From the sequence record DRR723986_7955: DNA of 64,000 nt. The stretch is one strand, 5' to 3'. Shown here piece after piece: positions 1 to 64,000 of this stretch (its first letter is position 1; the number at the start of each line of letters is the position of its first letter). The position numbers and the translations under genes were made by a program. The notes beneath the pieces are model-generated. The model saw only the letters and a list, made by a program, of their open reading frames with translations, searched no databases and was not told the DNA's origin.

Positions 1-3000
1 ATCTATTGGATCTTGTGGTCCATAAGTACCTGTAGCAGTAACCGTTGGAACTGTATCATCATCTAATACACAAGTTAAATCTACATCTTCTGGGCAAGAA
101 ATTACCGGAGGAGTTGTGTCATTACCAGCGTAGTTAAACTTAAGCATTGCTGCTTTGTTGTTACATAGATCTGATATAAACACATCGTAAGTTACAATCC
201 AGCTAGCATCTGTACCAGCTGGCTTTCTTACAATACTGATAATTAAATCCTCGTTAGCTGTACAGTTATCTTCAAACAAGGCTCTAATTACTTCGTCAGT
301 AATTAATTCTTGTCCTGGATCTGTATCTCTACAACCTTCTAATCCATTAATGTATGAATCTGGAGGTGTACCTACTAACATTGGAGGCATTGTATCTTCA
401 CCTGTGTAAGTTACTGTTAAGTTTTCAGCAAAGTTTCCACAAGAATCGCTAATAGAGAATCCGTATGTTACAGACCATCCTTCGCAATCATCACCTGTAG
501 TCACTGTCTCTAATGGCTCAACGATTACACTTTCATCACAGTTATCTTCATATAAATCCATGATGTCTTCTACCTTTGGTGCATCTGGTACAGAAGCTAA
601 GCACTGTAAACCATCTTCACCAACTGGTACCACAGCACCATCAACTAATGTTGGAGCCGATTGATCTCTACCGTTGTAGAATAACTTCACTGGTGCATCT
701 ACTTCATTACCACAGTCATCTGACACTATAATGGTGTACATGATTGACCAGTAACACTCATCGTCAGATCCTGGAAGTATTTTACTTGTAATATCTAAAT
801 GAATAGGTAAACTACAATTATCTACGTATAAGCTTGCAATATCAAGGCCTTCTACTATAGAAGCTGTTGCTTCTAAAGCATCACCAGGACAAAGATCCAT
901 ATTAGACTGACCCATTGGCAATACTGCGCCTGGTGCTAATGTTGGTGCTTCTATATCTTGTACTGTTATTGTCTGTACTTGATTTGCAGCTGCATTATCA
1001 CAATCATCTACTAATGACCATGTTCTGTTGATAATATAGTTACCTGCACAATCTCCTGGTGTAATTGTATCTGAATACGTCGCTTCTAAGTTCATAGAGC
1101 AGTTATCCATTTCATCAGATACGTCACCCGTTAATAGAAGATCTTCACTATTGTCTGTACAGTCAATAGTTAAATCTGCTGGTCTTGTAAATGTAGGTGC
1201 TATATTATCAGTTACAGTAATAATCTGTACCTGATCTGCTGCTGCATTATTACACTCGTCTACTAAAGACCATGTACGTGTAATTACTTTGCTACCTGTA
1301 CAAGGTCCGTCTGTAATAACATCGTTATATGTAGCTTGTAAATCAGCTGAACAGTTGTCTGCTTCATCTTCTACATCACCTGTTGCCTCTGGACTTGCGT
1401 CATAAGCACAATGAGCATCTGTAAAGATCTCCGTATTAGCTGGTGCTGTAAATGTTGGTGCTACAATATCTTGTACTGTAATCACTTGTGATGCTGACGT
1501 AGATAAACCACATGCATCAATAGCTGTCCATGTACGTGTTAACGTATAGTTGTTTGGACAATCACCATCAGTTCTTACTTCACCATTGTAAACGATTGTT
1601 ACGTCGCTACAATCATCTGCAGAAACGATACAAGCTATATCACCTTCGTTACCATTACCTGGATCTACTCCTGGAGGAACTACGATAGTTTGACCTGCAT
1701 TAGCAGCTCCTGGAGTTTCAGCTGTAGGACCAGACCATGTAAAGTCTGCATACGCTGAACCTGTACCTGTTAATTGTAATGATTCTCCTATTGCAGTACT
1801 AGACCCTTCAGAAAGACCTATATCAGTAGACATAACACCATCTGCTGGTCCACCAACACCTGTAAAGGCTCCTTCATAACTTAAGAACTGTACTAATACA
1901 TCTGAAGCATCAGCTAAGGCTATACCATCAGGTGCTCCATTTTGAATTCCAGCTCTTGGAATTACATAATAGTAAACACCACCGGCTTCAGTACCTGTAC
2001 CAAGAACAGTATCAAAGTAAGATGATCCGCTTGAGCTAGAACCGTTATATAAGTATAATTTGTAAGCTGAAGCATCAAAATTAGCTGCAACTTCAACAAA
2101 CTCACCTTGATCTCCACCATCATTATCATAATGGAACTCATTGATCCAAGCCGTTGGCTCAGGTCCATTTCCGTTACCACCATCTTGGTCGCATACTGTT
2201 GGTACCATATCACACTCTACAGTAACATCTGCAGGAACTGTGATTGTTGGTGCAATAGTATCTTCTATAGTAAACGTTGCAGTTGTTGAGCTAGTGTTAC
2301 CACACTCATCAGTAGCTGTAAATGTTACATCTACGGAACCTGTAGCGCCACAATCATCGCTTAATGAAGCGCAATCTGCTGGTCCCTGATCAGAACATAC
2401 TAATCGTATACCTGGTACAACAAAATTACTACCATTTCCATCTTGAGTTCCTTCTAACATTGTAAAAATACCTTGTGACCAAGTTTCATTTTCATTATTA
2501 TAGAAGAAATTCTCTAATGCAAGAGCATTATGTGTAAATTCTATATGATAGAAATTACCAGTAGTTAAGGTGATTGGTGTGAAATTGAAATCTACCCATT
2601 CTAAACCATTTGTAGAAACAGTTTGAGATCCACTTGCTAGTACAGTTTGTCCTGCAGTAACTTGACCTTCAAGCTGAGTTACTTGAGCTAATTCAAATGA
2701 TACTTCTGTATCTAGAACATTAAACCAAACACCAACACTTGAAACTTCGGTATCTTCAGTTACTTCAAATACTATTCCTCGACCACCGGAGTATAAATCG
2801 TTAAAATTAGTAGTAAATACAACACCGTTATCAGCAATATCATTTGGTGGTACAAATTCTGCACATATCGTTGATGGTTCACCATTACCTTGATGATCTG
2901 GACAAGGCTCTGCACTAAAGTTATTAGACCATGTTACAGGACCACAGTTATCTGTAGCTAATGCTCCACCATTGTTAGCTAACCATGCATTTAATGCATC

Positions 3001-6000
3001 AGTGTTACCTTCACCATCGCACTCTACAGTTTTATCCTCAGCTTCCATATCTATAGTTGGAGGTGTAGTATCTACAATAGTAATAGTCTGTATTAACGTA
3101 TATGAGTTATCACAGTCATCTACTAATGTCCATATACGTTTAATAGAGCTTTCGTTAGGGCAATCACCTGGGATTACTTCATCCGTAAATGTTGCTTCTA
3201 AACTTGGCGCACTACAAGCATCTGACTCATCAGTAACATCACCTGTTAACGTAAGATCTAATGGATCTTGGTCACACTCTATAGTAATGTCTGCTGGTAC
3301 AGAGAATATTGGGTCTGTAGTATCTTCAATTGTAAACGTTGCCGTTGTAGAAGATGCGTTACCACAATCATCAGTAGCTGTAAATGTTACTGTTACATCA
3401 CCTGTAGCACCACAAAGGTCACTAAATGTTATACAGTCAGCTTCTGCAGCCTCTATGACAATACTGCCTAATGCATCATAAGCAGCATCAAAAGAAGGAT
3501 CAACATTAGCATTACGACCTCTAACTCGGAAACCATACTGAATTTGACCCGCATCTACTTGCGTATTGTTATAAGCTATTGAAAATTCACCAGCAGATAA
3601 CGGTACTGAAATTTCTTCTAATAACGCAGAGAAATCAGCATTAAATATTCTGATAAATACAAATGCTTCATATTCAGAATCTAATGTATAACTAGAAACA
3701 TTTCCATTGAATGAGAATGATTGACCTATTAATGAGTTATCACCAATAAATGTACTAACATCCATATATTTATTACCTAATAAATTTCCAGTTTGCCAGA
3801 ACGGAGCTGGGTCACCAATTCTATTAGGCTTAAGTGTAACTGTATTTGCATTAGCATCAAGTAATACAACAGCATCAGCTACTCCCCATCCTGAAGAGAA
3901 TACACCTGCACCTGGGTTACCATTTGAATCCGTCTCAGACACAGTCATAAATGAAGCCCAAGGACCTGCAGCGTCTACAGTACGTGCATTTGGATTACAG
4001 TAGTTGTAGTTATTAGACCAAACCACATCGCTACACTCATCTGAAGCAGAAGCTCCTCCATTACTTGCCAACCATGCATTAAACTGGTCTAAGTTACCCG
4101 CACCATCACACTCAACAGTTTCGTTTTCTGCTGGTGCATCAATTGTTGGAGCTGTAATATCTCTAATTGTAAATGTAGCTGATGTAGAACTTGCGTTACC
4201 ACACTCATCTGTAGCTGTAAATGTTACAGTTGCAGAACCAGTTTCACCACATAAATCACTTAGTGATACGCATGGTGTAATTACATTTAATTGCACATCA
4301 TCAATACCAAATCCTGCAGGACCAGTAAAGTTTTCTGGGATATCTGCAACGAATTTAATTGTCAATGTATTTCCTTCATTACCTGTAAAACAAGGTAGCA
4401 TATCTACACTTCTTGCTTCCCAACCATCACTTTCTTCATCACCTGTAAAAGATTCTGTTAATAGTGTTGTAGTTGTATCCGTATTGGCATCATACTTTTC
4501 TACTATGAATGTTCTATTTAATCCTCCGAATGACATTTCATATGCTTCCATCCAAGACAAATTCGCCGCAGTTACACCTGCTGGTACAACCACTGACTGT
4601 TCCATTGTATAAACAGCTGGTCCATAACCATCAAATGCTGTATAAGACGCATAAGATCCTTCACTTGGAGAACCTACATCTAGACAAGTACTTCCACCAA
4701 TGGCAACCGTCCATGGTTGAGAACATTCCTCGCCACCTTCACCTTGACCTTCATTATCAGTTTCAGTAAAATTAAACGTCCAACCAGACTCATCACCATT
4801 TTCGAAACCACCGTTAACCATAAGGTTTTGAGTTTCTCCTTGATGGCCACAATAGTTATGAGACCATGTTACTTCACCACAGTTATCTGTAGCTTCTGCA
4901 CCACCGTTACTCGCTAACCATGCTGCTAAATCTGCTTGGTTACCATTACCGTCACAATCTACAACCATGTCCATTGCAGCTGGTGCAATTACTGGCGCAT
5001 GTGTATCTTGTACTTCGATAGTTTGTGTTTTTGTATCGGTATTATTACAGTTATCCGTAGCTGTCCATGTACGCTTAATTGTGTACGTTTGAGGACATGA
5101 GCCTGGGATAATCTCTTCTAATACTTCTGAGATCTCTACCTGTAAATCACAGTTATCTGTTGCAGATACTGGTCCTACTTCTGGCACTGAATCACACTCT
5201 ACTGTCACATCTGCAGGAATCGTTAATACAGGATCTGTTGTATCTTGTACTATGATTGTTTGCGTTGCAGTAACTGAGTTACCTGCACAATCTTCTGCTT
5301 TCCATGATCTGAAGATATAGTAGTTATCTGTACAGTCTCCTGCTTCGATTTTCTCATCGATAAATGTTACTTCTACATTGTCATCACAGTTATCTGTTGC
5401 CGTTGCTGCACCTTCATCTAATACTGGTACTGAATCACACTCTACAGTTGTGTTTGCCGGTATTGTTAGTACTGGGTCTGTATTATCCTCTACTGTAATA
5501 ACCTGTGTCTTCTGAACTTGGTTTCCTGAGCAATCTTCTGCTATCCAGATTCTGAACAACTTATACGTATCATCACAATCATCTCCATCGTCATCTACTA
5601 AGTTTTCACTTACAAATGTTACTGTTACATTTAAATCACAGTTATCTGTTGCTGTCGCAGTACCTACTGGTGGTACAGCATCACACTCTACTGTTTCATC
5701 TGCTGGTACAGTTAATACAGGATCGATATTATCTAATACTGTAATACGTTGCTCTTGTGGAGCTGCTGCGTTATCACAGTTATCTGTTAATGTCCATGTT
5801 CTTGTGATTACATACTCACCTGGGCAGTCACCTGGCTCTGTTACATCTGTGTACGCCGGTGATAGATCTGTAGAACAGTTATCAGCTACATCTGTTGGCA
5901 CACCTGTAATCTCTGTTGATGCATCATAAGAACAATCTTCTTTTGTGTAAATGGTAATATCTGCTGGTCTTACAAATGTAGGTGCAGTATTATCTTTTAC

Positions 6001-8040
6001 ATAGATATATTGTACTTGGTTAGGTGCAGAGTTTTCACATGCATCTTTTAAAGTCCAAGTTCTTTCGATTACTAACTCTCCTTCGCAATCACCAACGATA
6101 AGTTTATCTACTGGCTTAGCGTCTACTGGATTGTTACAATTATCCATTTCGTCTGTTACATCACCTGTAATATCTGGTGTTGCTACATACTCACAGTTCT
6201 CATCTGTGTATACTGTAAAATCTGCAGGCGCTGTAAAGGTTGGCGCTGTATCATCGATTACTACATATGAACATGTAAATGTCCCTGATATATTTCCGCA
6301 GTTGTCCTCTGCTACAAATGTTATTGTTAATTCATTGTTACATGAATCTTGAGTTGCTGTTTTGTCAGTAACTCTAATTGTTAATTCTGAATCTGCTGCA
6401 CAGTTGTCTGATACGCATCCACTTAAAGGATCAATTGATGCGCCTCCAACGGTCCATCCTGTATTAACATCGATCTCATCTCCAACATTTAATGAAATCA
6501 TTGCATCTGCTGGGCAATCGTACCCTTCTGATGTTCTAATCTCAAGTGCGTCAAGCTGACACCCTAAATCAAATACTGGTGCTGTGGTATCTATAACATT
6601 AACCGTTTGTGATGCCGAAATTGAACGACCACATTCATCTTCAAATGAATAAGAAACAACAAAAGAACCACAGTTTTCTGTGATTGCTGTATACTCTGGC
6701 TCTGCTTCACCATATATGGCGCAAGCTCCACCTTCAACACCATTTGAATAGCCTAGGTTAGCTGGAACGTAGTTCGCTAAGTCTTCACAACTTAAATCTA
6801 CTTCTGGCGCTAACTCATCAAATTCTGCTGCTGGTGCTGGTGATACAGTAATCGTCTGCATTTGCACATCTTTATTACCACAATCATCATAAGCGGTCCA
6901 TGTTCTTGTGATAAATCCACCTTCGCATGCAATACCAAGGTTTTCGTAGTTTACAAATACTGTAATCTCCAATTCTAAATCACAGTTATCTGTAGCCGTT
7001 GGGCCTTGATTTTTCTTTGGTAGTGGTGGTATCTCATCGATACAATCTACAGTAATATCTTCTGGCACACCTGCTAATACTGGTGGAGTTGTATCTCTAC
7101 CTGAATACTTAATTGTAAATGGTGGGTACTCATTACCACAATCATCTACAACTGAATATGTATACTCTGCCATCCACTTACAGTTATCGCCTTTTGAGAA
7201 CCCTGTTTTAGTTACATTAGTTTCTGTAATTACTGAACAGTTATCTTTAAATAATTCCGCTATTTCTGCTTCTGTTGGCCCTTGTTGCTTATCTAAAAAG
7301 CAAAAAGGAGAATTTAAATCCCCATCTGGTATTACTCTATTCTTTTTTAATTTTGGTGCTTCTATATCACCTCCTGAATACACTACTTTTACATCTTCTT
7401 CGTACTGATTTCCACAGTCATCTGAAATGTAATACGTGTAAGTGATTGTCCATGCACAATCTGTGCTAGTTGGATCTAACTCTGCTACCTTAGTAACATT
7501 AATTGGTTTTAACACCGTACAGTTGTCTGTAAACTGAGCTACAATCTCTGCTTCGTCTGGTCCATCTGGGATGGCATCTAAACAGAAATTAAGCCCTTCT
7601 ACATTAGCTGGTATTGTACCACTTAACTGTGGTGCTGACTGATCCGCTCCTCTAAAGATAGTCTTTAAAGTAATTGGGTCATTGTCACCACACAATATAG
7701 TGTAGGTATAAATTACCTGCCACTCACAGTCATCACCAGTGGTATCGGCTGATACTGTAAAGGTTAATTCTTCGCCATCGCATTCGGTTGCGTATAGCTG
7801 TTCTAAGTCTTCCTGAGTAAATTGAGGCTCAGGCGCATCGGCCAGACAGCGATCTAATATCACTGACCTTGCTGATGTTTGTCCGAACGTCGACCCTACA
7901 CTAAACAACATTAGCATGACAACCATTAAGGTCTTCACGCTACTTGCTTGTTTGGCAATAGAATCAATGTTACAACACGATAAATTCATGATAGATTGCC
8001 AAGATTTGACAAATCCAACATGTCGGGTAAAATTGTTCAT
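1..8040 (-). CDS. Giant secreted Cys-rich HYR-like repeat surface protein/adhesin (>=2680 aa, 3' end runs off the window), with four inserted passenger domains
   Basis: Manual translation: ATG at 8040 (MNNFTRHVGF...LMVVMLMLFSVGSTFG/Q; alternative ATG at 8046). The same frame is open at position 1 (..DTTPPVISCPEDVDLTCVLDDDTVPTVTATGTYGPQDPID). The ORF track lists no stop-terminated ORF in this frame, consistent with no internal stop. Recurrent motifs DxTAP-x-PADxTVECD...DNC...C...RTWTAxDxCGN...QxITVxD. A T9SS C-terminal signal is plausible but lies outside the window. Confidence 0.92.
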   Translation of the reverse strand, partial: MNNFTRHVGFVKSWQSIMNLSCCNIDSIAKQASSVKTLMVVMLMLFSVGSTFGQTSARSVILDRCLADAPEPQFTQEDLEQLYATECDGEELTFTVSADTTGDDCEWQVIYTYTILCGDNDPITLKTIFRGADQSAPQLSGTIPANVEGLNFCLDAIPDGPDEAEIVAQFTDNCTVLKPINVTKVAELDPTSTDCAWTITYTYYISDDCGNQYEEDVKVVYSGGDIEAPKLKKNRVIPDGDLNSPFCFLDKQQGPTEAEIAELFKDNCSVITETNVTKTGFSKGDNCKWMAEYTYSVVDDCGNEYPPFTIKYSGRDTTPPVLAGVPEDITVDCIDEIPPLPKKNQGPTATDNCDLELEITVFVNYENLGIACEGGFITRTWTAYDDCGNKDVQMQTITVSPAPAAEFDELAPEVDLSCEDLANYVPANLGYSNGVEGGACAIYGEAEPEYTAITENCGSFVVSYSFEDECGRSISASQTVNVIDTTAPVFDLGCQLDALEIRTSEGYDCPADAMISLNVGDEIDVNTGWTVGGASIDPLSGCVSDNCAADSELTIRVTDKTATQDSCNNELTITFVAEDNCGNISGTFTCSYVVIDDTAPTFTAPADFTVYTDENCEYVATPDITGDVTDEMDNCNNPVDAKPVDKLIVGDCEGELVIERTWTLKDACENSAPNQVQYIYVKDNTAPTFVRPADITIYTKEDCSYDASTEITGVPTDVADNCSTDLSPAYTDVTEPGDCPGEYVITRTWTLTDNCDNAAAPQEQRITVLDNIDPVLTVPADETVECDAVPPVGTATATDNCDLNVTVTFVSENLVDDDGDDCDDTYKLFRIWIAEDCSGNQVQKTQVITVEDNTDPVLTIPANTTVECDSVPVLDEGAATATDNCDDNVEVTFIDEKIEAGDCTDNYYIFRSWKAEDCAGNSVTATQTIIVQDTTDPVLTIPADVTVECDSVPEVGPVSATDNCDLQVEISEVLEEIIPGSCPQTYTIKRTWTATDNCNNTDTKTQTIEVQDTHAPVIAPAAMDMVVDCDGNGNQADLAAWLASNGGAEATDNCGEVTWSHNYCGHQGETQNLMVNGGFENGDESGWTFNFTETDNEGQGEGGEECSQPWTVAIGGSTCLDVGSPSEGSYASYTAFDGYGPAVYTMEQSVVVPAGVTAANLSWMEAYEMSFGGLNRTFIVEKYDANTDTTTTLLTESFTGDEESDGWEARSVDMLPCFTGNEGNTLTIKFVADIPENFTGPAGFGIDDVQLNVITPCVSLSDLCGETGSATVTFTATDECGNASSTSATFTIRDITAPTIDAPAENETVECDGAGNLDQFNAWLASNGGASASDECSDVVWSNNYNYCNPNARTVDAAGPWASFMTVSETDSNGNPGAGVFSSGWGVADAVVLLDANANTVTLKPNRIGDPAPFWQTGNLLGNKYMDVSTFIGDNSLIGQSFSFNGNVSSYTLDSEYEAFVFIRIFNADFSALLEEISVPLSAGEFSIAYNNTQVDAGQIQYGFRVRGRNANVDPSFDAAYDALGSIVIEAAEADCITFSDLCGATGDVTVTFTATDDCGNASSTTATFTIEDTTDPIFSVPADITIECDQDPLDLTLTGDVTDESDACSAPSLEATFTDEVIPGDCPNESSIKRIWTLVDDCDNSYTLIQTITIVDTTPPTIDMEAEDKTVECDGEGNTDALNAWLANNGGALATDNCGPVTWSNNFSAEPCPDHQGNGEPSTICAEFVPPNDIADNGVVFTTNFNDLYSGGRGIVFEVTEDTEVSSVGVWFNVLDTEVSFELAQVTQLEGQVTAGQTVLASGSQTVSTNGLEWVDFNFTPITLTTGNFYHIEFTHNALALENFFYNNENETWSQGIFTMLEGTQDGNGSNFVVPGIRLVCSDQGPADCASLSDDCGATGSVDVTFTATDECGNTSSTTATFTIEDTIAPTITVPADVTVECDMVPTVCDQDGGNGNGPEPTAWINEFHYDNDGGDQGEFVEVAANFDASAYKLYLYNGSSSSGSSYFDTVLGTGTEAGGVYYYVIPRAGIQNGAPDGIALADASDVLVQFLSYEGAFTGVGGPADGVMSTDIGLSEGSSTAIGESLQLTGTGSAYADFTWSGPTAETPGAANAGQTIVVPPGVDPGNGNEGDIACIVSADDCSDVTIVYNGEVRTDGDCPNNYTLTRTWTAIDACGLSTSASQVITVQDIVAPTFTAPANTEIFTDAHCAYDASPEATGDVEDEADNCSADLQATYNDVITDGPCTGSKVITRTWSLVDECNNAAADQVQIITVTDNIAPTFTRPADLTIDCTDNSEDLLLTGDVSDEMDNCSMNLEATYSDTITPGDCAGNYIINRTWSLVDDCDNAAANQVQTITVQDIEAPTLAPGAVLPMGQSNMDLCPGDALEATASIVEGLDIASLYVDNCSLPIHLDITSKILPGSDDECYWSIMYTIIVSDDCGNEVDAPVKLFYNGRDQSAPTLVDGAVVPVGEDGLQCLASVPDAPKVEDIMDLYEDNCDESVIVEPLETVTTGDDCEGWSVTYGFSISDSCGNFAENLTVTYTGEDTMPPMLVGTPPDSYINGLEGCRDTDPGQELITDEVIRALFEDNCTANEDLIISIVRKPAGTDASWIVTYDVFISDLCNNKAAMLKFNYAGNDTTPPVISCPEDVDLTCVLDDDTVPTVTATGTYGPQDPID

Positions 8041-8372
8041 AAACATAACATTTGGTTTTAATTAAAAATATTTAACACTTAATATATTAACAACTACATT
8101 TCTGCAGATAAAAATATTCGTAATAACAAAAATCACCTGAGGTAAAGCCTCAAATAATAATTGGTTTAATGAATAAACATCCAGTAAACTATAAAGTGCT
8201 AATAATCAATCGTTATGCTATTAAACAATTGTAAATGTGTAAGAAAAATTATCTTGAAAGTAATCAAGTCTCACGATAACTTATAATTCAAATGTAAGAG
8301 GAATGTGAATGTATTGCAAATAAAATTATCATTTTTATTAACATTTTACCCTTCATCATTAACAAGTTGTAT

Positions 8373-9884
8373 TTAGTCGAAGAGTATTTTTTCATCTATG
8401 CAAAAATCATCGATAAACTGCACTGAAGATTTTAATAAATGACTCATTACTAAGTCCTCAGAGACAAATTTTACATCTTTTCTGAATAATTTTAGAACCG
8501 TCTCAATTTCAGGTGAAGATTTTAATGGTAATCTAAAGTGTAAAGCCTGAGATGCATTTGTTAATTCAATAGCTAATATTTGTTTAGTATTGGTTACCAA
8601 TTCATAGGCTTGAGTGGCAGCATTGGCTCCCATGCTCACATGATCTTCTTGTCCATTTGATGAGACAATTGAGTCTACACTAGCTGGTGTTGCTAGTTGC
8701 TTATTTGCACTTACAATACTTGCAGCTGTATATTGAGGAATCATAAACCCAGAATTTAAACCTGGGTTATCAACTAGAAAAGATGGTAATCCTCTGTTAC
8801 CTGAAACGAGCTGAAACGTTCTTCGTTCCGAAATATTTCCTAACTCTGACATGGCAATTTTTAAAAAGTCTAACGCAAGTGCTAAAGGCTGGCCATGAAA
8901 ATTTCCTCCGGAAATAATTCGGTCTTCCTTAATAAAAATATTTGGATTGTCCGTTACCGAATTTATTTCTGTTGTAAAAACTTTCTTTACATGCTCTAAA
9001 GCATCCTTGGTTGCACCATGAACTTGAGGAACACATCTAAATGAATAAGGATCTTGTACGTGCTCCTTTTTTTGAGAAATAATTTCACTACCCTCTAGGA
9101 AGTTTCTAACGCGCTCTGCTGTTTTAATTTGCCCATTGTGTGGTCGCACAAAATGCACTAGCGGATTAAAAGGCTCTATCCTGCCGTCAAAGGCCTCTAA
9201 GGACATGGTAGAAATTAAATCGGCAAAATAGGATAACTTATAACACTCCAATAATAAATGTACACCATAAGCACTCATAAACTGTGTGCCATTTAAAAGC
9301 GCCAAGCCTTCCTTAGAATGAAGTGTAATTGGCTCCCATTTAAAATGTTTTATAACTTCACTTGCGGCAACAACCTTATCATTATAGTATACTTCGCCTT
9401 TACCTATTAAAGGTAAAGCTAAATGTGCTAATGGAGCTAAATCTCCTGATGCACCTAATGACCCTTTAGTATAGACAACAGGTAATACATCATTATTATA
9501 TAATTCTATAAGTCTTTCTACAATTAATATCTGCACTCCACTATGACCATAATTTAATGATTGTATTTTAAGGAGTAACATGAGTTTAATAATTGGCTTA
9601 GGCACCAAATCTCCTATACCACTTGCATGAGACATTACAAGATTTTCTTGAAGAACCGTTAAATTATGTTCGGAGATTTTTATGTTACATAGAGAACCGA
9701 ATCCTGTATTAATACCATAAACAGGATCTTTATGACTCATCAATTTTTGGTCTAAGTAAGCTCTACAATTTTTAATTTTGGTGCGAGCATCATCAGATAA
9801 TTTCAGTTTTAAATCATCATGAATGATTTCATGAATTTTTAATAAATCTAAAGCCTCTGAACTTATATTATGGTATTTACTCAT
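8373..9884 (-). CDS. hutH: Histidine ammonia-lyase
   Basis: MIO-forming GSLGASGDLAPLAH motif, VYGINTGFG, QDPYSFRCVPQVHGA, SNGQEDHVSMG. Confidence 0.93.
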   Translation of the reverse strand: MSKYHNISSEALDLLKIHEIIHDDLKLKLSDDARTKIKNCRAYLDQKLMSHKDPVYGINTGFGSLCNIKISEHNLTVLQENLVMSHASGIGDLVPKPIIKLMLLLKIQSLNYGHSGVQILIVERLIELYNNDVLPVVYTKGSLGASGDLAPLAHLALPLIGKGEVYYNDKVVAASEVIKHFKWEPITLHSKEGLALLNGTQFMSAYGVHLLLECYKLSYFADLISTMSLEAFDGRIEPFNPLVHFVRPHNGQIKTAERVRNFLEGSEIISQKKEHVQDPYSFRCVPQVHGATKDALEHVKKVFTTEINSVTDNPNIFIKEDRIISGGNFHGQPLALALDFLKIAMSELGNISERRTFQLVSGNRGLPSFLVDNPGLNSGFMIPQYTAASIVSANKQLATPASVDSIVSSNGQEDHVSMGANAATQAYELVTNTKQILAIELTNASQALHFRLPLKSSPEIETVLKLFRKDVKFVSEDLVMSHLLKSSVQFIDDFCIDEKILFD

Positions 9885-10011
9885 TCCTCAAATTTTAAGT
9901 ACTTCCAAAATTGAGAATAATTTTCGATTTGGCAACATATTGTTAATAATTCATTCATTGCTATCATTTCTTTAATAATGTTTACATTTGAGCATGAACA
10001 AATTACCATTT

Positions 10012-11052
10012 ATGAAAAAAATACTTATGCTTTGTTTAGCTATTTCTATTATAGGATGCAAACAAGAAGAACCTAAAGATTATGTAACACTTTCTGGTAA
10101 AATTGAAAATCCGCATGAAAGTAAAACCTTAAAAATTTTAAAAGGTAGAGAACTTAAAAGAGAAATTCCATTAAATGACGATGGCACCTTCAAAGATACA
10201 TTGAAGATCGAAGCTGGTGATTATACCATACAACATGGTCAAGAATATGGAGAAATCTATTTAGAAAATAACAATGAGACAACATTAAATACAGATCATG
10301 AAGATTTTGATACAAAGATGATATTTGGTGGTGATGCTTCTGACATTAATAACTTCTCAATTCAGTCGTATTTAATTTCTAATGATCATTTTACTGAAGA
10401 TTTAATTTCGGGTGGCTCACAAAAAGATTTAGATAATGCTGTTACAAATTACCGTAATGCATACAAAGAATTAAAAACAAAATTTTCGACTGTAGATTCT
10501 ACACATGTAGCCAAAATAGATAATAATATTGAAGCTACAGTTAGATCATTAACTCAATATATGGCTTCAAAAATTGCCATGAGAGAACAATTTCCTGCAG
10601 GTAAACCCTCTCCAACGTTTAGTGGTTACGAAAACTATGCTGGCGGAAATATGTCTCTTGAAGATCTAAAAGGAAAATACGTTTATATTGACGTTTGGGC
10701 GACTTGGTGTGGACCTTGTAAAAGAGAAATTCCTTCGCTTAAAAAAGTTGAAAAACAATTTGAAGGGAAAAATATTCAAATCGTTAGTATTTCTGTAGAT
10801 GAAGGACGTGGATATAAAGGTGATGCTGCTGCGGCTTATGAAGGGTGGAAAAAAATGATTGCTGAAAAAGAATTAGGTGGAATTCAATTATTAGCTGATA
10901 ACGGATTTAGGTCTCAGTTTATACAAGATTATAAAATTAATGGAATACCAAGATTTATTTTAATTGATCCAGATGGGAATATTGTGAATGCAGATGCACC
11001 AAGACCATCAAATTCTAAATTAGTTGAATTATTTAATTCTTTAGATATTTAA
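10012..11052 (+). CDS. TlpA-family thioredoxin-like disulfide reductase lipoprotein
   Basis: MKK..IIGC lipobox (ATG at 10012, downstream of TACATTTG at 9983-9990); C-terminal YIDVWATWCGPC and GIPRFILID motifs. Confidence 0.88.
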   Translation: MKKILMLCLAISIIGCKQEEPKDYVTLSGKIENPHESKTLKILKGRELKREIPLNDDGTFKDTLKIEAGDYTIQHGQEYGEIYLENNNETTLNTDHEDFDTKMIFGGDASDINNFSIQSYLISNDHFTEDLISGGSQKDLDNAVTNYRNAYKELKTKFSTVDSTHVAKIDNNIEATVRSLTQYMASKIAMREQFPAGKPSPTFSGYENYAGGNMSLEDLKGKYVYIDVWATWCGPCKREIPSLKKVEKQFEGKNIQIVSISVDEGRGYKGDAAAAYEGWKKMIAEKELGGIQLLADNGFRSQFIQDYKINGIPRFILIDPDGNIVNADAPRPSNSKLVELFNSLDI

Positions 11053-11073
11053 AAACTATTAATTGTATAAAAC

Positions 11074-11104
11074 AAAAAGAGCCTTCAATTAAGAAGGCTT
11101 TTTT
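11074..11104. terminator. Bidirectional intrinsic terminator
   Basis: AAAAAG-AGCCTTC-AATTAA-GAAGGCT-TTTTT between convergent tlpA-like and nnr genes. Confidence 0.75.
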
Positions 11105-12650
11105 ATTTATTTTGTTCAGATTCATTCTGAGACTCTTCTGGCTGTTTAAACAAGTCAATGTAGGCTTCACCTATTGTTTCTATAATATGGCTTGCAATTA
11201 AACTTTGATATCCAAAATCTTCAACAGCAATGTCACCAGATTTTCCATGTAAGTAAACACCAAAAAGCGTTGCAGCCAAAGGTTCGTATTTCTGGGCCAA
11301 CAAACCTGTAATGATTCCTGTTAAAACATCTCCACTGCCAGCAGTTGCCATACCTGGATTTCCTGTAGTATTTATATATTGTTTATCCTTATATACTGTA
11401 ATTGTATGTGCACCTTTTATCACAACTATTACATTATGTTTAGATGAAAAAGCTTTTGCTTTTTTAAGTTTATCAAAATCATCCTTCCACTTTCCAATAA
11501 GTCGTTCAAGTTCTTTAGGATGTGGTGTTAAAATAGATTGCTCTGGTAATAACTTTAAGAGTGTTTTTTTCTTAGCTAAAATATTAATAGCATCTGCATC
11601 GATGACTAATGGTGCTTTATTCTTTTTTAAAAATGCTTCAAATGCTTTAATAGATTCATCCGCCTGTCCTAATCCTATTCCAACACCTACAACAGTTGGC
11701 TCTATACTATAACTAATATTGCTTATCTGTTTTTCATTTACATCTGTAATTACCATAACTTCTGGCACAGCTGCTTGTAAGCTATGATAACCACATTCTG
11801 GTATAAACGCTGTAACTAAACCTGCGCCGGCACTTAAGGTAGCTCTTGAGGTTAAATTAACAGCACCTATTTTCCCATGACTTCCACCAATTATAAGAGC
11901 ATGACCAAAATCACCTTTATGTGAAAATTTATCCCTTGGCTTGTACAAAGGAAGTACCTCGAATTTTGAAATTAACTCTACCCTTGTTTCAGTTTGCATT
12001 AAATAATCACGGTCTATTCCTATATCTAAAACTTCCCATTGAACTGTAAACTTGGCTGTTTCAGGTAAGAAGAAAACTAGTTTAGGTGATTGAAAACTCA
12101 GAGTATAATTGGCATGAACAACAAATTCGTCATTTTCAACTGCTTTGTCTGTGTATAAACCCGAAGGAATATCAATAGACAAAGTAAATGCTTTAGAAGA
12201 TTTAAACAACTGGAATAGTTGCTGAACCCATTCAATTGGTAGTCTATTTAAACCTATTCCAAAAATGGCATCTACAATAATGTCATCTGAATGTATCTCT
12301 GGAAACTCATTTTGACAAGTCAACATCTTTGGCCAATCTTTGGTGACATTTTTTATTCTGTCATAATTGACTAGAAAGTCTTTAGAGCGTTTATCACTAC
12401 AATTAACAATATATGTGATAACATTATAACCATGCGTAATTAAATGCCTTGCTATTACAAGGCCATCACCACCATTATTGCCAATACCACAAAACACATG
12501 AATTGGTACTTGTGCTCCTTGCATACGCATATGCATCCAATTAAAAATTTGGGTACCTGCACGCTCCATTAAATCCGTAGATGAAATATTTTGACGCTCT
12601 GTGGTTAATTTATCACCTTGATATATCTGTTCTTTTGAGAATACTTTCAT
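11103..12650 (-). CDS. nnr: Bifunctional NAD(P)H-hydrate epimerase/dehydratase (YjeF_N + carbohydrate kinase-like domain)
   Basis: LMERAG, CGIGNNGGDG, DAIFGIG, DIPSG; SHKGDFGH, VIDADA, TPHPKE, GNPGMATAGSGDVLTG. Confidence 0.92.
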   Translation of the reverse strand: MKVFSKEQIYQGDKLTTERQNISSTDLMERAGTQIFNWMHMRMQGAQVPIHVFCGIGNNGGDGLVIARHLITHGYNVITYIVNCSDKRSKDFLVNYDRIKNVTKDWPKMLTCQNEFPEIHSDDIIVDAIFGIGLNRLPIEWVQQLFQLFKSSKAFTLSIDIPSGLYTDKAVENDEFVVHANYTLSFQSPKLVFFLPETAKFTVQWEVLDIGIDRDYLMQTETRVELISKFEVLPLYKPRDKFSHKGDFGHALIIGGSHGKIGAVNLTSRATLSAGAGLVTAFIPECGYHSLQAAVPEVMVITDVNEKQISNISYSIEPTVVGVGIGLGQADESIKAFEAFLKKNKAPLVIDADAINILAKKKTLLKLLPEQSILTPHPKELERLIGKWKDDFDKLKKAKAFSSKHNVIVVIKGAHTITVYKDKQYINTTGNPGMATAGSGDVLTGIITGLLAQKYEPLAATLFGVYLHGKSGDIAVEDFGYQSLIASHIIETIGEAYIDLFKQPEESQNESEQNK

Positions 12651-12772
12651 TTAATTCTATTAATGCTATTTCAATTAAAAGCTAAAAAGCTAAGATTTTA
12701 ATAATAAAAAGACCGCTTATTCAACAAATCATTAAAAAACAGTGTTTTGTTTTTTTATAACCGTAAAAATAA

Positions 12773-12780
12773 TACATTTG
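12773..12780 (+). promoter_or_regulatory. Bacteroidota primary-sigma -7 element (TAnnTTTG) for the thr leader/operon
   Basis: TACATTTG ending 8 nt before the leader-peptide ATG. Confidence 0.55.
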
Positions 12781-12787
12781 GTAAGTA

Positions 12788-12892
12788 ATGAAGAAAAAAA
12801 TAAACATTTCAATTTGTCCTATGACAGATACAAAAAGTATGTCTATTTCTATGTTTTATATTTCTACAACTATTACCCTTTGGGGTAATTAA
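12788..12892 (+). CDS. Putative thr operon leader (attenuator) peptide, 34 aa
   Basis: MKKKINISICPMTDTKSMSISMFYISTTITLWGN*: 5 Thr, 6 Ile, 4 Met, 4 Lys. Its end overlaps the hairpin ATTACCC-TTTG-GGGTAAT (12872-12889) and it stops 65 nt before the thrA ATG. Confidence 0.6.
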   Translation: MKKKINISICPMTDTKSMSISMFYISTTITLWGN

Positions 12893-12957
12893 TAATAGTC
12901 TTTCCGCCCATTGATTTGTCTTTTTTGACATTATTTTTCTTAATAAATCTTAAAAAT

Positions 12958-15432
12958 ATGAAGGTTCTTAAATTTGGTGGTACATCTGTAGGTACTGCTG
13001 AAAATATAAACAAAGTTATTGCCATTTTAGAACAACAATCTAGCGATTCTAACATTGCTGTTGTGGTTTCTGCTCTAGGTGGTATAACGGATCAATTGCT
13101 TGAAGCTGCAAATTTCGCATGTGATAAAAATAAAGCGTATTTAGAAAAATACAATTCTATTTGGTCTAGGCATAATCAGGTCATCGAAGGATTATTTAGA
13201 ACTGATGATATAAATTCTAAATTAAAACAACAACATGATGATTTGCATAATCTCATATCCTCTAAATTAGAGGAACTAAAGAGTCTTTTAAATGGTATTT
13301 ATCTAATCAATGAGTTATCTCCTAAAACCAGAGATAAATTATTAAGTTTTGGTGAAACTCTTTCTTCAACAATCATCTATAATACATTGGTTTCAAGATA
13401 TATTGATGCAACGCTAAAAAATTCGCAAGAGCTAATAGTGACTGATAATAGTTTTAATAACGCTGTGGTGGATTTTGACGCAACAAACTCTAAAATTGAA
13501 GCCTTTTTTGATAAAAATTCTTCAAAAATAGTATTACTACCTGGGTTTGTTTCTAAATCTGCAGATGGCGAAATCACAACATTAGGAAGAGGTGGCTCTG
13601 ATTACACTGCAGCTATAATTGCCGCTGCCTTAGATGCTAATGAATTACAAATCTGGACAGATGTAAGTGGTATGTTTACAACAAATCCAAAACTTGTAAA
13701 ACAAGCTTCACCAATTAAAGAATTATCCTATCAAGAAGCCGTAGAACTATCTCATTTTGGGGCAAAAGTGCTTTACCCACCAACGGTAATGCCTGTTCTT
13801 AAAAAGAACATTCCAATAGTGATAAAAAACACAATGAAACCTGATGCTGATGGTACTTTAATTTCTGAAAATTTAGATGGTAATGGTATTTCACCTGTAA
13901 AGGGAATTAGTAATATTGATAATATTGCCTTACTGACTCTACAAGGCAATGGTATGGTTGGTGTTCCTGGTTTTAGTAAACGTTTATTTGAGACACTAGC
14001 TCTTCATAAAATCAATATCATTTTAATTACGCAATCCTCGTCTGAGCACTCCATTTGCTTCGGAATTTCAGATAAGGATGCAACTCATGCCAAACAGTTA
14101 ATTGATGTAGAATTTGAATACGAAATAGCACAGCAAAAACTAGATCCTATTATCGTTGAAACGGAATTATCTATTATTGCTGTTGTTGGTGACAAAATGA
14201 AAAGTCATCAAGGTATAAGTGGAAAAATGTTTAGTACATTAGGTAAAAACAACGTAAATATTAGAGCCATTGCTCAAGGAGCTTCAGAACGAAATATTTC
14301 TGCGGTTATTCATAAAAATGATGTTAAGAAAGCACTCAATAGTTTACACGAGAGGTTTTTTGAAATTAAAACCAAACAAATAAACTTATTTGTTACAGGT
14401 GTTGGTAATGTTGGTGAACGTTTAATTGAACAAATAAAAAAACAAAAGGCATACGTTAAAGAACATTTTAAAATAAACCTTAGGGTTGTTGGTTTATCAA
14501 ATTCCAGAACTATGGCCATTGATGACGATGGCATAAATCTTAAAGATTGGAAGACCAAATTACAAGAAGGAGAAAATGCATCTTTATCTGGCTTTTTTAA
14601 GTATGCCAAAGACTTAAATTTAAGAAATTCAGTCTTTGTAGATATAACAGCAAATGAAGCTGTTTCTAATATGTATAGAGATTACCTAAAAGAAAGTATC
14701 TCAGTTATTGCATGCAATAAAATTGCTTGCTCAGGAAATATTGAGTATTACAATGAGCTTAAACAATTATCTAGAAAATACAATGCCTCTTTTTTATTTG
14801 AAACTAATGTTGGTGCAGGATTACCTGTAATAGACACCTTGAGTCATCTTATTACCTCTGGTGATAAAGTAAATTCTATACAAGCCGTTTTATCAGGAAG
14901 TCTTAATTTTATTTTCAATAATTTTAACTCTGACACAACCTTTCATGATGTTGTAAAACAAGCACAAAATGAAGGTTATACTGAGCCAGATCCACGTATA
15001 GATTTAAGCGGCATAGACGTAGCACGAAAAGTATTAATTTTAGCCAGAGAAAGTGGTCACCAAATTGAATTATCTGATTTAGAAAGCGACAATTTCTTAA
15101 CAGATAATGCGATGACTGCAGACTCGGTTGAAGACTTTTATAAAACACTTAAAGAAGATCAAGCTCATTATCAGAGTTTATACTCTTCTGCAAAAGAAAA
15201 AAATTGCCAATTAAAATTTGTCGCAGAATTTAATGAGGGTAAAGCTAAGGTAGGTCTTAAGGAAATACCCCAAGGGCATCCATTTTTTAATTTAGAGGGC
15301 AAAGACAATATTGTTATGTTTTATACAGAGAGATACCCAGAACAACCCATGATTATAAAAGGCGCTGGCGCTGGTGCAGATGTAACAGCTTCAGGACTTT
15401 TTGCAGATATTATTAGAATTGCGAACAATTAA
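12958..15432 (+). CDS. thrA: Bifunctional aspartokinase/homoserine dehydrogenase I
   Basis: MKVLKFGGTSVG start (ATG 12958), LGRGGSDYTA, ACT domains, GVGNVG, FETNVGAGLP, GYTEPDPRIDLSG. Confidence 0.96.
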   Translation: MKVLKFGGTSVGTAENINKVIAILEQQSSDSNIAVVVSALGGITDQLLEAANFACDKNKAYLEKYNSIWSRHNQVIEGLFRTDDINSKLKQQHDDLHNLISSKLEELKSLLNGIYLINELSPKTRDKLLSFGETLSSTIIYNTLVSRYIDATLKNSQELIVTDNSFNNAVVDFDATNSKIEAFFDKNSSKIVLLPGFVSKSADGEITTLGRGGSDYTAAIIAAALDANELQIWTDVSGMFTTNPKLVKQASPIKELSYQEAVELSHFGAKVLYPPTVMPVLKKNIPIVIKNTMKPDADGTLISENLDGNGISPVKGISNIDNIALLTLQGNGMVGVPGFSKRLFETLALHKINIILITQSSSEHSICFGISDKDATHAKQLIDVEFEYEIAQQKLDPIIVETELSIIAVVGDKMKSHQGISGKMFSTLGKNNVNIRAIAQGASERNISAVIHKNDVKKALNSLHERFFEIKTKQINLFVTGVGNVGERLIEQIKKQKAYVKEHFKINLRVVGLSNSRTMAIDDDGINLKDWKTKLQEGENASLSGFFKYAKDLNLRNSVFVDITANEAVSNMYRDYLKESISVIACNKIACSGNIEYYNELKQLSRKYNASFLFETNVGAGLPVIDTLSHLITSGDKVNSIQAVLSGSLNFIFNNFNSDTTFHDVVKQAQNEGYTEPDPRIDLSGIDVARKVLILARESGHQIELSDLESDNFLTDNAMTADSVEDFYKTLKEDQAHYQSLYSSAKEKNCQLKFVAEFNEGKAKVGLKEIPQGHPFFNLEGKDNIVMFYTERYPEQPMIIKGAGAGADVTASGLFADIIRIANN

Positions 15433-15436
15433 ACCT

Positions 15437-16363
15437 ATGAGTCAGGAATTAAAAATATTTTCTCCAGCGACAGTAGCTAACGTAGCCTGTGGCTTTGATG
15501 TACTAGGATTTTGTCTTGATACTATTGGTGATGAAATGGTGATACGAAAAACAAAAACCAAAGGCATTAAGATAACTAAAATTGAAGGTTACGATTTACC
15601 ATATGAAACTGTGCAAAATGTAGCAGGAGTATCGGCGTTAGCCATGTATAATCATTTAAAACCAGACTGTGGATTTGAAATTGAGATCTATAAGAAAATA
15701 AAACCAGGTAGTGGTATAGGTAGCAGTTCTGCAAGTGCATCTGGAAGTGTTTTTGCCATGAATGAGCTTTTAGGTAAACCGCTAAATAAAATAGAGCTTA
15801 CTAAATTTGCAATGAAAGGTGAATATGTAGCAAGTAAAGCTGAGCATGCAGACAATATTGCACCAGGAATTTTTGGTGGATTTACATTGGTAAAATCATC
15901 AAACCCATTAAAGGTTCTAGAGCTACCGACACCTTTCGATTTATATGCGACCTTAATTCATCCACAAATTGAAATTAAAACAGCTGAATCTAGAGCTATT
16001 CTTCCTAAAGAAGTTCCTTTAAAAAATGCTATTTCACAATGGGCTAATGTAGGCAGTTTGGTACATGCATTACATACTTCAGATTATAACTTAATAAAAG
16101 AATCATTGCATGATGTGGTAATAGAACCACATCGTAAACAACTCATACCTTATTTTGAAAATATAAAATCCGTGGCTTTAAATGCTGGCGCTTTAGGCTG
16201 CGCTATTTCCGGATCTGGTCCTTCAATATTTACATTATGTAAGGGTGAAGAAACCGCTTTAAAAATTCAAAAAGCAATGGACAAAGTTTATGCTAAAACA
16301 GATATTGAATTTCAAACTTATGTCTCTAAAATTAATACCGAAGGCATAAAAATACTATCATGA
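15437..16363 (+). CDS. thrB: Homoserine kinase
   Basis: PATVANVACGFDVLG, PGSGIGSSSAS GHMP motif, HADN, ISGSGPS; ATG at 15437. Confidence 0.95.
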   Translation: MSQELKIFSPATVANVACGFDVLGFCLDTIGDEMVIRKTKTKGIKITKIEGYDLPYETVQNVAGVSALAMYNHLKPDCGFEIEIYKKIKPGSGIGSSSASASGSVFAMNELLGKPLNKIELTKFAMKGEYVASKAEHADNIAPGIFGGFTLVKSSNPLKVLELPTPFDLYATLIHPQIEIKTAESRAILPKEVPLKNAISQWANVGSLVHALHTSDYNLIKESLHDVVIEPHRKQLIPYFENIKSVALNAGALGCAISGSGPSIFTLCKGEETALKIQKAMDKVYAKTDIEFQTYVSKINTEGIKILS

Positions 16364-17649
16364 TATATTATTCATTAAATAAAAAAGCACCAAATACTAC
16401 TTTTGCTGATGCTGTAGTAAGAGGCTTAGCACCAGATAAAGGTTTATATTTTCCAGAATCTATAACTCCATTGGATCCATCGTTCTTCGACAATATAGAA
16501 AGTAAAACAAATACTAAGATTGCTTTTGAGGCCATTAAAGAATTTATAGTACCAGAAATCCCTGAAGCAATTCTAAAGACCATAGTTGAAGAAACTCTGA
16601 ACTTCGATTTTCCGGTGGTAAAAATTAACGAAAATATTTCTACACTAGAGTTGTTTCATGGCCCAACAATGGCATTTAAAGATGTTGGTGCGCGCTTTAT
16701 GGCCAGATGCCTTGGCTATTTTAATAAAAACAACACCAATGAAGTTACCGTTTTAGTTGCTACATCTGGTGATACTGGTGGAGCTGTTGCAAATGGATTT
16801 TTGGGTGTAAAAGGAGTTAATGTAGTGATTTTATATCCTAGCGGAAAAGTTAGTGATATACAAGAAAAACAACTTACTACCTTAGGACAAAATATTACAG
16901 CTTTAGAAGTTGATGGAGTTTTTGATGATTGTCAGGATATGGTGAAACGCGCTTTTATGGATGAAGAATTAACCAGTAAAATGCAGTTAACTTCTGCAAA
17001 CTCCATAAATATTGCTCGTTGGTTACCGCAACTCTTCTATTTTTTATTTGCCTACAAGCAACTAAAATCGAAATATAAAAATATTGCGTTTTCTGTGCCT
17101 AGTGGAAATTTTGGGAATATTTGTGCGGGAATGGTTGCCCAGAAATTAGGACTTCCAGTACAACATTTTATAGCAGCTAATAACGCTAACAGAACTGTTG
17201 CTGATTATATGAATACCCAATCTTATAAACCTAAACCATCTGTACAAACTATAAGTAATGCTATGGATGTTGGAAATCCAAGTAATTTTATACGAATTCA
17301 AGAATTACATAATAATAATTTTAATGCTTTAAAAAGCAATCTCTCCTCTTATTGCTACTCTGATAATGAAACAAAAGATGCTCTCCTAGAATTGTATAAA
17401 GACTATAATTATGTTGCTGATCCTCATGGTGCAGTAGGCTATTTAGGTGCTAAGACTTATTTGAAAAATAACGACGCACACGTCGTGTTTTTAGAAACTG
17501 CTCACCCAACTAAATTTTTAGATGTTGTTGAAGACGTCATTGGTAAAACGGTTACTCTTCCTAAACAAATTAAAGCCGTTATGGATAAAGAAAAAGTAGC
17601 GACTGCGATAAGTAAATATGATGAATTAAAAGGATTTTTACTACAGTAA
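16360..17649 (+). CDS. thrC: Threonine synthase
   Basis: ELFHGPTMAFKD (PLP lysine), ATSGDTG, SANSIN, VPSGNFGN, ETAHPTKF; ATGA overlap with thrB. Confidence 0.95.
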   Translation: MIYYSLNKKAPNTTFADAVVRGLAPDKGLYFPESITPLDPSFFDNIESKTNTKIAFEAIKEFIVPEIPEAILKTIVEETLNFDFPVVKINENISTLELFHGPTMAFKDVGARFMARCLGYFNKNNTNEVTVLVATSGDTGGAVANGFLGVKGVNVVILYPSGKVSDIQEKQLTTLGQNITALEVDGVFDDCQDMVKRAFMDEELTSKMQLTSANSINIARWLPQLFYFLFAYKQLKSKYKNIAFSVPSGNFGNICAGMVAQKLGLPVQHFIAANNANRTVADYMNTQSYKPKPSVQTISNAMDVGNPSNFIRIQELHNNNFNALKSNLSSYCYSDNETKDALLELYKDYNYVADPHGAVGYLGAKTYLKNNDAHVVFLETAHPTKFLDVVEDVIGKTVTLPKQIKAVMDKEKVATAISKYDELKGFLLQ

Positions 17650-18171
17650 AATTATAAAAGAGTAGAAACTAACAGATTACATATTAAGCCAGTAACTACT
17701 CAAGATGCACCATTTATTTTAGAGTTGATGAATACACCCAAATGGACTCAATTTATTGGCGACAGAAATGTAAAAACAATTGAAGATACTGAGAACTATA
17801 TTAAAGAAAAAGCCATCACTCAATTAATAAAGTTTGTTTACGGAAATAATGTCATCATAAGAAAAGAAGACGGCATAAAAATAGGTACTGCAGGCATTTA
17901 TCATAGAGAAGGCAAAGATGAACCAGATATTGGTTTTGCGTTTTTACCTGATTTTGAAGGAAAGGGTTATGCCTTTGAAGCTGCCAATAAAATAATGATT
18001 TCGGCCAAGTATGATTATGGGTTACAAAAATTAAGTGCTTATACCTTACACGAAAATAAGGCCTCTAAAAAATTACTATAACGTCTTGGATTTCAACTAA
18101 AAGGAATAGGAAAATTACCTAATAATGACGATGAGTTATTGCATTATTATTGCACATTAGACTCAATTTAA
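17650..18171 (+). pseudogene. RimJ/RimL-type GNAT acetyltransferase pseudogene
   Basis: Reads NYKRVETNRLHIKPVTTQDAPFILELMNTPKW... with no start codon after the thrC stop. In-frame TAA at 18079-18081 in ASKKLL*RLGF (family pattern KLLEKLG/ERLG); the frame continues to TAA at 18169-18171. Confidence 0.75.
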
Positions 18172-18289
18172 TACAGTATACTGTACAACTCTATTTGCAA
18201 TTCAACCTAAATATATTACATACATATAATTTTTAAACGATAGAGATACAAGAATCACTACATTTAAGCTCTTTTAAGCTATTATTGTT

Positions 18290-19378
18290 ATGAAGTCAAT
18301 ACTTTCTATAGTGTTTCTGTTATTTATACTTTTAAAGGTCCCTGGGCAACAATTAACCTTAGAAACTGATTTAGATGGCGCCGTTAATGAAACTTCAGGA
18401 TTAATCTATCTTAACAATACATTAATTACTCATAACGATTCAGCAACAACCAACCAGCTATTTGATATAAACACTTCAACGGGTACTGTAACAAGAACCG
18501 TCACAATTACCAACGCAACCAATACTGATTGGGAAGATATAACTCACGATGATGTCTATATTTATATTGGTGATTTTGGTAATTACCAAGGAGATAGAAC
18601 AGATTTAAAAGTCTATCGTATCTTAATCTCAGAATACTTTTCAAATACATCTGTAACTGCAGATATCATAAACTTTGAATACAATGACCAATCAGATTAT
18701 ACACCAAATCCGCTTGCAACAAACTTTGATGCTGAAGGTCTTATACATTACAACAATAAGCTTTATGTTTTTACTAAAAACTGGCTTGATGGAAAAACAA
18801 ATATCTACGAACTATCTAAAATACCAGGAACATATAATATTTCAAGGATTGATAGTATAGAAGCTCAAGGTCTTGTCACTGGCGCTACTTATAATCCTAA
18901 TAATAATTCAATTTTAGTGTGTGGCTATGATGTAAATGGTCCATTTTTAATTGAGCTCCATGGATTCAGTTCTGGCTTATTTTCTAATGGAAACGTTGTA
19001 AAAACATCAGTAAATTCACCAACAAATTATTCATCACAGATTGAAGGTATTACAACAATAAATTCTTCTGAGTACTATATTTCAGCTGAAGAAAATGGTT
19101 CAGATTCACAAGGCTTATTTAGTATCAATTTATCAACTTTAAGTAATGAAAATTATACTAGTAATTCCGTGTCTTTTTATCCAAATCCTGCAAAGGATAT
19201 TATAACAATTAGCCATGATAATTGTATCGTAAAGTTCTATTCTGTTTTAGGAAAACTTGTTAAATCTTCTTCAAAAAAACAGGTTGATATTTCAGACCTA
19301 AAACCGGCAGTTTATCTTTTAAAGATTCAAAATATTACAACTAACAATACTACCTACAAAAGACTGGTTATTCAATAA
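18290..19378 (+). CDS. T9SS type A sorting-domain protein with probable beta-propeller N-domain
   Basis: Signal peptide; NETSGL, THNDS, DWEDI, YIGDFGN, FDAEG blade motifs; C-terminal FYPNPAKD...YLLKI...KRLVIQ. Confidence 0.82.
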   Translation: MKSILSIVFLLFILLKVPGQQLTLETDLDGAVNETSGLIYLNNTLITHNDSATTNQLFDINTSTGTVTRTVTITNATNTDWEDITHDDVYIYIGDFGNYQGDRTDLKVYRILISEYFSNTSVTADIINFEYNDQSDYTPNPLATNFDAEGLIHYNNKLYVFTKNWLDGKTNIYELSKIPGTYNISRIDSIEAQGLVTGATYNPNNNSILVCGYDVNGPFLIELHGFSSGLFSNGNVVKTSVNSPTNYSSQIEGITTINSSEYYISAEENGSDSQGLFSINLSTLSNENYTSNSVSFYPNPAKDIITISHDNCIVKFYSVLGKLVKSSSKKQVDISDLKPAVYLLKIQNITTNNTTYKRLVIQ

Positions 19379-19385
19379 ATCACAC

Positions 19386-20390
19386 CTAACCTAATATTCT
19401 AACTAACAACTCTTTAAGCAGATCTCCTTGATGTACTGCATTAGATCCAACACCTTTACTTTTTACATCAAATTCTCGCAGTAACGCAATAATAGAGCTC
19501 ACGCGTTTCATTGGGTAATTTCTTGCAGCAGTAAGGTATTCGTTTACAAAATAAGGATTAACTCTCAATGCAGACGCTACGCTTCTCGGAGACTTATCTA
19601 CCATACCATGAAGATGCAATAATTGATTAAAGAAACTAAATAATAAAGACACCGTAACGACCATAGGATTATCCTTAGGATTATCAGCAAAATACTTGGC
19701 AATTTTATGCGCTTTCACAGCATTTCGTTCACCTACGGCTTTCCGTAATTCAAAATTATTGTAGTCCTTACTTATACCAATATTTTCTTCAATATGCTCC
19801 GGTGTAATCTGAGTTCCTTTAGGTAGAACAATTTTTAGCTTACTCAACTCGTTATTTACTTTGCTTAAATCAGTTCCTAAAAACTCAACAAGCATTTGAG
19901 CAGCTTTAGGTGAAATGTCGTAACCTTGCCCTTTTAATACTCTTCTTATCCAATCTGGCACTTGGTTTTCGTATAATTTTTTGCTTTCAAACACCACACC
20001 AACTTTATTGATTGCTTTATAAAGCGCCTTACGTTTATCTATTTTTTTATACTTGTAATTAATAACCAAAACAGTCGTCGGCTGAGGATTTTCAGCATAT
20101 TTGGCTAATTTTTCAATGGTACGACTTAAATCTTGTGCTTCCTTTACAATCACTACTTGGCGTTCTGCCATCATCGGAAATCGTTTAGCATTGCTCACAA
20201 TATCATCAATGGTCACATCACGACCATAAAGCACCATTTGGTTGAATCCTTTTTCAGTCTCATCTAAAATATTGTCTTCAATGAAATCTGAAATATTATC
20301 AATATAATAAGCCTCTTCACCCATCAAAAAATAAATAGGTTTTATATCTCCTTGCTTTATTGCTGTAACCAGTTGTTTAACTTCGTCCAA
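19386..20390 (-). CDS. holA: DNA polymerase III delta subunit
   Basis: PIYFLMGEEAYYID, FNQMVLYG, AKRFPMMAERQVVIVKEAQ, IGISKDYNNFEL. Confidence 0.93.
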   Translation of the reverse strand: MDEVKQLVTAIKQGDIKPIYFLMGEEAYYIDNISDFIEDNILDETEKGFNQMVLYGRDVTIDDIVSNAKRFPMMAERQVVIVKEAQDLSRTIEKLAKYAENPQPTTVLVINYKYKKIDKRKALYKAINKVGVVFESKKLYENQVPDWIRRVLKGQGYDISPKAAQMLVEFLGTDLSKVNNELSKLKIVLPKGTQITPEHIEENIGISKDYNNFELRKAVGERNAVKAHKIAKYFADNPKDNPMVVTVSLLFSFFNQLLHLHGMVDKSPRSVASALRVNPYFVNEYLTAARNYPMKRVSSIIALLREFDVKSKGVGSNAVHQGDLLKELLVRILG

Positions 20391-20471
20391 TGTCTTAAAG
20401 TGTTTGTCAGTTAACGCTAAAATTTTCTTAGAAAACTGCGTGATATGACATTATAATTTTAATTTTGTGTA

Positions 20472-20918
20472 GTGCAAGAACTCAACTTTCCTAAGTTTGA
20501 ATTCCGATTCAAAAGTACTGAAAATAAAGTTTCTATTTTTGATGTAATTCGGAAAAAATTCATCATTCTTCAACCTGAAGAATGGGTGAGGCAGCACTGT
20601 GTTCATTATCTTATAAATGAAAAAAATTATCCTAAATCACTTATAAATGTTGAAAAAGAATTACGCATTAACGATTTAAAAAAACGTTATGATATAGTAA
20701 TCTTCAATTCTGATGGTAGTATTCATCTGATTGTAGAATGTAAATCGCATAACATAACAATAAATCAAGACACCTTCGATCAAATTGCACGATATAATAT
20801 GGTATTAAATGCTACTTATCTTATGGTAACCAACGGTATTAATCATTATTATTGTCAAATGGATAATGCTGCAAAACAGTATACTTTTTTAAAAGACATT
20901 CCTAATTTTTCAAATTAA
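20472..20918 (+). CDS. Stand-alone HsdR N-terminal-like (HSDR_N_2) PD-(D/E)xK domain protein
   Basis: IFDVIRKK..LQPEEWVRQ, KRYDIV, VECK, QIARYN, TNG; divergent from holA as usual in Bacteroidota. Confidence 0.8.
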   Translation: MQELNFPKFEFRFKSTENKVSIFDVIRKKFIILQPEEWVRQHCVHYLINEKNYPKSLINVEKELRINDLKKRYDIVIFNSDGSIHLIVECKSHNITINQDTFDQIARYNMVLNATYLMVTNGINHYYCQMDNAAKQYTFLKDIPNFSN

Positions 20919-20920
20919 AA

Positions 20921-21913
20921 ATGCATCAGACCAAGGATATAGCAATTGTGATTTTAAACTGGAACGGCAAGAGCCTTCTTGAAAAATTTCTACCATCAGT
21001 AATGAAGTATTCTGAAGACGCTAAAATTTACATTGCTGATAATGCATCGACTGATGATTCGGTGGTATTTTTGCAATCACATTATCCAGCAGTAAATGTT
21101 ATTGAAAACTCTGAAAATGGCGGTTATGCTAAAGGGTATAATGAAGCACTTAAGGCTGTTAAAGCACCGATTCTGTGCTTATTAAATAGTGATATTGAAG
21201 TTACAGAAAACTGGCTTAAACCAATAATTGATGAATATAACGCCAATAGTAATACAGCAATTATTCAACCCAAAATTCTTGATTATAAGCGAAAGTCTCA
21301 TTTTGAATATGCAGGCGCAGCTGGTGGATTTATAGATAAATATAGTTATCCGTACTGCCGTGGCCGCATTTTTAATTCCATTGAAGAAGATAAGGGACAG
21401 TATAACGACACTACCACTATATTTTGGGCATCTGGAGCTTGTCTCTTTATTAAAAACTCTGTTTTTAATGAATTAAAAGGATTTGATGAATCTTATTTTG
21501 CTCATATGGAAGAAATTGATCTCTGCTGGCGCGCATATAACACTAATTATACAACTAAGTATTTGGGTGCTTCAGCAGTTTATCATATAGGTGGTGCCAC
21601 TTTAGAAAATACCAGTCCGCAAAAGACCTATTTAAATTTCAGAAATAGTTTATTTACACTCGTAAAAAACACGGATTCTAATCTATTAATTAGAACAATT
21701 GTAAGGATGCTATTAGACGGCGTTGCAGGAATACGATTTATACTTCAATTTAAACCTCAACATTTTGTCGCTATTCTTAAAGCTCATGGTTCATTCTACT
21801 TAAGTATTAGTCGTCTTTTAAAGGCTAGAAAACAACTTCCTAAGCGTTCAAATTATTACGAAACGAACTCAATAGTTTGGTCTCATTTCATTAAAAAAAG
21901 AATAAAATTTTAA
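20921..21913 (+). CDS. Glycosyltransferase family 2
   Basis: IVILNWNG, ADNASTDDS, LLNSD, FWASGAC, HMEEIDLCWR. Confidence 0.88.
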   Translation: MHQTKDIAIVILNWNGKSLLEKFLPSVMKYSEDAKIYIADNASTDDSVVFLQSHYPAVNVIENSENGGYAKGYNEALKAVKAPILCLLNSDIEVTENWLKPIIDEYNANSNTAIIQPKILDYKRKSHFEYAGAAGGFIDKYSYPYCRGRIFNSIEEDKGQYNDTTTIFWASGACLFIKNSVFNELKGFDESYFAHMEEIDLCWRAYNTNYTTKYLGASAVYHIGGATLENTSPQKTYLNFRNSLFTLVKNTDSNLLIRTIVRMLLDGVAGIRFILQFKPQHFVAILKAHGSFYLSISRLLKARKQLPKRSNYYETNSIVWSHFIKKRIKF

Positions 21914-22016
21914 TTGTTCATAAAACTGTTAAAGTTTTTGTTAATCCATGTTTAGTCAATTCTTCTTTTGTATAATTTTGAGGTGTTATTAATAACAATT
22001 TAAAGTAAATCAATTT

Positions 22017-22874
22017 ATGAAAAAACTAATGTCATTAAGTGTTTGTGCAATGCTGTTGTTAGCGTCATGCGTATCGAAGAAGGACTACCTAGCACTTGAA
22101 GCACAACAAAAAGAAACTCAAGATTTATTAAACTCTGCTACTGTAAAACTCAATAAGTGTCTTTCGGATGCTGCAGCTGCAAATGCAAGAGTAGAAACCA
22201 TGAAAGATCAGTTGTCTGATTTACGTAAAGCAAACCAGGACTTGATTGATACTAAAGGAAACTTGACAACTCTAACTCAAAAAGGTGCTGAAAATCTTGA
22301 AAAGTCTTTAGAGAGTTTAAAAGAAAAGGATTTAAAGATATCTCGCTTACAAGATGCACTTACAAAAAAGGATAGTGTTACGCTTGCTATAGTAACAAGC
22401 CTTAAGAAGGAGGTTGGTATTAACGATCCGGATATTGAAATTAATGTTGAAAAAGGTGTTGTATTTATTTCTATTGCAGATAAATTATTATTTAAAAGTG
22501 GTAGCTATAATGTAACAGGCAGAGCTAAAGAGGTTTTAGCAAAAGTGGCAAAAGTAATTAATAGTAAGCCAACTTTTGAAGCCATGGTAGAGTCTCATAC
22601 AGACAATGTACCATATAGCAAACCACCATTATTAGATAACTGGGATTTAAGTGTAAAACGTGCTACATCTGTAGTAAGAGTTTTAGAAGATTTAGAAGTT
22701 AATCCTCAGCAACTTATCGCTGCTGGACGTAGTTATCACGTGCCTTTAGTGGCAAATGATACAGCTGAAAATAAAGCAAAAAACAGAAGGACTAGAATAA
22801 TCGTTTTACCTAAAATTGATGAGTTCTACGAAATGATAGAAGAAGAAATGAAAAACCTCTCTGCTGGTAATTAA
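22017..22874 (+). CDS. OmpA/MotB-family lipoprotein with coiled coil
   Basis: LLASC lipobox, coiled coil, LLFKSGS, ESHTDNVP, NWDLSVKRA, KNRRTRI; TAATTTTG at 21973-21980. Confidence 0.88.
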   Translation: MKKLMSLSVCAMLLLASCVSKKDYLALEAQQKETQDLLNSATVKLNKCLSDAAAANARVETMKDQLSDLRKANQDLIDTKGNLTTLTQKGAENLEKSLESLKEKDLKISRLQDALTKKDSVTLAIVTSLKKEVGINDPDIEINVEKGVVFISIADKLLFKSGSYNVTGRAKEVLAKVAKVINSKPTFEAMVESHTDNVPYSKPPLLDNWDLSVKRATSVVRVLEDLEVNPQQLIAAGRSYHVPLVANDTAENKAKNRRTRIIVLPKIDEFYEMIEEEMKNLSAGN

Positions 22875-22895
22875 TTCCTTTAACTATATAATATT

Positions 22896-22925
22896 AAAAA
22901 CCCAAGGCGTTTGCCTTGGGTTTTT
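22896..22925. terminator. Bidirectional intrinsic terminator
   Basis: AAAAACCCAAGGC-GTTT-GCCTTGGGTTTTT between convergent genes. Confidence 0.85.
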
Positions 22926-22933
22926 ATTTGCTA

Positions 22934-25021
22934 CTAATTTAAATTATCATAGGATTTTACCAGTCTTATAAATTCTGCTCTGTAGCCATCTTTATCTTCG
23001 CCTCTGCCCTTTTCTGCAAGTTCTAAAACTAGATCAATAGCAGCGTTGTTAGAAAACTTAGAATTTCTCATTTTCATTCCAAAAAGCGCTACTGCAGATG
23101 CAAAATTTATATCTTCTGAAGATTCTGATATCTGGGTGTCTTGCACATGTACCATTTCAATACTTTTAGACTCATCTGGCTTTTTATATCTAAATTTTAC
23201 AGTGAATAATTCATCTTCGTATTTTAAAGTTGAATTAGTAGTTGCATACTTTAATCGTGGTACTGTTTTTATATAATTACTTTCTGCACCAAATGGAATA
23301 ATTTCGTACAAGGCGGTCACTGTGTGTCCACTACCTAATTCACCTGCATCTTTGGTGTCATCTACAAAATCTTCATCTGCCAAAAGTCTATTTTCATACC
23401 CTATTAATCGATATGCCTGTACTTTCTTTGGATTAAACTCTACTTGAATTTTCACATCTTTAGCAATGGTAAATAATGTTCCGCCAAATTCTTTCCCAAA
23501 TACTTTCTGTGCTTCTTGCTTGTTATCTATATAAGCATGGTTACCATTTCCTTTGTCTGCAAGAGTTTCGAGCTTAGAATCTTTATAATTACCATAGCCA
23601 AAGCCAAGAACGGATAAAAATACACCAGATTTACGCTTTTCTTCGATTAAAGCTTTCATATCCTTGTCGCTTGAAGCACCAACGTTAAAATCACCATCTG
23701 TTGCTAAAATGACACGATTATTACCATTTTTCTTAAAGTGTTTCTCTGCTAGTTTATATGCCATATTAATACCAGCACCACCAGCCGTAGAACCACCTGC
23801 CTCCAAATTTTCTAAAGCCGCTAATATCTTTTCCTTTTTATCGCCAGTGGTTGGTTCTAGGACTACTCCTGCTGCACCAGCATAGACTACTATAGACACT
23901 TTATCCTTTTCTCTTAGTTGATTTACCAATAGTTTAAAGGCACTTTTTAATAATGGTAGCTTATTCATAGAACTCATTGAGCCAGATACATCTATTAAAA
24001 AGGTAAGATTAGAAGCTGGTAATTCTTCATTTAAATAGGCTTTTCCCTGAAGTCCTATTCTAACTAATTTTGTGTTTGAATGCCAAGGAGTTTCAACGAC
24101 TTCGGTATTAATTGAAAAAGGATGTTCATCAGTTGGCTGTGGATAATTATAATTAAAGTAATTAACCATTTCTTCAATTTTAACGGCATTAGGTTCAATA
24201 CGCTGTCCATTATTAATCATTCGTCGTACATTACTGTAAGATGCTTTGTCTACATCAATAGAAAAGGTAGATAATGGACTTAGATTAGCACGTTTAAAAG
24301 GGTTCTCTTGAATCTGCTCATATGATTCATTTAAAAAGTCATTGACAATACTAAAGTCTACATTATTGGTGTACCCTTTGGTTCTTAAACAAATGACTCC
24401 TTTAATTCCTTCATAGCCATATACTGCATTTCCTTGTAATGCATTTAATACTTCGATATGTTTTATTTTATCAGTATTTATATTTCTAAACTCATTTTCC
24501 GAAATAGGTTTACCATCTAGAATATATAATGGTTCATTAGAATTTACAACACCATTTCCTTGAATATTTATTGTGTTATTACCAGAGTGTCGTTTAGAGC
24601 CTAGTATTTTTATACCAGATATTTTACCCGATAATTTAGATGCTATTGTTGGTTTTGGTTTCCTACTTGAAAAATTCATTAGACCAGATTTAGCTACACC
24701 ATAACCTACCACAACGACTTCATCTAAGGCGACGTTCTCAATTAAAGAAACGTCATAAGTATTGCTTGCTCCTATTGTTACTTCTGCAGTTTCCATGGCA
24801 ACATAACTAATTGCCAAAACATCTCCTACATTAACTTTTATGGAATATTTGCCGTCAAAATCAGTTTGTACACCGTCTGAAGTTCCTTTTATAACTACTG
24901 AGGCGCCTGGTAGAGGCAATCCGTCTATAGCTGTTGTTACGACTCCTGTAACTACTTTTTCTTGAGCATTTAATTGCATTGATAATAACAACACAATTAC
25001 TAATTGTAATACATTTTTCAT
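22934..25021 (-). CDS. YfbK-type vWA domain protein with N-terminal SusC-like carboxypeptidase-regulatory and plug-like domains
   Basis: GLPLPGASVVIKGT..QTDFDGKYSI, LDEVVVVGYG, PLYILDG; STFSIDVDKASYSNVRR, MIDAS DVSGS, LATDGDFNVG, YRLIGYENR. Confidence 0.88.
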   Translation of the reverse strand: MKNVLQLVIVLLLSMQLNAQEKVVTGVVTTAIDGLPLPGASVVIKGTSDGVQTDFDGKYSIKVNVGDVLAISYVAMETAEVTIGASNTYDVSLIENVALDEVVVVGYGVAKSGLMNFSSRKPKPTIASKLSGKISGIKILGSKRHSGNNTINIQGNGVVNSNEPLYILDGKPISENEFRNINTDKIKHIEVLNALQGNAVYGYEGIKGVICLRTKGYTNNVDFSIVNDFLNESYEQIQENPFKRANLSPLSTFSIDVDKASYSNVRRMINNGQRIEPNAVKIEEMVNYFNYNYPQPTDEHPFSINTEVVETPWHSNTKLVRIGLQGKAYLNEELPASNLTFLIDVSGSMSSMNKLPLLKSAFKLLVNQLREKDKVSIVVYAGAAGVVLEPTTGDKKEKILAALENLEAGGSTAGGAGINMAYKLAEKHFKKNGNNRVILATDGDFNVGASSDKDMKALIEEKRKSGVFLSVLGFGYGNYKDSKLETLADKGNGNHAYIDNKQEAQKVFGKEFGGTLFTIAKDVKIQVEFNPKKVQAYRLIGYENRLLADEDFVDDTKDAGELGSGHTVTALYEIIPFGAESNYIKTVPRLKYATTNSTLKYEDELFTVKFRYKKPDESKSIEMVHVQDTQISESSEDINFASAVALFGMKMRNSKFSNNAAIDLVLELAEKGRGEDKDGYRAEFIRLVKSYDNLN

Positions 25022-25039
25022 AATATAAATTTTAGATGA

Positions 25040-25645
25040 TTATTTATCTTTAATAACAGAGATAATCTCTGGCAGTAAGGCTATAGCATTGAGTACTAAT
25101 GCATTGCTTTTCTTTTGAACTTTCTTATCCGATTTTTGAACTTTGGCTACTGAAACCTCTTGTGTTCTATTGGGAATACGAATCATAACTACAGAGTTTT
25201 CAGCATCTTCAATGAAATTCTCTTTGGCAAAATTGTATGCTAATTCAATGCCATCGTCTTCAAAAGTTTTTACACTAGATTTTGGATGCTCAATAGCATA
25301 AAGCAGTTTCTTTACATCAGTAGCTTGTGTTTGTTTGAGTGCTATACCATTAAAGTTTGAATACATTACTATACTAATACGATCCTTCTTTGTAACACGT
25401 TTAGATAAAAGCTTGAACGCTTGCTTTAATATAACACCATCTTCCGCACTAAAACTATTTGCGTATGTTTCTATAAGAAAGGTTATGTTTTTGGTTTGGG
25501 TAGAGTCTGCTTCAATACTATAATTTTCTATAATGAATGATATTAAATTATCAAGCTTTACAGACTCAGTTTCAATATTTTTTTCTTGACTGTATCCAGC
25601 ACTAGATATTGTAATTGCTAGGATAATTGTGAATAGTGTTTTCAT
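25040..25645 (-). CDS. Secreted degenerate vWA-like protein, paralogous to the downstream vWA domain
   Basis: Signal peptide MKTLF...AGYS/Q (ATG 25645); segments align by eye with the neighbour's vWA domain but lack DxSxS. Confidence 0.65.
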   Translation of the reverse strand: MKTLFTIILAITISSAGYSQEKNIETESVKLDNLISFIIENYSIEADSTQTKNITFLIETYANSFSAEDGVILKQAFKLLSKRVTKKDRISIVMYSNFNGIALKQTQATDVKKLLYAIEHPKSSVKTFEDDGIELAYNFAKENFIEDAENSVVMIRIPNRTQEVSVAKVQKSDKKVQKKSNALVLNAIALLPEIISVIKDK

Positions 25646-25735
25646 TGGTTTGATTTTTAAAGTTTCTATAAAACTATAAGCCAAACCTGTGTTATAAAAG
25701 CACTAATGAGTTAAGTATAAGTTTGAATGAGTTAA

Positions 25736-26818
25736 CTAACCTAAAATAGATTTTATGGTTTTTCGTCTCTGTATTTTACCATTAACTGTTTCAACAAATT
25801 TGTCGGTTGTATAAATATCCTTTGGAATTTCGAATTTAGTTAGCCCTTTTATTTGCATAATTCGCTTACGAATACTTTCCTTAGTATCCCTTGGATTCTC
25901 AATACAAAGAATTAATTTTTCACCTAAAGTATCATCTTCTATACCTGCAACAAAGAAACGTTCGTCAATTACAGGTTGTAATTTATCTTCTATCTGCTCT
26001 GGAAATAATTTGACACTACCAGAATTAATCACATTATCAATTCTACCAAGTAGTTGGAAGCTAGTTTCAGATTGTAGATCTACAATATCATTGGTTATTA
26101 ATTGTTCTTTAACTAGTTTTGAAGCATTAATTACCAAACAATTTCGCTCATCTTGATTGAATGTTACATTTGGTAATGCTTTAAAAAGGTCTTCACCTTT
26201 TGATGCCTTAGATTGTAATTGTTTAACAGCAACGTGTGTTATCGTTTCGGTCATACCATAGGTTTCATAGAATTTTGATGTGCAACCTTTAATGCGCTCT
26301 ATTAATGGTTTTGTCACTTTAGAGCCACCAACAATAATTGTCTTTATATTATATGTATAATTAAGCGTATGTTTTAATTGAAGAGGAATCATTGCACAAA
26401 AGTCATAATGCTTTTCATAGTCAAATATAGGATGAGCACTTGGCTCAACACAATCTATTTCTAATCCAAGAATCATTGCTCGTACCAACATCATTTTCCC
26501 TGCTATATAGTGACTTGGCAAACAATCTAATGCAGTATCACCAGGCTGTAACCCAAAGAAATCTCCTGTAGCTATAGCCGAGTTTACCATAGCTTGTTTT
26601 TTTAATTTTATGGCTTTTGGCTGACCTGTAGAACCAGACGTATTAACATACAAATAGTCCTTATTATTCAACCAATCGATTAGAAAATCTCCTGTAACAC
26701 GTTCATATGGTTCACCTTCTTTAATTAAGCTATAGCATACCTCTTTAAGTTCTTCATGATCAAAATGTAAACCATTAAACTTAAATCTATTATGAACTTT
26801 GTCAAACGTTGGTGTCAT
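25736..26818 (-). CDS. menE: O-succinylbenzoate-CoA ligase (AMP-binding)
   Basis: TSGSTGQPK, YETYGMTET, GRIDNVINSG; located in the men cluster downstream of menC. Confidence 0.82.
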   Translation of the reverse strand: MTPTFDKVHNRFKFNGLHFDHEELKEVCYSLIKEGEPYERVTGDFLIDWLNNKDYLYVNTSGSTGQPKAIKLKKQAMVNSAIATGDFFGLQPGDTALDCLPSHYIAGKMMLVRAMILGLEIDCVEPSAHPIFDYEKHYDFCAMIPLQLKHTLNYTYNIKTIIVGGSKVTKPLIERIKGCTSKFYETYGMTETITHVAVKQLQSKASKGEDLFKALPNVTFNQDERNCLVINASKLVKEQLITNDIVDLQSETSFQLLGRIDNVINSGSVKLFPEQIEDKLQPVIDERFFVAGIEDDTLGEKLILCIENPRDTKESIRKRIMQIKGLTKFEIPKDIYTTDKFVETVNGKIQRRKTIKSILG

Positions 26819-27754
26819 CTATTCTATTATTTTATAATCCTCTTTTGGTGGTTCCGTTACTTTACCAAATAAACGATCGTTCCAATTTTTCCAGCCATAT
26901 TTTTTAGATAAAATAAATAGCATAATTGGATAAACCACTAATACGGGAATTAATATCTCTGAAACTAAACTCAATGAAGGTTCCGCGGTACTTTTAAATA
27001 TGGCATCGGTTTGTAATGCTGTCCAGTCTGCCGTAACTAATAACGATGCCAATAAATTATTTCCTAAGTGAAATCCTAAAGCTAGCTCTAAGCCATCATC
27101 CATTAGAGTCATTATACCCAATAACAAACCTGTACCTACATAAAAGATCATCATTTTTTCAAATCCGATTTCTGCAACTTCAGGATTCGCACTATGTGCA
27201 ATACCAAATAATACCGATGTTACTATTAAAGGAAACCATTTGTTTTTAACTATAATACCAATATGTTGCATCAAATAACCTCTAAATAAGTATTCCTCTA
27301 ATCCTATTTGAAATGGAAATAAAATGATGCTTATAAGAAATAATAAAGCAAACTTCCCTGCATTAAATTGAAATACCAGTTCTGAGGAGTCTATTGAATA
27401 GCCAATAAAAAAGGTAACTAAAGTAAAGGTGCATATCATTAAAAATGAAAACAAAACTCGTTTGTAATCCACCTTAGGTCTTGCTGTAGTTAAGGATAAT
27501 ATACTGCGATGATGTACATATTTTACCATTAAAAAAAGTAGTCCTAATAAAACCGCAAATGGTGCCAAATTTATAATTAATGAAAGATTAGGAGGTAGTT
27601 TTTTCATCAATTCATAAGCTGCATCTAAATCAGAAGGATCACTGAATAAATACATAATAAAGTTGAGAATGAAAATACCTGCTACTAATAGTGTAGTTAA
27701 GATAAACATCCATAATTCGCGATGTCCTTTATAGGCTTGTTGTATATAATTCAT
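26819..27754 (-). CDS. CPBP/Abi family intramembrane glutamic endopeptidase
   Basis: Multi-TM; EEYLFRGY, FGIAH, HLGNN motifs. Confidence 0.88.
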   Translation of the reverse strand: MNYIQQAYKGHRELWMFILTTLLVAGIFILNFIMYLFSDPSDLDAAYELMKKLPPNLSLIINLAPFAVLLGLLFLMVKYVHHRSILSLTTARPKVDYKRVLFSFLMICTFTLVTFFIGYSIDSSELVFQFNAGKFALLFLISIILFPFQIGLEEYLFRGYLMQHIGIIVKNKWFPLIVTSVLFGIAHSANPEVAEIGFEKMMIFYVGTGLLLGIMTLMDDGLELALGFHLGNNLLASLLVTADWTALQTDAIFKSTAEPSLSLVSEILIPVLVVYPIMLFILSKKYGWKNWNDRLFGKVTEPPKEDYKIIE

Positions 27755-28791
27755 TATTGTAAGTTAAAATTCCAGGTTTTATTTTTATCGTATTGCAAAG
27801 TACCATTTTTTACAATTAATGGCGAATCAAAGTTATTTGTAAATAAACTACCTGTTCCTAATCCTTGTGGCATCTTATTTTTTAAAATATAGGTCCATTG
27901 TGCAATAGCATTAAGTCCTACGTTACTTTCAAGCGCACTTGTTATCCACCATTTTACATTCAATTCCTCTGCAGTATTTATCCAATCTTTACTTCCGGAA
28001 AAACCACCTATTAAGCTTGGCTTTAAGATAATATATTGAGGTTTTATAGCAATTAACACCTCTTGTTTTTCTTCTTTCGAAAAAACACCAATCAATTCCT
28101 CGTCTAGCGCAATAGGCATAGGAGAGTTTTCACAAAGATGTGCCATTTCACTATACTGTTTTGGTTTAATTGGTTGCTCTATTGAATGTAGGTGATATTC
28201 TGATAATCGTTTTAACTTTTCTAATGCTTCACTCTGCGAAAATGCACCATTAGCATCTACTCTTAACTCTATATCTTTAACCGAGAATTCATTTCTTATA
28301 GATTTTAAAATATTTAACTCTGTTTCAAAATCTATAGCACCTATTTTAAGTTTTATACAATTAAAACCAGAGCTTATCTTTTCTTTAATCTGCTCACGCA
28401 TAAAAGTTTCGCTTCCCATCCATACCAAGCCATTAATTGAAATATCATCAATTCCATTGGTGAAATCTGATGGAAATAATTGAAACTTATTTGAACTCTC
28501 AATTGATTTAAATGCTGTTTCCAATCCAAACTGAATACTTGGAAATTCTATTAACTCATTTAATAACCATTCTAATCCTTTGTCAATATTAGCACAAACC
28601 CATTTTAAAGTATCTTGGTAATCGCCTCTGTCATCAATTGAAAGACCTCTTAGAATACCACATTCTCCAATACCTGTTTTATTACCATCGTTTAAAACAA
28701 TAAACCATGTTTCTTTTGTTTTCATTACACCTCTTGAGGTACCACTAGGACGTTTAAAATTAAGAATGTATTTCTTATAGCTCGCTTTCAT
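27754..28791 (-). CDS. menC: O-succinylbenzoate synthase
   Basis: Enolase superfamily: KLKIG, RVDANG, SIEQP, ALDEEL, ILKPSL, TSALES; men context. Confidence 0.88.
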   Translation of the reverse strand: MKASYKKYILNFKRPSGTSRGVMKTKETWFIVLNDGNKTGIGECGILRGLSIDDRGDYQDTLKWVCANIDKGLEWLLNELIEFPSIQFGLETAFKSIESSNKFQLFPSDFTNGIDDISINGLVWMGSETFMREQIKEKISSGFNCIKLKIGAIDFETELNILKSIRNEFSVKDIELRVDANGAFSQSEALEKLKRLSEYHLHSIEQPIKPKQYSEMAHLCENSPMPIALDEELIGVFSKEEKQEVLIAIKPQYIILKPSLIGGFSGSKDWINTAEELNVKWWITSALESNVGLNAIAQWTYILKNKMPQGLGTGSLFTNNFDSPLIVKNGTLQYDKNKTWNFNLQ

Positions 28792-28796
28792 GGCAT

Positions 28797-29486
28797 CTAA
28801 ATATTATGATGTAAACTAAACTGTAGTTGACCCTTTCCCCAATTGACAGTCTTTTGATTCATCCAACCAAATTGAACCCTAAATTTTGGATTTAACACAT
28901 ATCCTATACCTAAATAGGTTCTGTTTCTATCAAATAATTGAACACTTCTACCATCTCCAATTTCAGTTCCACCATTAATAAAAAGTTCATTGTACAAGGC
29001 TAAGTATATGGCCTTTTGTGTTAGCTCTTTACTATTTAATGGAATATTTAAAAACAGATTATAACGATACCGCGTTCTAAAATCTTGGTCTTCGACAAAG
29101 CGTTGCTCATATCTAAACCTATGTGTTAAATAAAACCGATTACCCAATTTTTGAGGAATTAGTGCTTCCTGATAAATTCTACTTTCGCCAGAAGTATCAT
29201 CATTTTCTCCATAAACACCAGTGGAAACATTTCCATAACCTAATGTAAACTTAACACCAGCATCTTTAGGAGAAAAGGTAATACCTGAGCGTAATAATAA
29301 TTGCTCCATATCTCCTAGCCCTTGCCAATCTCTATATTGGAAATCACCTTGAAATCCCCATTGACTTTCTTTAAACTGGTGACTAAAAAAATACATATAC
29401 CACGCACCTGTTTGAGACTCGTCTATTTGAGAAAATAAATTGCTAAAACCCAGAAATACTAGTAGTACAAAAATTTTAATTTTCAT
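28797..29486 (-). CDS. DUF2490-type outer-membrane beta-barrel protein
   Basis: Signal peptide, HRFRYEQR, RYRYNL, YNELF, FDRNR alternating-strand pattern. Confidence 0.72.
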   Translation of the reverse strand: MKIKIFVLLVFLGFSNLFSQIDESQTGAWYMYFFSHQFKESQWGFQGDFQYRDWQGLGDMEQLLLRSGITFSPKDAGVKFTLGYGNVSTGVYGENDDTSGESRIYQEALIPQKLGNRFYLTHRFRYEQRFVEDQDFRTRYRYNLFLNIPLNSKELTQKAIYLALYNELFINGGTEIGDGRSVQLFDRNRTYLGIGYVLNPKFRVQFGWMNQKTVNWGKGQLQFSLHHNI

Positions 29487-29581
29487 TCCCTATTGATTTA
29501 CATTAAGCTATAAAAATAAGCATCTACTTGTTGTTTTGCGATTAATTATTCTAAAAAAGTCCTATTTTTAAAGAAAAAATA

Positions 29582-30484
29582 ATGCCCGATTTCCCAAATA
29601 TAATTTTATATGCAATTCCATTTTTTATTGCTGCCATGTTACTAGAATTATATGTAACTACAAAACAGCATATTAAGACCTACGAAGCTAAGGACGCATT
29701 CTCATCTATTGCAATGGGTTTAGGTAATGTCATATTAGGGTTTGGCAGCAAAGCTTTGGTTTTAATCGTCTTTTTATGGATTTATAACAACTTTAGAATT
29801 TTCACCATACCTATAGCCTGGTGGTCCTTTATAGTGTTGTTTTTTGTAGATGATTTCTCTTACTATTGGTTTCACAGAATTTCACATGAATGCCGCTTGT
29901 TTTGGGCATCGCATGTAGTGCATCATTCTTCCCAGCACTATAATCTTAGTACTGCATTACGACAAACATGGTCTGGTGGATTTTATACATTTATTTTTTG
30001 GTTGTGGTTGCCATTATTAGGATTTCATCCTGCGATGATCTTATTGCAAATGTCCGTTAGTTTACTTTATCAATTTTGGATTCATACGGAAGCCATAAAT
30101 AAAATGCCAAAATGGTTTGAAGCTATTTTTAATACTCCATCACACCACAGAGTTCATCATGGAAGTAACCCTGTTTACTTAGATCGTAATCATGCAGGGA
30201 TTCTAATTATTTGGGATAAATTATTTGGTACATTTCAGCCAGAATTAGATTACGAAAAAGTGAATTTTGGTTTGGTAAAAAATATTAAAACTTTCAACCC
30301 CATTAAAATTGCATTTATTGAATGGTATTATATGTTTAAAGATGCATTTACAGGCAAAAAATCATTAAAAAACAGATTTTTATATTTAATAAAACCACCT
30401 GGATGGAAGCATGATGGTACTGGTAAAGTATCGGATAACTTGAGAGATGAATGGCTAAATTCTAAAAAATCATATGACGTATAA
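29582..30484 (+). CDS. Sterol desaturase/fatty acid hydroxylase family protein (alkylglycerol monooxygenase-like)
   Basis: His boxes YYWFHRISH, WASHVVHHSS, QFWIH, TPSHHRVHHG; NLSTALRQ. Confidence 0.88.
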   Translation: MPDFPNIILYAIPFFIAAMLLELYVTTKQHIKTYEAKDAFSSIAMGLGNVILGFGSKALVLIVFLWIYNNFRIFTIPIAWWSFIVLFFVDDFSYYWFHRISHECRLFWASHVVHHSSQHYNLSTALRQTWSGGFYTFIFWLWLPLLGFHPAMILLQMSVSLLYQFWIHTEAINKMPKWFEAIFNTPSHHRVHHGSNPVYLDRNHAGILIIWDKLFGTFQPELDYEKVNFGLVKNIKTFNPIKIAFIEWYYMFKDAFTGKKSLKNRFLYLIKPPGWKHDGTGKVSDNLRDEWLNSKKSYDV

Positions 30485-31265
30485 AAACAAGGTGATTTGG
30501 ATTACTGGTGCCTCAAGTGGTATAGGAAAAGCACTAGCACTTGAATTGTCTAAAACAAAATGTAAATTAATTCTATCATCTAGACGAAAGGATGCGCTAA
30601 CGGAGGTTAAGCGTCTGTGTAAATCCTCTGCTGAAATTAAAATATTACCGTTTGATTTGGCCGATTACGAACAGATGCCTAGCGTTTCTAAAAAGGCCAT
30701 CTCTTTTTTTAATAAAGTAGACATTCTCATTAACAATGGTGGTATAAGTCAGCGATCACTAATTATAAATACTGATATTTCGGTTGATAAAAAGCTTATG
30801 GACATAGACTACTTAGGCACAGTAGCCCTGTCTAAGGCTTTATTACCTCATTTTATCACCAATCAGTCTGGGCATTTTGTAACAGTGACTAGCTTAATGG
30901 GTAAGTTTAGTTCACCATACCGATCGGCTTATTGTGGTGCCAAACATGCGCTTCATGGGTTTTTTGATGCTTTGCGGATGGAACACGAAAAAGAGCATAT
31001 TAAGGTAACTATGATTTGCCCTGGTTTTGTAAATACAAATGTAGCTCGCAATGCTTTAATAGGAGATGGTAGTGTTCAAAATGAACAAGATAAAGCTACA
31101 GCAAATGGTCTAGAACCTTCCGAGTTTGCAACACGAATGCTAAGGGCAGTTAGAAAAGAAAAATTCGAAGCCTATATAGGTAAAAGTGAGGTAAAAGGCA
31201 TATACGTAAAGCGCTTCTTCCCTAAGTTACTGCATAAACTCGTTTTAAAAAGTCAGGTAAGGTAA
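30474..31265 (+). CDS. Short-chain dehydrogenase/reductase
   Basis: TGASSGIG, NNGG, YCGAK catalytic motif. Confidence 0.9.
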   Translation: MTYKNKVIWITGASSGIGKALALELSKTKCKLILSSRRKDALTEVKRLCKSSAEIKILPFDLADYEQMPSVSKKAISFFNKVDILINNGGISQRSLIINTDISVDKKLMDIDYLGTVALSKALLPHFITNQSGHFVTVTSLMGKFSSPYRSAYCGAKHALHGFFDALRMEHEKEHIKVTMICPGFVNTNVARNALIGDGSVQNEQDKATANGLEPSEFATRMLRAVRKEKFEAYIGKSEVKGIYVKRFFPKLLHKLVLKSQVR

Positions 31266-31297
31266 TATCAAATGGTATAAATACTTAAAGCTATAAT

Positions 31298-31972
31298 TTA
31301 AACTTCCATACTCTCACCAATACCGAGTAATTTTAGTGATTTCAATCTAGAGTCAAATTTTGCTTTAGCCTTAACCTTGTCAATTTCAATATAACCGAAG
31401 GTATCGTAATGATAACCTAAAACCTTGTGACAATCTACAAATTTACTTGCTAAAATGGCATCTTCTACACCCATAGTAAAGTTGTTACCTATAGGTAAAA
31501 CTGCCAAATCTAAATCAAATTCTTTACCTATTAATTTCATATCATAAGTTAATGCTGTATCACCAGCTATATAAATACATTTATCTGATTGAAGTACAAA
31601 TCCACCTGGATTTCCGCCATATTTACCATCTGGAAATGACGACGTATGAATAGCATTTACATATTTAAGTTTACCAAAATCAAATTGCCACGAACCGCCA
31701 TGATTCATTGGGTGTCCTTTTAATCCAAGATTTTGATAATGCATTACAATCTCGTAATTAGAAACAATAACAGCATCAGTTCTTCTTGCAATGGCTTCAA
31801 CATCTAAGGTGTGATCTTGATGTGCATGTGTTACTAAAATGTAATTTGCTGGTATATTATTAATATCTATATGAGAGGCTTTTTCATTACCAGAGATGAA
31901 TGGATCAACTAATATATTGAGGTCTTTAATTTGAATGCCTAAACAAGCGTGACCATAAAATGTTATTTTCAT
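31298..31972 (-). CDS. Metallo-beta-lactamase-fold hydrolase (UPF0173-like)
   Basis: FYGHAC, VDPFI, THAHQDH, AGDT, LPIG, HYDTF. Confidence 0.86.
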   Translation of the reverse strand: MKITFYGHACLGIQIKDLNILVDPFISGNEKASHIDINNIPANYILVTHAHQDHTLDVEAIARRTDAVIVSNYEIVMHYQNLGLKGHPMNHGGSWQFDFGKLKYVNAIHTSSFPDGKYGGNPGGFVLQSDKCIYIAGDTALTYDMKLIGKEFDLDLAVLPIGNNFTMGVEDAILASKFVDCHKVLGYHYDTFGYIEIDKVKAKAKFDSRLKSLKLLGIGESMEV

Positions 31973-32058
31973 TGTAATAATTCTAAGATTAGTTATAGCC
32001 TATAAAGTTACAAAATCTTTCAATCCTCAATCATTATTAAGCTTACTAAATAATGGTT

Positions 32059-32964
32059 TTAATAGAGTAAGTAACCAATGCCCAGAAGTAAGGCGTATAA
32101 AAAAGTAGACAAGGCTAAAACCTTTAGTTGTCCATCAAAATCATGATGATCTTTTGCATTTTTAATTTTTATAATGTGAAGCGTAAGAGGGATAAATGCC
32201 AAAAGATATAGAAAGTTATATGGCTCTACATAATATAGTAATGAAAACAATATGGTTATTACCATAGCACCTCCTATTAAGCAAAAATGATAATTTTTAG
32301 CTTGAGAAAGCCCTAATTTTACAGCCAAGGTAATTTTACCTGCATTTACATCTGAATTAATATCTCTCATATTATTGAGGTTCAAAACTCCTACGCTCAA
32401 TAAACCTAAAGCTATTGCAGGTAAAATAACAACATGATCTATAGTTTGAGTATAAAGCACATAACTGCCAATAGTGCTAAGCAATCCAAAAAATATAAAT
32501 ACAAAGACATCACCTAAAGCTCTATAACCATATGGCGAATCACCCATTGTATATTTTAAAGCAGCATAAACCGATAGTCCACCCAGAAAAATAAAAAGTA
32601 AAATAAATAGAAAATTGGTAGCGCCAAAAGCTAACCATATTAATGAAAGTGTTAGAAGGATAACCACAATGATATTAAATTTTATGGCATCTAACATCTC
32701 AGTTGGAGTTATTTCACCACTTTGAATTGCGCGTTGCGGCCCTAAACGTTCCTCATTGTCGGTACCTTTTACTCCATCGCCATAATCGTTGGCTAGATTA
32801 GACAGAATTTGTAAACTTATAGTTGTTAATATTGCAAATAATAACACCCATCCATCGAATCTGCCGTTATATGCTGCGAAACAACTACCTAAAATTATTC
32901 CAGATACTGATAATGGTAACGTTCTTAAGCGCATGGCTAATAACCATGGTCTAATTTTTCTCAT
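32059..32964 (-). CDS. menA: 1,4-dihydroxy-2-naphthoate polyprenyltransferase
   Basis: RLRTLPLS, NLANDYGDGVKGTD, NLNNMRD..SD...GKITLAV. Confidence 0.93.
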   Translation of the reverse strand: MRKIRPWLLAMRLRTLPLSVSGIILGSCFAAYNGRFDGWVLLFAILTTISLQILSNLANDYGDGVKGTDNEERLGPQRAIQSGEITPTEMLDAIKFNIIVVILLTLSLIWLAFGATNFLFILLFIFLGGLSVYAALKYTMGDSPYGYRALGDVFVFIFFGLLSTIGSYVLYTQTIDHVVILPAIALGLLSVGVLNLNNMRDINSDVNAGKITLAVKLGLSQAKNYHFCLIGGAMVITILFSLLYYVEPYNFLYLLAFIPLTLHIIKIKNAKDHHDFDGQLKVLALSTFLYALLLGIGYLLY

Positions 32965-32975
32965 CGATACTTATG

Positions 32976-33815
32976 TTAAGGAATCCATTTTTTAGGAAAG
33001 TTAGGCTTCCTTTTTTCTAAAAAAGCATCTCTGCCTTCTTTAGCTTCATCAGTCATATAGGCTAATCTGGTTGCTTCACCAGCAAAAACTTGCTGACCAA
33101 CCATACCGTCATCGGTAAGGTTCATCGCAAACTTTAGCATTTTAATAGATATTGGAGACTTTGCTAATATTTCTTGCGCCCATTCATAGGCTGTAGTTTC
33201 TAAATCATTATGAGGAATCACTGCATTAACCATACCCATTTCATGAGCTTCTTGCGCTGAATAGTTACGCCCTAAGAAAAAGATCTCTCTAGCTTTTTTC
33301 TGACCAACCATTTTAGCTAAATAAGCTGATCCATATCCACCATCAAAACTCGTTACATCAGCATCAGTCTGTTTAAAAATAGCATGTTCCTTACTCGCAA
33401 GAGTTAAATCACACACAACGTGAAGACTGTGTCCTCCACCTACAGCCCAACCAGGTACTACAGCGATTACTGCTTTGGGCATAAATCGGATTAAACGCTG
33501 TACTTCAAGTATATTTAAACGATGGTAACCATCCTCACCAACATATCCTTGATGCCCTCTAGCTTTTTGATCTCCTCCTGAGCAAAAACTCCAAATGCCA
33601 TCTTTAGAAGATGGCCCTTCTGCACTTAATAAAACGACACCAATATTTACATCTTCATTAGCATCATAGAATGCATCATAAAGTTCTGAGGTTGTTTTTG
33701 GACGAAATGCATTTCTTACATCCGGACGATTAAAAGCAATCCTTGCAACACCATTACATTTTGTATATGTAATATCCTCGTAAGTCTTTGCTACCTTCCA
33801 ATCTATCTGGCTCAT
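32976..33815 (-). CDS. menB: 1,4-dihydroxy-2-naphthoyl-CoA synthase
   Basis: NRPDVRNAF, FCSGGDQ, AVGGGHSLHVVCDLT, SFDGGYGS; ATG at 33815. Confidence 0.95.
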   Translation of the reverse strand: MSQIDWKVAKTYEDITYTKCNGVARIAFNRPDVRNAFRPKTTSELYDAFYDANEDVNIGVVLLSAEGPSSKDGIWSFCSGGDQKARGHQGYVGEDGYHRLNILEVQRLIRFMPKAVIAVVPGWAVGGGHSLHVVCDLTLASKEHAIFKQTDADVTSFDGGYGSAYLAKMVGQKKAREIFFLGRNYSAQEAHEMGMVNAVIPHNDLETTAYEWAQEILAKSPISIKMLKFAMNLTDDGMVGQQVFAGEATRLAYMTDEAKEGRDAFLEKRKPNFPKKWIP

Positions 33816-33933
33816 ATTTCTCAATAATTTGATTGCAAAAATAATGAATTAAATACAATGCTTTTATATCTGGAATTTGATTTGGAATAATTTTTAAACA
33901 ATAATATATTTGACCACCATTAATTAATATTTG

Positions 33934-34326
33934 ATGATTGAATTCCCTAATGATTATGGTCTCCTAAAAAGAGACTTTTCAATCGGTATAATATATTTTA
34001 ATAATTATTACGTTATTACCAATTTTAAAGAAGGTATTGATATAGACTATAACAGTTTTAAAGATGTTGGTAATTTTATTAGATCTCATTTTAATGGCAG
34101 AGCTTTTGGTTAAATAGCAAATAGAGAAAACTCCTATTCTATAAATCTCAAGGATGCTGAAGTTTTTAATAAAGCATTTCCAAATATTAAAGTCTATGTA
34201 ATTGTAATTTACAACACCTTTACCGAAAGGATTTTTGAAATTGAAAATCACTTTTTTCCTCAAAACAGAAAGGCATTCAAAAATATTAATGACGCTGTAA
34301 ATTGGGTGAGTGAAATATTGAATTAG
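33934..34326 (+). pseudogene. Small Flavobacteriaceae STAS/SpoIIAA-like protein, interrupted
   Basis: Single in-frame TAA at 34111-34113 in RAFG*IANRENSYS (family pattern FGYISNRxNSYS); the frame continues to ..AFKNINDAVNWVSEILN* at 34326; TATATTTG at 33905-33912. Confidence 0.7.
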
Positions 34327-35156
34327 TCTTTTAAATAAATACCATCTTCTTTTATTTCAATTCTACGGTCTTTGTATAAACTACCTACAGCTTTCTTGAA
34401 ACTCTTTTTACTCATCTGCAACATATCTTTTATCAAGGCAGGATCAGACTTGTCGTGGACAGGAAGAAAACCACTGTTATCCTCTAACTCATTCAAAATA
34501 TATTGTGCATTCGGTTCAATGTTTCTATAGCCTATTTGGCTTAATGAAATATCTAATTTGTTATCGTGACGCACTTTTTTTACAATTCCTTTTAGGCGAT
34601 CGCCTACACTAATATCCTTATAAATATCATCCTTAAAAACTAAACCTAAATGTCTTTTGTTTACAATAACATTCATGCCAATGTCAGAAGGATGAGAAAC
34701 AATGAGATCAACTTCATCAAACTGTGTTACTGTCAATTCTTTATTATCTAAAAAACGATTTGTTTTGCTTGAAGCAACTAATCGTTCTGTTTCATCATCT
34801 AAATAACAATGTACCAAATACCATCCGCCTGTTTTCATTTTAAACGCTTGTTCCTTAAAAGGACTGAACAATTCTTTAACTAAACCCCAATCTAAAAATG
34901 CACCAAAATTGGTCACTTGATTGCATCTTAAAAGTGCAAAATCCCCTTTTTTTATAAAAGGTTTATCTGTAGTTGCAACTGGTCTTTCTTCATTATCTAA
35001 ATAAACAAATACTTCAATTTTATCTCCTATTTCAAATTCTTCAGGTACATATCTGTTTGGTAACAAAACTTCGTTATCGTCTTTGTCACCTAAAAATAAG
35101 CCTGGTTCTGTATCTCTAAGAATTTCTAAAGTATTGTATTCGCCTAATTGTATCAT
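34323..35156 (-). CDS. CvfB-family S1 RNA-binding protein
   Basis: VLLPNRY, VFVYLD, GAFLDWGL, DKSDP, MSKKSFKKAVGSLYK winged-helix end. Confidence 0.87.
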   Translation of the reverse strand: MIQLGEYNTLEILRDTEPGLFLGDKDDNEVLLPNRYVPEEFEIGDKIEVFVYLDNEERPVATTDKPFIKKGDFALLRCNQVTNFGAFLDWGLVKELFSPFKEQAFKMKTGGWYLVHCYLDDETERLVASSKTNRFLDNKELTVTQFDEVDLIVSHPSDIGMNVIVNKRHLGLVFKDDIYKDISVGDRLKGIVKKVRHDNKLDISLSQIGYRNIEPNAQYILNELEDNSGFLPVHDKSDPALIKDMLQMSKKSFKKAVGSLYKDRRIEIKEDGIYLKD

Positions 35157-35160
35157 TGCG

Positions 35161-35168
35161 CAAAGGTA
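35161..35168 (-). promoter_or_regulatory. -7 element (TACCTTTG) directly upstream of the cvfB-like start
   Basis: CAAAGGTA on the + strand, 5 nt from the ATG at 35156. Confidence 0.5.
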
Positions 35169-35225
35169 GATATATTTTATATGTTTAAATGATTATTATC
35201 CTATAGATGGTAAAAGATTAAAAAT

Positions 35226-35259
35226 AAAAAAAGCGCAATAATTTAATTATTGCGCTTTT
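35226..35259 (-). terminator. Intrinsic terminator of the DUF2853 gene
   Basis: AAAAAAAGCGCAATAAT-TTA-ATTATTGCGCTTTT. Confidence 0.8.
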
Positions 35260-35278
35260 CTTTAATTTTATTTAATGT

Positions 35279-35620
35279 CTATTTATAAACAGACTCTTTT
35301 TTAAAATGCTTAGCTAATAAATAATAGATTACAGCTCTATACTTATTTCTATTAGAACGACCGTAAGTTTCAATAACAGAATCAATAGCTTTATCTAAAT
35401 CACCACTATCTTTAAGTCCTAATTTTTTAATTAAGAAATTATTTTTTACTGTTGCTAACTCTTTTTCGTCAGAACCAGAAACAGTAGCAGCATCTGCATT
35501 GTAAATTGAAGGCCCTAAACCAACAGTTACTTTAGTTAATAAATCCATATCTGGACTTACACCACACTTATCTTTTAAATCAGCCGTATATTTTGCGATT
35601 AAGTCGTCTCTTTTACTCAT
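35279..35620 (-). CDS. DUF2853 family protein
   Basis: LLTKVTVGLGPSIYNADA..VSGSD..EL.TVKNNFLIKKLGL, RNKYRAVIYYLL. Confidence 0.8.
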   Translation of the reverse strand: MSKRDDLIAKYTADLKDKCGVSPDMDLLTKVTVGLGPSIYNADAATVSGSDEKELATVKNNFLIKKLGLKDSGDLDKAIDSVIETYGRSNRNKYRAVIYYLLAKHFKKESVYK

Positions 35621-35724
35621 TTTATTATGTTTTAAGATTAAATTTATTTACCCATTAAAGGTAACTAATTTTTAGACACCTTAAAAGAGTGAAAGTCACT
35701 TCTTAAGAAATTTTTTTGAGGGTA

Positions 35725-37485
35725 TTATTTTATAAAATTAAAATAATTGAGAAGGATTTCGTCATTGATTCTTGATGGTGTAAATACCTCTAGTAATTTA
35801 GGATTCTTAGAAGTATCATAAAAGGTCTTTAGAGCCATATCTAAAGAATTCATATCATTTACACTAGTATACTCAAAGCCAAACATTTCGCATAATTGCT
35901 TCGCTGTTAAGTTATGTTTGGTTTCAAAATAAATGTCAAAATTATCTGTGTTTTTATGGCCTGGTAAAATTCTAAAAATTCCACCACCTTCATTATTTAT
36001 TAAAATAATTCTAAAGGTGTCACGTATATAATTATTCCAAAGTGCATTACTGTCATAAAAGAAACTTAAGTCACCTGTAATAAAAGTGGTCCTGTGCTTT
36101 ACAGCGACAGCCGCACCGATTGCAGTACTTGTACTACCATCTATTCCACTTGTGCCTCTATTGCAAAAAACCTCAATATCTTTTCTTAATTGAAACAGTT
36201 GTGTGTAGCGTATTGCAGAACTATTACCTACCTGTAACTGACTTTGCTTTGGTATACTTTTTAATATTAAATTAAAAACTGTAAAATCAGAAAATGGTAT
36301 CGCTTTTAGATAATCTTGATGCAAACGCCTCCTCTTTTTCCTTACCTCTAACCAAATTGATTTGTAATCACTCTTAGTATGATGAGTTATTTCTGGCAAA
36401 AAGTGTTCTAAAAAAGTATTTGGTTTTAGTTTGATATGCTTATCTAGACAAAAGAAGGTGTCATTTGCGTTCTGCAAGTCCACATGCCAATGATGTTTTG
36501 GTTGATAATTTCTTAAAAACGCTTTTATTTTTTTTGAAACAACAAGACCACCCATTGTTAAAAGTAAATCTGGCTGTAAGGCCTTAAAATTCTCTGTATT
36601 TAACGGTGCAATGATTTTATCTATACCAGGGAAAAAGTCTGGATGATGCAAATTTGATGTTGTTTCTGTAAACACCAGAACACTATCGTCATCTGCAATC
36701 TCATTAATCCACTTCTCTTCAATTGAATTTGGTTGAAGAACACCAACTAATATCATTTTACGCTTAGCATTTTGCCAAACATTGATTAAACTCTTTATTT
36801 CAAAGTCATCTATTTTTTCAGTTAGACTTTTAATTTGAAAAGGCTTTGGATTAATACCTAATTCTTCTACCACTTCATACAATGGTTCATCAAATGGGAT
36901 ATTTACATGTACAGGGCCATTTTTTAATCTTGCAATCGATAAGGCATCGTGTATTTCAGATTCATTAAAAGTTTGAATATCTTTCTGTATACCAAGAAAG
37001 CGCTCTAATTTGTTCTCTAAATTTTTAAATATTGGCAAATCATCACCTTCTGTTAGATTATCGTCCTCTTTAATATCTAACTTTAGATTGGTACTGTATA
37101 ACACATGATCTCCATATATATTTTTTTGTTTTATGGTTTGTCCGTCACCAATATCTACTAGATGCTTTGGGCGATCTGCAGATAATGCTACAATAGGAAT
37201 GTTGCTGTAAAAAGCTTCGGAAATCGCTGGATAATAATTAAGTAACGCACTACCAGAGGTACAAACAATAGCTGCTGGCTCCCTTAATTGTTGGGCAATA
37301 CCTAAGGCAAAAAATGCCGCACAACGCTCGTCTACAATACTATAAGTTGAGAAAAAATCATCATTTGTAAAACCTATAGTCAATGGGGCGTTACGACTGC
37401 CAGGTGAAATAACAATGTGCTTTATATTATGCGATTTGCATAAGGTTACGACAGTTTGTGACAAGGGTATTTTTGAGTATCTCAT
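35725..37485 (-). CDS. menD: SEPHCHC synthase
   Basis: ISPGSRNAPL, VDERCAAFFALG, CTSGSA, NRGTSGIDG, GDLSFFYD, NNEGGGIF; TATCTTTG upstream (37494-37501). Confidence 0.94.
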   Translation of the reverse strand: MRYSKIPLSQTVVTLCKSHNIKHIVISPGSRNAPLTIGFTNDDFFSTYSIVDERCAAFFALGIAQQLREPAAIVCTSGSALLNYYPAISEAFYSNIPIVALSADRPKHLVDIGDGQTIKQKNIYGDHVLYSTNLKLDIKEDDNLTEGDDLPIFKNLENKLERFLGIQKDIQTFNESEIHDALSIARLKNGPVHVNIPFDEPLYEVVEELGINPKPFQIKSLTEKIDDFEIKSLINVWQNAKRKMILVGVLQPNSIEEKWINEIADDDSVLVFTETTSNLHHPDFFPGIDKIIAPLNTENFKALQPDLLLTMGGLVVSKKIKAFLRNYQPKHHWHVDLQNANDTFFCLDKHIKLKPNTFLEHFLPEITHHTKSDYKSIWLEVRKKRRRLHQDYLKAIPFSDFTVFNLILKSIPKQSQLQVGNSSAIRYTQLFQLRKDIEVFCNRGTSGIDGSTSTAIGAAVAVKHRTTFITGDLSFFYDSNALWNNYIRDTFRIILINNEGGGIFRILPGHKNTDNFDIYFETKHNLTAKQLCEMFGFEYTSVNDMNSLDMALKTFYDTSKNPKLLEVFTPSRINDEILLNYFNFIK

Positions 37486-37516
37486 CTAAGAGACAAAGAT
37501 AATGAATCTCGGCATT

Positions 37517-38632
37517 TTAGATTAAAACCTTAACGATTGTTTTGGTTTTATTTATGGTTTCCTCCCATTCTTTTTGCGCATTAGAATCTTTAGTAATTCC
37601 GCCACCAACATAAATTATTGCTTTTTCATCTTTAATTTGGGCGCATCTTAGGTTTACGTAAAAATTAGAATTTGTTTTTACAACAGCATAGGCATTATTC
37701 TCTACATTTCTTCTATTAGTATTTCGAGTTTTAGATTCTTTAATATTTAACTCACCTAAAAAACCAGTGTAAAAACCTCGTTGATAATTCTCATGTTTCA
37801 AAATAAATTCCTTGGCTTCTTTTTTTGGAAATCCACAGACTGCAGGTGTTGGGTGCAACGCATTTATTACAGATTTTAAATCGGCATTTTGATTAATAAC
37901 GCATTTAATTCTAGACTTTAAATGAAGTAAATTTCCTGCCCTAACAGTTTCTACGTCAGACATGTGTAATTGATTAGTATATGGTCTAATCTGATCTACA
38001 ATATAATCTGTAACAATCTGCTGTTCTTCAATTTCTTTTGTCGTCCATAAAACTTCCTGATCTTTGTTTAATGCCTGCGTACCTGCCAATGATATGGTAG
38101 TAAGTTCTTTGCCTACTACTTTAAACAATAATTCTGGTGTTGCACCTACCCATAGTCCAACTTTAGGGTGATACCAACAATAAACCATTGCATTTTTATA
38201 GTTATTGAATAAGCGTTTAAAAATTTCGATTGGACCTATTTTTTCTAACGGTCGTTCTATAGAATGAGACAAAACAACTTTATCTAATTTTCCTGATTTA
38301 ATAGATGAAATACCCTTAGACACAAGTTTAACGTGTTGTTCTTCATTCTCTGTAGAGATACCAAGCAATTGCTCACTACTCTTTACTTTTAAATCAGAAA
38401 TCTCAAGTATATTTTGCTTGCAAAATGCTGTTGGCAACAATACGGCTGATTGTTCTAAATCGAAAGGTGCAAATACAAATCCACTTTCAGAAAAATCGTT
38501 GGACTCATGTAGTGTATCATTATCTTGCAACCAACACTTTATTACAGAATTTATTGGTCTACTATAAACAACAAACGGAAGTTGGTTTGCGTATTGTTTT
38601 TCTAAAATATCAAAAAATGAACTCTCATTCAT
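37517..38632 (-). CDS. menF: Isochorismate synthase
   Basis: KVVLS, GATPELL, SLAGT, KEIEEQ, LHPTPAVCG, YVGGGIT; men context. Confidence 0.85.
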   Translation of the reverse strand: MNESSFFDILEKQYANQLPFVVYSRPINSVIKCWLQDNDTLHESNDFSESGFVFAPFDLEQSAVLLPTAFCKQNILEISDLKVKSSEQLLGISTENEEQHVKLVSKGISSIKSGKLDKVVLSHSIERPLEKIGPIEIFKRLFNNYKNAMVYCWYHPKVGLWVGATPELLFKVVGKELTTISLAGTQALNKDQEVLWTTKEIEEQQIVTDYIVDQIRPYTNQLHMSDVETVRAGNLLHLKSRIKCVINQNADLKSVINALHPTPAVCGFPKKEAKEFILKHENYQRGFYTGFLGELNIKESKTRNTNRRNVENNAYAVVKTNSNFYVNLRCAQIKDEKAIIYVGGGITKDSNAQKEWEETINKTKTIVKVLI

Positions 38633-38638
38633 TAAACT

Positions 38639-39061
38639 CTAATTTTTTGGAAGTGAAATTGTAGATAACCTACAAATAGAAATTAGATTATCTTTTTCAT
38701 CAGTAATTCTAATATCTAGAAGTTGTGTAGTACGGCCTTTGTGTAAAAAAGTAGCTTTTGCATAAACAAATCCTTCTTTAACACTTTTAAGATGATTTGC
38801 AGTAATTTCGAGCCCTCTTACAAAAAGTTTGTCCGTATCAATAAAAATATGGGAAGCAAAACTACCTACACTTTCAGCTAATGCAGCTGTTGCACCACCG
38901 TGCAAAACACCATCTGGCTGATGCACTTTTGGTGTAACTGGCATACGTGCTATTAAATAATTATCTCCGTAATCTACCATTTCTATGTCCAAAGTTTCCA
39001 TCAAGGTATTTTTACTTACCGCATTAACTTTGGCTAAAAATTCTTCTTTAGATTTTTGCAT
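38639..39061 (-). CDS. menI: Hotdog thioesterase (probable DHNA-CoA thioesterase)
   Basis: HQPDGVLHGGATAALAESVGS, ANHL; directly upstream of menF; TATCTTTG at 39090-39097. Confidence 0.72.
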   Translation of the reverse strand: MQKSKEEFLAKVNAVSKNTLMETLDIEMVDYGDNYLIARMPVTPKVHQPDGVLHGGATAALAESVGSFASHIFIDTDKLFVRGLEITANHLKSVKEGFVYAKATFLHKGRTTQLLDIRITDEKDNLISICRLSTISLPKN

Positions 39062-39115
39062 AGAAAAACAGTATTTTTAAAGTCGATTGCAAAGATACTG
39101 AATCCACTAAGAATA

Positions 39116-39754
39116 ATGAATTCAGACGAAAAAGAAATCAATTAAAATACTACAAACTCTTATTCCACTCTAAATAGCTTTTCAGATAAAACTAAAAATG
39201 TCTGGTTTGTTTGTCATGGTATGGGATATTTAAGTAGGTATTTTTTAAGGTATTTTTAAAGCTTAGATTCTGATGAAAACTATATAATTGCACCGCAGGC
39301 ACCAAGTAAATATTATATTCAACCCAAAATGCATGTTGGAGCAAATTGGCTCACTCGAGACAATACAAGTACTGATATGCAGAATATTTTAAACTATTTT
39401 GATGCCATTTTTAATGCTGAGCAGCTTTCAAATGCACCGAATTTAATTATACTTGGTTATTCCCAAGGAGTAAGTGTCGCTATGAGATATATGAGTCAAC
39501 GCAAAATACAATGCCAACAACTTATATTGCACTCTGGTGGTATACCAAAAGAGCTAATAGCAACTGACTTTGAATATCTTCATAAAAACTGTAAAGTTAA
39601 ACTCATTTATGATACTGAAGATGAATATTTAAATGCAGAACGAATTTCGTTGGAAACAACCAAATCGAGGAACTTATTTGGAAATCGATTTGAAATTCTT
39701 CCATTTAATGGTAAGCATATTGTAAATGTAGACCTTATTAATTCATTGGTATGA
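39116..39754 (+). pseudogene. Alpha/beta-hydrolase (phospholipase/carboxylesterase-like) pseudogene
   Basis: ATG 39116: MNSDEKEIN*NTTNSYSTLN...WFVCHGMGYLSRYFLRYF*SLDSDENYIIAPQAPSKYY...GYSQG; in-frame TAA at 39143-39145 and 39257-39259. Confidence 0.82.
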
Positions 39755-40323
39755 AAGCGCCTATTTTAGAAACTAATAGAGTAAAACTTAGTTTATTAGA
39801 TTTAAGTAATTGTCATTATCTAAATGCTATTGCACAAGAAAAAGATCTTATCTATTACTCACCATCAGATATATCAACTCAAGAAAAACTCAGAGACTAT
39901 GTAAAAACAGCTGTTGATGGTTACTATCATAAAACGATAATACCTTTTATTGTATATGATAAGAAATCAAAAACCTATGCAGGTTCGACGCGATTTGGTC
40001 TTATTAACTGGAAGAATAAAGTACTCCATATTAGATGGACATGGATTGGTAAAAAATTTCAAGGAAAAGGTCTTAATACTCATATGAAATTCTTAATGCT
40101 TAAATATGTGTTTGAAGAAATGGGCTTCGATAAAGTAGAATTTAGGATTGATGAGCACAACTTAAAATCTAGAAAAGCAGTTGAAAAAATTGGTGCAACC
40201 TTAGAAGGAATTTTACGCAAAGACAAGCTTATGAAAGATGGCTTTAAACGCAGTACTTGTTGCTATGGTATATTAAAAGAAGAATGGCCGCATATTAAAG
40301 CGACCATTTTCTATAATTTTTAA
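39751..40323 (+). CDS. RimJ/RimL-type GNAT acetyltransferase
   Basis: GSTRF, WTWIG..FQGKGLN, KVEFRID, SRKAVEKIGATLEGILR. Confidence 0.82.
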   Translation: MKAPILETNRVKLSLLDLSNCHYLNAIAQEKDLIYYSPSDISTQEKLRDYVKTAVDGYYHKTIIPFIVYDKKSKTYAGSTRFGLINWKNKVLHIRWTWIGKKFQGKGLNTHMKFLMLKYVFEEMGFDKVEFRIDEHNLKSRKAVEKIGATLEGILRKDKLMKDGFKRSTCCYGILKEEWPHIKATIFYNF

Positions 40324-40643
40324 CTTGTCTGTTGCAATGTTTTATTCTTTTCCTTAAGCACTGCTAATTGCTTTTCTAAAAAGGTAATAGCCTCTTCTGT
40401 TTTATAACTGGCTTTAGAGGCAAAATCTTTTAAATCGATTTTAAATTTGTCTTTACCAGATTTAGCGGCTTTAGACAAATCTTCTTTAACTTCCTTAAAA
40501 TCATCAACAAATTGATTTTTTTTATCTGTTCCTTCTTTTTTTAGGTGATCTCTCGTTACACTACCTTTATCTGGCGCTAATAATACTCCTGCCGCAGCTC
40601 CTAAAATTGCACCCAAAACCAAAGCTCCTTTATACTGAATCAT
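40320..40643 (-). CDS. YtxH domain-containing protein
   Basis: GAILGAAAGVLLAPDKGSVTR followed by a charged amphipathic helix. Confidence 0.82.
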   Translation of the reverse strand: MIQYKGALVLGAILGAAAGVLLAPDKGSVTRDHLKKEGTDKKNQFVDDFKEVKEDLSKAAKSGKDKFKIDLKDFASKASYKTEEAITFLEKQLAVLKEKNKTLQQTS

Positions 40644-40830
40644 ACTTTTTCTTTTTAATTGTTCAACGTCTTTATATGATTAGTAGTGAAACTTTCTAAA
40701 TTGTTACAAACAAAGTCTATATCATATATGAGGAGAATATTTCAAAAAGACACAAAAACCATTAATCCGATTTATTTTAATTAAAGCGAATATAATATGT
40801 TGCAATAGGTTTATTGAATAATTTCCTAAC

Positions 40831-41187
40831 ATGAAACTACTCTTCACTTTTTTTACCATCTGTTTCTTATGGAATAGTAATGCTTAAATAACTAACGACG
40901 ATATGTTACACTTTGGTGTTGGAGCTGTGCTCTCTTCAGCAACATACTCAATAGTATATGCAAAAACAAAAAATTCTAAGAGGGCATTTTGGTATAGTTT
41001 GGGTGTCTCCACCTTAGCAGGTTTATCAAAAGAAATATACCTTGGTTATATTATAGACGGTCGCTTTGATAGTAGCGAATTAGTATCTACTATTGCTGGT
41101 GGATTTGTAGCTAGTTACACCTTTAATATTTTTACTGGAAAAAAGAAGAAAAAGAAACGAACTGATGTAGCTTTCTCTAATTTATAA
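40831..41187 (+). pseudogene. Small exported/membrane protein (YfiM/VanZ-like DxxLHF...KE motif), interrupted just after its signal peptide
   Basis: ATG 40831: MKLLFTFFTICFLWNSNA*ITNDDMLHFGVGA...; the TAA at 40885-40887 sits where the +1 Gln (CAA) of a Bacteroidota signal peptide is expected. Confidence 0.65.
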
Positions 41188-42124
41188 GTTTAGCTACTAT
41201 ATCTTTAACAGGTAGAATTTCTTTGGTATGTTCAATGCTTGGTCCTGCCACCCAAACCGTTTTGTACGTTGCTTTTTTGGCTGCATTTTCAGTTGCTTTC
41301 ATACCTATTGAAAACCGAATCATCTTTACCCACTTTTTAAGCTTTCTGTTCTTATTTAAAAGATTTTCAATCCATGTTGCCTTAGTACCAATTTTCTGAA
41401 CATATGGAGTGTTTATTACCGTACAAGGCGTTCCGGAGATACGCTCTGTCATTATAATATCCTCTGCACCATAGTCTACACAAGCTTGTTTGTACTCTTC
41501 TGTAACACCTGCTTCGATAGACGCAATAAAAGGACTACCAACAGAAACACCTTCAGCACCATAGCTTATCATCTTATCTATATCGGCTTTACAACCAACA
41601 CCACCAGCCGAAATAACTGGTATCGATAATTCCTTACTTAACAGATTCGTTAATTCCTCTGGAGACAGATTACCTCTGTGTCCACCTGCCTCGTTATTCA
41701 CTGCTATTGCGGCATCGGCTCCTAAACCTTCAACTTTTTTTGCAAACTTTAAATCTACAACATCGCAGAATACTTTAATTCCTGCAGCGTGAGCTTGTTT
41801 TATTGTTTCTTCAGGACTTCCTAACGATGTAATAATAAAATCACAACCCTCTTCGCAAATAACTTCTAATTGACCTTTGTACTTAATATTAGATTTGTTT
41901 ACTATGAGGTTAAACCCAAAAGAACCGCCTTCTACTTTATTAGCCTTAAGCTCTTTAATGGCTGCTCTTAGCTCATCAAGCGTTCTATAGTTTAAAGCAG
42001 GAATACAACCTGCAATTCCAGCCTTCATGGCCTCTGTTACCATGGCAACATTAGACACCAAAAACATTGGTGCTTGTATTATAGGGTATTTTATATTGAG
42101 AAGTTCAGTGAGTTTCGTTTGCAT
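41177..42124 (-). CDS. Nitronate monooxygenase/FabK-like flavin oxidoreductase
   Basis: PIIQAPM, EAGGH, PVISAGG, GSPFIAS.EA; TATATTTG at 42142-42149. Confidence 0.85.
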   Translation of the reverse strand: MQTKLTELLNIKYPIIQAPMFLVSNVAMVTEAMKAGIAGCIPALNYRTLDELRAAIKELKANKVEGGSFGFNLIVNKSNIKYKGQLEVICEEGCDFIITSLGSPEETIKQAHAAGIKVFCDVVDLKFAKKVEGLGADAAIAVNNEAGGHRGNLSPEELTNLLSKELSIPVISAGGVGCKADIDKMISYGAEGVSVGSPFIASIEAGVTEEYKQACVDYGAEDIIMTERISGTPCTVINTPYVQKIGTKATWIENLLNKNRKLKKWVKMIRFSIGMKATENAAKKATYKTVWVAGPSIEHTKEILPVKDIVAKLIN

Positions 42125-42178
42125 TAGTTTGAAAAGTTTGTCAAATATAATAAATTTTATTATGCACGCATAATAGTT

Positions 42179-43408
42179 TTACTCTAAGAAACGATAGTAA
42201 CCACATTTTAAATAGGCACCTTCCGGAAATGTAACAGGATGATCAATATCATGCTTTGTTTTTAAAAGCGTTTCAAATAGTCGTGACTGTGAATTCAAAA
42301 CCCGTTGATTTAAATCAAAGAACGATTGTGCCAGCACACGAGCAGAACATGAGGCTAATATTAATAATCCTTTTTTAGCGGTTAGTTGTTCGCCTAATTG
42401 TGCTAATTGTGCATATTTCTTTTTGGCCAAGTCTATATCTGATTGTTGTTTGGCAAAACTAGGTGGATCTATAACTACAATGTCGTATCGCTTCCCTCTC
42501 TTAATGAGATTCTTCATTTCTACAAAAGCATCACCAGAAATGGTTTTATGAATCCCTGTATAATCATTTAACTTTCCATTTTCTATAGCAATATCTAGTG
42601 CTTGTTTGCTAATATCTAAACTCGTCACTTCTTCTGCACCCTTCGCTAAAGCATGAACTGAAAAACCACCAGCGTAAGAGAAGACATCTAGCACCGATTT
42701 TCCTTTGCTTAACTCGCCTACTCTGCGTCTATTATCTCTATGGTCTAAAAAATAGCCTGTCTTATGACCTTTAATGACGTTGGCAGAAAACTTTACTCCA
42801 TGTTCTACAAACTCTACCACCTCATTCTCGAGTTCACCGTAAACAACATCACCATCACTGAGTTTGTGAATTTTTGAATTCTGAAGATTTCGACTTAAAC
42901 GCAAAACCGCACATTTTGCCATGGACACTTTTTGTAAACTTGATAAGATGTCATTGAAATATGGTAACCATATTTCTGAATATAATTTCACTACCAAAAC
43001 AGAATCATAAACATCAGCAATTAAACCAGGGAAACCATCATTCTCACCAAAAATTAATCTGTAACTATTGGTATTGGTTTCCAATAATTCTGAACGTTTC
43101 TCTAGAGCAATTTCTATTTTATGATGAAAAAACTCAGCATTAATTTCTACTTTAGTTTCAGCATTATGAATGATCTTAATTCGAATTGGTGAATTACCAT
43201 CATACAACCCTATTCCAATCACTTTGTTCTTATTCTTACTAAAAATAATTGCCAAATCACCTGTAGAAGCATCATCATTAATCTTAACAATACTATTAGA
43301 AAAAACCCAAGGATGTCCTTTAACGACAGATTGTTCTCCTTTTGAATTAAGCTTTACAGCCAATCGTTTAGGATTATAATTAGATTTCAATTTATCAGAA
43401 AAGTACAT
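42179..43408 (-). CDS. RlmI/RlmK-like class I SAM-dependent rRNA methyltransferase
   Basis: GHPWVFS PUA-like N-terminus, ENDGFPGL, GHKTGYFLDHR, DVFSYAGGF, IDPPSF. Confidence 0.85.
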   Translation of the reverse strand: MYFSDKLKSNYNPKRLAVKLNSKGEQSVVKGHPWVFSNSIVKINDDASTGDLAIIFSKNKNKVIGIGLYDGNSPIRIKIIHNAETKVEINAEFFHHKIEIALEKRSELLETNTNSYRLIFGENDGFPGLIADVYDSVLVVKLYSEIWLPYFNDILSSLQKVSMAKCAVLRLSRNLQNSKIHKLSDGDVVYGELENEVVEFVEHGVKFSANVIKGHKTGYFLDHRDNRRRVGELSKGKSVLDVFSYAGGFSVHALAKGAEEVTSLDISKQALDIAIENGKLNDYTGIHKTISGDAFVEMKNLIKRGKRYDIVVIDPPSFAKQQSDIDLAKKKYAQLAQLGEQLTAKKGLLILASCSARVLAQSFFDLNQRVLNSQSRLFETLLKTKHDIDHPVTFPEGAYLKCGYYRFLE

Positions 43409-43451
43409 TTTCAAATTATATTTAGTATTACAAAGAAACATTTATTAAAAC

Positions 43452-43481
43452 AAAAAACGCAATCATTTCTGATTGCGTTTT
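43452..43481 (-). terminator. Intrinsic terminator downstream of dnaK
   Basis: AAAAAACGCAATCA-TTTC-TGATTGCGTTTT. Confidence 0.8.
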
Positions 43482-43523
43482 CTTTTAAATGAGATTCTGA
43501 AACTATTTCAGAATGACAAATTG

Positions 43524-45428
43524 TTACTTCACTTCTTCGAAATCTACATCTTCAACATCGCTACCTTCGTCAGCAGGTTGATCTTGTGCTCCTGCTTCCG
43601 GCCCTGCTGCGCCACCTTGAGCTTCAGCTTGCGCTTTGTACATTTCTTCACTAGCTACTTTCCAAGCCTCATTAATCTTTTCTAAAGCTGGTTCTATAAC
43701 TGCTATATCTCTAGTTTCGTATGCTTTCTTCAATTCTTCAAGTGCATCTTCAATTGGTTTTTTCTTATCATCTGATAATTTATCACCAAATTCTTTAAGC
43801 TGACTTTCAGTTTGGAAAATCATAGCATCTGCCTGATTCAGTTTATCAGCAGTCTCTTTTGCTTTAGCATCTGCCTCTGCATTTGCTTCTGCTTCCTGCT
43901 TCATCTTTTGGATTTCCTCTTCTGTTAATCCTGAAGACGCTTCAATTCTAATATCCTGAGACTTACCTGTTGCTTTATCTGTTGCTGATACTTTAATAAT
44001 ACCGTTAGCATCAATATCAAACGTTACTTCAATCTGAGGTGTTCCTCGTCTTGCTGGTGGAATTCCATCTAAGTGGAAACGACCTATCGTTTTGTTATCT
44101 GCTGCCATAGGACGCTCACCCTGTAAAACATGAATTTCTACCGATGGCTGATTATCTGCTGCTGTTGAGAATACTTGAGATTTCTTTGTTGGAATCGTTG
44201 TATTCGCATCAATTAACTTGGTCATTACATTACCCATAGTTTCTATACCAAGAGATAATGGTGTAACGTCTAATAAAAGAACATCTTTTACATCACCTGT
44301 TAATACACCACCTTGTATACCAGCTCCTAAAGAAACAACTTCATCTGGGTTAACTCCTTTACTTGGTGCTTTACCAAAGAACTTTTCAACAGCTGCTTGT
44401 ACTGCAGGAATACGTGTAGAACCACCTACAAGGATAACTTCATCAATATCAGATTTAGACAATCCTGCTGCTTTTAATGCAGTTTCACAAGGCTCAATAG
44501 TACGTTTGATTAAATCATCAATTAACTGCTCAAATTTAGAACGTGTTAATGTACGTACTAAGTGCTTTGGTCCACTAGCTGTAGCCGTTACATAAGGTAA
44601 GTTGATTTCTGTCTGAGCAGAAGACGATAATTCAATCTTTGCTTTTTCAGCAGCTTCCTTAAGACGTTGTAAAGCCATTGGGTCTTTACGTAAGTCCATA
44701 TCTTCGTCCTTAATAAACTCTTCTGCTAACCAATCAATAATTCTTTCATCTACATCGTCACCACCTAAGTGCGTATCACCATCAGTAGATAATACTTCAA
44801 ATACACCATCACCAAGTTCTAAAATAGATACGTCATGTGTACCACCACCAAAATCGAATACTACGATTTTCTGATCTGTACCTTTCTTATCCATTCCATA
44901 GGCTAATGCTGCTGCAGTAGGTTCGTTAATGATACGTCTTACTTTTAAACCAGCAATTTCACCTGCTTCTTTAGTTGCCTGACGCTGAGCATCATTAAAA
45001 TATGCTGGCACTGTAATAACAGCCTCAGACACATCTTGTCCTAAATAATCTTCAGCAGTTTTCTTCATTTTTTGAAGAATCATTGCTGATAATTCTTGTG
45101 GTGTATATAAACGATCATCAATATCTACTCTAGGTGTATCGTTATCTCCTTTAACTACTTTATATGGAACGCGTTCTGCTTCTTTCTTAGACTCAGAATA
45201 TTTATTACCCATAAAACGCTTAATAGAATAAACCGTTTTTGTTGGGTTAGTTACTGCCTGTCTTTTTGCTGGATCACCAACTTTAATTTCACCACCTTCT
45301 ACGAAAGCGATAACCGAAGGTGTAGTTCTCTTACCTTCAGCGTTTGGGATTACAACTGGCTCATTACCTTCCATTACAGAAACGCAAGAGTTGGTTGTTC
45401 CTAAATCAATTCCAATAATTTTACTCAT
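43524..45428 (-). CDS. dnaK: Chaperone DnaK (Hsp70)
   Basis: [46 protein letters not shown]. Confidence 0.98.
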
Positions 45429-45481
45429 AATTAGTATGTATGTTATGTTGTGTTTTAATTTTTTAACTCGCCATCAATAAG

Positions 45482-45496
45482 TCAAGTATTATGCCA
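45482..45496 (-). promoter_or_regulatory. Putative sigma54-type -24/-12 promoter for dnaK
   Basis: Minus strand TGGCAT-AATAC-TTGA versus consensus TGGCAC-N5-TTGC. Confidence 0.45.
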
Positions 45497-45521
45497 TGTC
45501 AAAAAATGTGACATGATGTCA
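45497..45521. promoter_or_regulatory. TGTCA/TGACA inverted-repeat operator array
   Basis: TGTCA (45497) - N7 - TGACA (45509) - TGA - TGTCA (45517-45521). Confidence 0.5.
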
Positions 45522-45558
45522 TATTTTAATTAAAAAATATCTGGTAATTCCTGCAGTT

Positions 45559-45573
45559 TGGTACGTGCTTTGA
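45559..45573 (+). promoter_or_regulatory. Putative sigma54-type -24/-12 promoter for the divergent lipoprotein gene
   Basis: TGGTAC-GTGCT-TTGA, 25 nt upstream of ATG 45599. Confidence 0.4.
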
Positions 45574-45598
45574 TGTATAATTGAAAAAACTATTTATT

Positions 45599-46087
45599 AT
45601 GAGACGTATATTATCCTTTATTTCTGTATTTGCATTATTACTAACCGCTTGTGAAGGCGATCCTGGTCCCCCAGGACTTGATGGACAAAATAGTATTAAT
45701 ATTGTAGCCCAATCATTTGAAACCAACGAGCTTGATTTTTTGCCTGAGAACAGTTTTGAAAACACAATTCCCTACCCTGAAAATATTGAAATACTAGATA
45801 CTGATATGATATTGGTGTATCTATTATGGAATGAAGACCCAGACAACTGGAGACTTTTACCTCAAACTATATATACCGAAACTGGTGAGTTTCAATATAA
45901 TTTTCAGGACAATTTCACTGGTGTAAGTATTTTTTTAGATGCTCCGGCAAATTTTGACTTTGATACATTATTACCTGGTGACACTTTAAATCAAATTTTT
46001 AGAGTAGTTATTTTACCAGTAGATTTAGTTAACAATAACAACATAGATATTGGCAACTACCAAGAAGTTATAGAGTACATTCAATAA
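45599..46087 (+). CDS. Lipoprotein with short collagen-like G-X-Y stretch
   Basis: LLTAC lipobox followed by EGDPGPPGLDGQN; WRLLPQT and QIFRVVILP motifs typical of a Flavobacteriaceae lipoprotein family. Confidence 0.75.
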   Translation: MRRILSFISVFALLLTACEGDPGPPGLDGQNSINIVAQSFETNELDFLPENSFENTIPYPENIEILDTDMILVYLLWNEDPDNWRLLPQTIYTETGEFQYNFQDNFTGVSIFLDAPANFDFDTLLPGDTLNQIFRVVILPVDLVNNNNIDIGNYQEVIEYIQ

Positions 46088-46111
46088 CATTTCAAAATTT
46101 AGACTACTAAC

Positions 46112-46139
46112 AAAGCCTGATTTGAATAAATCAGGCTTT
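46112..46139. terminator. Bidirectional intrinsic terminator
   Basis: AAAGCCTGATTT-GAAT-AAATCAGGCTTT between convergent genes. Confidence 0.78.
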
Positions 46140-46177
46140 ATTTATACTATTGTTGTTAAGATTTTTCAAATTCACTG

Positions 46178-46636
46178 TTACCTAGGACATTCTTCTCTTC
46201 TTCTTGTATCTACTAAGTAGATAATTTTCCAGGTGTCTTCTTCTTTTATTAATTGAAAAGAATTAACTCCACAATGACTAAACTTTCCATTATACCAAAA
46301 CTCATATGGAGTCCATGCATTAGCCATTTCACCATCGACATTAATCGTAAAACTTAGTAATTTTTCTTCAAAAATTCTACCTTGAGGTATGCTAGCAATG
46401 TTTCTGACAAAATCGTCATATTTACTTTCTTGCAAAACTGTTTCTCCTTCTTTATTTACAGATATAGATTGCATTTTTATATTACCCTTTGCCATTGACT
46501 TTAATGCGGTAGTATCTTGTTTATGAAAAGCCTCAAAAAAAGAAATAATAGTCTGCTTAACATTTTCATTTTCGGATTCTTGAGATTGTGCTGACAAACT
46601 AATACAAAACAACAAGAGTATAACTACGTTTTTCAT
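46178..46636 (-). CDS. Secreted NTF2-like fold protein
   Basis: Signal peptide; FFEAFHKQDT, ANAWTPYEF..NGKFSHCGVNSFQL, WKIIYLVDTRR. Confidence 0.75.
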   Translation of the reverse strand: MKNVVILLLFCISLSAQSQESENENVKQTIISFFEAFHKQDTTALKSMAKGNIKMQSISVNKEGETVLQESKYDDFVRNIASIPQGRIFEEKLLSFTINVDGEMANAWTPYEFWYNGKFSHCGVNSFQLIKEEDTWKIIYLVDTRRREECPR

Positions 46637-46744
46637 AAGGATGATATTTTGACTCAAATTACAGATTCATTAGTATTTCTATCTTAGATTAAACAAAAGT
46701 TTAACAAAACTCATTATTTTTACGGACCACATAAATAGTTAAAT

Positions 46745-47563
46745 ATGTCAGTAGCCAAAAACGAATATAAAAGAATTACAGTAAAGACTTTAGTTGACAT
46801 GAAATCTAAAGGCGAAAAAATATCTATGCTTACCGCTTATGATTATACCATGGCTAAAATCGTTGATGGTGCTGGTGTTGATGTTATTTTAGTCGGTGAT
46901 TCTGCCAGTAATGTTATGGCAGGTCATGAAACTACATTACCTATTACATTAGATCAGATGATCTATCATGCTTCTTCAGTAATTAGGGCAATTGATCGTT
47001 GTTTAGTTGTTGTTGATTTACCATTTGGAACCTATCAAAGTGACCCAAAAGAGGCATTACGTTCTGCAATTAGGATTATGAAAGAATCTGGTGGACATGC
47101 TGTTAAAATGGAAGGTGGAAAAGAGATTAAGGAGTCTATAAAACGCATATTAAATGCAGGAATACCAGTAATGGGACATTTAGGACTAACTCCGCAATCT
47201 ATATATAAATTTGGAACGTACACTGTAAGAGCTAAAGAAGAACAAGAAGCACAACAATTAAAAGAAGATGCTTTAATGTTAGAAAAAGCTGGTTGTTTTG
47301 CAATTGTACTCGAAAAAATACCTGCGGCATTAGCCAAAGAAGTGGCGGAAAGTGTTTCTATTCCTGTTATTGGTATTGGAGCTGGTGATGGTGTAGACGG
47401 CCAAGTATTAGTACTGCATGACATGATAGGAATGACTCATGAGTTTAATCCACGCTTTTTACGTCGTTATATGAATTTATATGAGGACATGACCAAGGCT
47501 ATTGGGCAATATGTTGATGATGTAAAATCACAGGATTTTCCTAATGAAAAGGAACAATACTAA
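46745..47563 (+). CDS. panB: 3-methyl-2-oxobutanoate hydroxymethyltransferase
   Basis: [45 protein letters not shown]. Confidence 0.96.
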
Positions 47564-47599
47564 ACTTTCATTTAGTTTTCTAACAAAATTTAATAACCT

Positions 47600-47860
47600 G
47601 TGATATATAAAAATTGGTCGTTTAGAATCTTTATATATTCCGTGATTCTTATTATAGTATCATTCATAATTGAGGTTAACTACGTTACACTCTTATTTCA
47701 CTTTTCAGTAACAATAGGTTTTGTTTTTGGAGTAATTTCCATACTAAAAAAAGAAAACAATGATTACAAAAAATATATTGGTTTTGTAGGTAACCTTGTC
47801 CTACTTATTATTATAATTTACCTCAATATTTTTATTCTCAACTTTTTAAACTATGTCTAA
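47600..47860 (+). CDS. Small hydrophobic (about 3 TM) hypothetical protein
   Basis: 86-aa very AT-rich ORF filling the panB-rluA gap; GTG start. Confidence 0.45.
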   Translation: MIYKNWSFRIFIYSVILIIVSFIIEVNYVTLLFHFSVTIGFVFGVISILKKENNDYKKYIGFVGNLVLLIIIIYLNIFILNFLNYV

Positions 47861-48551
47861 AGTTTTATCTGATAGCAACAATTTGCAGATCCTCTACGAA
47901 GACAATCACATTCTTGTGGTAAATAAACGTGCTGGTGATATTGTGCAAGGTGATAAAACTGGTGATAAACCACTAAGCGATATAGTTAAGGACTACATAA
48001 AGGAAAAATACAATAAGCCAGGTAATGTATATTTAGGTGTTGTACATCGATTAGATAGACCAACAACCGGAATTGTTTTATTCTCTAAAACCAGTAAAGC
48101 TCTGCCAAGATTAAACAAACTGTTTGCAGATAAAAATGCAAAAAAAACCTATTGGGCTCTAGTTAAAAATAAACCTCCAAAAGAAAAAGATAAACTTATT
48201 CATTGGCTTAAAAAAAATCCTAAAAACAATAAATCTACAGCATATTACAAAGAAATCTCTAGTAGTAAAAAGGCCATATTGCATTATAAAATTTTACAAA
48301 AATTGGATAATTACTATTTACTAGAAATTGATTTAGAAACCGGAAGACACCATCAAATACGTGTACAATTAGCATCAATTGGGTGCCCAATTAAAGGAGA
48401 TTTAAAATATGGGTTTGATCGTAGTAATAAAGATGCAAGTATTAGTCTACATGCAAGATTTTTAGAATTTGTACATCCTGTTAAAAAAGAACCTATTAAA
48501 ATAATTGCACCACTACCAAAAGATAAATTGTGGGATGCATGTAAGCCTTAA
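47853..48551 (+). CDS. RluA-family pseudouridine synthase
   Basis: LYEDNH, VHRLDRPTTG, TGRHHQIRVQL, PIKGDLKYG, LHA. Confidence 0.92.
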   Translation: MSKVLSDSNNLQILYEDNHILVVNKRAGDIVQGDKTGDKPLSDIVKDYIKEKYNKPGNVYLGVVHRLDRPTTGIVLFSKTSKALPRLNKLFADKNAKKTYWALVKNKPPKEKDKLIHWLKKNPKNNKSTAYYKEISSSKKAILHYKILQKLDNYYLLEIDLETGRHHQIRVQLASIGCPIKGDLKYGFDRSNKDASISLHARFLEFVHPVKKEPIKIIAPLPKDKLWDACKP

Positions 48552-49372
48552 TTTATTTTAAAGGGATAAGTAATATTTAGGCTTGTTCCATTAACATTAT
48601 TTGATTGCAAACCAAATTTTGCACTAATTAATTCAGCTCGTTTTTCCATATTCACTAAACCAGAACCTTTGGCTATGGCATCAACATCAAATCCCTTACC
48701 ATTATCATTTACAGTAACTTCAAGTGCATTTTCTCTGTAATCAAGAACAACATTTAATGTTTCTGCCTCCGCATATTTTAGAGTGTTTGAAAAGAATTCT
48801 TGTAAAATCCTAAATAAGATTATTTCGTCTTTTTTATTTTCAAAATGTGCCTTTTCTCCTTTGATTTTTAAATCAGTATTAATTAATCCTGATTTTTCTA
48901 ATCGCTCGAGTTCATTTTTTACTGTGGTATCAAATCCTAAATTAAAAATCACATCACTATTTAAAGACTTAGAAAGTGCCCTCACTTCAGTTAGTGAAAC
49001 TTTAAGAGCTTCAGATGCACTATCAACTTTAGATTTGACATCGTCATTCACAACTTTTGCCGCAGCATTAAGTTGCATAGTAGCAACTGCTAATAATTGA
49101 CCTACATTATCATGAAGCTCGCGTCCAACATGTTTTAAAGTTTCTTCTTGTATTTCTTGTTGGGTCTTAACTAGCTCTTCGTCAAATTTTTGTTGTTGTT
49201 CAATTTTATCAATTAAAAGTTGATTTTTACGCTTTTGAAATACGCTAAAAAATATTACAAATACTATAACGATAGTCAATAAGAAAAAGATGACATAAGA
49301 AATTAGAGCAATTTCTTCTTGGCTTAAATTTTTTTGTAGCGAATTGTATAGAGAAAACCAAATGTATAGCAT
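48548..49372 (-). CDS. HisKA_3 (NarX/DesK-type) sensor histidine kinase with a single TM and no sensor domain
   Basis: GRELHDNVGQ, FRILQEFFSNTLKYA, DNGKGF, GSGLVNMEKRA. Confidence 0.9.
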   Translation of the reverse strand: MLYIWFSLYNSLQKNLSQEEIALISYVIFFLLTIVIVFVIFFSVFQKRKNQLLIDKIEQQQKFDEELVKTQQEIQEETLKHVGRELHDNVGQLLAVATMQLNAAAKVVNDDVKSKVDSASEALKVSLTEVRALSKSLNSDVIFNLGFDTTVKNELERLEKSGLINTDLKIKGEKAHFENKKDEIILFRILQEFFSNTLKYAEAETLNVVLDYRENALEVTVNDNGKGFDVDAIAKGSGLVNMEKRAELISAKFGLQSNNVNGTSLNITYPFKIN

Positions 49373-50019
49373 AAGTATAAAAATATATTAGCAATTAGAA
49401 GATAAAAGCTTCTAAACTCAAGGAAGTTTGTATTAACCTCATTAAAATACGTATTAAAAATAAACAACGGCGTTACACATAAATACCACAACAATAGCCC
49501 AGAACTTAAATAAAAATAGGGAGATTTATAAAAAACCAAAATCTTTTCACTTCTCAACAATTGCTTAAAATGTAGCATCACATATAAGAAAACAATTAGC
49601 GTCTCTAATAAAAAATTATAAGGTAATGATTTTATAAAGAATCCTCTGGTAAAGCCAAAATAGAATAATGAGAAAATTATATAAATAATGACTGAAAATT
49701 TAATAACCCTTTTGTCAAATTTATTGTCAATAAGCCTATAATAGAACAATCCAAATAAGAAAATATATACTAAACTAAATATATTATAAAGCCATGTATT
49801 GCTGCAAAATGAGCTATTTTTTATCCAGATAAATAGCTCATTATCATAATTATATTGCAGTATATAACCATACATGCCAACCGTTTCAACAAAAACCATT
49901 ATCCATAAATACCATACAAATGGTTTTATCTTGACGTCTTTTGTTTTCAAAAAGTAGTAAGAGCCTGCTAATGCCGAAATCAGCTCTAATATATGGTATA
50001 AAAATACATTAAAACTCAT
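49324..50019 (-). CDS. Multi-pass (about 6-7 TM) membrane protein, probable separate sensor subunit of the kinase
   Basis: Hydrophobic Tyr/Phe-rich segments; ETVGMY, NTWLYNIF, FYLSSGLLLWYL; overlaps the kinase start by 49 nt. Confidence 0.75.
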   Translation of the reverse strand: MSFNVFLYHILELISALAGSYYFLKTKDVKIKPFVWYLWIMVFVETVGMYGYILQYNYDNELFIWIKNSSFCSNTWLYNIFSLVYIFLFGLFYYRLIDNKFDKRVIKFSVIIYIIFSLFYFGFTRGFFIKSLPYNFLLETLIVFLYVMLHFKQLLRSEKILVFYKSPYFYLSSGLLLWYLCVTPLFIFNTYFNEVNTNFLEFRSFYLLIANIFLYLCYTFGFLYTIRYKKI

Positions 50020-50044
50020 TCAATTTTCTCATATATCACCATCC

Positions 50045-50554
50045 CTATTGCGGATAATTAGCACCTGGCGGCATTCCGTTTTCTCCATGATTTAAACCAT
50101 TAGTACCTGGTATATCATTACTACCTTGCGGTAAAGTAAACATGCTACCTTGTGCAACACTCTCTGAGCCTGTTGGGATGAAAAACATGGTTGTTAAACC
50201 AGTTTCTCCCTTAGATTCCGGATACGATCCTAAATACACACGTAATCCATCCATTGTGTAGCCTAGTTCTCCTGCTTGATTTTCGGCATAATTGATATAA
50301 TTCTGAATATCATCTAAAGACCACCAAGAAGATCTGTTATCACCAATTCCTCCTTTTTTGAATAGTGAATCATTAATAATTTCATGCTTTAAATTGTAGG
50401 CCTGATCTAAAGCTCTAGCTTCTTTTGGAGTAATGAGCCCGTTAGGCTTATTAATTTCGGCTTCTACAACCATTTCTACGTCTCTACAGCAGTAAAAATA
50501 CATTGCTAATGCGCCAATAATAATACCAAGAATAAGTAATCCGAAATTTTTCAT
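50045..50554 (-). CDS. N-terminally anchored hypothetical protein with C-terminal NHGxxGxPP motif
   Basis: TM/signal MKNFGLLILGIIIGALAMYFYCC; ITPKEA, WWSLDDIQNYI, GLRVYLGSYP, TTMFFIPT, LNHGENGMPPGANYPQ*. Confidence 0.78.
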   Translation of the reverse strand: MKNFGLLILGIIIGALAMYFYCCRDVEMVVEAEINKPNGLITPKEARALDQAYNLKHEIINDSLFKKGGIGDNRSSWWSLDDIQNYINYAENQAGELGYTMDGLRVYLGSYPESKGETGLTTMFFIPTGSESVAQGSMFTLPQGSNDIPGTNGLNHGENGMPPGANYPQ

Positions 50555-50641
50555 AATAGTCGTAAGAATAAATTAATAGTTGCCCTAAATTATTGAATTT
50601 AGACAACATAAAAAATTTTTGTTATAATTTTTCTTACAACT

Positions 50642-51487
50642 TTAATCCTTTAGTCTGATTTTTATATGCTTTCCCGTAGATTTTTGACTCAAAATATTTA
50701 TTGCATTTTCTGTTAGTTGTAATACTCTAGGATAACCACCAGTAGTCTGAGCATCTCGCATTAAAACAATAAGTTTTCCTGACGGCGTTAACTGTATTGT
50801 TCCTGGCAGAACAGGTGAAGTAAGTATAGGCGAAAGATCATTTTCTATCTGTGACTCTAATTGATAGGCCATTCTACTATTTTGATTCGAAACTTTAAAC
50901 CCCTGATTCAATATTCTCTTAACAAGCTGTGCATTTAACATCTTAAATTCCGGTCCGCGATAACACTCTATTACGGTCTCATTTAAAGTCAACGGGTTAT
51001 ACTTAACACTAGCATTTGAAGCTATTGATTGTGTTTTTGAGTTATACTCAATTTTATCTCCTGCCTTGATTATTGATTGATCAGTCAAATTAGTATACAT
51101 ACTTCTACTATTAAAAACTTGCTGTGTTAAAAAACCGCTTTTAATAGCCAAATAACATCTAAAGCCCTGCATTAATCTCCCAAAAGACAGCACATCATCA
51201 GCTCGGATAGGTAAAATTGAATTCATTAATACTTTTTTACCGTTAACTTCTGGTTGAATGTCTGCACCAGAAATAGCAATACATGTTGGCTTTAAAAACT
51301 GCAAGGTTGGCCCTGTCATGGTTATTTCCATCGTAGCACAATCTAATGAATTACCTAAAAGTGCATTAGCAAACCGACTAGAGTATGCATCCATTGCACC
51401 TGATAATGGTACTCCGTACTTTGCGCAACCTAATCGACCATAATCTTGAATGGTCGAATAAAACCCAGACCTCATTACTTTAAGCAT
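50642..51487 (-). CDS. pxpC: 5-oxoprolinase subunit C
   Basis: STIQDYGR, GVPLSGAMD, SRMAYQL, PGTIQL, DAQTTGGYP; operon with pxpA/pxpB. Confidence 0.88.
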   Translation of the reverse strand: MLKVMRSGFYSTIQDYGRLGCAKYGVPLSGAMDAYSSRFANALLGNSLDCATMEITMTGPTLQFLKPTCIAISGADIQPEVNGKKVLMNSILPIRADDVLSFGRLMQGFRCYLAIKSGFLTQQVFNSRSMYTNLTDQSIIKAGDKIEYNSKTQSIASNASVKYNPLTLNETVIECYRGPEFKMLNAQLVKRILNQGFKVSNQNSRMAYQLESQIENDLSPILTSPVLPGTIQLTPSGKLIVLMRDAQTTGGYPRVLQLTENAINILSQKSTGKHIKIRLKD

Positions 51488-52211
51488 GTTGTTCTAAAAT
51501 TTTATAATTAAAACTTCCAGACATCACTTGCGCTCTAATATTAGTATGTTCTTTAGGGTCTATAGCAACAAATCGTATTGTATCTCCAGCATTTATAAAA
51601 CATGGTGGCGTAAAATGCACATTAAATAAATCAATTGGGCAATTTCCTATAATATGCCAACCACCAGGACTGTCTTGCGGATATATACCTGTTTGCTGAC
51701 CTCCTATTCCTACACTTCCTTTTTTAACATCTAATTTTGGTGACGCTTTTCTATCTAAAAATAATTTTTGATTTAATCCACCCAGATATAAGAAGCCTGG
51801 CAAAAATCCAATAAAAAAAACAGTATAATCAGCTTTTGTATGCAGATGTATAACTTCTAGTTTTGATAATTCTTTTTGTGATGCGAAAGCTTCTAAATCT
51901 GGTGCAAAATCATCATCATAACAAACTGGAATTTCATAAATTTTTGACACGAATTTTTCCTCGGAGGTTTTTGAAGTATAAATATCATTCAGTTGGTTAA
52001 AGATATTATTGTTTTTATTTAAATTTTCACTATAACTAATTAATATTGAGTTATATCCATTTATGACCTCAACAATAGATTCATTCCCTATTCGTTCAAT
52101 TTTTGATTTAAAAACAAGTATATCCTCTAAAATTTCCTTATCAATTAATGCAGGCCATTGAATTAATACAGTCTTATTTCCAAAGAATGAATAATTTAAA
52201 TTATAAGCCAT
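51480..52211 (-). CDS. pxpB: 5-oxoprolinase subunit B
   Basis: IPVCYD, FIGFLPGFLYLGGL, GSVGIGGQQTGIYP..SPGGWHIIG; ATG at 52211. Confidence 0.88.
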   Translation of the reverse strand: MAYNLNYSFFGNKTVLIQWPALIDKEILEDILVFKSKIERIGNESIVEVINGYNSILISYSENLNKNNNIFNQLNDIYTSKTSEEKFVSKIYEIPVCYDDDFAPDLEAFASQKELSKLEVIHLHTKADYTVFFIGFLPGFLYLGGLNQKLFLDRKASPKLDVKKGSVGIGGQQTGIYPQDSPGGWHIIGNCPIDLFNVHFTPPCFINAGDTIRFVAIDPKEHTNIRAQVMSGSFNYKILEQHA

Positions 52212-52212
52212 A

Positions 52213-52956
52213 TTATTGAATGAAAATGCTTTGTTTAGGAAGTTCATTATTTAAGTGAGAAACAATTTCAATGGCATTTTTTGTATCACCATGTATGCAG
52301 AACGTTGATGCTTCAATTGGTACAATTTGATCTTGAATGGTTTTTACACAATGATGCCTAACCATCATTATTAAATGATTCAAAACTTCATCCTTACTTT
52401 CTATTATTGCATGCTTCTCGTTTCTTGAAACCAATGAAAGATCAGTGTTATAGTTTCTATCTGCAAAAGCTTCATACATTATCTTAACACCTTCCTTTTT
52501 CGCTAATTCTGCTATAGTAGATTTATATGGCACATACAATTGAACAGGTAATGCTATACTTTTAACAACTTCAATGATAACTTTAGCAGTTCTATCATCT
52601 TTAGCTGCCAAGTTATATAATGCACCATGTGGTTTTATCTGATGCAGCATTACATTTTCTTCTCGCAAAACAGCTTGAAAAACATTGATTTGTCTTTTAA
52701 GACTCGTATATAAATCAGCCGCAGACATATCTAAAACTACTCTACCAAAATTAGACTTATCTGGAAAGGATGGATGTGCGCCAACTTTAACATTATACTT
52801 TTTAGCTAGTTTAACAACCGTAGTCATAGTCTCTAAATTGCCTGCATGACCACCACATGCTATACTACAAGACGATAAAAATGGCATTAGTTGATCCTCA
52901 TTACCTAACCCTTCACCTACATCAGCATTAATATCAATATATAAGGACTCTGACAT
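52213..52956 (-). CDS. pxpA: 5-oxoprolinase subunit A (LamB/YcsF)
   Basis: DINADVGEG, IACGGHAG, GAHPSFPD, KPHGALYN, EAFADRNY, CIHGD. Confidence 0.9.
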   Translation of the reverse strand: MSESLYIDINADVGEGLGNEDQLMPFLSSCSIACGGHAGNLETMTTVVKLAKKYNVKVGAHPSFPDKSNFGRVVLDMSAADLYTSLKRQINVFQAVLREENVMLHQIKPHGALYNLAAKDDRTAKVIIEVVKSIALPVQLYVPYKSTIAELAKKEGVKIMYEAFADRNYNTDLSLVSRNEKHAIIESKDEVLNHLIMMVRHHCVKTIQDQIVPIEASTFCIHGDTKNAIEIVSHLNNELPKQSIFIQ

Positions 52957-54183
52957 TTAAATTATTTTAAATACACTTAATATTCCTTTTACACCTAAAA
53001 AAATTGTTATAACTAAGATAATTACTCCAAACATATTCTGAAGTTTAGAATTCTTATAAGCTCCTAAAACCGATGCTTTATTTACTATCCAGAGCAAAAA
53101 GCCTGCGATAATAGGCAATAACAAACCATTAGCAACTTGGGCAAATTTTATAATTTCGATAGACTTAAATCCAATTGATGAGAATATTACACCTAATCCA
53201 AGTATAAAAATCCAAACCGCTCTAAACCGTTTCGATTTTAAATTAGTATCCCAACCCAAACAACCTGTTGCTACAAAAGCTGCCGCTAAAGGAGCTGTTA
53301 TCGTACTTGTAATTCCTGCAGCAAACAGCCCAATAGATAAGAAATATTTAGCATTTACACCAAATAAAGGCTCCAGTCCTTTTGCCAAATCAGAGGCGTT
53401 AGAAATGTTCTGAGACGGAATTGCGGAAGCCGAAATAATAATGCAGATAGATACCAAACCACCCAAAATCACAGCAATTACAGTGTCTTTGCGCGCAAAA
53501 TGTAAGTCACTTTTATCTTTCCATTTTGTTTTTGCCAAAGAGGCATGTAAAAACAGATTATAAGGCACAACGGTTGTACCAACCAAACCTATGATCGTTA
53601 GAATGCTATTATCTGGAAATTGAGGGACGAACATACTTTTTGCCACTTCCAATAAATTAGGTTTTGTAATAATAGCTGTTGTCAGAAATGCCAAACTCAT
53701 GAGAATTACCAATGATACCAACGACTTTTCGAGCAATTTGTAATTTCCTATATATAGCAGGATAAAGGCAACAACGCCAATGATTATCGGAATAATTGCA
53801 AAACTTGAGTTTCCAATACTTATTTCAGGATTACCAAAAAGCGTTTGTACACCTAATGCACCACCGCTTATATTTCCTGCTTCGTAAGCTGCATTTCCAA
53901 TTACAATCGCAGATAGAATTAACGTAATGGCAAAGCCTCGTGCGACTGGATGCTTTAATTCTTGTCTAATAACTTCGGACAACCCTTTTTGAGATACAAT
54001 CCCAAGTCGAGCCGCCATCTCTTGTAAAACAATAGTTGCAACAATAGATAACACCATTGCCCATAACAAGGCAAATCCAAAATTAACACCAGCCAATGTG
54101 CATAATGTCACTGTACCTGGGCCAATAAATGCAGCTGCTACCAAAGGACCTGGACCAATATTTTTAAAGAATTTTTTAATCAT
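52957..54183 (-). CDS. Nramp-like transporter (YcsG-like)
   Basis: AAFIGPG.VT, GNAAYEAGN, GTTVVPYN, AAGITS; about 11 TM; co-transcribed with pxpABC. Confidence 0.8.
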   Translation of the reverse strand: MIKKFFKNIGPGPLVAAAFIGPGTVTLCTLAGVNFGFALLWAMVLSIVATIVLQEMAARLGIVSQKGLSEVIRQELKHPVARGFAITLILSAIVIGNAAYEAGNISGGALGVQTLFGNPEISIGNSSFAIIPIIIGVVAFILLYIGNYKLLEKSLVSLVILMSLAFLTTAIITKPNLLEVAKSMFVPQFPDNSILTIIGLVGTTVVPYNLFLHASLAKTKWKDKSDLHFARKDTVIAVILGGLVSICIIISASAIPSQNISNASDLAKGLEPLFGVNAKYFLSIGLFAAGITSTITAPLAAAFVATGCLGWDTNLKSKRFRAVWIFILGLGVIFSSIGFKSIEIIKFAQVANGLLLPIIAGFLLWIVNKASVLGAYKNSKLQNMFGVIILVITIFLGVKGILSVFKII

Positions 54184-55292
54184 TCTTCAATTGAATTAAG
54201 TGCATAAATAGCAAAGCTACCCAACCAATGACCACCTTCATAGCTATCACCTACAATACTCGGTAAAGAGTAATTGATATGCTGATTGGCAATATTTTTA
54301 AGATGATTATATTCTGGTAAATCCTTAGCGATATAGTTAAGACTCCATGCTCTCGAGAAGTTAACACCATCGAGATGCACTAACTTGCCGTCTGTACGGT
54401 CTGAGACTTTACCTGTATCCATTGTAAAGAATTTATCTTTTAATTGTGGCATAAAGTCATTAATCCAGAATTTAAACTCATCTGGTGATAAAACACGCTT
54501 CATTAAAGCCGCTTCTTCTAAACACGGAGACAGAAAGTCAAAACCGCTTGGTTCCCATGTTAATGGACAACCTTTATCATCCATGTAAAAATCCTTAGCG
54601 CGTTTTTCGATAAGAGCTTTTAATTCAGAATGACCAACAGTCACTGCATAATCGTAGGCAAAACTCAATCCGAATGCTGTATTTGGATGCTCGCCTACTC
54701 GTATTGGATAATTGAGCTTTGGTAAGAATTCTAAATATTTACCAACGATTAAATCCGTTAAAGGCTGCAAATTGATCTCTGCTTTTCTCGCAACAATAAG
54801 GTCCCATTGGTGTAATTCTTCAGCTAATTTTAATAGCCAAGCCCAACCATATGTACGTTCATATGATTTATTGTGTTTGCCCTGAAAATATTCAACTTCC
54901 TTTTCTATATTTTCTTTTGAAATGCTTTGTAAAAGCCAATTTTGCATGTCTACGCGTTTTTCTAAGTCTGGAAACTGACGTAATAAACTCACCATGCTCC
55001 AATGCCCATGTACGGCAGAATGCCAATCAAAACAGCCATAAAATGTAGGATGCAGTGCTTTTGGCGATTGTAAATCGCAATCACTACCAATGGTCTGGTT
55101 AAGTTTGTTAGGATATTCTGTACCAACACAATTTAATGGTAATTCTGCTAAGCGATTGGCTTGTTCTAAGTTTAATGTTGGCGCTTCAACTATTTCAATT
55201 GAAACTGTTTCTGAAGATGTGCTTTTTTGTTCTACTGAAGTATTACAACTGAATAAGACTAAGAATAAGGCAAAACCGAAATGGAATTTCAT
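54180..55292 (-). CDS. DUF2891 family lipoprotein
   Basis: LFSC lipobox; EYPNK, HPTFYGCFDWHSAVHGHW, YERTYGWAW, G.HPNTAF, HLDGVNFSRAW, YEGGHWL. Confidence 0.82.
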   Translation of the reverse strand: MKFHFGFALFLVLFSCNTSVEQKSTSSETVSIEIVEAPTLNLEQANRLAELPLNCVGTEYPNKLNQTIGSDCDLQSPKALHPTFYGCFDWHSAVHGHWSMVSLLRQFPDLEKRVDMQNWLLQSISKENIEKEVEYFQGKHNKSYERTYGWAWLLKLAEELHQWDLIVARKAEINLQPLTDLIVGKYLEFLPKLNYPIRVGEHPNTAFGLSFAYDYAVTVGHSELKALIEKRAKDFYMDDKGCPLTWEPSGFDFLSPCLEEAALMKRVLSPDEFKFWINDFMPQLKDKFFTMDTGKVSDRTDGKLVHLDGVNFSRAWSLNYIAKDLPEYNHLKNIANQHINYSLPSIVGDSYEGGHWLGSFAIYALNSIEE

Positions 55293-55386
55293 AAAAGTGA
55301 GTTTACATGTCTAGTAAAAATACAATATTTGAATTTCTCATTGCTAAAAAGATTCAATTAGCAATTAACTTACGTACACTCTAACA

Positions 55387-56925
55387 TTAACCCAACCAAC
55401 CTTCTCTATCCAGGCTTCTATACTGAATGGCTTCACTGATATGATTTCCTAGTACATTTTCAGAGTTTTCTAAATCAGCAATAGTTCTAGCGACTTTAAG
55501 TATGCGATCATAAGCTCTGGCGGATAGATTTAATCGTTCCATGGCAGATTTAAGTAATTGTAATGAGGCATCGTCTAACTTACAATGTTCTCGTATCTGT
55601 TTTGTGTTCATCTGCGCATTGTAATGAACATTTTCTAGTTCCTTAAATCGACTGGTTTGAATTTCTCTAGCAGCAGTTACACGTTTTCTTATATCAACTG
55701 AGGATTCTCCTTTTCTGTCATCTGAAAGTTTTTCAAATGGGACTGGTGTCACTTCGATATGAATATCAATTCGATCTAGCAATGGTCCAGAAATTTTACT
55801 CAAATAACGCTGCATCTCTGCAGGACTTGACGTAACTGGTGCATCAGGATCATTAAAATAACCACCTGGACTTGGATTCATACTTGCCACCAACATAAAT
55901 GATGAAGGATAGGTTACTGTAAACTTAGCGCGTGATATGGTCACCTCTCTATCTTCCAAAGGTTGACGCATTACTTCCAAAACCTCGCGCTTAAACTCAG
56001 GTAATTCATCTAAAAACAATACACCATTATGTGACAAAGAAATTTCACCTGGTTGCGGATAACTTCCACCACCTACAAGTGCTACATTTGAAATCGTGTG
56101 ATGTGGACTTCTAAAAGGACGTTGTGCCATAAGCCCAGCATGTGCTTGTACTCTTCCAACTACAGAATGTATTTTAGTCGTTTCTAGAGCTTCATGCAAA
56201 GTCATTGGAGGTAATATACTTGGTAGTCGCTTGGCAAGCATAGTTTTACCAGAACCTGGTGGGCCAATTAAAATAATATTATGTCCACCTGCTGCAGCAA
56301 TTTCCATGCAGCGTTTTATGCTCTCTTGACCTTTAACATCTGCAAAATCAAACTCTGGAAAATCGAGGTTTTTATAAAATTCTTCTCTGGTATTAATTTT
56401 AACTTCATCTATAAGTTCACCTTTATCAAAATGATTTATTACTTGTGTAATATTATCAACGCCATACACCTTTAAGTCATTGACAATTGCCGCTTCCTTA
56501 GCATTCTGCATTGGAAGAATAAATCCTTTAAACCCTTCTTCTCTAGCTTTAACAGCGATAGGAAGAGCACCCTTAATTGGCTGGAGACTCCCGTCTAAAG
56601 ACAATTCGCCCATGATGAGATAATCTTCTAAATTTTCGGCCTGTATTTGATTTGAGGCAGCGAGTATTCCTACTGCCAAGGTAAGATCGTATGCAGACCC
56701 TTCCTTTCGGAGGTCTGCTGGCGCCATATTTATAGTTATTTTTTTACCAGGAATACGGTATCCATTGTTTTGAAGTGCTGCAGCAATCCTATAATTACTT
56801 TCTTTTATTGCATTATCTGGCAAACCAACTAAATGATAACCAATACCTATATCTACATTTACTTCAACAGTTACAGTCGAAGCTTCTACACCAAAAACGG
56901 CACTGGAAAATACTTTCTTTAGCAT
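55387..56925 (-). CDS. comM: YifB/ComM-family Mg-chelatase-like AAA+ ATPase
   Basis: [54 protein letters not shown]. Confidence 0.85.
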
Positions 56926-57146
56926 ATATTTTTATTTAATGGTATTAGTTAGAATGGTAATTATTGTGAGGTATAACCTATGTTTTTCAAAAGAACAGAA
57001 AAAACTTAAAGAATCAAAATGAATAGCAAATACAGTTATAATTAGCCTTCTAACTTATTGAAAAGATGCATTTCGTCGAATAATTGATGCATTTTATAGA
57101 TGTTTTAACATTTTATGCTATGTTTGTTGTCCCAAATTTAATTAAA

Positions 57147-57410
57147 ATGAAAAACCTACTACGATCAACAGTAATACTGGTAGCAACATCTTTGATGTTA
57201 CTTTTTAGCTGTACAGCCGAAGAAGAAGCGATACCTTGCGCCTGTGAAGAAGTCTTCTACATGGAGCAAAAATATCAGGCTGAACCTAACGACACATGGA
57301 TGCTCGAGAGAATTGAAACGAGTCGTGTAGCAGTTCCTTGCCAAGACGAAACAGATTTTGTTAGAACCGGCAATGGTACTGAATGTAGCCGTATAGAATG
57401 TGATGATTAA
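57147..57410 (+). CDS. Small Cys-rich lipoprotein, hypothetical
   Basis: ATG 57147; LLFSC lipobox; 66-aa acidic mature part with 5 further Cys; followed by a terminator. Confidence 0.65.
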   Translation: MKNLLRSTVILVATSLMLLFSCTAEEEAIPCACEEVFYMEQKYQAEPNDTWMLERIETSRVAVPCQDETDFVRTGNGTECSRIECDD

Positions 57411-57413
57411 ATT

Positions 57414-57444
57414 AAAAAGCCTTTCTAAATTAGAAAGGCTTTTT
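57414..57444. terminator. Bidirectional intrinsic terminator
   Basis: AAAAAGCCTTTCTA-AAT-TAGAAAGGCTTTTT. Confidence 0.82.
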
Positions 57445-57445
57445 T

Positions 57446-58408
57446 TTATGAAATGTCTTTTACAAAGTCCAACGCACGCTGTTCATTGTAATAAACATTA
57501 TTCTTTTGAATAAAACCTACATGCCCACCATATTTAGGCATTTCTAAATATAAGTTGGAATTTTCTTTAGCCTCTTTTACAGGATAACATTCCGCATTTA
57601 AGAATGAATCATTTAGCGAATTAATTATCAATGATGGTACTTTAATTTTTGGTAAAAACTGTAAACTACTCGCTTTGTCATAATAGTCATAGGCATCTTT
57701 AAAACCATGTGCCTTCGCTGTATAAACGTGATCAAAATCAATTAAACTTTTTATCGAATTAAAATCTGCTTTTGTTAAATCATTTGGAAACTGAATTAAC
57801 TTTGGTTTTAATTTCTTTTTTAAATGATCTAAAAATCTGACTGCATAATGTTTATTTTTCAAACTCAATAAGGCATCACAAGAAGATTTTAAATCACATG
57901 GTGTTGAAATAGAAATTACAGCTTTGACTTCTTTAGGTACATGTTCTCTTTCTCCCACATATTTTAGAGCCATATTGGCACCCAAACTAATGCCCTTTAT
58001 ATAAATTTCATTATAAATATTCTTAGCTAATATATGATTTACAACCGCTTCTAAATCTTCTGTAGCACCTGAATGATAGCTACGATACAATAGATTAGGT
58101 TCACCACTACAACCTCTAAAATTTACCGAGCAAGCATCTATCCCATTACTATTAAACAACTTAGCCGTACCTGTAATATATGGTCGTTGCGCATGCCCTT
58201 CTAACCCATGTAATAAAATTATAACCTTGTTAGACTTTTGACCTGAATGACTCCAATCTAAATCAATAAAATCACTGTCTGGTAATATAATACGCTCTCT
58301 GGTTTGATCAACACCATCAACTTTTCTAGCTAATCCAGAAAACACAGTAGACACAAAACTTTTTTTGGCCCAAAAAGGTGGTTTATAAGTCGATTCTATT
58401 ACAGGCAT
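57446..58408 (-). CDS. YheT-family alpha/beta hydrolase
   Basis: DFIDLDW, LHGLEG, NFRGCSGEPN, YHSG, GISLG, GGHVGF. Confidence 0.87.
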   Translation of the reverse strand: MPVIESTYKPPFWAKKSFVSTVFSGLARKVDGVDQTRERIILPDSDFIDLDWSHSGQKSNKVIILLHGLEGHAQRPYITGTAKLFNSNGIDACSVNFRGCSGEPNLLYRSYHSGATEDLEAVVNHILAKNIYNEIYIKGISLGANMALKYVGEREHVPKEVKAVISISTPCDLKSSCDALLSLKNKHYAVRFLDHLKKKLKPKLIQFPNDLTKADFNSIKSLIDFDHVYTAKAHGFKDAYDYYDKASSLQFLPKIKVPSLIINSLNDSFLNAECYPVKEAKENSNLYLEMPKYGGHVGFIQKNNVYYNEQRALDFVKDIS

Positions 58409-58416
58409 TATTATAC

Positions 58417-60300
58417 TTATTTCAATACGGTAAACTCAACGGCAGAGTCATTGTAAACACTATGAGTTTGAGCTTTAAAGTCAGATTCTTCAGCTTCAAA
58501 TATATTATCTACATATGTCTGCGGGTTTGCATCTATATATGGAAAAAATGTACTTTGAATTTGAACTTGAATTTTATGTCCTTTTTTAAAAGTATGAAAC
58601 ACATCTTGTAGTTTTAAGTTCACTGCTGTTTTCTTATTTGGTATGAAAGGCTCAGGATTTGTCATACTATTTCTAAAACGCCCTCTTAATGTTTCACTGC
58701 GAACCATAAGGTGATAGTTACTCAGTTTTAAGTGATCTTGAACATCGTCTGTATTCTCTACATCTGATGGAAATACATCAATCACTTTCACAATCCAATC
58801 AGCAGCTGTGCCTGTAGTAGCCACATTAAGTTTTGCTAAAATATCACCTGCTAGAGTAATATCCTTATCTAAAATTTCAGTTTCAAAGGTTAATACATCT
58901 GGTCTTCTCGAAGCAAAACGCTGATCGTCTGTCATAAACTTTCTCGGTGTAAAAACTACTTTAATATCCTCCGAATACGGCACTGGTTTTTTAGGGTCAC
59001 TTACAAAATCTGATGTGGCAATCATCCTATTTGCTTTTTGTGTTAATCGTTCATCAGGTTGTAAAAAATAATTTTGTTTGGTTGTGTTTTTTGGTGGCCA
59101 AGACTCAAAGGACTGCCAAGTTTTTGTGCCTGTATTAAACATGTGCGCCTCTGCTAAACCTGTTTTACCATTAGCTTCTTCCTTTAAAAAATGATTAAAG
59201 AATTTAGTTTCAATATTTTTTTGAAAGTAGTCTGAAATACTATCTCCAAAGTGAATATTACCAATAACTTGTCTTTCTTTATTCCTTGCCCAATCACCAT
59301 GAGACCATGGCCCAAATACCACAGTATTATAATTAGAGCTGTTTTCCTCGATGCTTTCATATGTATTAAAAGGACCATATAGATCTTCTGCATCGAACAA
59401 ACCTCCAACAATCATTGTTGCTGGTTTTATATCTTTTAAATGTTGAATAATTCCTCTACTCTGCCAAAACTCATCGTATGTAACATGGGTTTTTAATTGT
59501 TCCATAAAAACATTTGTGCTGTCGTAATATTTATTAAGCTTGCTCAGAGGCATATTATCCAAGAAAAATTGGTATTGGTCATCTGTACCTAAATCAGGAA
59601 ACTCATACCATGACTCAGTGGTTGGAGTATCTTTCATATATCCAAATACAGAAGTGGCTCTCCAATAGCTTAATAAATAGGCACCATTATGATAAAAGTC
59701 ATCAAAAAAGAAGTCTCCAATACAAGCTTGAGGTGATACCGCTTTAAGCGCAGGATGTGAATCTAGTAAAGAATAAGTAGCGTAAAAACCAGGATATGAA
59801 ATGCCGTATGTACCTACTTTACCATTAGTATTTTCTACATTATTAATCAACCACTCAATAGTATCATAAGTATCACTTGCCTCATCAGTTTGATTTCCTG
59901 TCTTGTTAGGAATATAAGCCCTCATATTATCATACACTCCTTCACTATTCCAACGACCTCTCACATCTTGATAAACCATTATATTTCCCTCTTCCATTAA
60001 ATAGTTATTAGGTCCTAACTTAGCTGGAAACTCATTTTCACCATAAGGTCTGCAGCTGTATGGTGTGCGTTTTAATAAAATTGGATACTCTTTAGAAGAG
60101 TCCTTGGGCGAATATATTGTAGTATGCAATTTAATGCCGTCTCGCATTTCTATCATTACCTCTTTTTTTGTGTAATTTTCTTTAGCAAAAGTATTTTGAG
60201 CATCAGCCATTTCTGGTGTTTCAATAGCCTGATGTTTGGTTTCTTTACAACTAGAAATAGTCATTAATACTAGTGAAAATAGAAGGATTTTCTTGAACAT
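58417..60300 (-). CDS. CocE/NonD family serine hydrolase lipoprotein (alpha-amino acid ester hydrolase-like)
   Basis: ISSC lipobox; MRDGIKL, RTPYS, QDVRGR..SEG, GISYPG nucleophile, DAED, GPWSHG. Confidence 0.88.
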   Translation of the reverse strand: MFKKILLFSLVLMTISSCKETKHQAIETPEMADAQNTFAKENYTKKEVMIEMRDGIKLHTTIYSPKDSSKEYPILLKRTPYSCRPYGENEFPAKLGPNNYLMEEGNIMVYQDVRGRWNSEGVYDNMRAYIPNKTGNQTDEASDTYDTIEWLINNVENTNGKVGTYGISYPGFYATYSLLDSHPALKAVSPQACIGDFFFDDFYHNGAYLLSYWRATSVFGYMKDTPTTESWYEFPDLGTDDQYQFFLDNMPLSKLNKYYDSTNVFMEQLKTHVTYDEFWQSRGIIQHLKDIKPATMIVGGLFDAEDLYGPFNTYESIEENSSNYNTVVFGPWSHGDWARNKERQVIGNIHFGDSISDYFQKNIETKFFNHFLKEEANGKTGLAEAHMFNTGTKTWQSFESWPPKNTTKQNYFLQPDERLTQKANRMIATSDFVSDPKKPVPYSEDIKVVFTPRKFMTDDQRFASRRPDVLTFETEILDKDITLAGDILAKLNVATTGTAADWIVKVIDVFPSDVENTDDVQDHLKLSNYHLMVRSETLRGRFRNSMTNPEPFIPNKKTAVNLKLQDVFHTFKKGHKIQVQIQSTFFPYIDANPQTYVDNIFEAEESDFKAQTHSVYNDSAVEFTVLK

Positions 60301-60367
60301 AGTTTGGTTAGTTTTTTTGAAAAGTTTAAAGATAATCTATTAGAGCTAATAAAGTTTGAAGGAAATG

Positions 60368-61990
60368 TTAAGAGACTTCAACTGATGTAAATTGAAATAT
60401 ATCGCCATTAAATAATCCCTTATCACTTAATTTTAACGATGGAATAACAAGTAATGCCATAAAAGACAAACTCATATAAGGTGCATGTAATTTACTACCC
60501 AATTGCTTTGCCATTTTATCTAAGTCTGCATAGGATTTACCTATAGAATATGCATCCTTATCACTTATTATACCTGCTATTGGCAAGGGTACAATTTTTT
60601 CTACTGAATTTGATACTGCACATATGCCTCCTTTATTCTCAATTATTAAGTTAACAGCTTTAGAGATAGCTTGGTCTGTAACTCCAACAGCAATAATATT
60701 ATGTGAATCGTGACCAACAGAAGATGCAATTGCCCCTTCTTTTAATCCAAAATTCTTTATAAAAGCCAGGGCTGGTTTTTCATTTTTATATCTATTAACC
60801 AAGGTCATTTTTAGAATATCAGTTTCGGTGTTTGACACTAAATTTCCTTCTGAAATAGTGGCATTCTCAATTAATTCATTAGTTACCAGTTCACCATCTA
60901 AACATTCTATAACTCTAATTTTTTCAGCATTGGATTCAAATCTAAAGTCTGAAATATTTTTTAAAGTAGTGTTAAAGTTATTTAGGCAATCAAATTCAAC
61001 ATGCTTAATTTTTGAAACACCATGATCATAAACCAACTCACCATCAATATAAGTTTGGACAGGTTTAAACTCCACTAAGTCGTTAGCGATTATAAAATCA
61101 GCTGAATCCCCAACTCTTAACAGGCCTACATCTAATTTATAATGTTCTACTGGATTTACACAAGCTACTCTTAGCACTTTAAACACGTTAATGCCTTTTG
61201 CTATCGCTCTTGCGCAAAGCTGATTTATATGCCCTAAAAGCAGATCATCAGGATGCTTATCATCGCTGCAAAACATTATATTTTTATAGTGCTCATCTAA
61301 CAAGTCTATTAATGCATCGAAGTTTTTTGCCGCACTACCCTCTCTAATAAGAACTTTCATCCCTTTCTGAAGTTTTTCTAATCCTTCCTCGTATGTAAAA
61401 CACTCGTGATCTGTAGAAATACCAGCAGAGATATATTTTGTGAGATCATCACCTCTCAAACCTGGAGCATGACCGTCAATTGGTTTATTATTTTTTTTAG
61501 CCCATTCAATCTTTTTAAGAACTTCCTGGTCTTCACAAATGACGCCTGGATAATTCATCATCTCCGCCAAATACTTAATATCCGGATTAGTCATTAAGGT
61601 CTTTAAATCATCTGAATCTATTACGGCTCCTGCAGACTCAAAACTTGTTGCGGGCACACAACTTGGAGCTCCAAAATTAAATTTCAAAGGTGTCTTCTTG
61701 CCATTTTCTATCATGTACTCAACACCCTTCACTCCAAGAACATTAGCAATTTCATGTGGATCAGAAACTGTAGCAACTGTACCATGTTTTACAGCGATCT
61801 TAGCAAACTCGGAAGGCATCAACATAGAACTTTCAATGTGAATATGCGCATCTACAAATCCTGGTAAAATGTATTGGTTTTCGTTACATTCTTTTTCCTT
61901 AATTGATTTTATCCGGCCATCTTCAACGGTAATTTCTCCCTTAAAAATTCTACGATTATGGATATCTACTATGTTTCCTCTAACAATCAA
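60368..61990 (-). CDS. ade: Adenine deaminase
   Basis: [56 protein letters not shown] start overlapping the tilS stop. Confidence 0.93.
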
Positions 61991-63297
61991 TTCAATTCTA
62001 TTTTCAAAGTAGTTTTTGTAGTATTTGAAACTTCGAATCTACCATCTGCTCTTTTACCAACTACCCAAATAATGTCATTACCCGATGTTAAAACCCAAGT
62101 ATTTTCTTTTTCTATTAGAGATGATTTTTCGTCTTTAAGGTATTTACTCAATTTCTTTTTACCTGTCATACCAGCAGGATAAAAGACATCCCCATCTTCC
62201 CAAATTCTCATCTTCAATGGAAAACCTATTTTTTCACCATCAACATAAATAACTGATTCTGAAGTTTTGATTTCTTTTTCAACCATTTCAATATTTAATA
62301 CGCCTAAAGGTGTTTTGATACTAGAGTCTAATTTTGAAATGAGAATTGGCTCTGGATCTTCTGCTTTTAAGCCACTCAATATTAAATAGTCTCTATGCTT
62401 TATTAATCTGTGCGTACCAGATTCTATGTATTTACCAGATTGTGCCTCTAATAAATGCTCCACATCGTCCCATTCTGTAAAACCATAATCTTTAAACATC
62501 GCGTATAAATAAGCTTGAGCATTATTTACCTTTTTAAATTCGGATATTTTATAGGTAATTGTTTTTTCATCAATATCAACTATAGCGCGCTTAGCGACAG
62601 CATTTAAACTCTCTTCAACAATATCTGCCGTATCATTAAGGTTTTTAAGGGTATTTTGAAAGCTATCTAATAACTGCGGATTAATTTCTTTTAAAACTGG
62701 CACCACTTCATGTCGTAACTTATTTCGTAAATATTTCCGTTTCTTATTACTACTGTCTTCGCGCCATTCTATTTGATTTTCCATGGCAAAAACCTCTACA
62801 TCTATTCTTGAAAAAGGTAAAAGTGGCCTCACCACATTCTCATTGAGCATAGGTATGCCTGTTAAGCCATTTAGTCCTGTACCGCGAGTAAAATTAATTA
62901 GAAAAGTTTCTAGGTTATCATCTGCATGATGAGCGGTTAAGATATAGTCGAAATTAAGTTGACATGCTATTTCTTTAAACCAATCATACCTCAATTCTCT
63001 AGCAGCCATTTGTATAGAACACTTATACTCCTTTGCATAGGCTTCTGTATCAAAATTTTGAATAAATACCTCTACATCCAAGTCTTCGGCAAGATCAATA
63101 ACAAATTGTTCGTCTTTATCGCTTTCCTCTCCTCTTAAGTTAAAATTACAATGTGCTATTGCAAAATTGAGATTTAGCCTAAAACATAAGTGTGCCAACA
63201 CAACACTATCAATACCTCCTGAAACACCAATAATTAATCTTGATTTACTCAGTGCTTCCAGGTTGTTCTTAATATGGCTTTTAAAGGCTTTTAGCAT
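61987..63297 (-). CDS. tilS: tRNA(Ile)-lysidine synthetase
   Basis: PP-loop [47 protein letters not shown]-terminal TilS_C. Confidence 0.94.
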
Positions 63298-63416
63298 AGT
63301 GTAAATATACAATAATGCTATATGCTCACAATCTACAATTCAATCAAAGTGACAATTATCATAAAAAAGTAGAATACTTATTTATAGCTTTAAGAGAACA
63401 AAATAAATCATAAGTT

Positions 63417-64000
63417 ATGAGCACATTTAAAGAACTCTCATCAAAATCTGCACAAACTGCTTTCGATAAAAAAGTACTTTCTGCTGTACCACATTTACAT
63501 CCTTATGTAAAACACAGAATCTATATTGCAGAAACAACAGGAATTTTACCAAAGAATATGTACTCATCTAATGGTATTATTGATGAATGCATTATAGAAT
63601 TATACAGTAAAGGTTTTAATATTGAAGCTGAAGCCATGGCTGTAAAACTAGAGTTATTTAAACTAGTTGATAATTTCATGAATGAGCTTTTTAAGAAAGA
63701 AGCCTATCACAAAAACACTATAAGTACAGACGCTATACTTAAGGACGAGTTATCTAGATTAGGTGAAGATTACACCATTGATGCCGATTTAGATTTAGTG
63801 TTAAACACAGAACTCAATGATATATCTTATCATCAAGATCATAGCAATCATTTGTACTTATATGACGACAAGCAAACCTCTATGCTTAAAGCATTTGAAC
63901 TAGAGAATTTATCTAAAACCGAATCACCAAAAGTGTTTGGTAGATTTTATAGTTGGTTACCAATAAATATTTCAAACATTGTTGATTTATACATTTTTGG
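63417..64000 (+). CDS. Conserved hypothetical protein (partial, runs off the window), possibly sigma-factor-like
   Basis: Manual translation from ATG 63417: MSTFKELSSKSAQTAFDKKVLSAVPHLHPYVKHRIYIAETTGILPKNMYSSNGIIDEC...WLPINISNIVDLYIF, open to the window end. Confidence 0.75.
   Translation, partial: MSTFKELSSKSAQTAFDKKVLSAVPHLHPYVKHRIYIAETTGILPKNMYSSNGIIDECIIELYSKGFNIEAEAMAVKLELFKLVDNFMNELFKKEAYHKNTISTDAILKDELSRLGEDYTIDADLDLVLNTELNDISYHQDHSNHLYLYDDKQTSMLKAFELENLSKTESPKVFGRFYSWLPINISNIVDLYIF

Follow-up and report, generated by a model that had tools for sequence, protein, structure and literature searches.

The gene and its repeats

The window, that is, the whole 64,000-nucleotide stretch of DNA analysed here (record DRR723986_7955), opens on a giant reading frame that lies on the minus strand at 1-8046, encodes 2682 amino acids within the window, continues past the window start and is cut at its 3' end, as judged from its translation. 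Near the N-terminus, where a Sec signal peptide would lie, residues 41-56 form a hydrophobic stretch (MVVMLMLFSVGSTFGQ). In Pfam HMM searches PF23237 matches the protein over five stretches, scoring 178.9 bits where the cut-off is 27; given that the gathering score is exceeded, the host repeats belong to the HYR-like domain with four cysteines, and HYR_4C is the only Pfam family matched in the window protein. Four cysteines per repeat recur in both consensus sequences (250 class-A and 300 class-B repeats), class A being the host repeat class of inserts 1-3 and class B that of insert 4. Among the matches listed, at least 120 homologues carry the same HYR-like repeats. The near-orthologue P0004 (3588 aa) has four P-domains nested in HYR repeats, followed by a C-terminal T9SS type A sorting domain. 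A CTD-like tail is evident in its C-terminal sequence, and precomputed Pfam assignments place PF18962, described as the type A T9SS signal in the available portion of PMC10202324, in both P0004 and P0035.

The original prediction held that four unrelated domains interrupt single repeats of this protein, each with an extra cysteine at either end. The eight flanking cysteines, the flank motifs quoted for them and an uninserted class-B copy are all present in the translation, at the following positions.

1..8046, minus strand: giant open reading frame, stalk of HYR-like four-cysteine repeats (PF23237)
4993..5241, minus strand: uninserted class-B reference copy, VECDSVPEVGPVSATDNCD
4852..5010, minus strand: host class-A repeat 1, N-terminal half (residues 1013-1065, ending WSHNY)
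4270..4851, minus strand: insert 1 with bracketing cysteines C1066 (4851) and C1259 (4270), CBM61-like
4147..4269, minus strand: host class-A repeat 1, C-terminal half (VSLSDLCG...TFTIRD)
4000..4161, minus strand: host class-A repeat 2, N-terminal half
3433..3999, minus strand: insert 2 with bracketing cysteines C1350 (3999) and C1538 (3433), CBM-type beta-sandwich in the model
3298..3432, minus strand: host class-A repeat 2, C-terminal half
3058..3321, minus strand: ordinary uninserted class-B repeat, between cassette units 2 and 3
2905..3075, minus strand: host class-A repeat 3, N-terminal half
2371..2904, minus strand: insert 3 with outer cysteine pair C1715 (2904) and C1892 (2371)
2248..2370, minus strand: host class-A repeat 3, C-terminal half
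2194..2259, minus strand: host class-B repeat, N-terminal part, through C1945 and the MVPTV stretch
1630..2193, minus strand: insert 4 with bracketing cysteines C1952 (2193) and C2139 (1630), LTD-like
1459..1629, minus strand: host class-B repeat, C-terminal part (IVSADDCS...VITVQD; HYR_4C model positions 26-73)

Insertion within single repeats

The ~190-aa segments could be in-line domains between complete repeats, the apparent interruption being an artefact of reading motifs by eye. Such a reading draws on an HMM screen of related proteins, in which most non-HYR gaps of at least 40 aa lack complementary half-repeat flanks (152, versus 54 nested). For the window protein it is extremely improbable, being contradicted by orthologues, split HMM matches and AF2 models alike. 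Insert 1 is missing from P0004 (87-97% identical) and from P0035, and insert 3 from P0035, and in each case the flanks are fused into one normal, unbroken repeat. Likewise, the two flanks of an insert each cover one half of the repeat HMM and complement each other, split matches pairing across the inserts. In AF2 models of the insert 4 unit (residues 1930-2199; pLDDT 86.8, pTM 0.70) and the insert 2 unit (residues 1296-1583; pLDDT 89.0, pTM 0.73), the two host segments jointly align to a single Ig/PKD/cadherin-like domain of ~90-110 aa. Examples are 4u7k_A for the insert 4 unit (Z 6.1, rmsd 2.5, 73 aligned, model range 1..264) and, for the insert 2 unit, 4m00_A (Z 7.3, rmsd 2.9, 77 aligned, range 1..281) and cadherin-23 EC9 (Z 7.1, 88 aligned). 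The Ig-like beta-sandwich assignment of the host parts comes from VIA matches of these AF2 models (Z 6-7.3) to domains of PKD, Big and cadherin-like type, and the tool itself rates such values as middling. Comparative and modelling evidence together show the inserts nested inside individual repeats, as originally proposed.

Families of the inserts

The predicted lack of kinship among the inserts was borne out at the sequence level: inserts 1-3 fall into separate BLAST clusters, and the families of inserts 1 and 2 align with an hhalign probability of 1.2%; yet inserts 1 and 2 both appear to be CBM-type beta-sandwiches. All four are autonomous modules of binding type and fall in secreted or surface-protein families, namely CBM61-like, CBM-fold T9SS cargo, PEP-CTERM and LTD-like. 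The insert 1 family (537 relatives) consists mostly of ~230-aa PEP-CTERM or IPTL-CTERM surface proteins. Its profile matches PDB 2xom_A at E 9.4e-6 with coverage confined to profile positions 20-105 of 232, and Pfam CBM_4_9 is found in one homologue only, weakly (E 0.08).

Relatives of insert 2 occur as stand-alone proteins made of a signal peptide, the domain and a T9SS CTD. The same family is also found clamped in a class-A loop (locus L081) and unclamped past the second cysteine of a class-B repeat (L082). No Pfam family matches it. The model (residues 53-240) resembles CBM folds at VIA Z 8.6 (5w6h_A), 8.3 (2c4x_A) and 8.0 (2zew_A, a CBM16, 127 of 146 residues aligned), where a Z near 8 is the background limit stated for the tool and the whole span of 6-8.6 is middling by its own note. 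Outside the stalk, the insert 3 family is one of ~207-aa PEP-CTERM proteins without a Pfam match; DUF4082 and lectin-like domains are weak leads for it.

Insert 4 is of the LTD-like type that forms the N-terminus of ExeM/NucH-type extracellular nucleases. Of 80 family members, 44 match Pfam LTD (PF00932) at E<=0.01, the lowest value being 2.8e-8; the match at locus L042 reaches 28 bits, under the gathering score of 34.3. The window copy has no LTD match in Pfam at E<=1, and no LTD chain is among the best 50 VIA matches of its model.

The cysteine pair

Cysteine content was surveyed in 1108 paired class-A repeats from 121 related proteins, a sample that includes orthologues and paralogues and is not phylogenetically independent; normal loops measure 8-13 aa, and four long 'loops' were left out after inspection as false pairings. 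As predicted, ordinary repeats lack the extra cysteines: none occurs in 1074 normal class-A loops or, by regular expression, in the C1-C2 loop of 731 uninserted class-B repeats. Conversely, 28 of 30 extended class-A loops have a cysteine at both ends, far beyond chance expectation, the exceptions being those of P0107 (288 aa) and P0062 (19 aa). No extended loop has a one-sided flanking cysteine; the pair is always both or neither. The 24 inserts of at least 100 aa form nine BLAST clusters, eight of them clamped. Counted from the W, the first clamp cysteine falls between +4 and +9, and the last precedes the third repeat cysteine by 6-10 residues; the two occupy adjacent or near-adjacent host-loop positions, most commonly class-A consensus positions 51 and 52. 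Similarly, in class B the clamp cysteines replace the adjacent G-P of DSVPEV-GP-VSATDN, the residues that stand at both places in the uninserted reference copy, and all six LTD inserts at this G-P site are clamped.

The original expectation that pair and insert co-occur strictly fails in two respects. Five of the 28 clamped loops are empty sockets of 23-29 aa, with the form Cys-x11-19-Cys, exactly two cysteines and no domain; the insert 1 position in P0004 and P0035 is such a socket. In addition, most inserts just past the second repeat cysteine (LTD-like and others) have no clamp (13 of 14 loci, plus L082, with further cases in P0125, P0126, P0142 and P0175), and the clamp is consequently not required for a split repeat.

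Free-standing homologues indicate where the pair belongs. For insert 1, the C-side cysteine occurs in 0 of 56 and the N-side one in 4 of 56, those four in the signal-peptide region; for the insert 2 family, the N-side cysteine is found in 0 of 29 and the C-side one only in nested L081. All four insert 3 cysteines are missing from its relatives (0 of 9 homologues at the four positions), and the P0035 orthologue has the same repeat uninserted and without clamp cysteines (WSNNYMNLSDDCG). Since the clamp cysteines are absent from the free-standing homologues of inserts 1-3 and present across eight unrelated families, the pair is, on sequence comparison, part of the host socket and not of the insert.

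The insert base would lack a staple if the extra cysteines were reduced, metal-bound or paired with insert or host cysteines. Insert 1 gives this alternative its best footing, with five cysteines in the loop: besides the bracketing two there are C1108, C1121 and C1219, the last an odd, extra residue with a counterpart in 0 of 56 homologues, such that alternative pairing is possible there. Insert 3 has four, with C1728/C1884 as a second, inner pair. Model confidence is also low near some clamp cysteines (pLDDT 45-72 in blocks 21-30 and 201-210 of the insert 4 unit and 51-60 and 241-250 of the insert 2 unit), in insert 4 only in the Gly/Asn-rich linkers just inside the cysteines. Against this, inserts 2 and 4 hold no cysteines besides C1350 and C1538, and C1952 and C2139, respectively, and the empty sockets too have just these two extra residues. 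Every uninserted repeat has the four canonical cysteines, which presumably bond among themselves. C1728/C1884 of insert 3 and C1108/C1121 of insert 1, the latter kept in 53 of 56 homologues, explain the remaining cysteines. Given also the both-or-neither rule and the neighbouring loop positions, it is quite improbable that the two clamp cysteines are not bonded to each other.

Filled and empty alleles

One contig of metagenome run X3 connects 4269 with 4848 through 44 other letters in place of 578 nt, and other X3 contigs contain insert 1 sequence (4349-4516 and 4673-4871). Contigs from X1, X2 and X5 extend from the host into insert 1. Filled and empty alleles of socket 1 thus coexist in one marine metagenome, which suggests that strains differ in binding capacity. 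Such differences would bear on how niches are partitioned on particles and algae. As inserts vary both among orthologues and within one metagenome, the predicted 'swappable display scaffold' describes them fairly.

Proposed mechanism and its implications

The locus probably encodes a T9SS giant with four split HYR-like repeats, each bearing a sideways domain at a Cys-bracketed, reusable socket that is likely held by a disulfide. The product would be a giant marine flavobacterial T9SS surface protein with a stalk of HYR-like four-cysteine beta-sandwich repeats, four of which would act as 'split domains': the chain would exit at one loop, build an autonomous domain of ~180 aa, return and complete the host repeat. 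Given exit and return at one host loop, the domain would bud sideways from the stalk. The cysteines at exit and re-entry would most likely be joined in the periplasm, ahead of T9SS export, by a disulfide that would stand in for the interrupted peptide bond and keep the two halves of the host repeat in contact. The loop between the cysteines would serve as a reusable socket, holding unrelated domains in different proteins and strains, or none. The nesting, the cysteine statistics, the autonomy of the domains and their presence or absence among alleles are observed directly; we infer that the cysteines are bonded, that the inserts bind ligands, that the protein acts in adhesion or capture, and that cassettes are exchanged by recombination.

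The nesting may be real and yet not amount to a purpose-built display system, with insertions accumulating neutrally in fast-evolving repeats, the cysteine pair offsetting local loop destabilisation or blocking proteases, and the role perhaps lying in glycan or eDNA capture or in envelope structure and not in adhesion. The existence of several insertion sites, with and without cysteines, fits this account, and CBM-like and nuclease-type LTD modules suit a role in capturing nutrients or polymers no less than one in adhesion. Neutral accumulation nevertheless seems unlikely, for one stereotyped socket with stereotyped cysteine offsets serves eight unrelated families, empty sockets keep both cysteines, and the inserted families are elsewhere all extracellular, surface-anchored modules. 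Moreover, the split domains of RTX adhesins, which have been solved and studied, project ligand-binding domains, according to the available portions of PMC12077191 and PMC10865825.

A wider form of the preferred reading, a stapled sideways display, is tentative and perhaps a little short of an even chance: that Bacteroidota T9SS giants share, in their HYR-like stalk repeats, a standardised and evolvable socket in which the two apex residues become a cysteine pair, a disulfide replaces the peptide bond, and unrelated surface-binding domains are plugged in, removed so that empty sockets are left, and exchanged between strains and sockets, a plug-and-play display that would diversify marine flavobacterial binding at the population level. 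If the pair is a real staple, nature would offer here a simple way of placing a whole folded domain in a loop of a beta-sandwich while the host fold is kept, which would be useful for engineering display scaffolds.

Relation to known systems

The integrin alpha-I domain, seated in a beta-propeller loop with both termini near each other, is a familiar case of one domain carried whole inside another. That insertion occurs once, at a fixed place, in a eukaryotic receptor; the bacterial stalk repeats have a Cys-bracketed socket that recurs and is polymorphic. A further comparison is offered by the PF23237 giants of Flavobacteriaceae and Saprospiraceae (gliding motility-associated C-terminal or T9SS type A sorting domain), whose repeat family includes the host repeats here; their database names cover the repeat and the sorting domain alone, and neither nested cassettes nor an extra cysteine pair was found described for them in the literature searched.

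In principle the nearest parallel is provided by the RTX (T1SS) adhesins MpIBP, Vibrio cholerae FrhA and Aeromonas hydrophila AhLap, as presented in the available portions of PMC12077191 and PMC10865825. There, as here, an Ig-like stalk repeat is split by a complete domain (in those proteins ligand-binding, for example CBM or vWFA), and a single giant surface protein carries several split units in succession; the closely spaced N and C termini of the RTX inserts project the domain off the adhesin axis. The original claim of novelty must be narrowed to this extent: sideways budding as a principle has already been described for RTX adhesins, and what stands is that the literature searched gave no account of split domains in Bacteroidota or of a Cys-bracketed version. 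Term searches of the available text found 'disulfide' in neither paper and 'cysteine' absent from PMC12077191. RTX adhesins depend on T1SS secretion and Ca2+ stiffening, whereas the host here is a four-Cys HYR-like repeat of T9SS cargo; neither RTX nonapeptide repeats nor a T1SS signal was found, HYR_4C being alone in the window protein and the orthologues ending in a T9SS CTD. The window protein thus resembles a split-domain adhesin in its working and is not an RTX member. If the cysteine pair is a real staple, the rule that a split domain marks a ligand-binding module, known from RTX adhesins, would also apply in marine Bacteroidota to their HYR-like T9SS giants, which are very abundant and uncharacterised, and would allow their functional modules to be picked out directly. 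Further points of difference from the RTX adhesins are a cysteine pair dedicated to the insertion loop, a socket that recurs with at least eight unrelated inserts, and the coexistence of its empty and filled alleles.

Cysteine Map of the Giant Protein

The giant protein is encoded at window 1-8046 (-) by an ORF that continues past the window start and gives a 2682-aa translation. Of the Pfam families only PF23237 ('HYR-like domain with 4 cysteines') matches it, scoring 178.9 bits where the cut-off is 27. The original prediction had placed an extra Cys at each end of four domains, three set in one repeat class (here class A) and the fourth in another (here class B); both are four-Cys HYR-like repeats. 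All eight flanking Cys, residue and coordinate alike, were reproduced by the Cys map of the translated ORF.

Clamp Cys of the four inserts, from the Cys map of the translation
4851/4270 (-), C1066/C1259, clamp pair of insert 1
3999/3433 (-), C1350/C1538, clamp pair of insert 2
2904/2371 (-), C1715/C1892, clamp pair of insert 3
2193/1630 (-), C1952/C2139, clamp pair of insert 4

On this map inserts 2 and 4 hold no Cys beyond the clamp pair. Insert 1 has three more (C1108, C1121 and C1219), C1219 (window 4390-4392, -) being an odd fifth Cys with a counterpart in 0/56 homologues. Insert 3 (window 2371-2904, -) has a second, inner pair, C1728/C1884, located right where the domain's first and last strands lie (IC-AEFVPPND ... 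GIRLV-C), and because this pair is found in 0/9 free-standing homologues the unit may be double-stapled.

In the ORF the first ATG precedes a hydrophobic signal-like stretch (window 7900-8046, -) by ~40 codons. Since the orthologue P0035 begins at the equivalent of residue 37, the real start is probably near residue 37-41. At the other end the ORF stops (...TATGTYGPQDPID; window 1-120, -) right where a near-orthologue, P0004 (3588 aa), enters its first P-domain; P0004 residues 2495-3588, beyond the window, comprise four proprotein-convertase-type P-domains nested in canonical HYR repeats, then a T9SS type A C-terminal sorting domain (CTD). The G+C of the giant ORF (window 1-8046) is 0.38-0.41, against 0.30-0.35 for the neighboring housekeeping genes (8001-16000), which encode a histidine/aromatic ammonia-lyase, a YjeF-type enzyme, an aspartokinase-homoserine dehydrogenase and a homoserine-kinase-like GHMP kinase. 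Some 2 kb upstream of this Cys-rich gene, window 9988-11052 (+) encodes a 354-aa thioredoxin-fold protein in which residues 204-337 match AhpC/TSA, Redoxin and Thioredoxin_8, preceded by a ~200-aa N-terminal extension; it could be a putative periplasmic thiol-disulfide oxidoreductase, or its position could be coincidental.

Nesting of the Inserts within Single Repeats

That the inserts interrupt single repeats, as had been proposed, is upheld by orthologues, by profile matches and by structural models. A search with residues 1020-2200 gave 1124 matches, of which the best 120 were examined. P0004, which shares 87.6% identity across residues 1-1070 and 96.9% across 1260-2681, has at the insert 1 site just WSHNY-C-x12-C-DGVSLSDLCG, and P0035 (Winogradskyella sp. 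per its source) has C-x11-C there. At the insert 3 site P0035 reads as a plain, unbroken repeat, WSNNYMNLSDDCG, with the extra Cys absent; inserts 2 and 4 are retained there as diverged homologues, Cys included. Matches to HMMs built from uninserted repeats break exactly across the inserts, the C-terminal flank of insert 4 corresponding to HYR_4C model positions 26-73.

Two units were modelled with AlphaFold2, using alignments of window and locus references only; alignments A1 and A3, which contained free host repeats or half-repeats and were misaligned by MAFFT, were excluded. Model 1 (residues 1930-2199; alignment A4, 80 rows) reached a mean pLDDT of 86.8 and pTM of 0.70, with host blocks at 85-94 and values <50 only at residues 26-31 and 202-209, the Gly/Asn linkers inside clamp Cys 23 and 210. 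For model 2 (residues 1296-1583; alignment A6, 27 rows) these values were 89.0 and 0.73. In both, the host repeat is predicted to fold across its insert, as anticipated. Among 48,161 PDB chains compared by VIA-align, many rows aligned 70-89 residues to a single ~90-110-residue Ig/PKD/cadherin-like domain while spanning model range 1..~265 or 1..~281, for example 4u7k_A (Z 6.1, rmsd 2.5, 73 aligned), 4m00_A (Z 7.3, rmsd 2.9, 77 aligned, 22% identity) and cadherin-23 EC9 (Z 7.1, 88 aligned); by the tool's own guidance such Z values count as middling, and the input structures are predictions. Given that both host segments align jointly to such single domains, they form one beta-sandwich in the models. 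A Foldseek search of the PDB with model 1 returned weak generic two-Ig matches only (best E 9.9e-4, TM 0.20), which were set aside.

The Cysteine Pair as a Property of the Socket

In a survey of class-A repeats across 121 related proteins, HMM matches to N-halves and C-halves were paired, and the loop was measured from the conserved Trp to the third Cys. The 1123 N-halves comprised 1108 paired and 15 unpaired. Loops of 8-13 aa contained no Cys (0/1074). The 34 longer loops were reduced to 30, four (P0094, P0115 and two in P0059) being dropped because their own C-half was visible at the loop start. The remainder consisted of 24 inserts of >=100 aa, five empty sockets of 23-29 aa with exactly two Cys (P0004, P0035, P0023, P0055 and P0060) and one Cys-less 19-aa extension (P0062). 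The large inserts fell into nine BLAST clusters. In eight of these (23 inserts) one Cys lies 4-9 residues past the Trp and another 6-10 residues ahead of the third Cys; the exception is one 288-aa insert in P0107. The most frequent arrangement, WS-x-x-C...C-x-LSD-x-C, puts the two Cys at consensus positions 51 and 52, neighbors in the uninserted loop. Similarly, in class B the clamp Cys stand in place of the adjacent G-P of DSVPEV-GP-VSATDN; LTD inserts at this site are clamped in 6/6 cases, and a regex search found Cys there in 0/731 uninserted repeats.

Free-standing homologues of inserts 1-3 do not have the clamp Cys. In the insert 1 family they occur in 0/56 on the C side and 4/56 on the N side, these four within the signal-peptide region, and the internal pair matching C1108/C1121 is kept in 53/56. 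In the insert 2 family the N side has 0/29 rows and the C side 1/29, which is the nested copy in locus L081; in the insert 3 family Cys is absent from all four positions (0/9). Given the both-or-neither pattern, the adjacency of the two positions in the host loop and the lack of any other Cys partner in inserts 2 and 4, a mutual disulfide between the clamp Cys is the simplest reading of the sequences. The expected co-occurrence of Cys pair and insert holds for normal loops and for most clusters, but not for the empty sockets, which keep the pair, nor for P0107. The original interpretation appears largely right, with the amendments that the clamp is site-specific, other nesting sites being mostly unclamped, that sockets can be empty, and that the staple is a proposed bond.

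Recurrence and Proposed Exchange of the Inserts

Screening with HMMs revealed 54 nested inserts, at several sites, among about 3396 repeat matches. Members of the insert 2 family occupy both a class-A loop, where the copy is clamped (L081), and a class-B repeat, where it follows the second Cys unclamped (L082). The LTD-like (lamin-tail-type) domain of insert 4 is clamped between the first and second Cys in Winogradskyella-type proteins and unclamped past the second Cys in 13/14 Saprospiraceae-type loci. Members of the insert 1 family are nested unclamped in canonical HYR domains of P0125, P0126, P0142 and P0175. In the Flavobacteriaceae bacterium locus L082/L106, consecutive class-B-like repeats within a single giant protein each carry a different domain past the second Cys, a second, unclamped cassette style. 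Class-B repeats of P0043, P0054, P0106, P0117, P0120, P0033, P0052, P0060, L081 and L082 share a recurrent ~110-128-aa insert between their second and third Cys; it begins about YY-x-x-TPW and often finishes near a CCG motif.

Metagenome runs X1-X5 were read in the contig-covered parts of window 3900-5200 and, because contigs were taken at >=85% likeness, they speak to presence, not frequency. In one X3 contig 44 other letters replace the 578 nt between window 4269 and 4848, and the breakpoints fall at the two clamp Cys codons of insert 1; other X3 contigs contain the insert (4349-4516, with zero differences, and 4673-4871). In X1, X2 and X5 there are contigs that cross from host into insert 1, each with nine additional letters at the exit junction; these extras, at window 4272-4275 by the Cys codon, are a linker-length polymorphism. 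The description of the inserts as swappable is therefore supported in that families recur in different hosts and sites and that orthologues and X3 differ in insert presence. The clamp is absent at some of those sites.

Identity of the Inserts

Pfam and NCBIfam gave nothing significant for any of the four inserts alone, phmmer of inserts 1 and 4 against the PDB nothing useful, and profiles of the insert 3 family (A7) and of A4 no PDB matches. ESM Atlas matches were either clusters without a name or weak leads, namely DUF4082 and Lectin_like for insert 3 and PCMD (0.76) for insert 2, none of which was adopted.

For insert 1, a search of 1.84 billion representatives gave 537 relatives at E<=0.001; many are ~230 aa long and combine a signal peptide and the domain with a PEP-CTERM or IPTL-CTERM anchor. 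The insert 1 family profile matches CBM61 (2xom_A) at E 9.4e-6. A profile search with alignment A2 found 0/401 Bacteroidota genomes at E<=1e-8; A2 matches in three genomes (L085-L087) were traced to another domain, in other proteins. The 27 relatives of insert 2 (232-309 aa) all carry a T9SS type A CTD. The true insert 2 domain occurs in about 24/401 Flavobacteriaceae genomes, mostly as stand-alone cargo, the bulk of the A5 genome-search matches being discounted as hits to the CTD part of that alignment. In the predicted structure of model 2 it (residues 53-240) aligns with CBM-type sandwiches at Z 8.0-8.6 (VIA-align). Insert 3 has nine relatives (200-279 aa, 40-53% identity), 5/9 with a PEP-CTERM Pfam match. 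Insert 4 has >500 across phyla, frequently N-terminal in ExeM/NucH-type nucleases, and 44/80 aligned members match Pfam LTD. The domains had been called unrelated, and for the insert 1 and 2 families a relationship was indeed not detectable (hhalign probability 1.2%).

Proposed Mechanism and Comparison with Known Systems

The giant protein would be exported by Sec, with folding and oxidation in the periplasm. There each split repeat would close round its insert, the Cys pair tying exit strand to re-entry strand, and the modules, above all the LTD-like one, would be tethered by flexible Gly/Asn/Pro linkers. The type A CTD, for which PF18962 is described as the signal (PMC10202324), would then direct the folded protein via T9SS to the surface. 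The inserts are putative binding modules with a candidate adhesin or capture role.

The original prediction knew of no such arrangement in Bacteroidota adhesins. No description of Cys-bracketed nested domains in HYR-like or T9SS proteins was found in the open-access article texts searched, but a split-domain counterpart is known in RTX adhesins. The word 'disulfide' is absent from the available texts of both RTX papers (PMC12077191, PMC10865825). Unlike those adhesins, the present system uses a different secretion route (T9SS) and a different host fold family (the HYR-like repeat), exists as empty and filled alleles, and offers a dedicated socket, bracketed by Cys, that at least eight unrelated families share.
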